A model generated the notes under the pieces. It was not told the origin of the DNA. It saw nothing but the letters and a program-made list of their open reading frames with translations, and ran no database searches. A stretch of DNA of 63,975 nucleotides, counting the filler, from Salisapilia sapeloensis CBS 127946 (lineage: Eukaryota; Protista; Oomycota), in assembly GCA_023334545.1 (NCBI GenBank). It is 10 parts of 10 records of this genome, joined end to end, with 100 filler letters (N's around TTAATTAATTAA, not from the genome) between each part and the next. Parts side by side here need not be neighbours in the genome. Positions count along the whole stretch, not along the records: positions 24,580 to 41,553 come from JAADVB010000346.1; 9 more parts are not named here. One strand, written 5' to 3'. Shown one piece after another: positions 1-63,975 of the stretch. Each line of letters opens with the position of its first letter. The stretch's first letter is position 1. The position numbers and the translations under genes are program-made.

Positions 1-1311
1 ACCAGAGTATGCCGACAACGAGGTAGCGATCTTGAGTCAACCACCAAAACCTTTGTTTTTCAAGATTCCAATTTTAGCATCTATGGATAGAACGCACTCC
101 AAAGTGCCTAATAAGATGGTTTAGAGTCTCTACATGTCATCCCTTGCCTCATGAGAGCTCACTGGAAGATCTATCCGTACTTTCAAGTATCTTCACTTGA
201 AGTTTGTAGGAACACACCTCAAGCTTGAACGCGAAAGATCATAGCATCGGAAGTGGAAGCTCACGAATAGATTGACGACAGAGCGAGTACGTATAGCGTG
301 CTTTTGACACCCTTGGAGAAATATAAAAGAGCTCATTTATGCTATCTACTTGTTGACGACTCCAGATCAGTCTCGCAATGTCCGTTTCGTCTCGAAGGAA
401 ACAGTGTTGGATGACCAGACCTCGCATATGACTGCATTCGTATCGCCCACGCAACGTGAAGACGGGCTGAAGGTTTCTATTTCTTGTATTGGTCTCCATT
501 TAATAACAAAACCATCGGTGATGCTCAAGACGACAATTCCTCCGTCTCTATAAATGCCCGCTCTAGCTTTTCATCGACCGCGAAAGTCAAGGTGATCTGG
601 GATTGCGTCTCACGCTCGTATACGACATCGAGCTACTTTGTAATTACTTTGTCAGTCCTGTATGTACGGAAGACATCGATTGCGAAGGTGTCGCTCCAAC
701 ATGCTTCTACCTGTATCCCAGTATCGATAGCAAGGCTACTCAAAGATTCATTTCATTTTTATCAAGAAAAAGGATGAATAATCAAATCAATAAATTTGTA
801 GATAGACCTTCAGACTCATATTTGAAATAGCTCTGATCGTAAATTCGACCAGGAAACTGAGGTTCAGCTGAGGGAAGGAAATAATGAATACGTTAATTTA
901 TCTAAATCCATCATTCTGTTTATTTAGTGTTGCATAGCTCCGCAAGCAGTAGACTCTCGGATTTACTTTGGAAAGAGGATAAGATAGCTACACTAAAGGT
1001 AGTCGATCAAGACACAAATATATCCAGACGATGAGAAACTTATAGGCACTGAAGTACTATACGTACACACCATCTAGGTACTTCCTACGCAGAATGTTAA
1101 AGTAAAATGCCCCAACTACCGACAATACTCGAGCAAAAAGACCACTTCAAGTTACCATCAGCCTTCCATACATTATCCAAGTCAATTCCTAAATACAATA
1201 ACCGAGTTCCATCCTCGCCAATGAATCTCTTCCATTTCCCATTTCTCTATACTTTATTCAAGTGTTTTTTAAGGACAAACCACTTGTACCGAGATACTCG
1301 ACTACTATATC

Positions 1312-2620
1312 ATGACTGCCAAGCGTATCGTCCTCCACTTCGACCTCAACCGCACGGTCCTTATGTCCGATGCTGCTGGTGGCCGCACGATGGAGAACAC
1401 GGTCAACTATCTCCTTTCTGAATGCACGTGGGGCTACATCCATCCGCAGGACACGTCCAAGGTATGCTCCAATCTATCTAATCTTTATTCCAATACCCTC
1501 ACACATCAGCAGTGGGTCTGCGTTTCAGAAGAGTCCTCCATTACTCCTCCCAAGGCTCCTGTCGTGGACATCAATGGGCAATCGCACGAGCCTCATTTGA
1601 TCACGTACAAGCAGTTCGTGGACGACCGACTGCCATACAAGAGCCTTAAGGACGCAGATGCAAGTGCTGCTAGCGACATCAAAGCCTTTAACAAGTAAAT
1701 ATGTATAGGATAGAAATACATGAGATCTATATACTCACTAGTAGACGTATAGGTCGGCGAAAAAGGAGCGTACAGCTCTCCAGTCGGCATTCACAGGCAC
1801 GGACGGTCCTGGACAGCAAGTCGTTCGTTCATTCGACGAAGTCATGGATAAACTCCATTTCCCAGAAGGTACTCAACGTGACTCAGCCAAGGAACTCGCT
1901 GCTTCGTTGCCGAAGTCGAAACTCCAGGAAGCATGGAGCCAAGGCCGCTACTACCTCCTTCCTTCGTTCCTTCATTTCCTCTTCTACTTGTCTCAAACGC
2001 CAGATGATATCGACGTCAAGCTAGTCTTTCGAACGTTTGGAGATGACCTGGTAGACGTTGGTAAAGAACTAGAACTCTTAGTAAGTGGTAAGCACCCCCA
2101 CTGTCCTGATGAACGTCTCCCAGCTCACTTCCAACTGGACACGACGTCCGCTGCGTGCGTTGGGACGTTCCATCGTCACGGCTACGACAGCCACGGGACG
2201 CAGTTGGCACTTGGTACGCTCGAAAAAGCACCTGCCGACACGACAGACGTGTCTTCGTTCTACTCGAGCGACGTACAAGTCGTGAATGGGTATCAGGAGA
2301 TCTATGACAAGCTCGAGACGTTACTTGATGGTCATAAGACACTAGCTCTACGTGACTATTGGGAGTGGTGGAGTGCTCATGCAGAAGGTAGTGCCTATGG
2401 AAAGCTATTACTAGTAGATCCTTCCTCGAAAGACCTGACGGTCTTCTTTGATGATCATGTCGAAGCACATGATGCACATATCGTTGACGTACGTGACGTA
2501 CGTACTGGTGCTTCCATCCCATTCGAAGAGAGTAAAGACAAGTACCTGGAACGTGTCGAACCTTTTGCTGCGATTACCGATCGAAACTACTTTATCAACA
2601 AGATGAAGCAATTGGAATAG
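1312..2620 (+). CDS. Conserved hypothetical protein with HAD-like motifs; join(1312..1461,1513..1694,1753..2620)
   Basis: ORFs 1312..1698 and 1844..2620 join in frame through GT-AG introns 1462..1512 and 1695..1752. N-terminal IVLHFDLNRT resembles HAD motif I; C-terminal TVFFDDH resembles motif IV. Confidence 0.7.
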
Positions 2621-2658
2621 AAAAGAGGTCGAGACAAGGTCTTTCTTTCTTTCTTTCT

Positions 2659-3624
2659 TTATTCGACTTTACGTGGCTTTCGACCTGGACGTTTCCGGGG
2701 TCGACCTGCCTTTGTTAGTTTCTCTTCTGCTTTCGTATGCTCATCACTCTCATGCTTTGCCTGACGGTCGCGCGTTGACTGACGAGTACTTGCGCGAGAT
2801 GGACGTCTAGACCGAGTACGTGTCGCAGGCGCTTCCTCTTCCTCCGTACTATTCGTTCGAGCTCGTTTTCGCGTCTTGATCGTCTCGGGCGTAGAGTCAC
2901 CAGGGCTTTCGCGTTGGCGCAGACGGGAGGAGACGTTAGGAGACGCTGGATCGTCTGGCGGATGAGCGTTTGAAGGTGATAAGTTGGCTTCTTTCGTGGC
3001 ACATGCACGATGGAGGGTTTCTGTGAGTTGCCTAGCGAAGGTCTGGAGCTCAAGGCCTTTCTGACGTAGCTCAGATTGCTCCGAGTGCGTGATGACGCCT
3101 TGGCAGAAGGAGTAGATGAGCTTGGCGAAGACTTGCCAATCGACTAGCTTTCCCTCTTTCACGTCGGATTCGATAGAATGGAGACTTTGGAGATCAGGTG
3201 TATCGGAGAAACGTGTCGGGTCGACGCCTTTAGACTGTGCAACCTGCACGATCTTGGACATGACGTCGAGCATCATGCTTTGGCGTAGTGTCTTGACGCG
3301 ATCGGATAAGATCGAGTCTTGTCCTTCGTTATCTGTTTTAATATCAACGACAGGTTCTTGTGGATTAGCTTGTGGATCGATGGAGGGAGGGCTCTTGTCT
3401 GTATGAGGCTGACGGAGGGATTGCAATCGCTTAGCAAGCAGCTGGAGATGGCTGGGCACAGGAGGTACTTGGATGTGATCTAGCAAGGAAGCAAATTGGG
3501 AAGGAGGCAACCCAGGTGTCTCTGCTAGGTCGAGTATGTCAGAGTCCTTATTACCGGCCTGTAGCTCCTTGATCTCGTCCTGAACGAAGGCGATGGCGGC
3601 GTCGAGCTGTGCCGCGAGCTGCAT
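2659..3624 (-). CDS. Putative chromatin protein (BRD8-like segment, degenerate bromodomain-like region, C-terminal GRPRK AT-hook-like/basic tail); start uncertain
   Basis: Long ORF taken from MQLAAQ (ATG 3624). ELQAGNKDSDILDL recalls a BRD8 N-terminal segment; PDLQSL..IESDVKEGKLVDWQVFAKLIYSFC is a bromodomain-like helix pattern; ends GRPRKRPGRKPRKVE. A 47-bp intron 3625..3671 could link an upstream exon. Confidence 0.55.
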   Translation of the reverse strand: MQLAAQLDAAIAFVQDEIKELQAGNKDSDILDLAETPGLPPSQFASLLDHIQVPPVPSHLQLLAKRLQSLRQPHTDKSPPSIDPQANPQEPVVDIKTDNEGQDSILSDRVKTLRQSMMLDVMSKIVQVAQSKGVDPTRFSDTPDLQSLHSIESDVKEGKLVDWQVFAKLIYSFCQGVITHSEQSELRQKGLELQTFARQLTETLHRACATKEANLSPSNAHPPDDPASPNVSSRLRQRESPGDSTPETIKTRKRARTNSTEEEEAPATRTRSRRPSRASTRQSTRDRQAKHESDEHTKAEEKLTKAGRPRKRPGRKPRKVE

Positions 3625-4033
3625 CTGATTATAGTGGTGGATTGTCTTGTATGACAAGTGATATGCGGTACTTGTTGCGGTCCAAGACACACGACTGCAA
3701 GGAGCGCGAGGTGTGGGTGATACGAGTGGAAATACGGTCGTGGAGGAGATACCCGATGGAGGGGGAAACAAGACAAGATACTTGTGTCGTGTAGGAGGAA
3801 AGTGGGTGCCGAAGAAGACACAAGGGTAGATGGAGGGTCCTGGAGAACGGACCGGCACTTTTTTCGATGCGATATAGAAATTTATCCAATGAAAAGATGG
3901 TAGAATGCTTTTCCACCAATCGTGCGTTTCAGAATGGTTCATTATTTTACTATTTTTACTTGGTGGTCTATTTAAATGGTGCTACAATAAGACGACATGA
4001 CGATCCTCCTGACTTGGGCAGACTCGGATCGCG

Positions 4034-5312
4034 ATGGGACTATGGACCCACCTCCGCGTCGCTGCTAAGCGCACGGCATTTACTCAACAGGTCTTTCCAA
4101 ACCATGCTTTCAAGTATTCGACCGTCACTCGGTCGATGCAAGAAGCATTCAGTGAAACGTCTTTGAAAACGCCTCTGTCGGTGCGTAATACCGCCCAAGA
4201 CGATGGTCGACTCGCACTGGAGCTCCCTCTTCCTGGTATCGAAGGCCTCAGTTCCATCAGCCTCTCGAATGATGCAGATACTGTCCAAGAACTCATTCAG
4301 GCCCTTGAAAAACGTGACGAATCGCTCAAATCAATCGACGTGACCACGACGTCCGGGACGAAGATCGCTCGCAGCGTTCATATCCATGAGCTTACGGCCA
4401 TGAACTTTGTCTTACGTCTCAATCACTTTAATGTACTCGTCGAGAATGGTACGCGCATGCTCATTCGCACGAATTACCGACGTTTTAATGTAAAAGTAGA
4501 GCAAGGACATGATTACGTTCGTACTCGAGCGGAAGGCAATGCGTTTGCTGCCATTAAGCACAAGATCGAGAGCTACCCGCATCCTCATGTACGTCTCTCT
4601 ATCGCTTCTAGCTATATGCATACTTATGTAGTTGTAGCTGTCGGTACAAGAGTACTACAAGATGTGTCTCCATGCTGGTGCAGAACAAACGGTCGCGGAC
4701 AAATGGCTACGTGAATTACAACGTCGTAATCTTCTCCTTCACTTTGACCGGAGTCCGAATGAAGAGCTCCAGTCGACGTTGATCCTGCGTCCGTACAGTG
4801 ACGAAAGCTTACAGACGCTTCGAAAGGCCATGGACTCGGAGCTGTACGACATCCAGCTCCAGCGCAAGCGCAAGGAGACGCAATTACATGAGTTAAAACT
4901 CAACTTGAAGAAGGCAGTGGCAGTTGATGAAGATTTACGTCGAGCAGCTTTGCGGCTGCCGAATGCCGGGAAATGGGTGTCAGGAATAGCTGTTACATCT
5001 ATCTACGGATCTCTCATGTATCTCGTCTGGGACGTGTATTCATGGGATGTGATGGAACCTGTAACGTACTTCATCGGCTTCACGGGTGTCATCGGGAATG
5101 CCGTGTATCATACGATGACCAAGAAGGATCCGACGTATACGAATATGTGGCAAAAGAACTTTCGCGTGCGCTTGGATAAACTCCGGAAGGAGCACAAGTT
5201 CGCGCCGGAAAAGCTCGAAGAATTGCAGACACAAATGGAACGTGTGGAACAGGACTTGGAGATCTTGTACCAATGGGAAGGGGAGTCCAGGAGTAGCATG
5301 ACACCGAGTTAA
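4034..5312 (+). CDS. MCU: Mitochondrial calcium uniporter; join(4034..4448,4500..4588,4638..5312)
   Basis: Presequence-like N-terminus, coiled coil, two hydrophobic helices flanking WDVMEPVTYF (WDxxEP pore motif); GT-AG introns 4449..4499 and 4589..4637 restore frame. Confidence 0.9.
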
Positions 5313-5654
5313 TGTGACTTGCAAGAAATACATTGGACTGAATGGAGATGGAGAATGGATGTATCAAGCGTTATACATCTACAACTTGTTTCTCTAGTAC
5401 AGTATCCATTCTATCGACGATTTTCTATCATGTGGTATATATCTCGTAACTAGTACTTGTTCTCCTGCATCAATATGTTACTCCGCTTCGGAAGTAGAAG
5501 ATCATGAGCGAGTACTTGTCTAGTTGAGACTTTTGACTTGAAGTTTGTATACTCTTCGCCAGTTGTTGAAAACGCGCGAAACCAAAAAGCGGGAAGCGAC
5601 GAGAGATTGCCTTTCCTTGCTTTTTCGTGCGGGACGTAGGTAGAGCTAGTGAAC

Positions 5655-7276
5655 ATGAAAAGTGAAAAGACGGGTAGGATGGTAGAGAAGACGACTTTGC
5701 AGGCGCTTAATACGCGCCTCGAGCAGTACATGCAGCGCGTGAATGAAATGCGGGATGCGAAACTCTTGGCGGAGCGCGAGGTGGATAGCGTTCGTCGGAA
5801 TCTGCAAGAAGAAGCGAAAGTGAACCGTGAGAAACTCGAACGGGATCTCGAAATCGCACAAGGGTATACCTAAATATATATCGATAGTATTCACTTTCCA
5901 TTTACATTGGTACTAGGCAAGTGGAGAAGGAAGTGGAGGAGAAGACGCGGTTGCAACTTCTAGAGCAGCAGTTGGATGCCGAGTTGAAAACGCTTCGACC
6001 GCGCGTGGAAGAGCTGGAGGAATTGCAAAAGCAGTATGACGAGTTACAGGCTGCATATCGTCGGCAGAAGAACGATAAGGACGCTACGAATGATGCGTTA
6101 GTCGATACGCAACATCGGCTTGATGCTGCGTGGGAACGTGTGCAAGAAGTTGAGAAAGCGAATCGCTCATTACACTTTGAACTCGAGTCGAAAAAGAGTG
6201 AAATCGAGCAACTACGACAGCAGGTGCAGGATCCACCTAGTTCTCGCAAATCCGATTTATCCTCGATTCGACATGAAATGGAAGAAAAGTATGAAAAGTT
6301 ACGAGAACAGCTAAAGAAAGAAGCAGAGGATCGCCAACGAGGATTGCAACAAGAGTCGCAGACACTTGCACAAGCTCAGATCGATGCATATGAAGACCAA
6401 GTGAACGATCTAAGGCAAGAGCTCGAGTCGACGAAGCAAGATCTAGATCAAACGTCAGAAGAGTATCAAAGTGCTCAGCGCGAAAGACAGCAAGCGACTG
6501 AAAAGTTAGCTCAAGTAGAGCAAAAGCTGGAGGAAGAAAGGAGTCGCTTTGCCGCTGAACGACGTCGTCAGTCGGAGCAGAATCAAAAGTTGAGAGAAGC
6601 GAATTTGAATCTCACGAGAGAACTTAATAGCCGGATGACTCCCATGGGTTTAAGTGCCGAACTGAAAGCGTATACGCAGATCCTTAGTCGTCAGGAAGAA
6701 TCTGACGGTCTCCCGACGCCCGACACGACGCCAACCCACAAGAACGCTCGGAAGCGGAAGCAAAATCAAGTGGACGTCCCGACGACGAAGAGGTTGAAGC
6801 GCGCGACGGCGAACGTCAAACTCGTGTCGATGGATTTAGATAGCGATATGTTTGTGATGGAGAATGAGGGCGAGGAGGAAGTTAGTTTAAGTGGATGGCA
6901 GGTACGTGCGATGTTCAACGATCGCAAGTTTACATTTCCATCAGGTCATGCGATGGCCCCGAAAGCACTGCTGACAGTCGCATCGAATGTCCGGAACGAC
7001 GTGAAACGGAGTGAGCTTCCAGAGCATCCATGTTGTGTTGCGAAGAAGTTTTCGATGGACCAGAAAGGCGAGTTCCTGGTACTCGTAACGAGCGACGGAA
7101 CGCCAGTGAGCTGGAAGTCGGACGGTCTGCCGCAATCGGAAGTCAGGTCGATGCTACGACAGCTCAAGAGCGAGATGCAAGCGTCTTCGTCGGAAGAAGA
7201 TAATAATGTAAGATACTTTGATAGTAGATTTTATAAAGGAGTACTAACTGGATGGATCTAGTGCGGATTGATGTAG
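5655..7276 (+). CDS. Lamin-like nuclear intermediate filament protein; join(5655..5863,5917..7207,7262..7276)
   Basis: Coil-1A-like EKTTLQALNTRLEQYMQRV, rod-end-like LSAELKAYTQILSRQEE, basic NLS (RKRK..KRLKR), lamin-tail-like domain (VMENEGEEEVSLSGWQV..KFTFP), terminal exon encoding CGLM* (CaaX). Confidence 0.85.
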
Positions 7277-7346
7277 GAGATTGGATAAAATGGATGTTTA
7301 TTTTTGCTCCTTTGTGTACTTGCCTCCATCCATTTACGACATGTTC

Positions 7347-7789
7347 TTAGGCTTTACGAGCTTCTGGTACTTGGAGCTGGACATTGTACGTATGCTCAGC
7401 CATCATCTGCAGGACAGATCCTTTATTCGCTTCAAATTGATCTCTATAGACGATATGAATAGATTGTTTAGTGGGGGTAGATAAGTAGACGAATACTTCA
7501 TTTTCTGAATGTCACGTTGGGTCTCTTCTTCCATGTATGAAGCGTCGTCTCCGATTAACTATCAGATTGTTAGTGTATGGAGGTAGAGAGGGAGGTAGAT
7601 GCTCACGTCTGTGTTGGCGTTCATCTGGAATTGCTGTTCTTGTTGTTGACGATAAGCGCTGATCTCGGCTTCAGCTTCGCTCTTTGCCTGCTTGAGACGC
7701 TCCCCACGCTCTTGACGAGCGTCACTGATGATCTTGGAGGCCTTGGACTCGGCCGCCATGAGCTCCTTGATGCTCTGGTTCGCTGCCAT
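7347..7789 (-). CDS. ATP6V1G: V-type ATPase subunit G; exons 7607..7789, 7497..7558, 7347..7443
   Basis: SIKELMAAESKASKIISDARQERGERLKQAKSEAEAEI signature; GT-AG introns of 48 and 53 bp give a 113-aa protein. Confidence 0.9.
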
Positions 7790-8176
7790 TTTCACTCGGA
7801 TCTTGTGTGTTTCTCGGTGGCACTTTATGGGTTTAGTTGGAAGGTGAAAGAGGGAAAGCGGTCGAGTACAAAGGTGGGATGGAAATAGAGTTGAGTAGAC
7901 AAAAGTGGCTTAAAAAGATTTGATATGCATTGGGATGGTTGATGCTGTTGAGGGTGCTGTGGTTTTACATGTAGCTTTGTGTAGGAGGATCCGACGGGAT
8001 GGAATAGATGACTGGAAAGAGTATGAAGAAGTATGAAAACTTGCTAAGAGCAAGTGCCCTTAGATTGCACCAAGAAATTAGTCTCATGATAAAACTTTAA
8101 TAAAGGGTTATGCTGTTAATGCGTGCACATAGTTCTCATCCAACTGTGCAATTCAAGCATCATGTTTCTTTTCCTT

Positions 8177-9704
8177 TCATTCTACACTGGTCGGATCATC
8201 CTGTCGGAGTAGCTGCTCAGTCATCTTCAGCCAAGGCAGCTGCCGCCCACGCTCGTGATCGTACAATCCAAGTTCCGATATACTACCCCTCCATATGTTT
8301 GCAATCATAGTATCCAATATATCTTCGCCATCCCGTCCACTTTGTGCGGAAGCTTTAGCGTCTGAGGATCTCTTTCTAGACTATAGCATATGGTTCTTGT
8401 CATTTATTGCTGTGAACTGGGCTAAGGCAAACAATGAGCCCTCAGTCGACGGACTATGTTGATCTGCGTCAAACTTGTAGACTTCACCAGCACAACATTC
8501 TTTGCCTATTAAATCACTCGGACCTTCCGTCAACTGAGAGATCCTTGACGGCTCAACGACAGTAGATCCACTACCTTTTTATATCTCCCAGCTAGGATTT
8601 CCTGTCGAGCAACTTTATAGTAATTGATTTGGCTGGTGACTGTGTCGCAAGCGGGGCAGAGGCGAACCGTTTTGGTCATTAGCTTTAATCGGGAAATAAC
8701 ATCCTTTAATTCCATCTATAAAGCGCATTACCGACAAATTTGTTAGTCACACAATGTGCACGGGTAGGCTTTGCGTAAGGGACCAAATTGTTTCTTGTAG
8801 GCCTGACAATTCGACTTGCTTTCAACTCCGCTGGTGCCAATAAGGCCCATGACATCTTTCTTGTTAACATCTTTTCTCTGAAGAAGCCATGAAAGTTTTT
8901 TCAGTTTTGCACAATGTACGGATGCCCAAGTATACATGAGGGTAGTAGCCAAGTTGACTATACCGATGGAGTCGAGGAAATTGTTCCCGAATAATTCATA
9001 ATATCCGTTGACGAACACTTCAACCGATTGATCCGCAATGGGCTTGAACAGGACACAAGATGAGAACTGGGTACGTACGATCCCTTGACTGTCTAGTGTA
9101 GCAATCGATAATAAGTCGACGGAATGCATAAGATTGTATTCAGTGCGCTCGTCTTTATCGAATCGGAGGATTCCTGTTGCTCGAAAGTAAGCACAATCAC
9201 GGTCCTTGACAACTTGTCGGAGTGCTGGACTTGGAGTACCCGAATGCCATTGGAGAACAGTACAACGATACGGATACTCTAGAGTTGGATCTCAATCGTC
9301 GTTAGAATTTGGCAATTGTTCACTGGTGATTCCAACTGGCTTATACCTTGCAAGATAGCTGCCTCGTCACCGTACGCGAGGTCACATAAGATGTGATCAA
9401 TATTTTTGGAGATGATCCAGTTGCCGACGATGATTCGAGGCATCTGCCAGCCAGCACTATCGACATATGAGTCTTTCGCTACACGCCGAGATGGGTTCCG
9501 TTCACGATACATGGTAACGTTATTGGCTGACTTAAAAGCTTTCCAACGCTTCTTGCCCATTTCCCGAGGTATCGATTGATCAAATTTTTGATTATGTCGT
9601 AGTGCCTCGTGAACTAGTATCATCGCAGTGCGCTTGCAGTCCGCCTTCTTCGGTTCCGAAAGCAAGAAGCTTTCACACGCATTTGCTATCCAGTGTGTCG
9701 TCAT
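8177..9704 (-). pseudogene. START-like + FYVE-like zinc-finger family pseudogene, copy 1
   Basis: Fragments 9279..9704, 8743..9129, 8530..8715 and a tail ending QLPWLKMTEQLLR align to copies at 28455..29968 and 42786..43821; frameshift near 9285 and several in-frame stops near 8715-8745. Confidence 0.75.
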
Positions 9705-11574
9705 AGCTTTGACCTTAATGCTAGCTTACGATTTGTGAAACGGCAAGAATATGCAATACCAATCCTTTAAGTGGAGACGATACGGCGCGAGTCACTGCTG
9801 GCGTGCCTTACATATCAACCCTCTGTTGTATTTTATTCGGTGCGTGTTTGCTATGGGAACGTTTTCTCGGGCAAAAAGCAAACGATAGCACACCATGCTA
9901 GCCAATATTTGTACTTATAATCTTCAAGTGCATAGGTTCTGTAACCTACAAGGGAATAAGATCGAGTCCCACCCTCCTAGGGCCTGTAGATAGCGAAAGT
10001 AACGACATTACCAGACTACCTGGGCAATAATCTTGTCTTTTGTATGAGGCGGCCACTAAAATGGCGGGAAGTTAGTGAAGGAAGAGTAAAAGCATGAAGT
10101 TCAATCTAGGTTGCTGGTAACTTGTCACTTTCGGATTATCTAAAAGCAATAAACTTTACGCCTCCGTACGAGTCGAAGTAGTTTGTTGTGAGTCTAGTCT
10201 ATCGCTGATACATCGTAAAGCAGTATAGAAATGGGATCGAAAGCCTCCAATAAGCGCTTTGGTTCATAAGAAAGTGGTGCCAATTTATATTGTATCTAAC
10301 ACCGTACGCCTATATAGAGAAAAATAGAACACTCTTATATGTCGAGGACGGATGAGCATATTGCTTTTCAGTATAATAGTATAAACTGGATTCGTGAAAC
10401 TTTCATTCGTCGGATTGAACAGCAACCTTTCGTGTTTTTGGACAAATGCTACTGGATGGCACGAGTCAGAGTCTAGCTCGCTAGCGCTCTTAATTACGGT
10501 AGGACCACTCATATTTATTTGACTGCTCATCGCAGCGGCCAAAGAGCTGTGGAAGCACGCTTAACACTGGTTTATGATACTGCATCGTGTGCCCTATTTG
10601 ATGCCTACCAAACTTCAATGACTTCTTTGCATACTTTCAAAGTTTGCGTTAAAGACTTTACGCCAATTTTCATGTGCTATTAAAGATTTGTGAGACGGTG
10701 CCATATGCGTAATTTTGCAAAACCAATACAAGAATGATATCACCTGTTAGTTTGTATATACTCATTTACATTTCTGTAATCTTCCTTTCTTACAAAATAT
10801 GACAGCGCTTACTACAAAGCATAAGATGTCTCTCTTGAATATTAAAGATCGATTAAAATGGTCCGCTTTTTGCATATAGTTTAGTTGTTGAGATAGCTTT
10901 CGGTATTATTTCTCTGTTTTGATTAAAGTACTAGAACTTATAAAATCTCGTTCTGACGAGAGAGTTTACATGGCAATACATGTGAGCATTACACTTATGC
11001 TCTATCTGAAGATTGCATTGAAGAATAAATATGCATTTATTAAATTACGAAAAGATATATGAAGCCGGGTGTGGAAAATAATTATCTAGATTGGATGGAT
11101 GTTTGCATTTTCGACTCCATCCATAATGGTACCATTATTTATTAGTGAAGGTTCCCTCAAAGCTACTTGACCCATTCGTACCCATTGCATAAATTTTGAT
11201 ACATAGTTATATAACGTCCTACAGTTTTCCAAGGGTAAAGTTGCGCAAGATGTCAGTTGCAAACTAGTTCTATCTGATGTAGAAAAGATTTTATAGCATT
11301 AGGCTGGCGGCACACTTCCGCTCTGGTAAAACAATTAGGTCGTGTTCGCGCCGAGTACCAATTCGCCAAAATTTGGGATTCACATTTCGCAACTCTATTA
11401 ATGATTATCGACTCGAGCAATTCTGAGCGAACACAGAATTGCCCGATTCGGATTAGCTACATGTTATGGAAATCTAATGCATCACTTTGATATAACTTTC
11501 TCCCACTATATCAAATGCACATGCGAGTGTTCTGTACTGGCAATGAAGATGTGAATTCATATTCTTGGTCTATC

Positions 11575-11674
11575 NNNNNNNNNNNNNNNNNNNNNNNNNN
11601 NNNNNNNNNNNNNNNNNNTTAATTAATTAANNNNNNNNNNNNNNNNNNNNNNNNNNNNNNNNNNNNNNNNNNNN
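11575..11674. other. Artificial contig spacer (44 N + TTAATTAATTAA + 44 N)
   Basis: Same 100-bp structure occurs nine times; the 12-mer gives stops in all six frames. Confidence 0.98.
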
Positions 11675-11933
11675 TGCTGGTATCCATGCTGCCGCTCTCG
11701 TCTACATGCAATCGAGCATGTCATTGCAGGCAAAGATGAAACGGTCAGTGCCTTCGCTACTTAGTAAGAGACAAGCATCCTATTTCAAGACCAAGCTCAG
11801 TTTCCACACACGCTCAACACAGCTCTGAAAAGTATCTTCGTAGGTAATAAGATCGCATGGGCTATGGTAATCTAGCACAAGGACATCAATTTATAGCTGA
11901 ATATACGCTGACACCATTTGCATTGATATCTCC
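11675..11933 (+). repeat. Left arm of a 259-bp inverted repeat pair
   Basis: Reverse complement of 24221..24479 with two mismatches by manual alignment; truncated by the spacer. Confidence 0.95.
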
Positions 11934-12304
11934 TAATAATGAAGAAGTCGGCAATTAGCAGCTAGCATACTGTACACGGGCTTGTCCATTAAAAGCGGGC
12001 TCCCTCCATAGATGTGGAACCTGCCCAGGCCTTAGATCATCACGACAAGCACAATTATTTGAAGATACGGACGATCGTACTAGCATACGTTCTCCGTACA
12101 ACTTCAGAGCTCAACCAGCATGCCACACCTAGAGCGGTCTAGTAAACATGTCGTTTCTACCTCTACGAAGACCTGTCCGCATATACCACCCCCTTCCCCT
12201 TTAGTACCTTAAAGGTTTTATCATTTCTCACAGAGTAGGCAGAAATCTTCAAAACGAATCGGATCCAGTCAAAAAGACATTTGCGCAAGCAAAAAGCGAT
12301 CGAA

Positions 12305-13745
12305 ATGACCAAAGATACACCCAAGCTATGGGGCGGACGCTTCCGAGGCAAAGTCGACCCGGTCATGAACAAGTTCAATGAGTCCTTGTCCGTCGACCGA
12401 CGAATGTGGAGCGCCGACCTCGAAGGCAGCAAAGCCTATGCCCAAGCGCTTGCTGACGCCGGCGTCCTCACACCCGACGAGGCGAACGCAATCGTCGAAG
12501 GACTTAGTAAAGTCGGCGAAGAATGGGCAGCAGGCACATTTGAAGTGCGTGAAGGCGACGAAGACATTCACACGGCCAACGAGCGTCGTCTAACGGAACT
12601 TATTGGTGCTGTCGGCGGTAAGCTCCACACTGGTCGCAGCCGGAACGACCAAGTTGCCACCGATACTCGTCTATATTTGAAACAAGAGATTGTAACGATC
12701 ACTGAGAGCTTGAAGACCATGATCGGTGCTGCGAATGAAGTTGCGGAAGCCCACATCGACCTCCTCATGCCTGGTTTCACGCATCTTCAGCCAGCGCAAC
12801 CTTTGCGATTCTCCCACTGGCTGCAGTCCCACGTGGCTCCTCTTCTTCGAGATGCTGAACGACTGCAAGACCTGACCAAGCGAGTCGACGTGCTGCCGCT
12901 CGGCAGTGGTGCATTGGCAGGTGGCATTATATGATATACGAAAGAACTATGAAAGATTTCTGACGAGTGCTCTAGGCAACTCCTTTGGCATCGACCGACA
13001 TGCGTTGGCGACCAACCTCGGCTTCAATCGAGTCTCGCCCAACAGCCTGGATGCAGTGTGCGACAGAGACTTTGTGGCAGAGTTTTTATTCTGGGCTTCC
13101 ACGCTCTTGATCCATTTCTCTCAACTTTCTGAAGACTTGATCGTGTACAATACGCTTAAGTACGTCTCACTCTCAGATGCGTACAGCACGGGATCGTCTC
13201 TCATGCCTCAGAAGAAGAACCCAGATGCTTTGGAACTTTTGAGAGGAAAGAGTGGAACGGTTCTCGGACGTATGAACGGATTCATGTGCACGCTGAAAGG
13301 TCTCCCTCGGTCCTACAACAAGGACCTGCAGGAGGATAAGACCGCGCTCTTCGAGGTCATTGATGCCGTGCACGACTGTCTCCAGATCGCTACAGGTGTT
13401 GTCGCGACGCTCACCCCGAATAAGGAAGCGCTGTACAACGGTCTCGTGACTGAGATGCTGGCGACGGATCTGGCAGAGTACCTCGTCCGGAAGGGCGTTC
13501 CGTTCCGTGAGACGCATCACATCTCTGGATCAGCCGTAAAACTGGCGGAAGACACGGGCAAGAAACTCCATGAGTTGACGCTGGAAGAGCTAAAGACGCT
13601 GCACGATAAGTTTGACGAAGATGTGGCTGAAGTGTGGAACTTTGAGACGAGCGTCGAGCGAAAGAACGTCGCTGGCGGGACGAGCAAGGCGGCGGTGCAA
13701 AAGCAGATTGACGACGTGAAGCAATGGTTGGAGAAGGGTTTCTAG
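12305..13745 (+). CDS. ASL: Argininosuccinate lyase; join(12305..12920,12976..13745)
   Basis: KLWGGRF, KLHTGRSRNDQ, MPGFTHLQPAQP, GSGALAG|NSFGIDR, STGSSLMPQKKNPD signature; 55-bp intron 12921..12975. Confidence 0.97.
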
Positions 13746-13848
13746 GAAAGACAATGGAGACGTTTTCTTTTTCTCATGGCACCCACCTGTATTGTTGGAT
13801 GGACTGGTCGAGTTTTTCTACCTCCTAGTTTATGCCGCTTGTACCTGC

Positions 13849-14201
13849 TTAAAAGCCACTAATCGATTATCATCAGTACTCGTGTGTAAATAGATAGATA
13901 TAGTAGTGATGGTAGCGTACGCTTTCTTGCGTTTGAGGATAAAGTCGATCATGGAGCCGACGCGGCGGTTAGCGTGGCGAATGTATCGCTCGTCGTTCTT
14001 TCGCTTGCGCTTCATCCATCCCTTTTCGTGGAACTTAAGCAACTGTCGACTCTTCATGATGCCGTCCTCATTCACAATCGAGTGGAGGCGACTGGCAAAC
14101 CGGTCAGCGTCGTATCCGTCCGGAATGCGGATGTGGATGTTGCGGGACTGGGCGACAGATCGCTGCGCGAGTGCGACGGACCTCTTGAGCAGTGCTTCCA
14201 T
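13849..14201 (-). CDS. MRPS21: Probable mitochondrial ribosomal protein bS21m; exons 13921..14201, 13849..13858
   Basis: Presequence-like N-terminus then RLHSIVNEDGIMKSRQLLKFHEKGWMKRKRK (S21-like); intron 13859..13920 gives C-terminus KKAGF*. Confidence 0.6.
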
Positions 14202-14311
14202 CGCTTTTGGCTTTTGTGGTGTAAAGCCGACAGTAATTTACATTTTGAACTAATTTACGTCTCTCTGGGGGTAGATACAAGGAAGACCGCAGATAGAGGA
14301 ATAGCGCGACC

Positions 14312-15446
14312 ATGGCGGACGAAGAGGTGCCCGAGGCGAGCTTACGCAACTTGGTGGAGCAAGATACGCTCCGATGGATCTTTGTTGGAGGCAAGGGAGG
14401 TGTGGGCAAGACCACGACGTCTTGCTGCCTCTCCATCCGTCTGGCGATGCAGAGGGAGAAGGTGTTGGTCGTGTCGACGGACCCGGCGCATAACCTGAGG
14501 TGCGAGTCATATTCAAAAGCGTACTGGACGCATCTCATTTATTCTGTGATAGTGATGCATTCGGACAGAAGTTTACCAAGGAGCCGACACTCGTGAACGG
14601 CTTTACGAATCTATCTGTCATGGAGATCGATCCAAACGTCGATGTGCGCTTATCCAATCTTCCTTTTTTACTTTACAGGTCTAAATCAACTATGTGCAGC
14701 TAGACGAGATGAATGCAGATGGAGTACAGGAGGCTTCGGGTATGACCTCCTTCCTCAAGGACTTGACGAACGCCATCCCTGGCATCGACGAGGCCATGAG
14801 CTTTGCAGAGCTCATGCGACAGGTACCACGTCCACTGCTCTGCCTCTTTCCTCTTCTTATCTGTACGTCATAGGTCCAAAGCATGGACTTCTCCGTCATC
14901 GTGTTCGACACGGCTCCAACGGGCCATACGCTGCGTCTCCTGAGCTTCCCCACCGCTCTTGACAAGGCGTTTGACAAGATCATGTCCCTCCAGAGCCAAT
15001 TCTCCGGCATGTTCTCCCAAGTCTCGGCACTCATGGGTGGCGCCATGCCTTCTCAGGAGCAGCTCTTGGGGAAACTGGAAGAGACGAGAGACGTCATCCA
15101 AAAGGTCAATTCGCAGTTCAAAGACCCGGAGCGAACGACTTTTGTCTGCGTCTGCATCCCAGAGTTCTTATCTCTGTACGAGACGGAGCGACTGGTGCAA
15201 GAGCTCACTAAGTATGAGATCGACGTCCACAACATTGTCGTCAACCAGGTCTTGTACCCGACGGAAGGCCAGAGTTGCGGCAACTGTCAGGCGAGACAGA
15301 AGATGCAGCAAAAGTACATTGACCAGATCTATGATCTGTACGAAGAGTTTCACGTAGTCGAGATGCCGCTACTCAACGAAGAGGTACGCGGCGTGCCCAA
15401 GCTCAAGCACTTTTCCGAGTACCTGCTGCAACCATACGAACCTTGA
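14312..15446 (+). CDS. GET3: GET3/ArsA-family ATPase; join(14312..14499,14553..14643,14700..14822,14874..15446)
   Basis: [15 protein letters not shown]-loop, [41 protein letters not shown], CxxC (CGNC). Confidence 0.97.
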
Positions 15447-15472
15447 GACTTAAAAAAAGATACCTTTTGGTC

Positions 15473-16261
15473 TTAACTGTCGCTCGAACTGTCGCTGTAG
15501 TCGGCCACGAGCGTCGACGCTACTACCTTCTTCTCCTCTGGTTTCTCGCTCTTCTTCACTTTCTTCTTCTTCTTTAGCACCACCACCGGAGCCTTTTCCT
15601 CTTTCAAAGGAGCGTCCAAGGTCGTCGGACGACGTACTTCTGGCGCCTCCTGTCTCTTCCGTTTGTTTCGAAACACTTCCTGGGCTAGTTTCTTGTCCTC
15701 TTCTTCCTCCTTTTCCTTCTTCCGCTCCGTTGAGTAGCTCTGCAGCAATGCGTCGGTATCTACATGCGCATGCCGTTGGTTGACCGCCTTGATTTCGTCC
15801 AGGGCATCCAGAATGTCCATCTCCCGCTTGCTGTCCAACGTCCGGTTCTCTAGCGCTTTCATTGCATCTCCTCTCTCCTCGTCTTCTTTGGTCTTGTCAG
15901 CAGCGTCCTGCACTTCCTCTCGTTCCCGCCACGGTTCAAAGTTTCGTTGGGCGCCATGCTCTGCTGCGTAGTCTCCATTCTTCGGATCGGTTTTGAACGT
16001 AATTTCAGCAGAACAGGCAGAGCATTTAATGTAGAACCGAAAGATACGAATACCCTTGTAGTCCTCGTTCTCGACATCTTCCTTGCGCGAATTGAACTTC
16101 TTTCCGCGGTACATGTACTCGCCACAGGTGGCGCACTGCATGGAAAAAGGGAGCATCATGCGCACTTCGATCTGCTTATTTTTCGGCCGCTTGCTCCGAG
16201 GGATGAGCGACGGATCAAAGTCCGGTGGGAAGTACTTATTCAAGACCTTGCGCTCACCCAT
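15473..16261 (-). CDS. YJU2: Splicing factor YJU2 (CCDC94/Cwf16 family)
   Basis: [64 protein letters not shown]. Confidence 0.95.
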
Positions 16262-17680
16262 GCTTTCTCCTCGTTCGTGTCTTGAGTTGTTGTTCCAAAG
16301 AAAAGAAAATTGTAATTTTCTTTTCTTTTTGTAGGTAGGACAAAAGGATGGAAGGCAGGTATAGAATGTTTTGACATTTTATTCATGTGCGTGTTGAGGT
16401 ACCGCAGCGCTAGTCGATATGCATAGAGAAATAGAACTAGGGTTTTGCGTGTCATATACTTCTTTGCTTGGTACGCATGTGAAAGCACAGTAAATGGAGC
16501 GATGGACGCTTGCGTTTAGACGACATTTCTACCCTAGGTTTCCGTAGTATCAGACCTTTTGCTTACGATGACAGCTAATAGAGACGAACGAGCATGCAAC
16601 CCATATGAAGGTGGAGAAAGAGTGTCGAGATCACCGCATCCGATTAGAAATGTGGCAAAGGCACTGGTGTTCGTATAGCACGTGCTTACGTAGCAAAGAC
16701 ACGTAGCGTGGTGCGAACAGAGTGATGGACACAAGGAGAACCTGGGTATACGTAGCTGGCAGTTGACAAGCCATTGCCGCATGAACTATAAATAACTTTC
16801 CATGTAATGGGGCACGCTCTATTTCGAAGTAGAGCAACGACAGTGTGGATTTCAGGGCAGAACGCATCGTTTCTTATTAAGAATCTACCGTGTTAAGCAT
16901 GATGAGACCTTCGCGCACTGAAAAGCCGGTGCGTGCATGTTGCGAAGCTGACTGAGATAAAAGGCGAGTGTCGAAATGTATCGCATTCACTCGACGTTCG
17001 TGTCCATGGTGCATGGTGCTCGCCTGTCATGTAGAGCACTTGAGTTGAAGGCTAAAACGCCATGCAGTTACAAACAGAACGGTAGGACAAGGCAAACGAC
17101 GTGGCTACTAAACTAGCCTCTGAACAAACTCTCTTGGAAGCTTTGATAGATCCCACGTACGACATACCTATCAGGCAGATGGCATAGTTCGAAAACTCCA
17201 CTTGAATTTCATCAGCTCTGTATGCACTGCTTCCCACGTAGCAAGAGCCGAATCGAACAGCAAAGTCCGTGCTAAAATTACTTGATTTTCGTTTAAATTC
17301 TGGAACCTAGTCGACGTCGTTTCAAGATGCATCCCACGCCTGTCCTATCTTTCCGCACGAACGCATCCTTCACGTTCCGGCGGTCCATGCTCCCTCGAAC
17401 TCTGCTTTAATACCCACTATACTCGCCCAATTAAACACTACTTCTCCTCTACGTACGCAATCTCCATTCACAGGTATTCCCGACCTCTCCTTACGTGGGT
17501 GTCAACGTCATCGTTATTGGACCGCCGGACTGCCCGTCTCACTAATTTACCCTCCAAGCAGTGCCAGATTGTAGGTCCAGAAAAGGGCGACCCGAGGCAC
17601 TCTGCTCCACAAACTGCCTCACAACGCAATTCGACCTCTTGACCGCACGTCTACTACTCAGTTCGTCAACACACGCGGAA

Positions 17681-19339
17681 ATGGCACCTTTGACCAGAGC
17701 TACTGCTGCCGCTGCGCACCTCCAGGCAGCCACCCGATGCCCATTCATGCACGCGCTCCCGTCCTCCCGTGCGGCGCTCTTGCCCAACATTTCCCAGCTG
17801 GCCAAAATGTGCCCGCACATGTCCAAGGTCATGAAGGGCACGGCCTCCAAGCCGGCCGCTTCTATTCAGGGACACTCGGCCTACTCGCCGGCGTCTGCCG
17901 CGACGTTGCGTCGCATGGAGGAAATTAAGGCGGAACAGGCAGCCCCTTCCAGCTCCGTGTCGGCTCGCTTCCGTACGAGTGCGCTCCCACAACAGCGTGT
18001 CGGCGGCCTCTCGCAACGACAGTACCAGCAAGGATTTGAAGACACCATCTCCAAGATCAAGCGCGAGGGTCGATACCGTGAATTTGCCGACTTGGAGCGT
18101 AAGCGTGGCGAGTTCCCTCGTGCTACCCACCATGAAAAGGAAGGCTCTACTAAAGAAGTGGTCGCATGGTGTAGCAACGACTACCTCAGCATGGGTCAAC
18201 ACCCGAAGGTCATCCAAGCCATGCAAGAGTCCCTCAATAAGTCCGGTGGTGGTTCTGGTGGCACCCGGAACATTTCTGGTACAAACCACAACCACGTTCT
18301 TTTGGAACGCGACTTGGCCGACTTGCACCAGCAGGAAGCCGCCTTGCTATTTACATCGTGCTACGTTGCCAACGATTCTGTCATTAGTACGATGACCAAG
18401 ATCTTCCCGGACATTGTCATGGTCTCAGACAGTCTCAATCACGCGTCTATGATCCATGGCATTCGACACAGTGGCGCTGAAAAGCTCATTTACAAGCACA
18501 ATGATATGGAGGACCTTGAACGGAAGCTCCAGATGATCGACCCAGCCAAGCCTAAGCTCATCCTCTTTGAGAGTGTCAACTCGATGGAGGGTACGGTCGC
18601 TCCTCTGCACGAAATCTGTGACTTGGCTGACAAGTACGGCGCGATGACCTTTAACGATGAAGTGCACGCAGCCGGTCTTTACGGTAACCGTGGCGCTGGT
18701 ATCGCGGAGCGTGACCACTGCCTCCACCGTATCACGATGGTGACAGCCACTTTGGCCAAGGGCTACGGTACCATGGGCGGGTACGTTGCCGGTTCTGCTG
18801 CGCTCGTCGATGCCATGCGCTCCACCGCTGCTGGTTTCATCTTCTCGTCATCGATGCCGCCAATCGTGGCTGCCGGTGCGCGAGCAGCCGTAAACCACCT
18901 TAAGGAGAGTCAGGAAGAGCGTACGATCATGCACAACAAGTCGGAGGAGGTGAAGCGTCGTCTGGTCGACGCTGGTTTCCCATTGCTGCCGAGTGTGAGC
19001 CACATCATCCCTTTGATGGTGTGTGACCCGGTCAAGGTAAAGGAGGCGTCTCGCTTGTTGATGGAGCGTCACCGTATCTACGTGCAGCCGATTAACTTCC
19101 CGACCGTCCCGCAAGGTGAAGAGCGTCTGCGTCTCACGCCCCTGCCGACGCACACGGACGAGATGGTGGACAACTTGCTGGTGGCTCTGGAAGACGTTTG
19201 GGAGACGCTCAACCTTCCGCGCGAGCGCTCGTGCCCTACTACCATCCGTGACTTTTCGCCTGTGCAGGAGAAGAAGTACTTGCCTAAGGTCGAGTTCCTA
19301 AACATGCCGACGGACCAACCGGTGGAGGCTTTCGCCTAA
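17681..19339 (+). CDS. ALAS: 5-aminolevulinate synthase, mitochondrial
   Basis: [67 protein letters not shown] (PLP lysine), [22 protein letters not shown]; ATG 17681 begins a presequence. Confidence 0.97.
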
Positions 19340-19538
19340 ATGTCCAAGGGATAATTCAATCCACTCACATGTTGTTCAATCTATCCTTTGACCTCGTTCC
19401 TCTCTTTTTGCTCGGTTTCTATCTTTTCATCACGTCTGGTCTCTAAGAAACTTCGACAGCAGATGTCTCATAATTCAGAGTCTATGCGTAACGCTGTTGT
19501 TGAAAACGCCTAAAAACCATTTGACTTGGACGTCGCCC

Positions 19539-20441
19539 ATGGACGGCTCGACTGGTACGCTTCACTTTGACCAGCATTCCGAAAGACGACCATACTAATC
19601 GATTTCGTACTCAGGTAAGCGAAAGCAGGAGGATGCGGCCTTCCAGGCTCGGGTTGAGACAGGCTCGCTGCGGGTCAAAATCTCGCGCAAAGACTCGACG
19701 CCAGCGCCAGCAAAACCCAGCGGATCGTCGGAAAACTCGGAGGACGAATACTCCCCGCCACGCCCGCGACCGAACCGGAAACATCTACCGGTGTTTTACC
19801 AAAAAAGCACTCGAAGGCGGTCGAACAGCGACAAGAACTCGACGTCAAGTTCCGACTCGGGGCGATTTTCTTCCTTGATGCAGGAATTGCAAATTCCCAA
19901 CAGCTCTACTTCGGCGTCGAGTGACGTGAATGCCAGTGGTGACAAGGATGCAGGCGCTCCTCCGACGTCCAATCCGCTTTTTACTCGAAATGATAGCGAC
20001 GGCCTCGCTCCTTTCTCCGACCTGTTTCCATCTGCTACGTCTTCCGCACCAACATTACCTGCCTCTTCTCCGACGCTCGAGCGTCAAAGCAGCTCCACTG
20101 CATCTGACAGATTCGACCCGATGGCTGCCCTCCAGACTGCCATCGCCACACACAACGCTCTGCAACAGAATCTACAACTGAGCAAACGTCCCTCATCCTC
20201 TTCGGCTCCTCCGCCGCCATCCTTAAGCAAGAATCTATCGACCGGTAGCTCCGTGTCGGAGGAAGGAGACTTGGGACCTCCCCCAAGCCAGCCGCCAAAG
20301 TTTGCGAACATGAACTCGCTAGCTGGCGGAGGGATCGACATGCCACCTGTCGTGTCGAATGTGAATGTAAGGACTTTTGACTGGACCAAGATGAGTGCCG
20401 AGGAGAAGGCGCAGGACCGGAGTAGTTTAAATCGAACGTAA
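19539..20441 (+). CDS. Ser/Pro-rich low-complexity hypothetical protein; join(19539..19554,19615..20441)
   Basis: ORF 19791..20441 is open back to 19615; intron 19555..19614 (GTACGC..TACTAAT..CTCAG) links it to ATG 19539 giving MDGSTGKRKQEDAAFQARV. Confidence 0.6.
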
Positions 20442-20474
20442 GAAATCGTCATGTGTTTGGAAAATATCGTTGAT

Positions 20475-21183
20475 CTATTCCACCCGAGGGCACTTCCATA
20501 AATCGTCGCCGAGGAAGTGGGCGAGCTCGATGGCCTGGCCCTTGTTCTTTTCCTTGCTGCATAAAGTGTGAGAGCGAGGTACATGGAGTAGGATGCAGAA
20601 ATAGATACATTTCGGTCGTCGAGAGAGCGAGGACGCCCACAGCCATTGCCAGTTCCTTTCCCTCCGCCATAATCGCCTACCAACAGCATCTATCATTATA
20701 TTGTGTTCGTGATGAAAAGATACAATCAACGTACGACAGGAGTGCCTGCTTCCAGCTCCTCTGGCAAGTCTCCACCTTTAGACGTCAGACCGGGGCACAT
20801 GACGTTCGCACCGGACATGACGAACGGGATGGCTCCCTTGTCCGCAACAACGACGGACATCATCTCTGGCACTACTAGCATGTTATAATTTCCATTTCCC
20901 ATCCTATCGAAATAAAAGTACCTTTATGAAGGAGACGCAGCGTAGGCATGTACGGTCCATCTCTCTGGTTAAAGAAGAGAGGCTCGTTGTCGTGGAAGAC
21001 GATCTGGATGTGGTTCGGACACTTGCCAACTTCCATCGGAGCCTTCTTGGGCAGCACGAGCTCCTGGTACGGCTCTAGATTCGGGTACTGCTCCAAGATC
21101 TTGGTCCGGATGCCTCTCTGGACGGAGCTCTTGACTTTGCTCTTGGAGCTCATGTCTTCATCGACACTAAAGCGCTTGAACAT
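20475..21183 (-). CDS. MCTS1: MCTS1/Tma20 PUA-domain translation factor, 4 exons
   Basis: [29 protein letters not shown]|[48 protein letters not shown], joined by three small GT-AG introns. Confidence 0.93.
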
Positions 21184-21337
21184 GGTGCTACTCGATCTCG
21201 AATGGTTCGTGTCGTGTGGAGTGGCTACTTTGCGTAGACTTTTGTATCGACATTTGATTGGGTGAATCCGAATAAGAATCAAGAGCAAAGCCAGTCTTCG
21301 GCCTACTCTTCCTCAGCTCACACAACCGAGTACTAGC

Positions 21338-22687
21338 ATGGCTGCAGAGAGCGAGCTTCCGGCGGCTCCGGCCGTGAGAATGGGCAGCGTATCGAACGTC
21401 GTGGAGGTCGAGGTACCTCCTGGTCCTTTGGGCATGCTCATCATGCCACCCGAGTCACCTGATAACGTCGGATGCGGCCTACTTAAGCAGTTCGCACCAG
21501 TTGACGCCCAAGGCACGCCAGGGATACTGGAGAAGCAGGGCGTCGTGCGTCCAGGGAGTCTCCTCTTCCGTATTAATGACAGAGACTTTCGGCTGGAAAA
21601 AGCTTCGTTCAAAGACATTCAGGACGAGATCAAAAAGACACGCTTGGAGACGAGACTCCTTGCCTTCGAGCTGCCGCCATCTTCCCCAACGTCTTCCAGC
21701 ACCTCTTCCAACAACTTTGACCTGCCCATGCGGTCCATGCAGGCCTTCCACGCCGCTTTTACACTCGGGAAGGAACTGGGTAGAGGCACGTTTTCCGTCG
21801 TCAAAGCAGCGACGCACAACAAGACCAAGGAGACGGTCGCTGTCAAGTGCATCAATCGTCAGAAGCTCTCTAAAAGCGACGAAGCGGCTCTCTCTCATGA
21901 AGTAGGCATCCTCCAGCGGATGGACCACAAGCACATTATGAAGTTGTTTGAAGTCTTTGGAGATGACCAGAACGTCTACCTCGTAACTGAGTTCATGCCT
22001 GGCGGAGAGCTCTTCGACCGGATCGTCGAGAGAACCTTTTACTCTGAGCACAAGGCGAGGGAGCTCGTTCGAGTGCTCTTGGAGACCATCCAGTACTGTC
22101 ACGATCGAGGCGTCGTCCATCGAGACCTCAAGCCAGAGAACCTGCTCTTGTCGTCTACTGGTGACGACGCAGAGATCAAGATCGCAGACTTTGGATTCGC
22201 AAAGTCCGTCTTTGGCGTCGACGATGTATCGACTCTCGAAACGCAGTGTGGTACCCCAGCCTACGTCGCGCCAGAGATTTTGCAGCAGAAAGCGTACGGC
22301 AAAAGTGTGGACATTTGGAGCATCGGCGTCATCACGTACATCCTCTTGTGCGGCTACCCTCCGTTCAACCACTCGAATCATGCCCAACTTTATCGTCTCA
22401 TCCGTTCAGGCCAGTACGAGTTTGAAAGTCCGGACTGGGACGGCGTGTCCGACCAGGCAAAGGACCTGATCACGCACATGCTGATGGTCAATCCGGAAGA
22501 GCGATGGGACGCTGCTCGTCTGCTGCAGCACCCGTGGCTGTCAGATGCGTCGGCTGCGTCGGATGTCGAGTTGGGCGACGTCTTGGCGAGACTCAAGGCT
22601 CGACGCAAGTTCCGAAAGGCTGTGAATACCATCATGAGCATGCGGTTTATGAAACCGAGTGGAAACGAGTCAAGTGTAGTAAAGTAA
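21338..22687 (+). CDS. Ca2+/calmodulin-dependent protein kinase (CaMK1-like) with N-terminal PDZ-like domain
   Basis: LGRGTFSVV, VAVKCI, HRDLKPEN, DFG, CGTPAYVAPE; CaM-binding-like tail ARRKFRKAVNTI; N-terminal VEVEVPPGPLG..VRPGSLLFRIN. Confidence 0.9.
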   Translation: MAAESELPAAPAVRMGSVSNVVEVEVPPGPLGMLIMPPESPDNVGCGLLKQFAPVDAQGTPGILEKQGVVRPGSLLFRINDRDFRLEKASFKDIQDEIKKTRLETRLLAFELPPSSPTSSSTSSNNFDLPMRSMQAFHAAFTLGKELGRGTFSVVKAATHNKTKETVAVKCINRQKLSKSDEAALSHEVGILQRMDHKHIMKLFEVFGDDQNVYLVTEFMPGGELFDRIVERTFYSEHKARELVRVLLETIQYCHDRGVVHRDLKPENLLLSSTGDDAEIKIADFGFAKSVFGVDDVSTLETQCGTPAYVAPEILQQKAYGKSVDIWSIGVITYILLCGYPPFNHSNHAQLYRLIRSGQYEFESPDWDGVSDQAKDLITHMLMVNPEERWDAARLLQHPWLSDASAASDVELGDVLARLKARRKFRKAVNTIMSMRFMKPSGNESSVVK

Positions 22688-22724
22688 AAAGCAAAGCAAC
22701 GTTTCTGTTTTCCTTTGCCGCTGT

Positions 22725-23987
22725 TCATGCTTCACGTACGGTACTTTCGGACAGGAGGGTCTGAACAAGTTCGGCTGCCTCGAGTCGTGCTTCCTCTAGG
22801 AGTTCATCTAGTCGATTCGGAGGAACTGCCTCGGCGTACATGTCGACACGGAAGCGACCTATAGGAGGAGCACCATCCGATCCATGCATCTCGACGAATA
22901 GACAGTATACAAGAGGAGAGACAGCACGGTAGTCGAGTGCCGCTTGCAGACCTCTTCGCGGACATGCAGATACATACCAGTCGTCCTGTAACAACTGTCC
23001 ATTCGATACTGGGCCAGGAGGCTCTTCGCCTTGTGCTGCATACTTTCCCCACGCAGTGATCCACGGGAGATGAACTAACAGCCAGCACTCGCTCCTGTTT
23101 TTCAGATTCGGTCGGTCTTGTGCCAGAATCAACTGGAGCTCCAACTTCCGACGTAACTGCTCATCTACAACTGTCTCCTCCACTTCGTCTGAAGTAAACT
23201 CTGAGAGTGGGCGATAGGCGGAGGGTACTAGGAAAGCCAAGTGACGAGAACGAGTCTGGCTTTCCTCCAACAGGTCTCGAATTTGAGCAAAAGTAGAGCT
23301 TCTCAAGTCCTGGCCATCCAAGGACACAAGTACAGATCCAGGACCGATGCGTCCATCTTTTTCCACCAGGCCTTTCAGACCACTATGTAGACAACGAAAA
23401 CCGGTGACTACGGCTGCATTTTCTACATTGCCATCCAGCTCGAGGCCAAGCGGACCTGGCGGTACTTGAATCTGCACTCGATGGCCACGTCTGCTTCTTC
23501 CAGATGATGAGCTACTTATACTACTTGCACTGCGACTCCTAGAGAACAGGTCGCGAAGCGAAGACAGGGAGGGGAGGGTGGAAGACAAAGAACGGAAACT
23601 AGACTTTTTGGTAGGGGTTGCTGGAGGAACGAGGAACTGAAGTGTTTTGCTCTGATCAAATGTGCCCCGCAAGAGCTCATTAATGGCAGCATAGTCGAGC
23701 TCTTGTGCCTGGAAATCGGTTTCGTTTATGCCGATGAGGATACTCTGAAGACGCACTTTTCCGCTGCTTTCAATCATTCCACGCTCACGCCCATCGGACG
23801 AAGTACTGACAAAGTTCCGGATGACGCAGCCACCGACATCAGGCGTCTGAGGCTCCAGCAAGATGCCCAAAGGTCCAGGACTGACGTGCACTTCCACAAA
23901 CTGCCATGAATCCTCCACTTCAGATTCCTCTTCCTCCAGCACTTGATCCTGTGCATCATCTGCGTCCGTGGGCGAAGCAGACATCAT
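22725..23987 (-). CDS. Protein with two PDZ-like domains and a C-terminal DUSP-like domain
   Basis: VEVHVSPGPLG and VQIQVPPGPLG modules; C-terminal ECWLLVHLPWITAWGKY..PPGPVSNGQLL..DYRAV matches the DUSP (ubiquitin-specific protease N-terminal domain) pattern; no USP catalytic motifs. Confidence 0.75.
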   Translation of the reverse strand: MMSASPTDADDAQDQVLEEEESEVEDSWQFVEVHVSPGPLGILLEPQTPDVGGCVIRNFVSTSSDGRERGMIESSGKVRLQSILIGINETDFQAQELDYAAINELLRGTFDQSKTLQFLVPPATPTKKSSFRSLSSTLPSLSSLRDLFSRSRSASSISSSSSGRSRRGHRVQIQVPPGPLGLELDGNVENAAVVTGFRCLHSGLKGLVEKDGRIGPGSVLVSLDGQDLRSSTFAQIRDLLEESQTRSRHLAFLVPSAYRPLSEFTSDEVEETVVDEQLRRKLELQLILAQDRPNLKNRSECWLLVHLPWITAWGKYAAQGEEPPGPVSNGQLLQDDWYVSACPRRGLQAALDYRAVSPLVYCLFVEMHGSDGAPPIGRFRVDMYAEAVPPNRLDELLEEARLEAAELVQTLLSESTVREA

Positions 23988-24220
23988 CTTGAAGCGACTT
24001 ATCGCCTATTTTGTGGGTTCAGACTGCGTCCTTATGTTTTCTTCACGAAGAAAAGATAGACATCCTCCACACTTCCCCTATTCTTCTTGAAGTATGAGTA
24101 CAGTCAGCTATCCCACTCCACGTGAGCTGCAGCGCTGTCTGTAGCTTCATTCTCGTCAGCGTTGCCATCTCCATGCATTTTTAAGCTTTTATTGCGCTCA
24201 TGAATATCAGTTACAAGATG

Positions 24221-24479
24221 GGAGATATCAGTGCAAATGGTGTCAGCGTATATTCAGCTATAAATTGATGTCCTTGTGCTAGATTACCATAGCCCATGCG
24301 ATCTTATTACCTACGAAGATACTTTTCAGAGCTGTGTCGAGCGTGTGTGGAAACTGAGCTTGGTCTTGAAATAGGATGCTTGTCTCTTACTAAGTAGCGA
24401 AGGCACTGACCGTTTCATCTTTGCCTGCAATGACATGCTCGATTGCATGTAGACGAGAGCGGCAGCATGGATACCAGCA
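24221..24479 (-). repeat. Right arm of the 259-bp inverted repeat pair
   Basis: Reverse complement of 11675..11933; truncated by the spacer at the equivalent base. Confidence 0.95.
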
Positions 24480-24579
24480 NNNNNNNNNNNNNNNNNNNNN
24501 NNNNNNNNNNNNNNNNNNNNNNNTTAATTAATTAANNNNNNNNNNNNNNNNNNNNNNNNNNNNNNNNNNNNNNNNNNNN
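24480..24579. other. Artificial contig spacer
   Basis: 44 N + TTAATTAATTAA + 44 N. Confidence 0.98.
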
Positions 24580-24580
24580 C

Positions 24581-26115
24581 AGCAATGTCGCTCTCGATGA
24601 GCATGTCGACGCTCTTATGAGTGTCGACACTGGCCTCGCATCGGCAGACACAACATTGCAGGCAGCGAAAGACACGTCCGAGCTGGATGGATACAACCAG
24701 AGCCTCCCACAACTCAGTGATCTCTTCCCCGACGAGGACAGTGGCGTCAACGATGATCCTTACTTGGATGATCTTATTGACCTCGGACTCCACTCCACAG
24801 CTGAGTCAGTGTTTCCTCTTTTTGCCGACCAGGAACTCGACGCAGCAAATGATCTCGTTAACGACATTAACAACTCAAAGGAAGGAAATGAAATGCCAGT
24901 GCATATGGAACCGGACCAGTACAGAATAGAAAACACAGACCGACCTGTCGAAGTGGATGACAATGTATATCCGAGCACTCTTCCCATCCATTGTACCTCT
25001 GATAACACGTCTGGAGAAGAAGAGGAACCGTCTGAAAACCCACAAGAGCTATCACAAGAGCTGTTGAACAGGACAGAAACACAAGAAGACTCTTTGATCC
25101 ATGGCGCAACTCCTTTAAAACGACGTCGGGAAACGAGTACCGCAGATGATCCACAGCGACATGAACAGAAGCTCTTGCATCACCTCGTGTCCAAGCAACA
25201 GGTGTATCTGGACAACTTTCGAGCCATGCTGTCCCTCGCACCAGTCAACGATGTTGTACGTATGCCTAATGGACAGTCTGTGGTGGCATGTATTAATCTT
25301 CCACGTAGAGAATGGCGTTAATGACACCGATCGAGAGCTACATCCACTTGGGCAAAGACTTTAATCAGCGTCGAGAACAGATATTAGCGATGCGTGAAGA
25401 AAAGTTAGACACGACACGCAAGTATATTGAAGAGAAGGCGAAAGGACTAGATGTGAATCAGCCACATGCGTACTCGGACATGTTTGAACGGTTTGGAAAA
25501 GTGTATTGTGTCAACTTTGCTATCTCCAAGTATGAGGACGTGACGTTAGCCGAGGTTGGTCGAGCCATTTATGATCAGGTGACTGGGTCCGACACGACTT
25601 TAAGCGACGCCATGGGCTGTCTAAGTGTCCGTGAGTCGTACGACAAGATCAACTGTCGCTTCATGCACCAACGGATCGTGACGAAACTCAAGGTCGACCA
25701 TGTGATCACACCAGATATGGAGTCAAACGCTGTTCTATTTGCGACACAAGGAGACGATCAAATGGTTTTAGCAACAGACTATATTGATCATGACGAGCTG
25801 TATCCATACAAGACGAAGGATCATATTCGAAAAGATACATCCAGTGGGTACGTTTCCTTTGCTCTTGAAAAAAAAGGTAAAGGCTGATGATCTGACTTGT
25901 GGGATAGAGTCGTCTTGACACGGCAGGTTGATGCCGACGGACGCGAATCAATCATCATGAAACGGTTTTTAATGACCAAGTTCCACTTGCATACGCACCA
26001 ATTGACGGACGACCAGCATCAATTGCTCTTGTCTCGGATGCCGATTTACGCAGAAACGATGCGAGAGCAACTTACGACGCGGCTGCGACAAGAAAATAGG
26101 GATGTTTCGAGGTAG
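24581..26115 (+). CDS. M96 mating-specific-like family protein (5' possibly truncated); introns 25256..25308 and 25848..25907
   Basis: Frame open from the spacer; PIESYIHLGKDFNQRREQILAMREEKLD, MESNAVLF, DYIDHDELYPY, IRKD motifs shared with 38354..39631 and 39797..40870. Confidence 0.7.
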
Positions 26116-26611
26116 GAAGTCTAGAAAAAGGTGGATGAAACGCCAACAAGTGCATGCGGCAATATTCTGAAGTTACAAATACAGCAGTTTTGTATAGCAC
26201 ACCCATGTACGTTTCTTTTCCTACGCCATCATGTTGCCGTGCGATATGACACGCATCTTGCCAAGTCCTTCGCATCCTCCCAGCTATCCACTGCGAGTCT
26301 ACCTCATATAAAGGATGCTACTCGAGCTTCCGTCTTAACACGTACATGACAATATCCATGTACGACCTGCTGGTCATTACGCAATGGCCTAGGTCGAATT
26401 TCGACATGCATCCTTTCAAGATCCGATGCTTCTGTGGCGTCCATATCGAGACAATCAACGGGGCGTTCCATTTTACAAGCGCTCGAACCTACCGAAGGCG
26501 TCCAAGTATTCCAACCCTCCTCGATCCCTTACCTGAACCGGATACTGGGCCAAGCGTTTTACAGCATAGTCTCGAGTCCAACAGTCACAGTTCTCTCGTC
26601 TTTATACAACT

Positions 26612-27781
26612 ATGAGCACGCAAGAGCAAGTGCTACGTACGGGCGTCTTATTCAAAAAAGGCTCTGGCATGGGTCCGTTCGGCCGAAAGAACTGGAAGCC
26701 ACGGTACTTTGTCTTGACGCCAACACGCCTTCAGTACTATACGTTTGAGAACGGTGAACTCAAGGGTGAAGTCACCCTCCAAGGGTGCGATGAAAGCGTC
26801 ATCGAAGTCATGCCTGCTGATAGCATGAAGACTGGGAGCTCGGCTAGTACCATTTGGCGCATCGCCGTCAATGCTCCTTCCCGTCGCTTCCTCGTCGCGG
26901 CGGCCACCGAGATGGAAATGAACGACTGGGTCGACAAACTCGTCCTTGCATTCCGTATTAATAGTGGTCAGGCTCGACCATCGGCCGTATCCAAGCAGCC
27001 TTCGCAGTCACCTCCCCACTCGTACAGCAGTGACGAGCAACCACGGTCCAATGCTGGTATCACGGACTTTCAAAACTTTACTCACTCATCTCGACGCGCA
27101 GGCAATCACCGCTCGAGTGATGAAGAAGGCTGGGTCTCGTCTCCACACACGCAGATGAATCAGCAGGAAGCGGAGAGACGTCGACAGCAGGAAGAAGAGG
27201 AGGAACAGAGGAGACTGGAAGAGATCGAACGACAGCGTCAGGAGCAACGGGCGGAAGAAGAGAGACAACGTCAGGAGCAGGAGGAGGAAGAACGACAGCG
27301 TCAGGAGCAATGGGCGGAAGAGGAACGACAGCGACAGGAAGAGGAGGACGAGAGGCAGAGAGCGGAGGAAAGTGAACGGCAGGAACAGGAGGAGATGGAG
27401 CGCAAGAGGCTGGAAGCACAGCTTTTAGAGGACGAAGAGCAGAGACGAGAGGAGCAGTTGGCTCGACAGAGACGACTGAAGAAGGAGAAGCATGATCGAG
27501 AGCGACAGGAACGAGTGGCGGAAGAAGAGAGGCGAGCACAGGAGATGCTGCAGCAACAGTTTGACGAAAGTAGTGAGGACGAAGTGCCTCGATCGTCTTT
27601 GATTGATGACGCCAAGCGAGATGCAATGCGGAAGAAGCAGGCGACGCATGCACAGCGTCGGGAAGCAGCGTTGGAAGAGCAGAAGACATCCGATGGGATG
27701 CAGCATCTGCATATTGCGCCGGAACAGAGAGAAGTGGAAATTGTGCGCCGTGCACCTTCGGAGAGGGAGGTTGCGCTGTAA
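26612..27781 (+). CDS. PH-domain protein with E/R/Q-rich helical region
   Basis: RTGVLFKKGS..NWKPRYFVL..LQYY..AATEMEMNDWVDKL PH signature; ERQRQEQ repeats downstream. Confidence 0.85.
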   Translation: MSTQEQVLRTGVLFKKGSGMGPFGRKNWKPRYFVLTPTRLQYYTFENGELKGEVTLQGCDESVIEVMPADSMKTGSSASTIWRIAVNAPSRRFLVAAATEMEMNDWVDKLVLAFRINSGQARPSAVSKQPSQSPPHSYSSDEQPRSNAGITDFQNFTHSSRRAGNHRSSDEEGWVSSPHTQMNQQEAERRRQQEEEEEQRRLEEIERQRQEQRAEEERQRQEQEEEERQRQEQWAEEERQRQEEEDERQRAEESERQEQEEMERKRLEAQLLEDEEQRREEQLARQRRLKKEKHDRERQERVAEEERRAQEMLQQQFDESSEDEVPRSSLIDDAKRDAMRKKQATHAQRREAALEEQKTSDGMQHLHIAPEQREVEIVRRAPSEREVAL

Positions 27782-28454
27782 CGAGAAGCTAAAGTAATCT
27801 TTTTTGGACAAGTATGTCTTTGCATATGAATTCAGTAGCAAGTTGGATATGAATCGACAAGGACGTTTATTGGACATGAGAGACTCTAAATACTTTTGTA
27901 GGTTTTGACGGAGGATTTGATATCGTTGGAGATACTGACATGTTTCTCTTTGCTTCTTATGGACGTGGTCTGCTTCGGTTGGAGATTCGGTACGTGCATA
28001 GCATAGGGAATTAACAGATCGGAGAAGACTTGCTGATTCGAATGCGTTGGTCGAAATGTTAAAACAAAGAAAGTTTGGATAGATGAGAAAGTGGGAGTAG
28101 GAACTGGTGTTTGTGTCTAAGTAATCGGTATTTTAGCTATTTGAGACCCACTCGGAATGAATCATCTACAGCACTTTGTATGATTTGGCATGAATGGTAA
28201 TCTAGCGTTGATAAGGTTGGAAGTGGCATGGAGATTGGAGCAGGGTCAAGCTGTAGTAGGATTTGCTTTATTACGTCAAAGACCATCCTGCCTAGATTTT
28301 TAGCGATCACCATTCGCGCAGAGCAAGTCTATCTATCCGTTTGCTAAGGTTAGAGATGAACAAAACGTACTACCAGCGAATGCAAATTCTGAAGTGCAGC
28401 TTCACTGCAGTTTCAGTATCACGGTTCTCCTTCTTTCGTAGTTACTAGAGTGAT

Positions 28455-29968
28455 CTAGTCATCCAGTCGAAGTCGCTGCTCAGTCATCTTCAGCCATGCC
28501 AACTGCCAATCACGCTCTTGATCTTTCAGATCAAATTCGGATATGCTACCCCTCCATACGTTTTCAATGAAAATCTCCAACTCCTCTTCACCGTCCCCAG
28601 CATCTCGTTCGACAGTGCCTTCGTAAGAGGATCCTTGTTTGGATTCCGTTATGTGGACAGTATCACTGGACGACGTCAATTCGGCAAAGGCATTCAGGGA
28701 GTCTTCAACTGACGCATCAAGTTGTTTGAAATCCAACTTGTAGACTTCGCCGGCGTATGATCCTTTGCTTATCAATGTGCTAGGTCCTTCTGTCAGCTGT
28801 GAGATCTTGGACTGCTCAACAAGAGTGGATACACTTCCTTCTTCATACCTCCCAGCCATAATTTCTTACTGACCAACATCGTACGAATTGACTTTGTTGA
28901 TATCTTGGTCGCAAGTGGAGCAAAGATCTACCTTCTTCGTTTTCAACTTCAATCGAGGGACGACGTCAAGTAGTTCGATAGGAAGAACACACTTCCCACA
29001 GACAAAAGAATCACATAAAGTGCAAGGGCAAGCCTTACGCAAGGAACCAAATTGCTTTTTGCAACATTGTCATTCGAACTTGCTTTCCACTTCGTTCATG
29101 CGAATAAAGCGCATGACATCATCCTTGTTTACACTTTTCCTCTCAAGAAGCCACCATAACTTCTTTCGCTTTGCACAATAAGCCGATGTCCAATTGTCCA
29201 TAAGCGCGCCTGCCAAGGTGACCATACCGATCAAATCAAGTATTTCAATCCCAGACATTTCATGATATGCTTTCGTAAACACTTCGACCGATCGATCTGA
29301 CGTCGGCTTGAAAAGCACACAGGATGATATACGTGGTCGTACGCTTCTTTGACCTGCAAGCGGAGGAGTAGATGGTAAGTCGACTGAGTGCATGAGATTA
29401 TATCCAACGCGTTCGTCTTTGCCAAGTTGGAGGATTTCAGTCGCTCGAATGTAAATTGCATCTCGATCTTTAATAAAACCTCGGAGTGCTGGACTTGGAC
29501 TGCCAGCATTCCATTGGAGAACAGTACAACGATACGGACGCTCGAGTGTTGGTTTCTCAATCGTCGAGAGAATCTGGGCATTCATCACTGGTTGCCCAGA
29601 GTAACCCACATTTTGCAACAGTGCTGCTTCGTCACCGATAACTAGACCATATAAGAGGTCATCGATACTACTTGCGATCGTCCCATTGCCCGCAATGACA
29701 AAAGGCATTTGCCAGCCTGCGCTGTCAGTGTATGAATCTTTTACCACACGTCGTGACGGGTTTCGCTCACGATACATAGGCACATTCTTGGATTTCTTGA
29801 TCGGTTTCCAGCATTTGCTGTCCATCTCTCGAGGTTCCGATTGATCAAACTTTTGATATTGTTGAAGTGCTTCGTGAACGAGGATCATCGCAATACGCTT
29901 ACAGTCAGCCTTTTTGCTTCCGAGAGGGTAAAGCCTTCATACGCGTCTGCAGTCCGTTGTGTTGACAT
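28455..29968 (-). pseudogene. START-like + FYVE-like family pseudogene, copy 2
   Basis: ATG 29968 needs a 1-nt frameshift in an A run near 29912; TGA at 29070 replaces the first finger Cys; TAA near 28868; tail ORF 28455..28859 ends QLAWLKMTEQRLR. Confidence 0.75.
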
Positions 29969-32899
29969 GGGTTCAAATAGAGTACTTGCCTGCTCGTTTG
30001 ATATTGACACGAAGATGCACTGCTAATGCTTTTGGTGGAGACAATACGGTGGGAATTGCTACTTGCATGCTTTAGATACCACCCTTCTGTCGCGTTTGGA
30101 ATGCATTGGACCAGGTATGGCAACGTACCTCGGACAGAAAAGCGAGCAATGTAGTTGAACGCTCGGTGGGCTGTGATAGCCCGAACGTATTATTATTCTG
30201 TGTCTGCTTCGATGTCACATGAGTAAGTGGGGTCGGCCAAATGCATCACAATCGGTGCTCAAATGACTCATGTCGATGGATCTAAATGCTAAGCACACAA
30301 AATCACAGCATATTTGCCAATTGACGCGTTTCTGCTCCTTAATTGCAGCTGTCTTTGTAACTTCCAAGGGAATATGATGGAGTCCCACCCTCGAGCTACT
30401 AGTAACGTAGCTCGCGCTGTAATCAGACTGTTTGAAATGCGTTCCCCCGAATAATTTGCGTTTTGTATACTGCGATCAACGAAATGGCGGGATATGTCAA
30501 AGGACAAAAGATGTATCTGTAACCGACGTTGACCCATGTTTTCTAGACCGATGGCTTTATTCCTCAGCAGTCGAGTAGCCATGATTTATATTGTGCCATT
30601 GGAGACTGTCAAGTTCGTGGATTGGACGATACACTCGGAACAAATCGTTGTGTGGGTGCTAATATACATAAAAGGTGGATCTGTTGCTATCAAGCGTCAA
30701 TGTTGAGCTAGGAAGCAATAAACTTTTTTAATCACAAAATACAGACTCTACTGCTGTGCCCACACATTATAAGTATATATGAATATATACAGAACATTGC
30801 GCAATGCAGGTCGATCGGATATTGGTATTGCGGGCACTTAAGAGCTATGTGCTCGACAGCTAGTCGTAACTTTAATCCTTCAGTCTTTACTGATTAGCGT
30901 GTAGTACATTTGGTATACTCTGACACACTTAAAATGCGTAGCACGCTCAAAGCTTTAGCATCGAGTAAATTAAGAAGATAGAGTTATCGGTAATCTAGAC
31001 ACAAGTACATCTCGATTTTCCCCTTTGAAAGGGTTTAAGATTTGATTAAAACGCTTTGATCTCATACTTCGTAGACAAACCATATTTGTCTTTTTCCAAC
31101 TAAGTATACATCTTAGATGCCGTCTATCTTGCACATCTACTACATGAACTATTTGTTTGCTGCGCGGATCATGAAATTGGAAATACCCGATACTAACACG
31201 TACAGTCGTGAGATTTGATGTTGATATATCTTAATGAGTGTGCAGGTAAAAGGTCAATGTACACTTTAGATCTTTTTCTCTATTATCGGAAGCTTTGCTT
31301 GAGTTGGGTTGTTTCATCGGATATCTCGGCAGCTTAGACATTTCTGGTGAGAATGAGCTGTCCTTTTATCTTTCTAAGTCGTTGTTTAGACACATGTAGG
31401 ATATTAATAGAAACGGCTCTTTGTGTATGCTGTACTTGACCATAAATATCCCATCGCTGAGCTGATATACTTTCGCCTCACACTCTAGGATTCTTTGGTA
31501 CACATCTTGCTTAGAGCTTACCATACTTGCATCGAGGCTCAGGTGTATATTTTGTAAATTTGATTCTGAATGTGTAGCCTCGGCTAGCTTCGTTTTTATG
31601 AACTTACCTCTACATGCTTTGGAACTGCATAATCAAACGCCTGTGTGGACTGATGCGCCTTAGAACGCATGGCAAAATTGTATTTGTTTACATTATAGCA
31701 AGATCTCTACCGGATAAAAAGTGGCATGATTGTCCAACTGACTATCTTCATGGCGCATTTATAAAACTAGAGGATAAACACTATAGCGACCATGATGTAC
31801 AATACTAACGCGTAATAGACGAGTAATGAAAACCCGAAGGTACTGCTCGAGTGCTTCACGAATGCGTACCAATTTATCGCTATCTTCAGATCGTAGACTG
31901 AGCAGTGATTTAACTTCAATTGGACAAGCTAGCCGAACTTCGTCGTTGCTATGTTGTGCGTTGTTGCGCTAGAAGTCATCAGTTTCAAATGCGTTGCGTC
32001 TGCACAATTTCCCAAAGAAAGCAGTTTGCAGTATAAAAGTTGTGGAAACAAACTATGAATCAATAATCCCTTTCTACCAATCTTGTAGATCCTGGTGATC
32101 GAACTATTTAGCTCATAAATCATGTCGCAATAAATGGCTTGAAATCGAGCGCTTTGGAAGCATAACAAGCATACGAGTAGCATTTGATAGCCTAGAACAA
32201 AGCCCAAGTGGTGCGATAGATCGAAACGGAGTTTCCACCTTAAACCATTGCAGTAAAGAATAGCTCCTATGGAAACATTTATGATATATTTTATCAAGTG
32301 TAGCGAAAGCTTTGCTATATCACTTTTATGTCGCCATCTTCAACTGGGGTGTCTGGCCGCTTGAAACATTCGAATCGAATACCCTTGCGGATCCTGTCGC
32401 CAATAAGCGAAGAACACGTTGGTGGTAGGATTTATGTTCAAGACGAATTTTGACATTCATAGGATTAATGTGCTAGGTAGCTATGCACGACTATAAAAGC
32501 TTTTAAATTAAAAAGCTGAAGTCAGATAATCCGGAAACCTTGTTGGAACTATCTTGAGGTGGGTTTTGTGGTACCGAAGATGTATTGCGCCGTCCCTCAA
32601 AACAAGCTCATTCGATGTCGGAAATTTTCCATCTGTATCAGCGAATCTGTCAGTATACTTCATCCAAGTACTTTCAGAACTGCAGGTAGTCAGGCGGTAG
32701 GGGGTAAGATGCTCTGGCCAGGATTGAAGATAGGTTCCTTGAAGTTATTCTGTCAACATACAAAGCACCAGGTAAAAATAAATACTGTGAAACTTCTTTA
32801 GAAGATGATATAAGACGATCCTTTACGATACAAACCCATAATTTACGAGAGCGCTGGTATCATATAATCTAAAAGTTCGGTAATTGTACGGGAACCCAA

Positions 32900-34183
32900 A
32901 TGGGCGCAATCGAGGTACTTTTTGCTTGGAAGAGTTCGGACGCCGCTATCGGTGGGATGGCGGAGTTCCAGTCGCGAAAAAGACAAGAGAGAGCGCTCCC
33001 GGTCGAAATGCAATACCCGTTCAATGTCGCTGTCGACTTTACGCAGTTACAGGTAGAGTTATGCTTGGATCATGATCATGCGTCATAGCCATGCCAGTCT
33101 GATTCCCCCTTTGCTACGACACAGCCAACAGCATTGCGACGTTACTTGGCCTACTACAATTTGGAAGCACCGCCTGGTGGTTCCCAGGAAGACCTTGCCG
33201 TCACGGTTGCCCGGTATACTTATTTGATATGGAATGTCCTACCGTCGCTAAAGCATTGTATAGTCACTTTAACAACGAATGCCAACGCACTGATGAAGAG
33301 TCTAGCATCGGTTACTTTATCTCTTACGTACGTGATCCAGATCTGCCCAGTGTATCATCTACTAACGCGAATCTACAGTTACGAGCATCCCAAGGAGATG
33401 TAGAAACTTCTCATGACATCGTGACTCGACTACAGCAACGAACAGAGGTACAACCGATCCATTGGAGTTCAGATATTGACAATGCATCCGTGGAAGAAGA
33501 ACCGACCATTCGGCATGAACTGGACGAAGCGATACGTCGACATCAAGTGGAAGAATTGGAGCATAGTAAACGCAAGAGACTGGAAGACGAAGACGACGAT
33601 TCGAAGGACTCGAAACGTAAGAAGCGTCGTCCGAGATTGTACTGCGTTTGTCATGGACACAGCTTTGGCGCTATGATTGCGTGCGACAACAAAAAGTGTC
33701 AAGATCGATCGAATTGGTACCACATGACATGCGTCAACCTGGATCCGTCGGAACCACCTCCAGACACTTGGTACTGCCCATCCTGCCAGCGTCACGATGA
33801 CGTGGATATCCCAGAGAATCGTACAATCTCTTTCCATACCACCATCTAGTTTGCATGCATCATCTATGGCATAGAGTATCGGAAACCCGTGGCAAGTGTT
33901 ACCTACGGCGACATGATTTCCCATGCGTTGGCCGTGTTGCCGGAAGGAAAGGTATCGTATCTTGCTCTGACTATACCACCAGCATCTAAGCACCGCCTAG
34001 GCAACGTTCAAGGAAATCTGTGATTTCGTCGAACAAGAGTATGAAAGTCAACTGAATTGGAAATTGGAGAGTGATCAGCGCAAGTCTCCCGTGTGGAAGT
34101 CGAGCGTTCGAAAGATTCTCTTCTCGAACGTCCGCTTCCGGAAACACCCCGAAGGCAAAGGTCTCTTCTGCCTTGCAGCTTAA
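32900..34183 (+). CDS. SAP30 Sin3-binding-like + ING-type PHD finger + forkhead-like winged-helix protein; predicted join(32900..33052,33125..33213,33264..33327,33379..33820,33875..33951,34001..34183)
   Basis: VDFTQLQ|PTALRRYLAYYNL..DLAVTVAR|HF..ESSIGYFISY (SAP30 C-terminal pattern); LYCVCHGHSFGAMIACDN..WYHMTCV..WYCPSC (PHD); last exons KPVASVTYGDMISHALAVLPEGK|ATFKEICDFV..VWKSSVRKILFSNVRF. All introns GT-AG, 49-72 bp; alternative start ATG 32957. Confidence 0.75.
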
Positions 34184-34250
34184 GTTCAATGTCAACGTCC
34201 AAGTTTGTTTCATCTTTTAGCTAGATTTTTGCATCTCACGAGCTTAGTCT

Positions 34251-34760
34251 CTACTGCGCTTTCGGGTCCAAGTCCGGCATATCTTCATCGTCGCTGTCGC
34301 CTTGACCACCCATCATACCGGCCTGTTGCGCAGCCATCATCTGCTGAATGTCGAAGCCTTCTCCGCCACCGAGAGCGCTCATATCAAAGCCAGGCTGCTC
34401 CTCCTCTTCGTCTTCATCCACATACTTGTTCCAGTCGACGCTGACGTTGGTTTTCTCCAAGTGCTTGTCAGCCAAGAGACGCGGCCAGAACTCCCCCTCT
34501 GTGTCCTTCTTCTTGATGTAGAAGTGGAGATTACGCTCCTTCTTTGCCCACTTGCTCTCGGCGTTCTCGGCGTCCACTTGCGCATAAAATTCGAGCTTGA
34601 CTTCATACTGCTTGCCATTGCTCTCGCCTGCGAACGTCAAGAGTTTGTCCGTAAGCGACACCTTCTCGTTCTTCACGTCCGGCAAGTCGATCGTCACATA
34701 CAATGCGTCTTTACGCTGCGCCCACTTAATAGGCGCCCATAATGTCTTCTCTTCGCTCAT
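34251..34760 (-). CDS. PTGES3: Hsp90 co-chaperone p23 (CS domain)
   Basis: WAPIKWAQRKDALYVTI, FWPRLL, VSVDWNKYVDEDEE, acidic GGM tail ending DDEDMPDL. Confidence 0.93.
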   Translation of the reverse strand: MSEEKTLWAPIKWAQRKDALYVTIDLPDVKNEKVSLTDKLLTFAGESNGKQYEVKLEFYAQVDAENAESKWAKKERNLHFYIKKKDTEGEFWPRLLADKHLEKTNVSVDWNKYVDEDEEEEQPGFDMSALGGGEGFDIQQMMAAQQAGMMGGQGDSDDEDMPDLDPKAQ

Positions 34761-34943
34761 ATTTGTCTTGTTGGATTCGATTCTTTTGATCTGGAACGTC
34801 AAAGGCCACTCGCGCCACCCGATAAAGTACGAGGATACGAATTATCTCGAAAAGAATTAGCAGGCTTTTTCCAAATGTGGAGGCTAATTTACTACTTCTT
34901 CCACAAGTGGTACGAAAGTGTCAAAAGTGGATGTATTAGACAT

Positions 34944-35499
34944 TCAATCCACAAGGGTCGTGGACCAGTGGCGAAAGAGAGCTTCTCGTTGCTCTTGGCA
35001 ACGTGCTACTTTGCGTGAGAGATAGTCTTGGATGGCCGACTCGGACATGATGGGAAAGGTATCGATGGCGAAACTAGTGTTTTCACTTGGCCCCGGGCCA
35101 TCTCGCTTGGAATCAAGGACGAGTACTTGGTACGTTTCGATGGGTTCTTGACTGGCAAAGTATGGAGAAGCAAGCGAAAGTTGTAGATGCAAGGCTTTAT
35201 GGAAACGTGCCATCTATCATACAGTTGTTGGATGGTTTTATGATATTGGATAGATTGTAGGATAGACCTCGCTCGCAGCAGTATGAATCGAATGAAGAGA
35301 TAGTGATGAGTAGACACCAGAATCGGAGAGTTGCTGTAGTTCTCGTACAACGTACTACCACACAAACATGAGAGGTCAAGATCATAGCAAGCAAAAGATA
35401 AAGATACATTTGCAGCGTCGATGACGAGAGGATGGTCCGTCGGCTTTTCACTTCGCTCTGGTAGATAGAATCCTGTCGGGTCAATGTAGACCATTGCAT
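34944..35499 (-). CDS. Hypothetical multi-exon protein (exon structure unresolved)
   Basis: ORF 34944..35213 (SFAIDTFPIMSESAIQDY) and overlapping ORF 35197..35499 look like spliced coding pieces in a gene-dense block. Confidence 0.45.
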
Positions 35500-35745
35500 T
35501 TGCAGCGCTTGCCCATCGACATTTTATCCAAAAATGCAACTGTAGTAATACACACAGGATAGACACAGACAAATGCATCTTGATCTTCTCCTAACTCGAT
35601 TCCAGCAGTTAAAGATCGCAGCTAATTCCTACGTGTAACCTACATTTTGTCCCACAAAACAGAACTAAAATACCACTTCGAAGTTATGGACATGTAGATG
35701 GTAGAACTTGTGTCATCGGTGCTGTATTTGCATAGAATCTATCGT

Positions 35746-36789
35746 CTACTGAGTATTCCACAGATCTTTTAAACTAAATCCATCCGGCAGACTTTCAATG
35801 GCGAGTCCGAGCTCGTTCGAGTAGACTGGTGGTCGGTCCTGGTTCTTGTCGATGGCAGCATAATACGCTGCAAAGGCGTCTAACGATCCAGTATGACTCT
35901 CTTCAATCTCGACATCGTCGATACGACGAGGCTGCTTTACCACTTCTATCGGCTGTGGTGTCTCCTCCATTTCGTACTCGACACCGTAGACTGGATTGTT
36001 GTAAAAGATTTCATGCAGCTTCTGTATTTCCTGAAACAATTCATGTAGTCTCTCTTCCGGATCCACTCGGAAACCTAGGATGTAGCCACCACTTTGCGAA
36101 GTCGTCTCCAACACCAGTGCTGGCCCGAACTTGGACGAACGGACTCGACCACGACAAATTTGCATGTACGGAATGCTGACGTTAAAATTCTCAGCTAACG
36201 TCGCATGCCACACAACACGCACGTTGGTGATGAAGAACGTACCGAGGTTACCTTGGTCGGACGCTAGATTCCAGACACCTTGTAGTCTCGTGTATACTTG
36301 CTCTTTCGGTAGTAGAGCTAGCTGCTTTTCTTTCACAATGGCACCACGAAGCTTTAGATCTCTATATAGTTTGGATGTTTCGTAGGCACGAAAGACAGCT
36401 TGGACAGTCGTGAATAGACGAGGACTCTGCTTGACGAGACTTGTGAAAATGAACTCGAATCGACTTTCTCCAAACTTGGTTAAAAGGAATAGCGCTTGCG
36501 TCATACCTCCACTCAGTTTGGATGTCGCTGTTCGGATTTTGATATTTAAAATGCAATTGTACCCGATCGTCAAATTCGTTCGAAGAGATTTATGGGATGC
36601 CCACATAATACGTAGGTTGGTAATTTCGAGTGACCCTCGCTCTCCGTTATTCCCTTTCGTGTCTTCCACCGAGTTAATAGCGTCAATCATTTTTTCACCA
36701 GGACGAAGCTCCAACGCAGATCCGGGTACATCGAATCGAATTTCCCGGTCTTGCCACGTAGCACCATTGCGCGATGCTTCGAGCTCCAT
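35746..36789 (-). CDS. BBS5: Bardet-Biedl syndrome 5 protein (BBSome)
   Basis: [43 protein letters not shown]-like [60 protein letters not shown]. Confidence 0.97.
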
Positions 36790-36901
36790 GCGCTTTCGAT
36801 GAGGAAGAAGTTCTGGTCATCAATCTTGAAACGACACACGTATGTTGAAGTTGGTATGTAGCATAGTAATTACAAATTTGTAATCGCACGTCATAATCCG
36901 A

Positions 36902-38308
36902 ATGAGTATGCTGCGAGTGAGGGGAAGTGTATCGTGGGCTGTGTACGGCGCGACAGCCGCTGCTGCTGCAACTGCAGTCGCTGTAGCAGGTAGTCGTCGA
37001 TTCCTATCCACTGCTCCACGCATGAAATCCATCCATCGACGTGTCCCGGCGGTGAAGGGAGATCTCCTTTCGGCTGTCGAAACGCCTTGTCTTCTTGTCG
37101 ATTTGGATGCGATGGAGCGTAACTTGAAGGCTTTACCGAAATCTTTAGGCGACAACCTCGGTCGAGTTGTTATCCGTCCTCACGCGAAAGCACACAAATG
37201 TGCTGCGTTGGCCAAACATCAAGTCGAGCTGTCCAAAGTATCTATATTTACAAATCATCACACCTTCCTTGGATTCACATGCTTGTAGGCTATCGGACTG
37301 TGTTGCCAAAAGGTATGTGAGGCAGAAGCGATGTTTGCTGGTGGTGTCAAGGACCTCTTCCTCAGTAACGAGATCATTTCGTTTGAACGGTACGAGCGCA
37401 TGGCTAAGCTGGCGCAACAAGGGGCGACCATCACGCTTGTATTTGACAACACGCTCGCCATTGACCAAGCCGACTCAGTCGCACGAGACTACAATGTCAA
37501 GTTCCAGAGCCTCGTGGAGATAAACGTCGGTCAGGATCGCTGTGGCGTTGACACGCCGGAGGAAGCTGTCCACTTGGCCAAGATCATCCAGAATGAATGT
37601 GACAATTTGCAATTACGTGGTATCCAGGCGTACCATGGTGCGGCACAGCACATTCGTTCGTACGTGGAAAAGTCGCAGGTCATTGATAGCGTGGCACAGA
37701 AGGCGCAAGCCGTAAAAACAGCTTTTGAAAGAGAAAATCTCGTGTGTGACGTCGTTACAGGCGGCGGGACCGGAACATACCCATTGGAAGTAGCTAGTGG
37801 CGTGTTCACTGAAATCCAGCCTGGCTCCTACCTCTTTAATGACGCTGACTATAGCAAAAACCTTGCTCCAGACGGACACTTTGGTACTTTATTCTCTATT
37901 ACGCATGTAGTCTCCTACTGATTTGAGCAACTAGTTCGAGACTGGGAGCAGAGTTTGTTCGTTATGACGTCTGTCATGAGTGTGAATGAAAAGGCTGGTA
38001 GAGCCGTCGTGGATGCTGGCACCAAAGCTGTGTCGCTCGACTCTGGTCCGCCTATCGTCTACTCTACGCTGGATGCCACGCCTCTCCTCCCGCTTGAGTA
38101 CAAGGGTGGAGGCGACGAGCACGGCATCCTCACTCCAGTTAACGCGACTGCGTCCATGAGCCTTCCGATGCCTCAGCTTGGCCAGAAGCTACTCCTGACA
38201 CCAGGCCACTGCGATCCGACGGCCAACATGTACGATTTTATCGTCGGCTATCGGAACAATCATGTAGAAGACGTGTGGGAACTAAATGGTCGTGGTCCTG
38301 GCAACTAA
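36902..38308 (+). CDS. Fold-type III PLP enzyme, D-threonine aldolase / D-serine dehydratase family; join(36902..37237,37289..37883,37935..38308)
   Basis: ETPCLLVDLDAMERN, RPHAKAHK (PLP Lys), CCQKVCEAE, DRCGV, QAYHG, TGGGTGT, EIQPGSYLFND, DAGTKA, DEHG, PGHCDPTAN; presequence-like N-terminus. Confidence 0.9.
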
Positions 38309-38353
38309 AAGCAAACGAGTCTTTCGTTCATGCAAATTTCGTTTTATTCCGTT

Positions 38354-39631
38354 TTACACGACAACGTCGTTGTATAACCACTTGTACATTTCTGCTAGCA
38401 ACGCTTCTCCCCATCGTCCAATGTGCTTCGTGATACCTCTCCATGCGGCAGGAGAGATGGCAAAGTCCGGTCGATGGAGCGTACAATGCGACCATCTCTT
38501 CAAGACGACCACAAGCTCCTGTCCGTCTTTCGTCGGACGATAGTACGAGCTAAAGTCAAAGACGACATTGATGTCTCGACGTATTCGCTGATGCGTTTGG
38601 TACGGATACAGCTCATCTTGGTCGACGAACTCGACGAGAATGATCCCGTGCTGCTTGTCGCCCTCCATCTTGTTGTCATGGGCCGTGAAGATCGGAAGAG
38701 TGATCGTATTGCTTTCCACGTCGACACCAAAGTGCGTCTTGATCACTAGTTTGCTTTGCCACAATTCATCGTCGCCACTATCATCATCTTCACGAATCGT
38801 CAAGGCGCCCATGGCTTCCGACATGGAGATCTCCATATTTCGTAAGAGGTACACGAGGACGTCATACACTTGTCGAACGCTCGAAACATTGACAAAGTGT
38901 CGGACACTACAGCGAGATGCGTGAAAGTTACCAGACGGACCTTCATACCGATGTTCTTCTCGAAACCGGCGATGTGGATTAAGGAACGTATATCGTTGTC
39001 GAAGGAATTTCTTCGCTGCTTTTAATTTCGCATCCCGACAGCTAAAGAGATATTGCCGTCGTTGCTCTGGATTACTCCCGAGCGAAAAGTACATTTGCGC
39101 TGGGATGCACTCTTGGAGACTCTACAAGTGATGGTCAGCACAACAAAGTGATGGTCAGTGAGGGAGATGTACCATGTAGTGGGAGAACCAGCCTTGGTAC
39201 TGCGCAAGGCGTAGTCGTTGTCGATCTACTGCATCCTGTAGCCTCTGTGTCTCCTGTTTACACTCTGTAAAGCTCCTCGTATCCTGTCTTCTCGTTGCTT
39301 TCGTACGCAGCTGCACTAGTTGCTGCTCCAACTCGGCTGCTTCCTCCTTTAAATGAGCAATTTCTTCCTATCTCGTGCATTTTAGTAAAACGCACGACGA
39401 GATACTAGCCATCGAAAATACCTTGCGGATTGTATGGGTGGCCTTGCGTTTTCGACGAACACGCTTCGGTTTCGCCACCGGCGCCGAGGCGACAATAGAC
39501 GTGTCGTCCGGACTGCCCGTGCTACAGTCTGAAGATGCTGTGTGGTCTGCATGGGGATGGTAGAGCATGGAGCTCCAGGACCTTGGATGCTCATACGCCT
39601 GCTCCGTTACAGTGACGCTATTGGCTACCAT
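38354..39631 (-). CDS. M96 mating-specific-like family protein; exons 39422..39631, 39173..39367, 38354..39121
   Basis: Basic KRVRRKRKATHTIRK|EE then coiled coil; LTIREDDD, VESNTI, EFVDQDELYPY, RIRRD, VVLKRW. Confidence 0.8.
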
Positions 39632-39796
39632 CTTCTCCAGTCGAAAGTCGATTCGAAAATGGTCTCGTCCTATCGCGGCGGTGCTAGGGCTTACGTAAAC
39701 CCTACTTCCACGAACACCACTGAGATGGGACGCAATGGACGCGAAGGACGCGATTGCGCTATCAGAGCACCCAAAGCTGAAGGCAATGGAGGGAGA

Positions 39797-40870
39797 TTAA
39801 AGCTCTCGAATGATCTTTGGCAGCACATCACCCCAGCCTTCTAAACTATCCGTTAGTTCATGCCACGAATCGTTCGTGATACAGAATTGTGGTCGATGGA
39901 TCTTGGCGAAAGACCAACGCTTAATGACGACGCCTCCATCCGGTGAAGATGCGACCTGCACGAACATAGTGTTGTCACGCCGGACACGTTCGTGTGGGAG
40001 GTACGGGTGTGCATCATCAAAGTTGACAAAATCCGCCGTCACTACGCCATCCTGACGTGTCTCTGAAAAATCGGAAAAAGCGACGGTATTCGACTCCATT
40101 GGAGGTGTGCCTTTGCCTAGTGTCGTGACCAAACGGTTTTGCATTGTACCGGGTGTGTTGCTGTCATCATCCTCTCGGATCGTCAAGCTACCTAGTCGCT
40201 CGGAGATGTTGATCTCGATGTTGGAAAAGTAGTACACGAGGGCATCAAACACTCGTCGGACACCTGGAGCGTCTGGAAACGGCAGAATGCGACATGCTTC
40301 CGAGACGTAGTCTCCGTCGATGGTTTCATAGCCTTTGCGTTCAAAATAAACTCGTGTCGGATCTAAAGCGCCTAATCTAGTCTGCATGAACTCTCTTGCT
40401 AGCGGAATTTTCTGTCCACGAAGCAGGTCGAGTGCGATCCGACGTTCATCTGGGTCGGACTTGAGGTGAATAAAGTGTTGGACAGGGCTTACATTTCGAT
40501 TCATGGCAGAAACCGAGAGCTGGATGTACCCGCCTAATATAGCAAAGTGGTTCGACAGCAATGTATCTTCCAATGCTCGTTTTGTCGTCTCTTTTTCTTG
40601 CAACGTCTTGCCTGGTGTCGAGTACGGACGTACGAGTCGTCGAGCTAAAGCTGCTCGTTTCAACTCCATTTGTTCCACTTGCCTCATCAACCGCTCCTTT
40701 TCCTCCTACATTGCAACGTTAGAAGATACTGTCGTAGGAGCTCGTACGAATTGTCTGGACCGTACTCGTCGAATGGTGTCCGTGGCCTTGCGTTTGCGAT
40801 GGCGATTACAAGAGCCTTCCTCCGCGAGAGAAGAATCTACTTCATCCTCATCAGAGCTGTCTCTTTCCAT
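39797..40870 (-). CDS. M96 mating-specific-like family protein; exons 40766..40870, 39797..40705
   Basis: RHRKRKATDTIRR|EEK; SPVQHFIHLKSDPDERR, LTIREDDD, MESNTV, RVRRD, VVIKRW; tandem with previous paralogue. Confidence 0.8.
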
Positions 40871-41553
40871 ATAAGCACGCCTTGATTGTTTAAAAGAATA
40901 AGTAGTCTGTGGAGCCAAAGATGCCACGACGAGTGCTACAAAGGCGACGGTCGTGTGCCGTTGTACCGATGCTGTACTGACACGGAATCAGAATTTAATC
41001 TGATAATTCGAAACGAACTAAAGACCAGTTAACATGGCGATAGCTTGGATAGAGTTGCTTGACTATGATCGAGGCTGACGAGGATGCTTCTACTAGGGAT
41101 ACTATCGTAAACTAATTTAAAGTCGTTGGCGAATGCTTTAGACTGTACTCAATCTGTTCGTCCTGGCGAGATAATGCACAGGATAGAAAATATTGAGCCG
41201 GGCGTATCGAACGTGTAAGCGAAGATGAAGGCTTCTTGCAACGAGTTTGAACCAGCGATTGTTTTCTTTCAGTTGCTTGTAATAGGCTTATTTCAGATTT
41301 ACGAGTGGCATAAGCTATTACGGTCAGGTGAGTTTTATTTCTGGACATGAGATACCTAGCTCTGTATATCCGTCGATCGCGCCCTAAATGCAATAGCATA
41401 TCCCATCCATTTTAATCGGACGAGTGTTGCTTGTGGAAGCACAATTTGCTCAGCATCAACCGCTTGTTGTTTACTGTCTGCACTACACGCCCGCCCGCCA
41501 GTTCCGCCCAACAGGGTCATTAGACAACTTATTGCAAAAAGCAAGTAGTGAAA

Positions 41554-41653
41554 NNNNNNNNNNNNNNNNNNNNNNNNNNNNNNNNNNNNNNNNNNNNTTA
41601 ATTAATTAANNNNNNNNNNNNNNNNNNNNNNNNNNNNNNNNNNNNNNNNNNNN
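41554..41653. other. Artificial contig spacer
   Basis: 44 N + TTAATTAATTAA + 44 N. Confidence 0.98.
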
Positions 41654-41655
41654 AG

Positions 41656-42216
41656 GAAAAGCAAGCTGAATCGGCACTAGCTATCCAATGCGCCGCACGG
41701 CAGCGGCAAGCTCGGAAGCTCGCTCGGCTCGAACGAGACTTCAGGCGAAAGCATAGCGAGGCCGCGCTGAGGATCCAGTGTGCTGTACGCCGATGGAGAG
41801 CATACCTGGTTTTTAAGGATAAAGTTTCGCCGAAGTTGATGGAAGTTTTTGATGAAAATGTTGAGGAAGGGGAATGCGTAGATATTGAAGTACGGCAGGA
41901 ATGTGTATTTAACGATACGATGAAGAGTGAGGAGGAATTTGGGTTTACGGTTGCCATCGACAGTGATGTGTTTGAAGGTGGAGTAGCGGAGATGGGAGCG
42001 GTGGCGAGCGACGAAGGTTACGAGAAGGAATTTGCGATGGACGTGTCGAGTGATGCCAGCGACGGCGTAAAAGTAGCGGAGACGGCAGATACGGATAGCG
42101 TGGAGCATGATTATGAGGTGGACTTCACCGTAGCCATCGACAATGACGTATTCGAAAGTGAAGGAGTACCGGAGGTGGAAGCGGCGTCGGTCGAAGAAGG
42201 TTATGAGTGGTTTTAG
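41656..42216 (+). CDS. 3' end of an IQ-motif protein with acidic duplicated tail (5' truncated)
   Basis: Frame open from the spacer: ALAIQCAARQRQAR and ALRIQCAVRRWRAY IQ-like motifs, then the acidic ORF 41836..42216. Confidence 0.6.
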   Translation, partial: EKQAESALAIQCAARQRQARKLARLERDFRRKHSEAALRIQCAVRRWRAYLVFKDKVSPKLMEVFDENVEEGECVDIEVRQECVFNDTMKSEEEFGFTVAIDSDVFEGGVAEMGAVASDEGYEKEFAMDVSSDASDGVKVAETADTDSVEHDYEVDFTVAIDNDVFESEGVPEVEAASVEEGYEWF

Positions 42217-42785
42217 GATGGAGTCTAGTAGGGTATTCATAGGATTTGGAGTGTGATAGTAGCTAAACATGGTTTCTTTGGTTTTGGGTAGTTGATATGG
42301 AACGATATTAGTTTGCGGTATATGAATGAGAAAGCAGAAGCAAATGAGAAGGGCAAAGGTTTCGTAAATTTTATTGTATATGATACAGGTAGGGAAGAGA
42401 GCTTAATTCTTATTTGATATGGATTATTCACATTAAACTAAATTGGATATGTCAGCATGAAGAAAGAGTCCATAGCATTGAATCTATGCTCTCCGAGAAA
42501 CATTGGTTTAAAAAGCTGTATCACCAATTGTCAATTTATTCAGAAGTGCAATTAATATATGCTCGCCCCTGAGTGAAGGCAGATGATGCAGCCCATTCCA
42601 GTTAGAATTTTTCAGTCACACAAAGACAAGCATTTTCGGATGGGTATAGCTGCTTACGTCAAAGAACCAGAGACGATTGTACTCTAAGGCTTCACAACTA
42701 GAAGTTTCATGATAAAGCTAGTGTCAATGATGTCAATCTATTTAGCATATCTAAATCGTTGTTCATATACCATGTATTCTTCTTT

Positions 42786-43821
42786 TCAATCCATTGCAAG
42801 TGAAGCATCTTGTCGGAGACGCAACTCAGTCATCTTTATCCATGCCAGTTGCCGACCGCGCTCTTGATCGTTGAGGGAAAGCTCAAAAATGCTACCCCTA
42901 CACACTCTTTCAATCATTGTATCCAATTCGCAATCGCCATTCGGACCATCTTGTACGGGAGCATCTTCTGCTGAGGGTGTTCTCTCAGACGCAACAACTT
43001 GAGCGTTGTTACTAGATGATGTAAAATGGGCAAACGCGTTCAGCGAACCTTCTGTCGATGGGCTACGTTGGTCCTCGTCAAATTCATACATCTCACCAGG
43101 GCAAAACTCTCTCCTTGTCAAATTAATACCACCATCTGCCAGCTGAGAGATCCCAGACGGCTCAACGAGAGTAGATCCACTGCCATCGTGTTCAAACCGT
43201 CCAGCTCGGATTTCTTCTCGGGCTACTTAATACGAATTGACTTGACTCGTCAGTTGGTCGCAAGTTGCGCAAAGGTGAATTTTCTTGACTGCCAACTCTA
43301 AGTTGGGGTTGACCTCAAATAGCTCCGTGGAAAGAACGCACTTCCCTCAGATGGATGAATCACACAAAGTGCAGGGGTAAGCTTTGCGTAAGGGACCAAA
43401 CCGCTTTTTGCAGGATCGACATTCCGACCTGTTTTTAATCCCGCTCATGCCGATTAAGCTCAAGATGTCATTCTTGTTCACATTTTCCTCTGGAGGAGCC
43501 AGGAAAGTTTCTTCATTTTTGCACAGTAGGCGGATGTCTAATTGTCTATGATTCCACTTGCGAAGTTGACAACAGTGATCGAGTCGAGAAGATTGTTTCC
43601 AAACACTTCATAATATGATTTGACGAACACTTCAACAGATTAGTCGGAAATGGGCTTGTAAAGGACACAAGATGAGATATGAGACCGTATGATGCCTCGT
43701 TCTTCAAGTGGTGGAGTAGACGGCAAGTCGACTGCATGTATGAGACTATAACCAATGCGCTCATCTTTATCGACTCGGAGAATTCCAGTTGCTCGAATGT
43801 AAACAATATCTCGGTCTTTGA
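42786..43821 (-). pseudogene. START-like + FYVE-like family pseudogene, copy 3 (5' truncated by spacer)
   Basis: MQSTCRL/ISSCVL fragments, ECRSCKKRFGPLRKAYPCTLCDSSI*GKC, SY*VAREEI, tail QLAWIKMTELRLR; stops and frameshifts. Confidence 0.75.
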
Positions 43822-43921
43822 NNNNNNNNNNNNNNNNNNNNNNNNNNNNNNNNNNNNNNNNNNNNTTAATTAATTAANNNNNNNNNNNNNNNNNNNNNNN
43901 NNNNNNNNNNNNNNNNNNNNN
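43822..43921. other. Artificial contig spacer
   Basis: 44 N + TTAATTAATTAA + 44 N. Confidence 0.98.
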
Positions 43922-44104
43922 TCTGGTTCCCATGGTTCCTCTGACGCGTATGAAGCGTCCAACGCCTATGACAGCTCTTACGCCTCTGGTTCCCATGGTT
44001 CCTCTGACGCGTATGAAGCTTCTACTAACTCCAATAGCCTTAGTAGTCGATACGATCATGTTGACAATTCGTCATACACTGGAAGCACTGATGGTTCGAT
44101 GTAG
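43922..44104 (+). CDS. 3' end of a Ser/Gly/Tyr-rich tandem-repeat protein (5' truncated)
   Basis: 63-bp period (TCTGGTTCCCATGGTTCCTCTGACGCGTATGAAGC at 43922 and 43985); stop-free frame SGSHGSSDAYEASNAYDSSYA-SGSHGSSDAYEAS..DGSM*. Confidence 0.55.
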   Translation, partial: SGSHGSSDAYEASNAYDSSYASGSHGSSDAYEASTNSNSLSSRYDHVDNSSYTGSTDGSM

Positions 44105-45671
44105 GCTATTACACTCACGCGATGAAGAGTGTTTGGATACGACATTACTCTCTTATGTCGATAAAGCAAAGACAATCATTAATCATTCTTTCATTGGAGG
44201 CTACTCGTTCAATTATCTGCTGCATCATTCCGACTTTTGTGTGTAAACGCCTGGCATTTATTCCATTCATGCTTCATTTAATTAAATTTGTTGTTATTAT
44301 CAAGCAAAGGAAGGAATACATGACATCAAATCCTTCCATTATGGACTATCTTTGATACTAACGAAAGGAAAGGTACTTGCTTGAAAGGATACACAAGGAT
44401 TAACAAGATAGTGCTTGTCTTTTGACCTTGTCTAGTACCCGACGTGTTGTCCTCGTGTATTCTATAGAGATACTAGTTGGTTGCATCTTGAATATGAAAT
44501 CGATGAGGTTGCTTTTATAGCTAATTCAAGCGGACCATTGTTTCATGCTAGTCGAATTAAACTGGGTATAAGACACCTACGAAGGTTTTCACTTGTACTA
44601 TTAGTAGCTACGGACTATGGTTTTTACAATCGCACTAGACTCTTGTTTCATCAAGCAACGAGCTTCGTTCCTACGATAAGAGGCAAAACAATAGAAACCA
44701 TCGTGATGTATAGAAAACTACTGGTATTAACCTTTTCTTGAGTCTTCACAAGTTATTTGCTTCATTTGCCAATATTTAGATGATCGAGGCTTATAATCAC
44801 GTCTTCAGCGTGCTTTAAAAACGCCTGCATGGGTACGCATCCATCCATATAGTGGTCCACCTTCCCAATCATCATCAAAATTAAACACACATCTAAACCA
44901 AGCAGAACTCTAGTCCCACGCGGATAGCTGCAAGTTGATCATTAACTTCCGAATGCTTCCGTACATAATTTAGTGCCCTCTGCGGGCACTGACGTTTGCC
45001 TCTTTGCCTGATTAGAATCAGTCATCAATTGAAACGTGGTTGTATAATTAGATCATAGCAACACCTTCGTGCGTAGTAAAAGTAGTCGTCAATTATCTGC
45101 CTAGCCAAACCAACGCAGTCGGAACAGTATCTTCATCTATACGTTTTGAATCGTTATCTATCCCAAGTTACCATACGGCTGTTCTATAGGAGTAATCGAT
45201 GTGTACGAAAATAGTTTTTCCGACACAACTGATTTAGTTTATTCGTGAATCGATTGTCGAGTACGATGCGCAACTTTAGATCTGTCGACTTGATCAAGAC
45301 ATCAGCCTACTTACTGAAGCGATGGACGAGGGCGATGGATAGGACAGCCGGTGGCAGTCAGTATCAGTCTGGATGACCAATTCTTATGCCGAGCCCAAAT
45401 CAACAAATACGGGTATTAGTGGTAAGCTTTAGAATCAATGCCATCTTAATCATCTACAGCAGTATCCTCTGAGTGTGAATAAGCTGCATTCGATACTTTG
45501 TGGAGAAAATTTAATTCAATTTATGGAAACTGAAAGTTGAATTGGAACAGAGCTTACTGCTTGACGGATCGACGAACGCCAACTTCCGTACATCCAGATG
45601 ATCCCGTTTCGATAATAGTGAGCACCGATGTAGAAGCTCATTATCACATTTGCGATCCCAAGCGCAGCAAG

Positions 45672-46721
45672 ATGCCTCCCAACGTGACGACGCCAACGCC
45701 AACGAACGAATACGAGGTTTTCAAGTCGCCTGGTAACCACCGGAATGTCAAGACACCAACCAACTTGTATGGTGATAGAGCTGCCAAGACTAGGTCACGC
45801 AAGATCCAAGTTCTCGTGCCTCTAGCCCAGTTGCTAGTAATAGTATGCATCTTATTGTATACGTGGGCTTTCGTCACCTACATGGCTCCAATCCGTCAGC
45901 AGATTCGAGAGAAGATGAGCTCTTGGTGGGGCCACGCCGAAATGGAAGTGGACGAATGGAATTGGAAGGTGAGCATGATGACGGAGCTCGAGTTCGGCAC
46001 GCCTAAGTACGCTGCCTTCTTCTGGGCATTGCCTATGCTCCTGACTGTCGTACTGGTGGAACTGCTTGACGATCCAAGTTACAGTCAGTATGCCAAGAAC
46101 AGAATGCTCACTCTTCGGCGTTACATGCACCGCAAGCCGCATCTCTTTGGTCGCACGAGCTGGTGGAGTTTTGGAGAGTGGCTGTTTCTCATCACCTGTA
46201 TCGGTGGTAACATCCTCTTCTTCTACTTTGCGTGGATGCAAAGGATGGAGGTCCTAGATGCGGCTGATTTACCACTTGACACTCCTCGCAAACTGAAGGC
46301 GACAGCACATGCTGTCGGTCTCAACTGTGTCTTTTGCATGGGATTTCTCTTCCTCCCAGCCACACGAAACGGATCCTGGATGTCCTTCTTGGGCATCTCG
46401 TATGCGAACGGTATCAAGTACCATCGGTGGCTGGGCGTCGGAGTCATCCTCACGGCCTTCCTCCACACGCTCTTCTACTACATCCCGTTCATCATGCAAG
46501 GTACTTGGAAGAAACAATGTCTTCCGTGCTTTAACTGTCCGCTGGAAGACTACACCGGACTCTACGCATGGACCAACATTTTTGGCCAGACCGCGCTCGT
46601 GCTCTTCTTGATCATTGGTGCGACTTCCATTCCGTACGTCCGTCGCAAATTCTACACCGTCTTCTACAACGCCCATCAGCTCTTCATCCCGGCCATCTTC
46701 TTCCTCGAACTGCACTGGGCA
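45672..46721 (+). CDS. Ferric reductase / NADPH-oxidase-like transmembrane protein (3' truncated)
   Basis: Multiple TM helices; FLFLPATRN, GISYANGIKYHRWLG, HTLFY, TSIPYVRRKFYTVFYNAHQ and LHW heme-ligating His pattern. Confidence 0.85.
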
Positions 46722-46821
46722 NNNNNNNNNNNNNNNNNNNNNNNNNNNNNNNNNNNNNNNNNNNNTTAATTAATTAANNNNNNNNNNNNNNNNNNNNNNN
46801 NNNNNNNNNNNNNNNNNNNNN
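46722..46821. other. Artificial contig spacer
   Basis: 44 N + TTAATTAATTAA + 44 N. Confidence 0.98.
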
Positions 46822-47565
46822 CGAATCACTGTCCAAGTCTGTGGCGGTTCTTCTTACTCGTACGTTGCTATGAGCCTTTCTATTCCTATTTACATGTATC
46901 GTATGCTACTCTGTCATGTCTTGGCGAGGAATCGTGTCGAGCGTATCCTCAGAAGCCTCCAGGTTGAAGCTGTATTCGATTTACTTGCAACATTGAGCTC
47001 TTCGTCATTTCAATGGGACGGTGTACAGTGCGAGTCGCAAATATTTGTGAGATGAGTGATTTATCGAGACATTGAAAATATGTAGCTGGCCTGACGCGAG
47101 ATGACGACGATGTGGTCGACATGCGAAGGCAGTTGCGGGAAGATGGGCTTGCCATATGTGCGGAGGATTTTTGTCCAGACCTGAGTCGATCCCGTGACTC
47201 GGGTCATGGTTTCCCTATTGGCATGCAAGCTCAACTAGCACGCATCCATGTTAAGTGATTAAAGTTCAAACTGACGCGGAAACCTGACGTTAGCTCAGGA
47301 TGGAGCTAAGAGCTCACTCTTCAATCTACGGAGGGCCAAACACGTTGGTCGACTAAGACAACGCATAAGGAAGAGCTGAACGAAGCTATATTTTGGTGGT
47401 TGTTTCCATCGCTGTTCTACTAGTCATCTCTTCTGAGATAAAGTACCTGTGCCCTTTAACAAGATAATGAACCCAACGCTCTCGGGAAGTATGACGGATA
47501 GTGGAAGAACATCAATAAACAACTCGAAGGTCTGGCACGAGGAAGACGTATTACCATGAAGTTCG

Positions 47566-48022
47566 GACAACTATGGAGACTGGGAGTCTCGGCTGAAGCG
47601 TGTCTGCAAGATACGATCATGCTGGACAGTTGTCGACGGAACGGCAGTATTAGGAGCGTTTGGAGATCGTGCACCATTTGCAGGAGAAACACGGGAATGG
47701 ATCAAAGCGGACATAATGGGTCAACAGCTTATAGTGGACAGAATAAGCAATAGACCTTTACGAGAAGTTGAGGATGAAGAAAGTTCCAACTTGATGCTAA
47801 AGAAGCTAAGACTTATATTCAGACAAGAGTTGAAGTAGCGTGCTCTACTCTATCGTCAAGACTTCGAAAATCTACACTACGACGGCAGAGAAGAAATGAA
47901 AGACTCCATCAACCGGCTCAGGGATCTGGTCATCAATATTAAGGATGCTGGTGACAAGGTCACAGACGATGAAAAACGAATCCGATTTCTGAATGCGCTA
48001 CCAAGGGGATGGGAAATATGAC
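47566..48022 (+). mobile_element. Degenerate Ty1/Copia gag relic
   Basis: NYGDWESRLKRVCKIRSCWTVVDG (Copia gag N-terminal pattern) and FENLHYDGREEMKDSINRLRDLVINIKDAGDKVTDDEKRIRFLNALPRGWE (gag core pattern), with stops and frameshifts; no LTR or pol seen. Confidence 0.75.
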
Positions 48023-48168
48023 AGAAGTCACAACGATAGCCCTTTCAACGTAAGGGAAGCGTAAAACGCGGAGTATGAAACTCTTGTACTAAAAGTACGG
48101 AAGATGTGTTATACACTTATGCTTTAGAAAGCAAAGTGAGAACTGATTGTATTGAGGCTTAATCCGAA

Positions 48169-48268
48169 NNNNNNNNNNNNNNNNNNNNNNNNNNNNNNNN
48201 NNNNNNNNNNNNTTAATTAATTAANNNNNNNNNNNNNNNNNNNNNNNNNNNNNNNNNNNNNNNNNNNN
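48169..48268. other. Artificial contig spacer
   Basis: 44 N + TTAATTAATTAA + 44 N. Confidence 0.98.
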
Positions 48269-48784
48269 CGCCACGAAATTTATATGCCTACCGATCGATG
48301 TATCCGTGCTCGTTCGCTTTTGAGGATGATCGAGCAGTCAACACTTCGTCCAGAACCGCCTTTGCTTGCGTGCTGAAGAGCTTACACAGAGTAGATGAGA
48401 AGGGCGCTTGGGCTTGACCCGCAGCCCCGACCTCGTGACAGTAGTACATCGCCGACATGAGCCGGTCGATGTCAACGTGCTCCTCCGCACACGCAGCGTT
48501 CAGCTCGGACATCGCAAGCTCCTGCACCGACTCCGCTTTCCTCTCGCACGCACCCAGTAGCTAGTACACTGCCATAAATCACCACGAAGCCACCGCAGCT
48601 TCCGAATCGAACGTACCTCTTGGCGCACACTCATCTCATCACCCCCTCCCGCCTCTCCACAGCTACGCACACCCACACGCATGCTCCGCAAGGCATCGCA
48701 AACTCCGTCCAGCCGCTGCTCCTCCAGTGCCACGTAGAACTCAGTCATGTCCTCCTCGAACGTCATCTTATTCGGGCCTGACAA
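48269..48784 (-). CDS. 5' part of an unidentified spliced gene (3' truncated by spacer)
   Basis: ORFs 48500..48784 and 48288..48527 are GC-rich, coding-like, divergent from the CorA gene; second ends at a GTAGGC donor-like site. Confidence 0.45.
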
Positions 48785-48893
48785 TCCGTAGGTGGATTTT
48801 CGTATACAAAAACGCCGACATTCTGATACGCCGTCAGTGTCTCAGCTGCTGACGCAAGGACGTCTTCAGAAGCTCATTTGCGATTCCGTAGCC

Positions 48894-50424
48894 ATGACAG
48901 CGTACCACGAGACCACTCCTCTGATGTCGAATGCCGGTGCCACGTCTCATTCGCACAGTGACTTGGAGGGCCTCACGTCGGTCCAGCCCGCCCGTCTAGA
49001 CGCCCAGCGCCGTAGCCAGCGTCAGACGGAGTTTCATCTGAGTATCGACAAGGTCGATAGTCTGTACAGTCCAAAGGAGCGTCAGCACCGTGATGCCATC
49101 CATCCTTCGTTTGCAACTGCGGAGGACGAGTTCTCTGTACTCGACCCGTACTTTGACGTGACCGCCGCTCGCCTGCAGTCGGCCTTTGAAGACGCCGAGC
49201 CGGATGGTACCGTATCATTCGCATGTCTATTTATTCACTTGACTCATTCTTTTCATAGACGAGAACAGGCTGTCGTACGAGAGCTTCCGAGTCGCCCTGG
49301 AGTCGGTGGGCATCCGATGCACAGACGACGACGCGTTTGAAAAGCTTGTGCACAGCGTGGACCGTGGCGAGACGGGGCTCATCACATTTGAACAGTTCGA
49401 GCAGGCTACTCAGAAGCTCAAGCTCGTGCATTTACTGGACGAAACGATCGCGAGTCGCTTCATGATGCCGCGTGCACGCGATCCAGCTCCAGGGACCTCT
49501 CAGATCACCGTGTCGGACTTTTCATCGAAGCAGATGCAACAGTTCCATCTCCAGCGGCGTGAGTTCCGAGAGTTTTTCACGAGCAAGAGACCGCAGTGGG
49601 TCTCCGTTCGCTGGGTGAATTTGGATTGCCAAGATTCGCTCAACCTCAAACGCCTCGCCATCAAGTACCGTCTCCATCCTCTCGCAGTAGAAGACACGTT
49701 GGAGATGAACGGCCGGCCGAAATTTGATCACTACGACGACCATTTGTTCCTGGCTGTGCCGGTGTTGACTCTCGAGACTGGAGACGGATTCAAGAAGCAG
49801 AGCAGTGGGGCGTTGCATACCAAGCGTTCGAGTGGCGATCGGCTGTCCCAGCTTGTGAATCGAGAAAGAAGCCAATCGGGTGGTGTGCTGCCTAGCGACG
49901 AACCCTTTAGAGTGACTGTCGACTACGTCGCAATCTTCGTTGTCGGGGATAACACCGTGATCACCGTCGATGGTGGGAACACCCATCACGTGTTCCAGGA
50001 GCTGACGCGCAGGCTGACGGTGCCGTACTCCAAGCTGCGGCACAACGACGCCAAGTTCTTGGTCTATGCCGTCCTGGATGTGATCGTGGACCACATCACC
50101 AAGGTCGTGGACGATATCACAGACCACTTGATGGGACTCGAGGACGACCTATCGAATGAGAAACACAAATTCGACATTACCCGCACGAGACACGTGAAGA
50201 ACGAGGTATTCCGTTTGCCCCAGCTGCTGAAGCCGATGAAGGAGATGCTGAAGAACCTCATGGACAGCAGTGACTTCGACCAGAATTCGACGCTGTACAT
50301 TCGCGACGTGCACGATCACGTTGCCCAGGTGCTAGACTCGATCGGTCTGCAGCTGCACATGGTTCGGCTGATGAACGAGGATCATCGAGATTCTCGCGCG
50401 AACCACATGAATTACGTCATGTAC
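48894..50424 (+). CDS. CorA-family Mg2+ transporter with N-terminal EF-hand-like pair (3' truncated); intron 49207..49258
   Basis: VRWVNL, KYRLHPLAVEDTL, RPKFDHYDDHLFL, FLVYAVLDVIVD, YIRDVHDH, ANHMNYVM leading into the missing TM segment; upstream DENRLSYESF and DRGETGLITFEQF. Confidence 0.85.
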
Positions 50425-50524
50425 NNNNNNNNNNNNNNNNNNNNNNNNNNNNNNNNNNNNNNNNNNNNTTAATTAATTAANNNNNNNNNNNNNNNNNNNN
50501 NNNNNNNNNNNNNNNNNNNNNNNN
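50425..50524. other. Artificial contig spacer
   Basis: 44 N + TTAATTAATTAA + 44 N. Confidence 0.98.
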
Positions 50525-50860
50525 AAGAGCGAGCTCGTGATCTACTGGCTTGCGGTGCACATGCCGCCATGGCAGGTGTACGGTGACTGTGCCAACCTCG
50601 CCGGTGCAAAGGTGGGCGGTGAAGCCGACGCGGAGGACTCGAATGCAACGATGCCTGCCCCGCCAGCCAACCAGGGCGGTGATGCCAACCAAGCGGAAGG
50701 TGGAAACCAAGGAGGCAACGGCGGTGACTACGGTCCTCCGGCCGGTAATGATGCCCCCACCACGGGAGGTGACGATGCCACGGCTAATGGAGGCGATGAC
50801 GCCATGGCCACCGGAGGTGATGACGCCAAGCCGGTTGGCTGCAAGGCGAAGAGATCGTAA
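50525..50860 (+). CDS. C-terminal part of a probable AA17 lytic polysaccharide monooxygenase (5' truncated)
   Basis: ELVIYWLAVHMPPWQVYGDC matches the recalled oomycete AA17 pattern FYWLALH..WQVY..C, followed by a G/D/A/N-rich disordered tail with GGDDA repeats. Confidence 0.6.
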   Translation, partial: KSELVIYWLAVHMPPWQVYGDCANLAGAKVGGEADAEDSNATMPAPPANQGGDANQAEGGNQGGNGGDYGPPAGNDAPTTGGDDATANGGDDAMATGGDDAKPVGCKAKRS

Positions 50861-51829
50861 GATGTTTGTGGAATTTCAGCTTAAAGAGTTGAATACATTT
50901 GTGTTTAGTTCTGAAGGAAGTGCATTATTGTTTGATTCTTGCTTGTCCTGAGTTCAGAATAGAATAGATGCTTGGTGCGCTTGGATTCTGCTGGAGAGTT
51001 TCAAGTATCACCTTTGGTTTCATGTCAAGTACAAGCCAGAACTGTATGTCTCGTTTCATTCAAGTTAGTTTGATAAAGGTTTGCGCTGTCGCTTTCGATG
51101 GCAGGATCAGCCTTCACCAAGATATTTTTGGCGAAAGAAACGAAATGGAAGAATGAGGCATTCTCTATAAGTATGTAATTCGACCAAGGTTACCACTGCA
51201 ATGCGTGGCAGAAGTTGGAATGTTTGGCATACCGCATCTTGCACATACTACGGATGTAGGTGAGGATGATCCTAAAGGACAAGATAGATAGACATTCTCG
51301 AGAAGTCCGTAATGGAGCAGATCAACCCGCGTACATTGACGTGACCCAATCCCTTATGGACAGCTTTAAATATGTAGTGGAATGGGATGCGATGGGAGTC
51401 GTTCATGGCACTATTCCGCTACTTTTGAGGCAACATTGAGCTTTCGTTGTAAGTGGCTTTCGATTTTAAAGTTCCTATCAAATTGTCTCGTGGGTTGTCA
51501 TCATCACAGGTGTAGATAGAAAGCTTCTGTTCAGACATGTAAGAAGACGACTCCAAGGCAATCAAGAGGCAAAATCTACGGCCAATATGCCATCTTTGAC
51601 AGCTTACCCGCCGAATAGTTTCCTTATTAAAAAGTAATCGATAGACGTAGGGTGGTCTGGAGAGAGCATGGTCGCCGTTACGACGAATGGAATGGTAAAC
51701 GAGAATCGCGGATGAGGTGCTGACACCGTACGATTTTACTAAACGAATACGCTGTCATCAGCTATAATAGTTCAAAAGCTTTAGACTGTCTTGAATCCAA
51801 AGACAAACTTTTATTCTCTAGATTTCGAC

Positions 51830-53687
51830 CTAAGCCACAGCTTGGTATCCATTTTGACGACGTTTCCACGCGGTCAGAGCAAACGCAACTGCTGCGACTA
51901 CTACGGCGAAGCCTGCAGCGATGAGTATCCAGAAAGTATAGCTATGCTCTTCAGAGGTAGTGGAGGATGGATTGATATCATGACGCGATCCTTTCAGGAT
52001 CTCGCTTCTAGGGGCGTCTAGTAGCTCCTGCGTCATGCACTTGGTTTTGGATAAATTCGCAAACCACTTGGCTGCAGGGCGCGGAATGCGCTTCAGGTCA
52101 GAAGCCTTCGGTTCATAAATCTCATGTGAGCCAACTTGTGGCGGGAAGTCGACATAGTACAGACCGAAGCGTGGCTCAAAGGACCCCCATTCCTATTGCA
52201 TGTAAAGGTGAGCAAGTCATTTACCTTGTAGATATGGATGAAAGCATACATAATTGTCCAGAAGCGACCATGCAGTGTATCCGATGATCGGGATGTTCTC
52301 TTCGTAGATGGCTTTGTGCACCTGGTCGAGGTACGCCTGGTAGTACCATAATTGAGTGGTACTCTCGACAACATCATTGCCACAGTATCCATTTTCAGTC
52401 AGTAGGATATCTGCCTCCGGGTCAAACGAATGCGTGTACTTGATAATTTGCATGTAACCTTCGGGATAAGCGGCCCATGCATCACAGTTTTGGTCGCCTT
52501 TTCGGCTTTTCGCGGCCATGACGGACCCTTCAGGGAACCGCGTCCTCCAGTCTACTCCCACATCCTTGTCGAATCCAGGCAGAAGATCCTCACATTTGAT
52601 TTCTGACGTCGGAGAGTCACAATCGGTAACCAATGATGACGTGTAATGGTTCACCATGAAAAGGTCGTACGATCCCTTTAAAAGAGCCTTCTCTTCCGGA
52701 GTGAATTGAGGGAGGCGGTGGCCAATACGTTCTCGCATGACAGCAGGATATTCACCCGTCGTAATGGGGCTGAGCCACCAACCAATCCAGAAAGTGTTTA
52801 ATCGCTCGGCAGCGTCAACGTCATCTTCGTTGTTTGGGTCAAGAGGGTAGGCTCCATTCATGGGAATCACAATGCCTATGCGAGCATCGTCTCGGACGAC
52901 ACCAGCAGTTTTGAGGTTGCGGAAGTTGTCCACAGCCGCGGCATGCGAAAGCAAGATATGGTGCGTGGCAACGTAAGCATCCGTGTCTGAGCCAGACATA
53001 CCCGGAGCCTTGCGACCAGTGCCGTACCCAAAGTATGACGTGACGATAGGCTCATTGAACGTAGTCCAGTACTTTACTTTTTGCCCAAATTCGTGTAGGA
53101 TGAGAGTGGCGTATTCTTCGTAATGAAGGGTAATCTCCGGGTTAAGCCAGCTTACCGGCGAAAGCTCCGTGTGCAATTCAGATGGAAGGTCCCAGTGGTA
53201 GATCGTGAGGATTGGCTCAATGTTGTTCGCGTTGAGTCTGTCGACTAGGGCGTGGTAGAACTTGATTCCCTCTGGATTGGGCTTCATTCGCCTGCTCTCA
53301 GGGTCCCAGTTCATCACACGAGACCAGGAAATGGAGAACCGGAAGGTGTCATGGCCGTCTGCTATCATCATTTCAATATCCGAGGCGTAGCGATGGAAGA
53401 AGTCATCAGCAACGTTAGCACATGCCCTGTCCTCCTTTTCGCGACAAAAGCTAGAAACATAAGTACATTAGATACATGTATTGACCTATGAAGAATAGCA
53501 AGACGTACTCATCCCAGATACTCGGGGTACGTCCACCCTCTTCTACAGCTCCCTCGACTTGATAAGATGCTGTAGCGGAACCAAAGAGAAAGTTACCAGG
53601 GAAGCATTTCGTTTCTTCCGAAGCAGCGGTCGCTGATATGAGTGCAGCCGTGGCAGCAAGTGCCAATTGCCACACGCGTCGGAACAT
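51830..53687 (-). CDS. Glycoside hydrolase family 1 beta-glucosidase with signal peptide and C-terminal TM anchor; exons 53509..53687, 52250..53450, 51830..52192
   Basis: [37 protein letters not shown] (acid/base), LLTENG (nucleophile), AWSLLDNY|[12 protein letters not shown]; hydrophobic [20 protein letters not shown] then KRR. Confidence 0.93.
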
Positions 53688-54564
53688 TCTTACAACGTCC
53701 GAGTTCTGAACTCTCCTCGGCAAAAGCTAGAATGAACTCAGCGTACCGAATGCGCAAGTAGAAGCAATCATATATGCCGACATTGCAGATACTTGGGTCG
53801 TCTACAATCCGTGTTTGAACTGTGCATAAAATGGGATGTGACTCAGCCACATCGACTGCAACTCAATTGGGAAGACTGATGATCCCTCTGGGAAAATGTC
53901 GAAACCAGTACTGTTGGAAACTGATTTGTTTCTAACCGGATGTTGCTTTCAACGTCCGAATTACCAGATTAAAGCTTTGATTAGACGATACGCTTCCGCC
54001 AAGGCGTATCTAATACCGATAGGGTCACTTTTACTTTCAATCATCTTAAAACTAATGTTATATTATTGCATTATTTTGGACACTACATCGTGAAGAGTCG
54101 CAATCGAGAAGACTTCAACTTGCCAACTTTAATCAAGCTACATGAATGCATGTAAAAGTAGTTTCGAAACTACCATAGATATAACCTTTGATTTAATATA
54201 TTTTTACTTTTACTTTCACATCCGACCCCTCAGATCGCCATTGGTCTAACGGGAAGCTACATGAATGTATCCCAAGCTGGGGTAACATTCCGGATCTTGA
54301 AGTGGGTCCTTGTATTGGAGCATGTGATACAAATACAAAGGTACAAGGAACAGGAATGGTCGTTAGACCTTTCCATACTAAGAAGAAGATTAAGGAGATT
54401 ATATTTGTAATGGGCTAATAATTACATGGGACACAATGACAATTGTTCCCGATGATTTCGTACACATACATACGAAGTGAGGCGGAAGTGATGATGCACG
54501 CGTCATCATTCCGATTGCCAGAGGCTAATATGTTGAAGCCGTTATCAGGAGAAGTCAGAAAGTC

Positions 54565-54664
54565 NNNNNNNNNNNNNNNNNNNNNNNNNNNNNNNNNNNN
54601 NNNNNNNNTTAATTAATTAANNNNNNNNNNNNNNNNNNNNNNNNNNNNNNNNNNNNNNNNNNNN
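54565..54664. other. Artificial contig spacer
   Basis: 44 N + TTAATTAATTAA + 44 N. Confidence 0.98.
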
Positions 54665-56435
54665 CACGTCGAAACGACCGGTCTCCACCGCCAGACCGCC
54701 GCTCGTACTCACACCGGCGATGAAAGAAAGACGCAACTCGTAGCCACAGTACCCATCTACTTCATCAGTGAATCCGATATACTTTCATCCGTCAGCGCCG
54801 TTGCACGAGCAAGTTGACAAGTTGGTTCAGTACAGTCATTCATGTGTGGTTGTACTCGTTATCTTCTTATCTCGCTTTTGCAAGTCGAGTACGATTTAAA
54901 ATGGAATGGCGGCGCTTTACATTACTCATTTAAGTTTCTATACTCGATGTATCCTTCCTATGTACAATAGACAGCGGAGAGAGACGGCGTATGCGTTATA
55001 GAGATGGCTTTGAGCTATCTCAACTAACAAGCAGAGTACCTCGTCGTACCGGTAGACAGAGGCTCACGCAATGGATCGAGTTACAGCTACCAGCAGCTTT
55101 CGTATCATCGAGCATATCGAGAGTGAATACTCGTCGGGAAACGCATACTTCGCTTCGTGGACGATTGAGAAGCTGGTGTACAAGTGAGTTGGCGTCGTTG
55201 CCTCGAATAGTGCAAGAGGTGACAAGACAGTTCTGTCGACTACAGTTCTTCCGCCGAGTTTATACAGAAGCTCCATGGGGAACAGGTGTGATAAACAGAG
55301 GAGAAGAATGCGCAGGTGTTAGAGATGTTGGTGCAGTTTAAAAGGCGCGTATAAGTCCTTTATTTGAACCACGTCAGCAGCACTTGCCTTTGCACGACTT
55401 GCTTTTGCACGAGTTTCAAGTATCTATACTGGAGCGATCGTCTCATCCTTCATCATTAATACCTGCCACGCACAGAAGCGCAGGATATGGCGGAAAGCTA
55501 TTTCTTTCGAGCGAAACAAACGATCAAAGTAAACGAGCTCCGGACACAGAAAACTACTTCTCTTCTACTTCTAAAGGCATAAAGACAAGAACACTTTTAG
55601 ACCATACATCCGACTCATTTGAGATGATACAGCCATCAATCCAGATCTCTGCAAACAGATTACCACTTTGATCAGATACATGAGAGTGGTAATGGCCAGC
55701 GATCAGACTCCTGTGGAAGGAGCATGAGCACAGGCGCTTGCACGACTGTCATTCGTAGCTGAAAGTATGTTGGTGCACAACTGATACTGATCTTGAAGGC
55801 ATTCAGTTCGAGACGAAAACTCCATTTGTCATCGTCTGGCAATCGACCATCAAGTAGTAGCCAGAGCCATGGCAATTCCATGACTTGAACAATACAATCG
55901 TCCCGTCGATAGGCAACTCTAGAAAGGCAGCAGTATCTTTACATTCCGCTCGCATTACTGCTCTTGCCTTCCCGGCCTCTGCAGCAAAGGATGGCAGTCC
56001 GCTACATGCGAAGAGGTGCTAATGGATGCTGTGTGCAATTGAACTAAAGACCAGTCGATCGGTCGTAGAAGATATTTCGCTCATGAGAAAAGTTTTGTGC
56101 ATGTAAATGTTGTGGATTGAGCTACAAAACGTACGACGTGTCTGTCGACAGAGTATCATATCAAGGAAGACTGCAAATCTATTCTACACCTTTGCAACCG
56201 TCCGGGATTTATGCATCTGTAGCACGCGATCGACAACCGAACGACACGTGATTGCCACCAATACTGTCTATATGATACTTTCAAGCAGATAGTTTGTCAC
56301 TGCGCCATACAACGCCTATTCTCACCGGCTCCTATAGACAAGTCACACGGTACACCTCTATCGGACCAGAACGCTAGTCAGCGTTCGCTCGTTCCTCCTC
56401 TTGCGAAGGGCTCATTTCCACACATCGAGTCGCAC

Positions 56436-57705
56436 ATGAGGACATCAGCATTGCTAGCATCCGTGGCGGTCGCGACGGTCACGACCACTGTGATGGCCGA
56501 CGATGCATCCGAACTATGTAATTCAATCACAACTTGCCTTCGGAATGGCAATGCAGAGTGTAACCCGGCGACTGGGTCCTGTCCGCCGTGCATCTACGAA
56601 CTCACAGACAAGTATACTTGCTGGGAGAAGAGCGACGACTCGGACGAGTGTCCATTCCAAGGCACCTTGGCCGACTGCTGTAAGCATACTTACATACAAT
56701 CGGTTGACAACGCCACTAATAAAATTGTATGACAATAGCGGAGACTTGGGGTTACGCTACTTCACAAACTACTTCTTCATCGAGTAAGACGGAAGGAAGT
56801 ACCATGGAAAACAAAGGCGACAAGAATGAATCGACTGGAACTGGCTCGGTGGATGCTACGGCTGATCCTACCGGTTCTGATTCTGCGAATGGCTCTGGAA
56901 GCGAAGAAGCGGTCTTATTCGGTCTGAGCATGACGATGCTCATCGTGATCGGCGTCTCCATTGTTGTTGTCTTGATCGTTCTTATTGCTTGCGTCTGCCT
57001 CTGTCGTCGTCGTCGTCGTCGTGCCGTTTCCAAGCAGCAGCATGACGTTGCTGGCTTTGCTCCTGCTCGCGCCAAAGGTGTGCCTTATGAAAACGACGTG
57101 GGCTATAACAACCATCTCGACTCGACCAAGTACCAGGAAAAGAACCCTCAGAGTATGTCTTCCTCTCCTCCTCCATTCCTACTAGTACTTACTCTACGAT
57201 AGACGGCGCATCTGATATGGGCGGTATGCCACGTGGGAAGCATTCTCCAGTGATGCTGTATCATGAGCAAGGTGACAAGGCAGCAGCTCACATGAATGGC
57301 GGCAGTCCAAGTCGAAGCAGCCGAAGCGGATCATCGACCGTACCATCTTCTATGAACGACGTCACGAGGGACGTGTCGATCCGGTGCACTCAGAACGCCA
57401 ATGTCTTTGACGAGTACTTGCGTATGAAGAAAGAGATGAAGTACGACCGAGAGTCTGTCGGAGCACCAAGTGATTTAAGTGATTTGGAAGGTGGTAGCGT
57501 CAGTATGCACAAGTTCTCGCTCGACTCGACTGCGACGGCAAATCGCCATGACTTTGGCTACTCGATCACGGACTCGGAGTACGCAGAAGCGATGAGCATT
57601 CGTGGCGAAAGTGAGTGCTACAGTGAGCTATCGATTAATGACGAGAAGTACAGTTTTGCCGAGAGCGAGACGGCTCGAAAGACCGAACGCGAGGTGGAGA
57701 TCTAA
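56436..57705 (+). CDS. Single-pass membrane protein with Cys-rich ectodomain, 3 exons
   Basis: Signal peptide MRTSALLASVAVA, Cys-rich domain including CPPC, intron 56680..56738, Ser/Thr linker, TM helix then CRRRRRR, second intron near 57152..57201, acidic Ser-rich tail. Confidence 0.75.
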
Positions 57706-57837
57706 GGAAGGAGCAATGTGCAGGCCGTAGCTTGGTGTATGTATACATGGAAAAGTTGGACCGAAGATAGGCCATACGAGATGTTGAAAGGAATGACATG
57801 AAAAAAACTGAAAACAAACAACTTGGGTGGTGCATCA

Positions 57838-58524
57838 CTATACGTCTGCTCCTTTCTCACTCTTTTCTCTCGCCTGCTTACTCACGTTCTCATTCGACCA
57901 CGCAAGCAGTTCTTCCGAAAATATGTCCATCACTTTTTGATACACTCGAGCACGAAATCGCTGTCGCTCATCACCTTCCAAAAACGAAGGCAAAGGTAAC
58001 GTTATAGCGTCCAGGTCGGACGATGGGTAAGTTAAAGCCTCTTCTTGAGCATTCGTCGTGGCAGGGAGAGTATCGCCGTGACCAGGCTGCAAGTCACCGT
58101 GATGAACTCTACCATCCAAATGAGGTGATCCGTTGGCCACCATCTCTTGCTTTGGTGCTACGGCTTTCAATCGCTTTCGCTCTGGCTGCCTCGTGCATTG
58201 GGAACTGTCTTTATTGGCTTCAGACAGCCTCGCGAGACGGCGCTTTGTGTCTAGTCTGCGCTGATGCTCATTCTGTCTGTTACGATGCAATTCACACAAG
58301 TTATGCGGCTCCCCGGATGGCTTCAATGCGCGTTCATTAAAGCACTTGCCCGTCTTGTATAGACAATGGCCTCGGAAGTTTGGACCAGGGCCACGGTGTT
58401 CTGTATTTGCGACCATACTAGTGTATTCTTGCTCTTCTGTAGCTTCCGATCGCTGGGTTTCTACCTTGGTAGACGCCATCGGCTGCTCATTCCCGCTCGT
58501 CGAAGCTCGCATCGGCGTGCCCAT
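57838..58524 (-). CDS. Hypothetical protein with C-x6-C-x15-C-x2-H motif and basic helix
   Basis: CLYKTGKCFNERALKPSGEPHNLCELHRNRQNEHQRRLDTKRR; 228-aa ORF. Confidence 0.7.
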   Translation of the reverse strand: MGTPMRASTSGNEQPMASTKVETQRSEATEEQEYTSMVANTEHRGPGPNFRGHCLYKTGKCFNERALKPSGEPHNLCELHRNRQNEHQRRLDTKRRLARLSEANKDSSQCTRQPERKRLKAVAPKQEMVANGSPHLDGRVHHGDLQPGHGDTLPATTNAQEEALTYPSSDLDAITLPLPSFLEGDERQRFRARVYQKVMDIFSEELLAWSNENVSKQAREKSEKGADV

Positions 58525-58773
58525 CAGTTGTCCTCAGATTCTCAGGAAAATCTGGGCTCCTCAGACTCAATTAGTGGCTACTAAAGAAATACTTTGTTTC
58601 GTTGCAATTATAGTCATTTTAGTACAAGTTCAATATCAAATGTGGATCGATGACCGGTAACTTGGACACGAATTGGAAAAGCACAACAAGAACATGTATT
58701 TTTGTTTGGGTTGCATGATGAATGAAAATGTGAAGTATGATCAGCCATGTGATCTGAAAGTTGGAAAAGCTGC

Positions 58774-59616
58774 TTACTTGGAGCAATCATCTCCGTCGTT
58801 GTTGTCCGCATCAGTCTCCGCGTCCGAGCTGGCATCAGCGTTACCGTTGCCATTGGTGTAACCTGAACCATCAGCGTTACCGGACGCGTTCTCATCGGCA
58901 CCGCCATCGACACCGCCGTCAACACCGCCATCGACACCACCGTCAACACCGCCGTCAACGCCTCCATCGACACCACCGTCAACGCCTCCATCGACACCGC
59001 CGTTCGCACTGCCGTTGGCGCTACCTCCAGCGTAACCGTTGGCACCGCCATCGACACCGCCGTCAACACCGCCCTCGACACCGCCATCGACACCACCGTC
59101 AACACCGCCGTCAACACCACCGTGTGCTCCACCATCAATACCACCGTAGCCTCCGCCGCCGAAACCTCCGTTTCCCCATCCGCCGAAACCTCCGTTTCCC
59201 CATCCACCGAGACCTCCGTTTCCCCATCCGCCGAGACCTCCGATGCCCCATCCGCCGAGACCTCCGTGAGCTCCGCCTCCGATTCCTCCATTAGCACCTC
59301 CACCGATGCCACCATTTGCTCCACCGTCGACACCTCCGTTCGCGCCGCCATCAACTTCAAAGTCAGTGCCACCGTCGACTCCACCATCAGCGCCACCATA
59401 GGCATTACCTTCTGCACCGCCGTTATATCCTCCATACGCACGACCGAAAAGTCCAGCGTGATGACCAGTGTAGGCACGTCGGAACAAGCCCTTGTTGTTG
59501 TACGCATTGCTGGGCTGGTAGTTTTGCTTGCTGCCGCGAAGTCCAAACGTTGCGTCTGCGTCCTTGACAGCCAAAGCCGTTACGGCGAGCAGGATAATCG
59601 ATGCTACGCGAACCAT
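58774..59616 (-). CDS. Secreted glycine-rich repeat protein
   Basis: Signal peptide MVRVASIILLAVTALA; GGVD (12-bp) and GGLGGWGN/I (18-bp GLGGWG-type) tandem repeats; acidic C-terminus. Confidence 0.8.
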   Translation of the reverse strand: MVRVASIILLAVTALAVKDADATFGLRGSKQNYQPSNAYNNKGLFRRAYTGHHAGLFGRAYGGYNGGAEGNAYGGADGGVDGGTDFEVDGGANGGVDGGANGGIGGGANGGIGGGAHGGLGGWGIGGLGGWGNGGLGGWGNGGFGGWGNGGFGGGGYGGIDGGAHGGVDGGVDGGVDGGVEGGVDGGVDGGANGYAGGSANGSANGGVDGGVDGGVDGGVDGGVDGGVDGGVDGGVDGGADENASGNADGSGYTNGNGNADASSDAETDADNNDGDDCSK

Positions 59617-60504
59617 TTTGTTGTTGTTGTTGTCTTAAGCTTGAGCTTGAGGAGGAGAATTGGAGAATGATAAAGTTGCTGTCCTGAGGTACTCCCCACA
59701 AGCGTCCGCATGGCTTCCAGTATCTAGTATAAGCGCATTTGATGGATGCCTTGACGTCAGCCATTTGGATCTACATTATAATCTTCCAAGCGTGAGTAGC
59801 AACCCGGACAGCAGGATTACCAGAACACTTCAGACTCATCCTTAATCTATACCCAAACAACATCATCTATAGTAAAGCATGGAAAGTCCTATCTTCAAGT
59901 AGATGCCAAAGCGACGTGCGCCATTGTCACTCGCCACGGGAAACGAAAGTATACGGTAGAAATCTTAATAGATGTGACATAGAAAGATAAACGCGGTCCT
60001 CATGTAGTGTATTAACTTAATTTGCCATCGTAATCGATTTAAACTACAATGCCGGTGTGATGGCAAACGATACCTCGATGCCACTTATTGTATCCTTGCA
60101 CGCGTACATGCTCAGATCGACTACCGAAACGAAGTAAATGAGACCACTCACAGTCTATACCTGTATCCATCTGTTATCTGGCACTCGCGACCACGTCTGT
60201 TCCGATCAGTTTGTCAGCAAAGTATCCACGTCCATTTCATCCGATTGCATGAACAGCTCATGCACAATGGTACTCTCTGCGCTCGGAGATGGCTGTGACC
60301 AGGCCTTCCGAGCCGGAATACATCACATCGCGTGCGGGTTTGCGCGTGATCGTCTAAAAAATCCACTGATCAAGGTCCAAAGTTTCTAGGAAAGAAAAGT
60401 GTAGCTTTCTATGTTTCCGCTTAGCCTCCTACAGATGCTGCATCGTCCCGCTCGAAGCGGCATGTATTCTGAAAGACTGGACACGCAGCACCAATCTGGC
60501 AAAG

Positions 60505-62826
60505 CTACTTACGATAGCGTTCTCGAAATAGATTGTGGCGTTGCTTGGCACCGTGCCCAGCAGAGTACTCCATGTACTTACTACCATCCGCGCCAGACAA
60601 TGCACCAAGCGAAGACGCTTTCTTTCTCTTTTGCCCCAACTGCAACCTCGATAAATCCTCTTCGTCGCGAATCGCTGCGTTTTCATCTTTCGCCGCACCT
60701 TCCACATCTGCGCTCAAAACTTCGTTGAGCAATTGACGCTGCGCATCCTTCTTCGAAAACGCGCCTTCAAACTCCCCTGGCTTGTACAAATCCGTCACGA
60801 CCTTAAACGTGTAGCCTTGGTCCACGAGATACTGCTGCCGCTTATTCGAGTAGTACATTTCATGCGTATCAGTCGAGATGAGCGTATAGAAGAAAGCATT
60901 GAATCCGCCCGTGGCATTCGCTTTCGGACGGAGGATACGACCCAATCGCTGCGCTTCCTGTCGTCGCGAACCAAAGTGCGACGACACTTGGATGATGACA
61001 TTCGCTTCCGGCAAGTCGATTGACGTATCTCCGACTTTCGAGATACAAATCACGTTCACTAATGGCGAGTTACGGAACGATTGGAGCAGACGCATGCGCT
61101 CACGTTCGCCCGTGCCACCGTAAATGTATCCCTTCTTGAGCTTTGTCGCGTATAGACGCAAGGCAAAGACGTCATCGGAGAAGACAAGGATTTTATCTCC
61201 TCGCTGCTCATGATACTTAATGAGAAACTCGGCGGCAGTGAACTTATTCGGGTTCGCAACATATAGCAAGGCTCTCTTCCGGGCGCTTCTCGTCTCGCGC
61301 AAATACTCGCGATAGAATTCACCTGCCATAGGGCACCAGACTTCGACACAAGACACATTGGCGAGGAAGCCACTCTGCGTTAGATCCATCCAATTGGCTT
61401 CATACAGCTTCGGACCGATCAAAAAGTTCAAGTCGCCGATCAAGTCATCCTCTCGGACGAGCGTAGCCGTTAGACCGAGTTTGCAATGACAAGCGATTGA
61501 GCCAATGACCTTTCGGAACATTTTGGCTGGCACCACATGCACTTCGTCAAGTAGGATGCATCCCCACTCGCGACTTTGGATGAGCTGCATCACCTCTTCA
61601 GACGCACGAGCACGACGACCGCCGAATGCAACCATCGTGTACGTCGTGACGATCACACCAGCGTTCGGATCGATATAGTCTTTTGCGACGGACGTGAAAC
61701 GAGCAAGCTTATTGTCCGGAATGTTCGTCCACATTTTGAATTGCGCTGCCCATTGCTCTACCGAGACGGCAGATGTGCAAAGCACAAGACACGACTTCTT
61801 CATCGTCGATGCCGCCGTGACGCCCGTCAGCGTCTTGCCAGCACCACACGGAAGCACAATGATACCAGACCGAGCGCGACCATTACCAAACATCTTACTC
61901 AATGATTTCTCCTGATACTCTCGAATACGTGTCGTAGGCTTTAGATCCATCTCGACGTCCGGAATCGTCTTATCATTACGAAAGTCGTACTCTTCCATAA
62001 GAGGATAATCCATATCTAAACACGCTCGCTTTACTTGCTCCACTTGACTCTTTCTGATTTTAAACGACACGGTCTGAATCGTCTTGGGCGCACTGCCTGC
62101 TCCATTATTGTCTGCTTGGGCACCAGACGTAGCTGTCTGTTCGTCGACGGCATCATAGTCTTCGTTCAGAAGTTTCTGGTATTGCAGGTTCGCTTGGTCT
62201 TCTGCAGACACTTCCTTCTGGATAAACTCCGAGTTCCCATCGTCCGTACGAACCTGAGCCGCAGCGTCCGCCGGCACGTCTTTAATACGAGCTGCACGGA
62301 TCTGGTCGTGCTCTAACAGCTTGCGTAAAACGTCCGGGTACAAGCTCTCGACATAAAATTCATTATGATGTAGCACGAGCTTTGCTTTGCCGTAGCTAAG
62401 CGTGCAATCTCGAATAAACTGCTCAATGACTTGTGGGAGTTGGTTCTTCGAAAGGCGCTCAAGGACTTTCAAGATGCTCTCCGTTTCGATTGAAACGGAG
62501 ACGGCGGCGTAGAGTGAGTACGGCGTCAGTTTATACTCGTGGAGGAATTCAGGACGAGAAACGGGCTCGGCGATGGCAACGAGGAAGTCGTACGCTTGTT
62601 TGTAGATAGGCGAAAAGGCTTCGAGGAATATACGTCCGTTTGGACACACCCATACAGGTCGAGAAGCATGATCCTTCTTCATCACTAATGACGAAAAATC
62701 GTAGTACGGCGGACTGTCGCTATCCCCACCCTGCGCACTAGCAGCGACGTCGTTCAGCTTGGAGAGTCGGTCCTGGATGCGCTTCGACAGGTTGCTCGAT
62801 GCGCCAACGCTGTCCACGGACGCCAT
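60505..62826 (-). CDS. ERCC3: TFIIH helicase/translocase XPB (frame open to the spacer, so 5' may extend)
   Basis: YKLTPYSLYAAVS, YPLMEEYDFRND, IREYQEKSL, SGIIVLPCGAGKT, LDEVH, LGLTATLVREDD, SKVGDTSIDLPEANVIIQ, SRRQEAQRLGRILR. Confidence 0.97.
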   Translation of the reverse strand: MASVDSVGASSNLSKRIQDRLSKLNDVAASAQGGDSDSPPYYDFSSLVMKKDHASRPVWVCPNGRIFLEAFSPIYKQAYDFLVAIAEPVSRPEFLHEYKLTPYSLYAAVSVSIETESILKVLERLSKNQLPQVIEQFIRDCTLSYGKAKLVLHHNEFYVESLYPDVLRKLLEHDQIRAARIKDVPADAAAQVRTDDGNSEFIQKEVSAEDQANLQYQKLLNEDYDAVDEQTATSGAQADNNGAGSAPKTIQTVSFKIRKSQVEQVKRACLDMDYPLMEEYDFRNDKTIPDVEMDLKPTTRIREYQEKSLSKMFGNGRARSGIIVLPCGAGKTLTGVTAASTMKKSCLVLCTSAVSVEQWAAQFKMWTNIPDNKLARFTSVAKDYIDPNAGVIVTTYTMVAFGGRRARASEEVMQLIQSREWGCILLDEVHVVPAKMFRKVIGSIACHCKLGLTATLVREDDLIGDLNFLIGPKLYEANWMDLTQSGFLANVSCVEVWCPMAGEFYREYLRETRSARKRALLYVANPNKFTAAEFLIKYHEQRGDKILVFSDDVFALRLYATKLKKGYIYGGTGERERMRLLQSFRNSPLVNVICISKVGDTSIDLPEANVIIQVSSHFGSRRQEAQRLGRILRPKANATGGFNAFFYTLISTDTHEMYYSNKRQQYLVDQGYTFKVVTDLYKPGEFEGAFSKKDAQRQLLNEVLSADVEGAAKDENAAIRDEEDLSRLQLGQKRKKASSLGALSGADGSKYMEYSAGHGAKQRHNLFRERYRK

Positions 62827-62853
62827 CGCAGCCGAAGCGCTTCCGTTATCCTC

Positions 62854-62953
62854 NNNNNNNNNNNNNNNNNNNNNNNNNNNNNNNNNNNNNNNNNNNNTTA
62901 ATTAATTAANNNNNNNNNNNNNNNNNNNNNNNNNNNNNNNNNNNNNNNNNNNN
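62854..62953. other. Artificial contig spacer
   Basis: 44 N + TTAATTAATTAA + 44 N. Confidence 0.98.
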
Positions 62954-63975
62954 AGATTGTGATAGCAGTCTGTCGCCTGAGATTCAATGAGTTAGCTTTT
63001 GTAGAAGGTAAAAGATGGTGTTCGTCGTGACGATGGAGCGATCTGTTTGCTCACTGTCAACTTAGTAGCGTCAGCGTACAGAGACGATTGGTGAATCCTT
63101 CCATCCAAGCTGAAATTATTGATACATAAGTTTATCTCACGTTCTTGAGTGCTGATTGCAAGATTGAACGACTTTACACTTACATGTATCGAAATCATGA
63201 AGAAGTCGGTTGAGAGGTGCTCAAGGATCGCACAAGCAAACTTATAAGCTATAAATTTAGCTCTCCATTCACTCCTTTTGTCGAGGCAAAGAAAAGCACA
63301 GTTCCATCGAACGATCCATCGATTCGAAACGCTTGGGTTTTAATTGATATGTGTCATTCCGTGAATGGATGGAATTTTCGTTTTAAGCGTCTTCCAAGAA
63401 AGAAAGCAGTTTGCAAATCACTCAAATACTCGTTAGTGCTCACGTTAAATTTGTAAACCTTTCATAGACCTTCGTGGTTCCCTTCTCGTGGAGCTATCTA
63501 TGTCGATGACATGACCTAGTGTGAACGGCTAAGAGCTTGTCAGCAAATGCTCTATAGTATCTTAGGTGTAGATTACCAGTCGATATCTTCCATTTGCTTT
63601 TTTTATGGTGAATGCATGCTGTATCTGAGTACGGAAGCAGTTGGAGGAGAGCTTGTAAATCTGATGTGAATGCTAGTGTTAACAAGTACACGACGGCCTG
63701 CTTATCTCCCGACCACGTAAGCGGGTAATGTCCTTTCTCTTGATGCGATGAGTCAGCTGTTTTACAGTCGAAATGCCTAACATCGAATTGAAAAGCGAGG
63801 GCAGCTTCATTATGCTTGGTCTCTTTATATTGTCAAGGTCGTACAGGTATATGCCTGTGCATGGTGCTAAGCTCTTTCTAGCGTGTGCGTGTTTAAGGTA
63901 ACCGGCAAGTTGGATGAAGTGATAGGATGATCAAACTATCTGATGACAGACGAGACGTACGGGCGATCAATGATG

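What the first reader, a model, noticed from the sequence alone, without database searches (positions are those of the whole stretch)
32900..34183. Apparent SAP30 / ING-type PHD / forkhead-like winged-helix fusion, hidden by splicing
Seen: six exons joined by canonical small introns. The N-terminus follows the SAP30 Sin3-binding pattern, the middle is an ING-like PHD finger, and two terminal exons absent from the ORF track read KPVASVTYGDMISHALAVLPEGKATFKEICDFVEQEY..VWKSSVRKILFSNVRFRKHP. Established: forkhead domains follow KPPYSY..LI..AI...P....TL.EIY.FI...WQNSIRHNLS.N.CF.K and are characterised mainly in animals and fungi; SAP30 and ING are separate subunits of Sin3/Rpd3L HDAC complexes. Inference: one polypeptide combining Sin3 recruitment, H3K4me reading and DNA binding, a compact repressor architecture I do not recognise from model organisms. 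The winged helix could instead be a non-forkhead type.
Basis: partly seen in the sequence, partly recalled or inferred. Interest (0 to 1): 0.75.

Follow-up and report, generated by a model that had tools for sequence, protein, structure and literature searches.

The report
SAP30–PHD–forkhead-like chromatin gene
This is a real spliced oomycete gene whose single protein joins a Sin3-deacetylase docking motif, an ING-type reader of methylated histone H3 and an unusual forkhead-type winged helix; the layout is shared across stramenopiles, and no paper I could find describes it.

The parts
32900..33052 (+). Exon 1: start codon (first ATG after the stop at 32870), N-terminal tail, and the first 9 profile positions of the SAP30 Sin3-binding region (VDFTQLQ, 33026-33052)
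33053..33124 (+). Intron 1, 72 nt, GT..AG, with an in-frame stop at 33086-33088. Same position as in Pythium oligandrum.
33125..33213 (+). Exon 2: core of the SAP30 Sin3-binding region (ALRRYLAYY...). Ends in a split Arg codon.
   Evidence: PF13867, 24.7 bits, cut-off 22.2; family HMM positions 10-38, E 4.9e-13
33214..33263 (+). Intron 2, 50 nt, GT..AG. Same position as in Pythium oligandrum.
33264..33820 (+). Exon 3: end of the SAP30 region (33265-33312), a poorly conserved acidic/basic linker, and the PHD finger
33568..33636 (+). Two basic clusters (KRKR ... KRKKRRPR) just upstream of the PHD finger. Looks like a bipartite nuclear localisation signal. Read from the sequence only.
   Evidence: The equivalent K/R run is present in all orthologues.
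33634..33801 (+). ING-type PHD finger. Residues matching the ING2 H3K4me3 pocket (Tyr, Ser, Met, Trp) are conserved.
   Evidence: PF00628, 26.9 bits; ING2 2.3e-15, 20 best PDB hits all ING family; 109 bits
33821..33874 (+). Intron 3, 54 nt, GT..AG, phase 1, with an in-frame stop at 33847-33849. Its position after '..IPEN' is conserved throughout oomycetes.
33875..33951 (+). Exon 4: N-terminal arm and helix 1 of the forkhead-type winged helix
   Evidence: (family HMM positions 2-26, E 9.5e-12)
33952..34000 (+). Intron 4, 49 nt, GT..AG, phase 0. Its position after '..GK' is conserved in Phytophthora, Pythium and Achlya.
34001..34183 (+). Exon 5: strand 1, helix 2, long loop, helix 3 (..VWKSSVRKIL..), strand 2, wing 1, strand 3, and the stop codon at 34181-34183. 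There is no wing 2.
   Evidence: PF00250, 18.5 bits on this exon alone; HMM positions 27-86, E 1.1e-41; for the fold of the 93%-identical orthologue domain

Best explanation
The gene encodes a nuclear subunit or adaptor of the Sin3-Rpd3-type histone deacetylase complex, with three modules in a fixed order.
1. The N-terminal SAP30-type region docks the protein on Sin3. In the solved SAP30-Sin3A complex the partner is the PAH3 domain.
2. The ING-type PHD finger binds histone H3 trimethylated at Lys4.
3. The C-terminal forkhead-type winged helix, which is basic on helix 3 and wing 1, contacts DNA or nucleosomal DNA. It would do so with a specificity different from the classical forkhead site, because the base-reading Asn and His are replaced by Ser and Lys.

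Together these would bring the deacetylase to H3K4me3-marked chromatin. In animals and yeast the same job is split between SAP30, an ING protein (ING1/2, Pho23) and separate DNA-binding recruiters.

Shown here: the gene structure, the three domains, their order, the fold, and conservation across stramenopiles.
Inferred: binding to Sin3, to H3K4me3 and to DNA, and a repressive outcome.
For: Gene model:
-.
- Introns at the same four positions in Pythium oligandrum, and the same convergent CS-domain neighbour.

One polypeptide:
- P0045 is a single ORF and P0174 a complete transcript, each with all three domains.

SAP30 region:
- Pfam 24.7 bits on exon 2 alone and 40-50 bits in orthologues.
- The only PDB hit is the SAP30 SID of 2LD7.

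PHD finger:
- The 20 best PDB hits are all ING/Yng/Pho23/Png2, led by ING2 at 2.3e-15.

Winged helix:
- Profile against PDB gives FOXO3 at 6.1e-5. All better hits are Fox proteins, and histone H5 comes at 0.015.
- Canonical forkhead proteins are found at E 1e-5 to 1e-3 in a library of 1.8 billion.
- AlphaFold model pLDDT 90, pTM 0.79, built from a family alignment that holds no canonical Fox sequence.
- The top 50 Foldseek PDB hits are all Fox domains.

Functional logic:
- In the same SAP30-...-winged-helix frame, brown algae, Chrysoparadoxa, Nannochloropsis and many environmental sequences carry an SGF29 tandem Tudor instead of the PHD finger.
- From established knowledge, SGF29 Tudor is the other classical H3K4me2/3 reader. 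The conserved property of that slot is therefore H3K4me reading.
- Also from established knowledge, ING1/2 reach Sin3 through SAP30. The fusion therefore joins known partners.
Against: - No RNA evidence for this organism.
- No experiment on any member of the family was found.
- Pfam Forkhead scores of orthologues are 24-29 bits against a cut-off of 27.
- The forkhead base-contact Asn and His are not conserved, and wing 2 is absent. DNA binding is therefore not assured.
- Public records name orthologues 'YNG2', 'png1' or 'ING family', which would point to acetyltransferase complexes. Those names appear to rest on the PHD finger alone.
- Presence of Sin3 and Rpd3 in this genome was not checked.
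Confidence: 0.6

Rival explanations
1. Same protein and complex, but the winged helix is not a sequence-reading DNA domain. It would act like a linker-histone globular domain, gripping nucleosomal or linker DNA without sequence preference, or as a protein-protein module inside the complex.
For: - The forkhead base-reading Asn and His are replaced.
- Wing 2 is missing.
- The family profile also picks up a multi-H1 protein.
Against: - Helix 3 and the loop before it (LNWK.ES..RK.PVWKSSVRKIL) are almost invariant from oomycetes to brown algae. That is more typical of a surface recognising one defined ligand than of unspecific DNA grip.
- Fox domains outrank H1/H5 in every search.
Confidence: 0.25
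2. A classical forkhead transcription factor that binds the canonical forkhead site (RYAAAYA) and happens to carry co-repressor docking and reader modules.
For: - Forkhead fold and homology.
- From established knowledge, forkhead factors such as FOXK and Fkh1/2 are known to work with Sin3 complexes. PMC7897486 appeared, but I did not read it.
Against: - The Asn and His of the helix-3 motif (..N-S-I-R-H..) are Ser or Ala and Lys in every family member aligned. From established knowledge of Fox-DNA structures, these residues make the base contacts.
- Wing 2 is absent.
Confidence: 0.08
3. The protein is an ING/Yng2-type subunit of a histone acetyltransferase complex (NuA4/HBO1-like), as several database names suggest, not a deacetylase subunit.
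For: - Names given by sources: 'Chromatin modification-related protein YNG2', 'png1', 'ING family'.
- Yng2 is among the best PDB hits of the PHD finger.
Against: - No ING N-terminal domain is found by Pfam in the window exons or in any orthologue. From established knowledge, that domain anchors ING proteins in their complexes.
- A SAP30 Sin3-binding region stands in its place at 40-50 bits.
- Sister forms replace the PHD finger by a Tudor domain but keep the SAP30 region.
Confidence: 0.05
4. Gene-model artefact: the last two exons belong to another gene, or the mRNA normally ends at the stop in intron 3 (33847-33849), so no winged helix is made.
For: - No RNA data for this organism.
- Public annotations with a retained last intron exist: P0008 'variant 3' of Phytophthora nicotianae, and P0005.
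Against: - Colinear orthologues in about 30 oomycete species.
- The winged-helix exons are the most conserved part of the gene, 93% identical to Pythium.
- Profile coordinates are seamless across the junctions.
- An intronless orthologue and a complete transcript carry all three domains.
- Only 68 nt separate the stop codon from the convergent neighbour, leaving no room for another gene.
Confidence: 0.02

Closest known systems
SAP30 / yeast Sap30 (Sin3-HDAC subunit)
   Same: The Sin3-binding region (Pfam PF13867) is present and well conserved. The orthologue's region aligns to the SAP30 SID solved with Sin3A PAH3, 2LD7.
   Different: The region is N-terminal here, not C-terminal. No SAP30 zinc finger was reported by Pfam. 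It is followed by a histone reader and a winged helix, which SAP30 lacks.
ING1/ING2, Pho23, Png2 (ING-family H3K4me3 readers of Sin3/Rpd3L complexes)
   Same: The PHD finger is of the ING type: ING2 at 2.3e-15, and Pho23 and Png2 of solved Rpd3L/Clr6 complexes are among the hits. The pocket residues Tyr, Ser, Met and Trp are conserved.
   Different: No ING N-terminal domain. From established knowledge, ING1/2 reach Sin3 through SAP30. Here the SAP30 docking piece is fused directly, which makes that adaptor domain unnecessary.
Forkhead (Fox) domains, FOXO nearest
   Same: Same fold and detectable sequence homology. The loop between helix 2 and helix 3 is long, as in FOXO.
   Different: - The base-contact Asn and His of helix 3 are replaced by Ser/Ala and Lys.
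- The protein ends two to four residues after strand 3, so there is no wing 2.
- Pfam scores sit at the cut-off.
- It occurs in stramenopiles, whereas PMC3493443 states that FKH proteins were identified only in opisthokonts.
- It is always C-terminal to a SAP30 region.
SGF29 (SAGA/ATAC tandem-Tudor H3K4me3 reader)
   Same: In the sister architecture of brown algae, Chrysoparadoxa and Nannochloropsis, an SGF29_Tudor domain (62-97 bits) fills the slot that the PHD finger fills here.
   Different: The window's protein has no Tudor domain. In those relatives the Tudor is flanked by a SAP30 region and a winged helix rather than the SGF29 coiled coil. The database names 'SGF29' and 'SAGA-associated factor 29' for them are probably misleading.
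PHD-winged-helix cassettes of ASH2L and Polycomb-like proteins (PHF1/MTF2/PHF19)
   Different: They score below the true Fox domains. The PHD and winged helix there are packed together, whereas here they are about 10 residues apart and on separate exons. Their complexes are different (COMPASS, PRC2). No sequence homology was detected.

Membership tests
SAP30 family (Sin3-binding region, PF13867) | Match to the SAP30_Sin3_bdg profile above Pfam's gathering score | tested here: met
   Exon 2 alone scores 24.7 bits against 22.2. Orthologues score 40-50 bits. 27 of 37 long family members match. The family HMM runs seamlessly over exons 1-3.
SAP30 family (Sin3-binding region, PF13867) | N-terminal SAP30-type zinc finger, as in animal SAP30/SAP30L | tested here: not met
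   No such Pfam family was reported for the window exons or for orthologues at E up to 0.1.
SAP30 family (Sin3-binding region, PF13867) | Physical binding to Sin3 (PAH3) | not testable with these tools
   Homology to the SID of 2LD7 only.
ING family | C-terminal ING-type PHD finger with the H3K4me3 pocket residues | tested here: met
   The 20 best PDB hits are all ING/Yng/Pho23/Png2. The alignment to ING2 keeps the Tyr, Ser, Met and Trp positions.
ING family | N-terminal ING domain (PF12998) | tested here: not met
   Not reported by Pfam in the window exons or in any orthologue.
Forkhead (Fox) domain, PF00250 | Match to the Forkhead profile above Pfam's gathering score (27 bits) | tested here: inconclusive
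   - Exon 5 alone scores 18.5 bits.
- Orthologues score 24.0-28.0 bits, and relatives up to 29.3.
- 18 of 37 members match at E up to 0.001, best 9.1e-9.
- The joined window domain was not scanned.
Forkhead (Fox) domain, PF00250 | Reciprocal sequence similarity to canonical Fox proteins | tested here: met
   The family profile finds FOXO3 at 6.1e-5, then 17 further Fox entries before histone H5. Canonical forkhead proteins are found in the 1.8-billion library.
Forkhead (Fox) domain, PF00250 | Forkhead fold: H1-S1-H2-H3-S2-wing 1-S3 | tested here: met
Forkhead (Fox) domain, PF00250 | Helix-3 base-contact residues Asn and His (..N-S-I-R-H..) | tested here: not met
   They are aligned to Ser and Lys (..S-S-V-R-K..). 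Lys is at least 90% conserved, and Asn is never seen at the first position in the family members listed.
Forkhead (Fox) domain, PF00250 | Wing 2 after strand 3 | tested here: not met
   The protein ends 2 residues after strand 3. Pfam matches stop at profile position 67-68 of 88.
Linker histone H1/H5 globular domain | Best sequence and structure matches are linker histones | tested here: not met

The most novel reading that the evidence does not exclude
The stramenopile SAP30-reader-winged-helix family preserves an early, chromatin-complex-bound form of the forkhead domain. On this reading the forkhead fold served as a built-in DNA or nucleosome anchor of Sin3-HDAC complexes, with its own invariant recognition helix (Ser/Arg/Lys instead of Asn/Arg/His), and is not an opisthokont invention. 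Its fixed frame with exchangeable H3K4me3 readers (PHD or SGF29 Tudor) would then be a self-targeting deacetylase adaptor with a DNA specificity not yet described. My data do not exclude the alternative of an ancient transfer of a FOXO-like domain into stramenopiles.
Probability: 0.2. Interest if true: 0.8.

Novelty: new variant of a known kind. Interest (0 to 1): 0.55.

Why it matters
- **A natural fusion of known partners.** In yeast and animals three jobs are done by separate interacting proteins: SAP30 docks on Sin3, an ING protein reads H3K4me3, and a DNA-binding recruiter finds the site. Here all three sit on one chain. Such fusions are strong evidence that the parts work together.
- **A natural swap experiment.** Some lineages carry a PHD finger and others an SGF29 Tudor in the same slot. 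This says that what is selected there is H3K4me reading.
- **Forkhead outside opisthokonts.** A clearly forkhead-type domain is found throughout stramenopiles, in a non-transcription-factor context and with a different, invariant recognition helix. This bears on where Fox factors came from.
- **A practical entry point.** Oomycetes include major crop and animal pathogens, and diatoms and brown algae are ecologically dominant. The protein is a small, conserved, single-copy-looking way into how deacetylases are aimed in these organisms.
- **Annotation.** Many orthologues are truncated at the two small introns inside the winged helix or misnamed YNG2 or SGF29, so the family is largely hidden.

Tried and rejected
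- **Single-sequence AlphaFold** of P0004:205-359 failed, pLDDT 40, and was discarded. The second job used a 52-row alignment.
- **Taxon names.** Names were obtained for only some relatives. The rest are environmental, so a range beyond stramenopiles is neither shown nor excluded. The assembly that holds P0045 (GCA_014466275.1) could not be assigned to a species.
- **Which reader came first.** The winged-helix tree was too poorly resolved at its base to say whether PHD or Tudor is ancestral.
- **Literature.** Nine searches found no description of the architecture. Iyer et al. 2008, which may mention early forkhead origins, is not held.
- **ESM Atlas feature search.** It gave only a weak NFRKB winged-helix lead (score 0.77), which I rejected in favour of the consistent Fox matches.
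- **Rejected readings.** Gene-model artefact, H1/H5 membership and ING or Yng2 membership; reasons are under rival explanations and the membership tests.
- **Joined protein not searched.** Exons were searched one by one by reference, and the fold was predicted for the orthologous domain of P0004.

Full report
**1. What is in the sequence**

Between 32900 and 34183 on the + strand there is a compact spliced gene. I read five coding exons:
- 32900-33052
- 33125-33213
- 33264-33820
- 33875-33951
- 34001-34183

The four introns are 72, 50, 54 and 49 nt, all GT..AG. Exon lengths sum to 1059 nt, or 353 codons with the stop.

Exon 3 is one open frame of 557 nt, and nothing requires a further intron. 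The Pythium oligandrum orthologue does have a fifth intron in the variable linker.

**2. Are the junctions real?**

The junctions rest on comparative evidence, which is strong.

- *Colinear orthologues.* A word search with the long ORF of exon 3 found full-length oomycete proteins of 308-359 residues. tblastn of three of them against the window is colinear over all five exons. The gaps are exactly 24 and 18 residues over introns 1 and 3, and the last exon is 92-95% identical.
- *Seamless profile coordinates.* Family HMMs built from the orthologues hit the window exon by exon. The SAP30 region gives positions 1-9, 10-38 and 40-55 on exons 1, 2 and 3. The winged helix gives positions 2-26 and 27-86 on exons 4 and 5, with E 9.5e-12 and 1.1e-41. 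The missing positions are the split codons.
- *Conserved intron positions.* In the genomic locus of the Pythium oligandrum orthologue (L002), introns lie at the same four places, and the same CS-domain gene follows convergently.
- *Faulty public models mark the same introns.* Several truncated or read-through gene models break at exactly these two introns. Some end '..PEN|R..' (P0009, P0012, P0016). Others continue '..GK|VRG..' (P0005, P0008). The Achlya model reads through both.
- *One polypeptide elsewhere.* P0045 is encoded by a single uninterrupted 1176-nt ORF (L001). P0174 is a complete MMETSP transcript. Each carries all three domains.

The reading in which the last exons belong to another gene is therefore excluded for practical purposes. 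Only 68 nt separate the stop at 34181-34183 from the stop of the convergent p23-like gene.

**3. The three domains**

*SAP30 region.* Exon 2 alone passes Pfam's threshold for SAP30_Sin3_bdg (24.7 against 22.2 bits), and orthologues score 40-50 bits. The only PDB sequence hit of the orthologue's region is the SAP30 Sin3-interaction domain solved with Sin3A PAH3 (2LD7, E 1.4e-4). No SAP30 zinc finger is reported.

*PHD finger.* It scores 26.9 bits in Pfam. Against PDB sequences the 20 best hits are all ING-family fingers: ING2 at 2.3e-15, then Yng2, ING1, ING4, Png2, ING5, ING3, Yng1 and Pho23. Other PHD classes (TAF3, BPTF, PHF2) follow only from 1e-5. The aligned Tyr, Ser, Met and Trp are the residues that, from established knowledge of the ING2-H3K4me3 structure, form the methyl-lysine pocket. 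No ING N-terminal domain is present.

*Winged helix, by sequence.*
- Exon 5 alone gives Forkhead at 18.5 bits, E 0.0022.
- Complete orthologues give 24-28 bits against a cut-off of 27, and relatives up to 29.3.
- A profile of 11 family members finds FOXO3 at 6.1e-5, followed by 17 further Fox entries before histone H5 at 0.015.
- The same profile, run against 1.84 billion representatives, finds canonical forkhead proteins at E 1e-5 to 1e-3. Pfam confirms them as Forkhead at 88-492 bits.

*Winged helix, by structure.* The window's domain is split by an intron and I was not to join exons. I therefore folded the orthologous domain P0004:274-359, which is 93% identical over exon 5. The alignment had 52 family rows and no canonical Fox sequence.
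- The model has pLDDT 90 and pTM 0.79, with the order H1-S1-H2-H3-S2-wing-S3.
- The 50 best Foldseek PDB hits are all Fox domains, TM 0.57-0.72.
- The ESM Atlas's own model of P0004 has Fox clusters as its structural neighbours.

**4. How it departs from a classical forkhead**

- In the alignments to FOXO3 and Fkh1, the helix-3 motif W-K-N-S-I-R-H-N-L-S corresponds to W-K-S-S-V-R-K-I-L-F. From established knowledge of Fox-DNA structures, the Asn and His read the bases. Here they are Ser and Lys.
- Across the 52-row family alignment the Lys is at least 90% conserved. The first position is Ser or Ala, never Asn, in the members listed.
- The protein ends two residues after strand 3, so wing 2 is absent. 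Pfam matches stop at profile position 67-68 of 88.
- Helix 3 and the wing are strongly basic, as read. The stretch from the loop through helix 3 is nearly invariant from oomycetes to brown algae.

I conclude that this is a homologue of the forkhead domain with the forkhead fold. It probably still binds nucleic acid. There is no reason to expect the classical forkhead site.

**5. The wider family**

The profile search gave 132 representatives at E up to 0.001, and 76 at up to 1e-10.

*Taxa.* Every named source is a stramenopile:
- Many oomycetes: Phytophthora, Peronospora, Plasmopara, Pythium, Globisporangium, Lagenidium, Aphanomyces, Saprolegnia and Achlya.
- The brown algae Pylaiella and Ectocarpus, plus Chrysoparadoxa and Nannochloropsis/Microchloropsis.
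- A cluster with a Stephanopyxis (diatom) member, and MMETSP transcripts.

Many others are environmental and unnamed, so a wider range is not excluded.

*Layout.* The domain order is always SAP30 region, then an optional reader, then a C-terminal winged helix. Among 37 longer members:
- 27 match SAP30_Sin3_bdg
- 18 match Forkhead
- 13 match PHD
- 12 match SGF29_Tudor

Pylaiella (P0055), Nannochloropsis (P0178) and others have an SGF29 tandem Tudor of 62-97 bits exactly where the oomycete protein has the PHD finger. A third group has the SAP30 region and the winged helix only. The domain tree is unresolved at its base, so I cannot say which reader came first.

**6. Mechanism**

From established knowledge:
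- SAP30 binds Sin3.
- ING1/2 and Pho23 bring H3K4me3 recognition to Sin3/Rpd3L complexes.
- ING1/2 do so through SAP30.
- SGF29's tandem Tudor is another H3K4me2/3 reader.

A protein that carries the SAP30 docking piece, one of two alternative H3K4me readers and a basic winged helix is best read as a Sin3-HDAC adaptor. It would bind H3K4me3 nucleosomes and adjacent DNA with one chain.

The gene structure, the domains, their order, the fold and the conservation are shown. Binding to Sin3, to H3K4me3 and to DNA, and a repressive effect, are inferred. I put this at 0.6. The main rival, at 0.25, keeps the complex but sees the winged helix as an unspecific nucleosome grip like H1/H5, or as a protein-contact module.

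The database names YNG2, png1, 'ING family' and 'SGF29/SAGA-associated factor 29' seem to follow the reader domain alone and are probably misleading.

**7. Novelty**

Orthologues are in public databases with the three Pfam labels precomputed, so the gene is not unseen. Nine full-text searches found no paper that describes the architecture or a forkhead-type domain in oomycetes or other stramenopiles.

One paper states that FKH proteins have been identified only in opisthokonts (PMC3493443). A preprint reports that Iyer et al. 2008 placed forkhead among families present in or soon after the last eukaryotic common ancestor (10.1101/2024.09.24.614687). I could not read Iyer et al..

I rate it a new variant of known kinds: known domains, a new and conserved arrangement, and an atypical forkhead.

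**8. Organism and limits**

The winged helix carries the signature of peronosporalean and pythialean oomycetes rather than of Saprolegniales. The variable parts are only 37-40% identical to both Phytophthora and Pythium. The window therefore comes from an oomycete not closely related to the annotated ones. This is inference, and the species was not identified.

The joined spliced protein of the window was never handed to any search or folding tool.

Noticed in passing
window 34254-34760 (-): A p23/Sba1-like co-chaperone gene (CS domain, 30.6 bits) lies convergent to the finding's gene. The two stop codons are only 68 nt apart, so the 3' UTRs must abut or overlap. The same neighbour, in the same orientation, is found in Pythium oligandrum (L002 4205-4793).
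   Followed up: partly
window 25312-25884 (+), 38357-39094 (-), 39800-40690 (-): Three paralogous ORFs of 191-297 residues have no Pfam match. They share motifs such as '..G.L(S/T)(I/V)RE..' and '..(L)YPY....R(I/V)R(R/K)D..'. They may be a lineage-specific gene family clustered in this piece.
   Followed up: no
window 35749-36789 (-); 26612-27778 (+); 37331-37918 (+): Other neighbours: BBS5, a ciliary BBSome subunit (484 bits); a PH-domain protein with a long Glu/Arg/Gln-rich tail; and part of an alanine-racemase-N-type (D-serine dehydratase-like) gene.
   Followed up: partly
P0008 and P0005 (Phytophthora nicotianae 'variant 3', P. oleae); equivalent to window 33952-34000: Public isoform or gene models retain the last intron and end after helix 1 of the winged helix ('..GK|VRG..'). 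This is either a real isoform lacking the winged helix or an annotation error. In the window, retaining this intron would stop at 34021-34023.
   Followed up: no
P0009, P0012, P0014, P0016, P0044 and others: Many public orthologue models are truncated at, or read through, the two small introns inside the winged helix. The forkhead label is therefore missing from many database entries, and the family is under-recognised.
   Followed up: partly
P0055 (Pylaiella), P0178 (Nannochloropsis gaditana EWM22464.1), P0054 (Chrysoparadoxa), P0058, P0069: A sister architecture runs SAP30 region, then SGF29 tandem Tudor, then forkhead-type winged helix. These proteins are named 'SGF29 tudor-like domain protein' or 'SAGA-associated factor 29' in databases, which probably assigns them to the wrong complex.
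   Followed up: partly
P0056 (1153 aa), P0137 (1017 aa), P0151 (605 aa), P0153 (746 aa): Among the weaker hits are proteins with eight, five and three tandem canonical forkhead domains (P0137 also has C2H2 fingers) and one with seven linker-histone domains. These multi-winged-helix architectures come from unnamed sources.
   Followed up: no
L001 (GCA_014466275.1, JACKZZ010002351.1) 3001-4176: The most divergent PHD-type orthologue found (P0045, 391 aa) is intronless and has a long Ala/Lys/Gly/Asn-rich linker. I could not identify the organism of this assembly.
   Followed up: no
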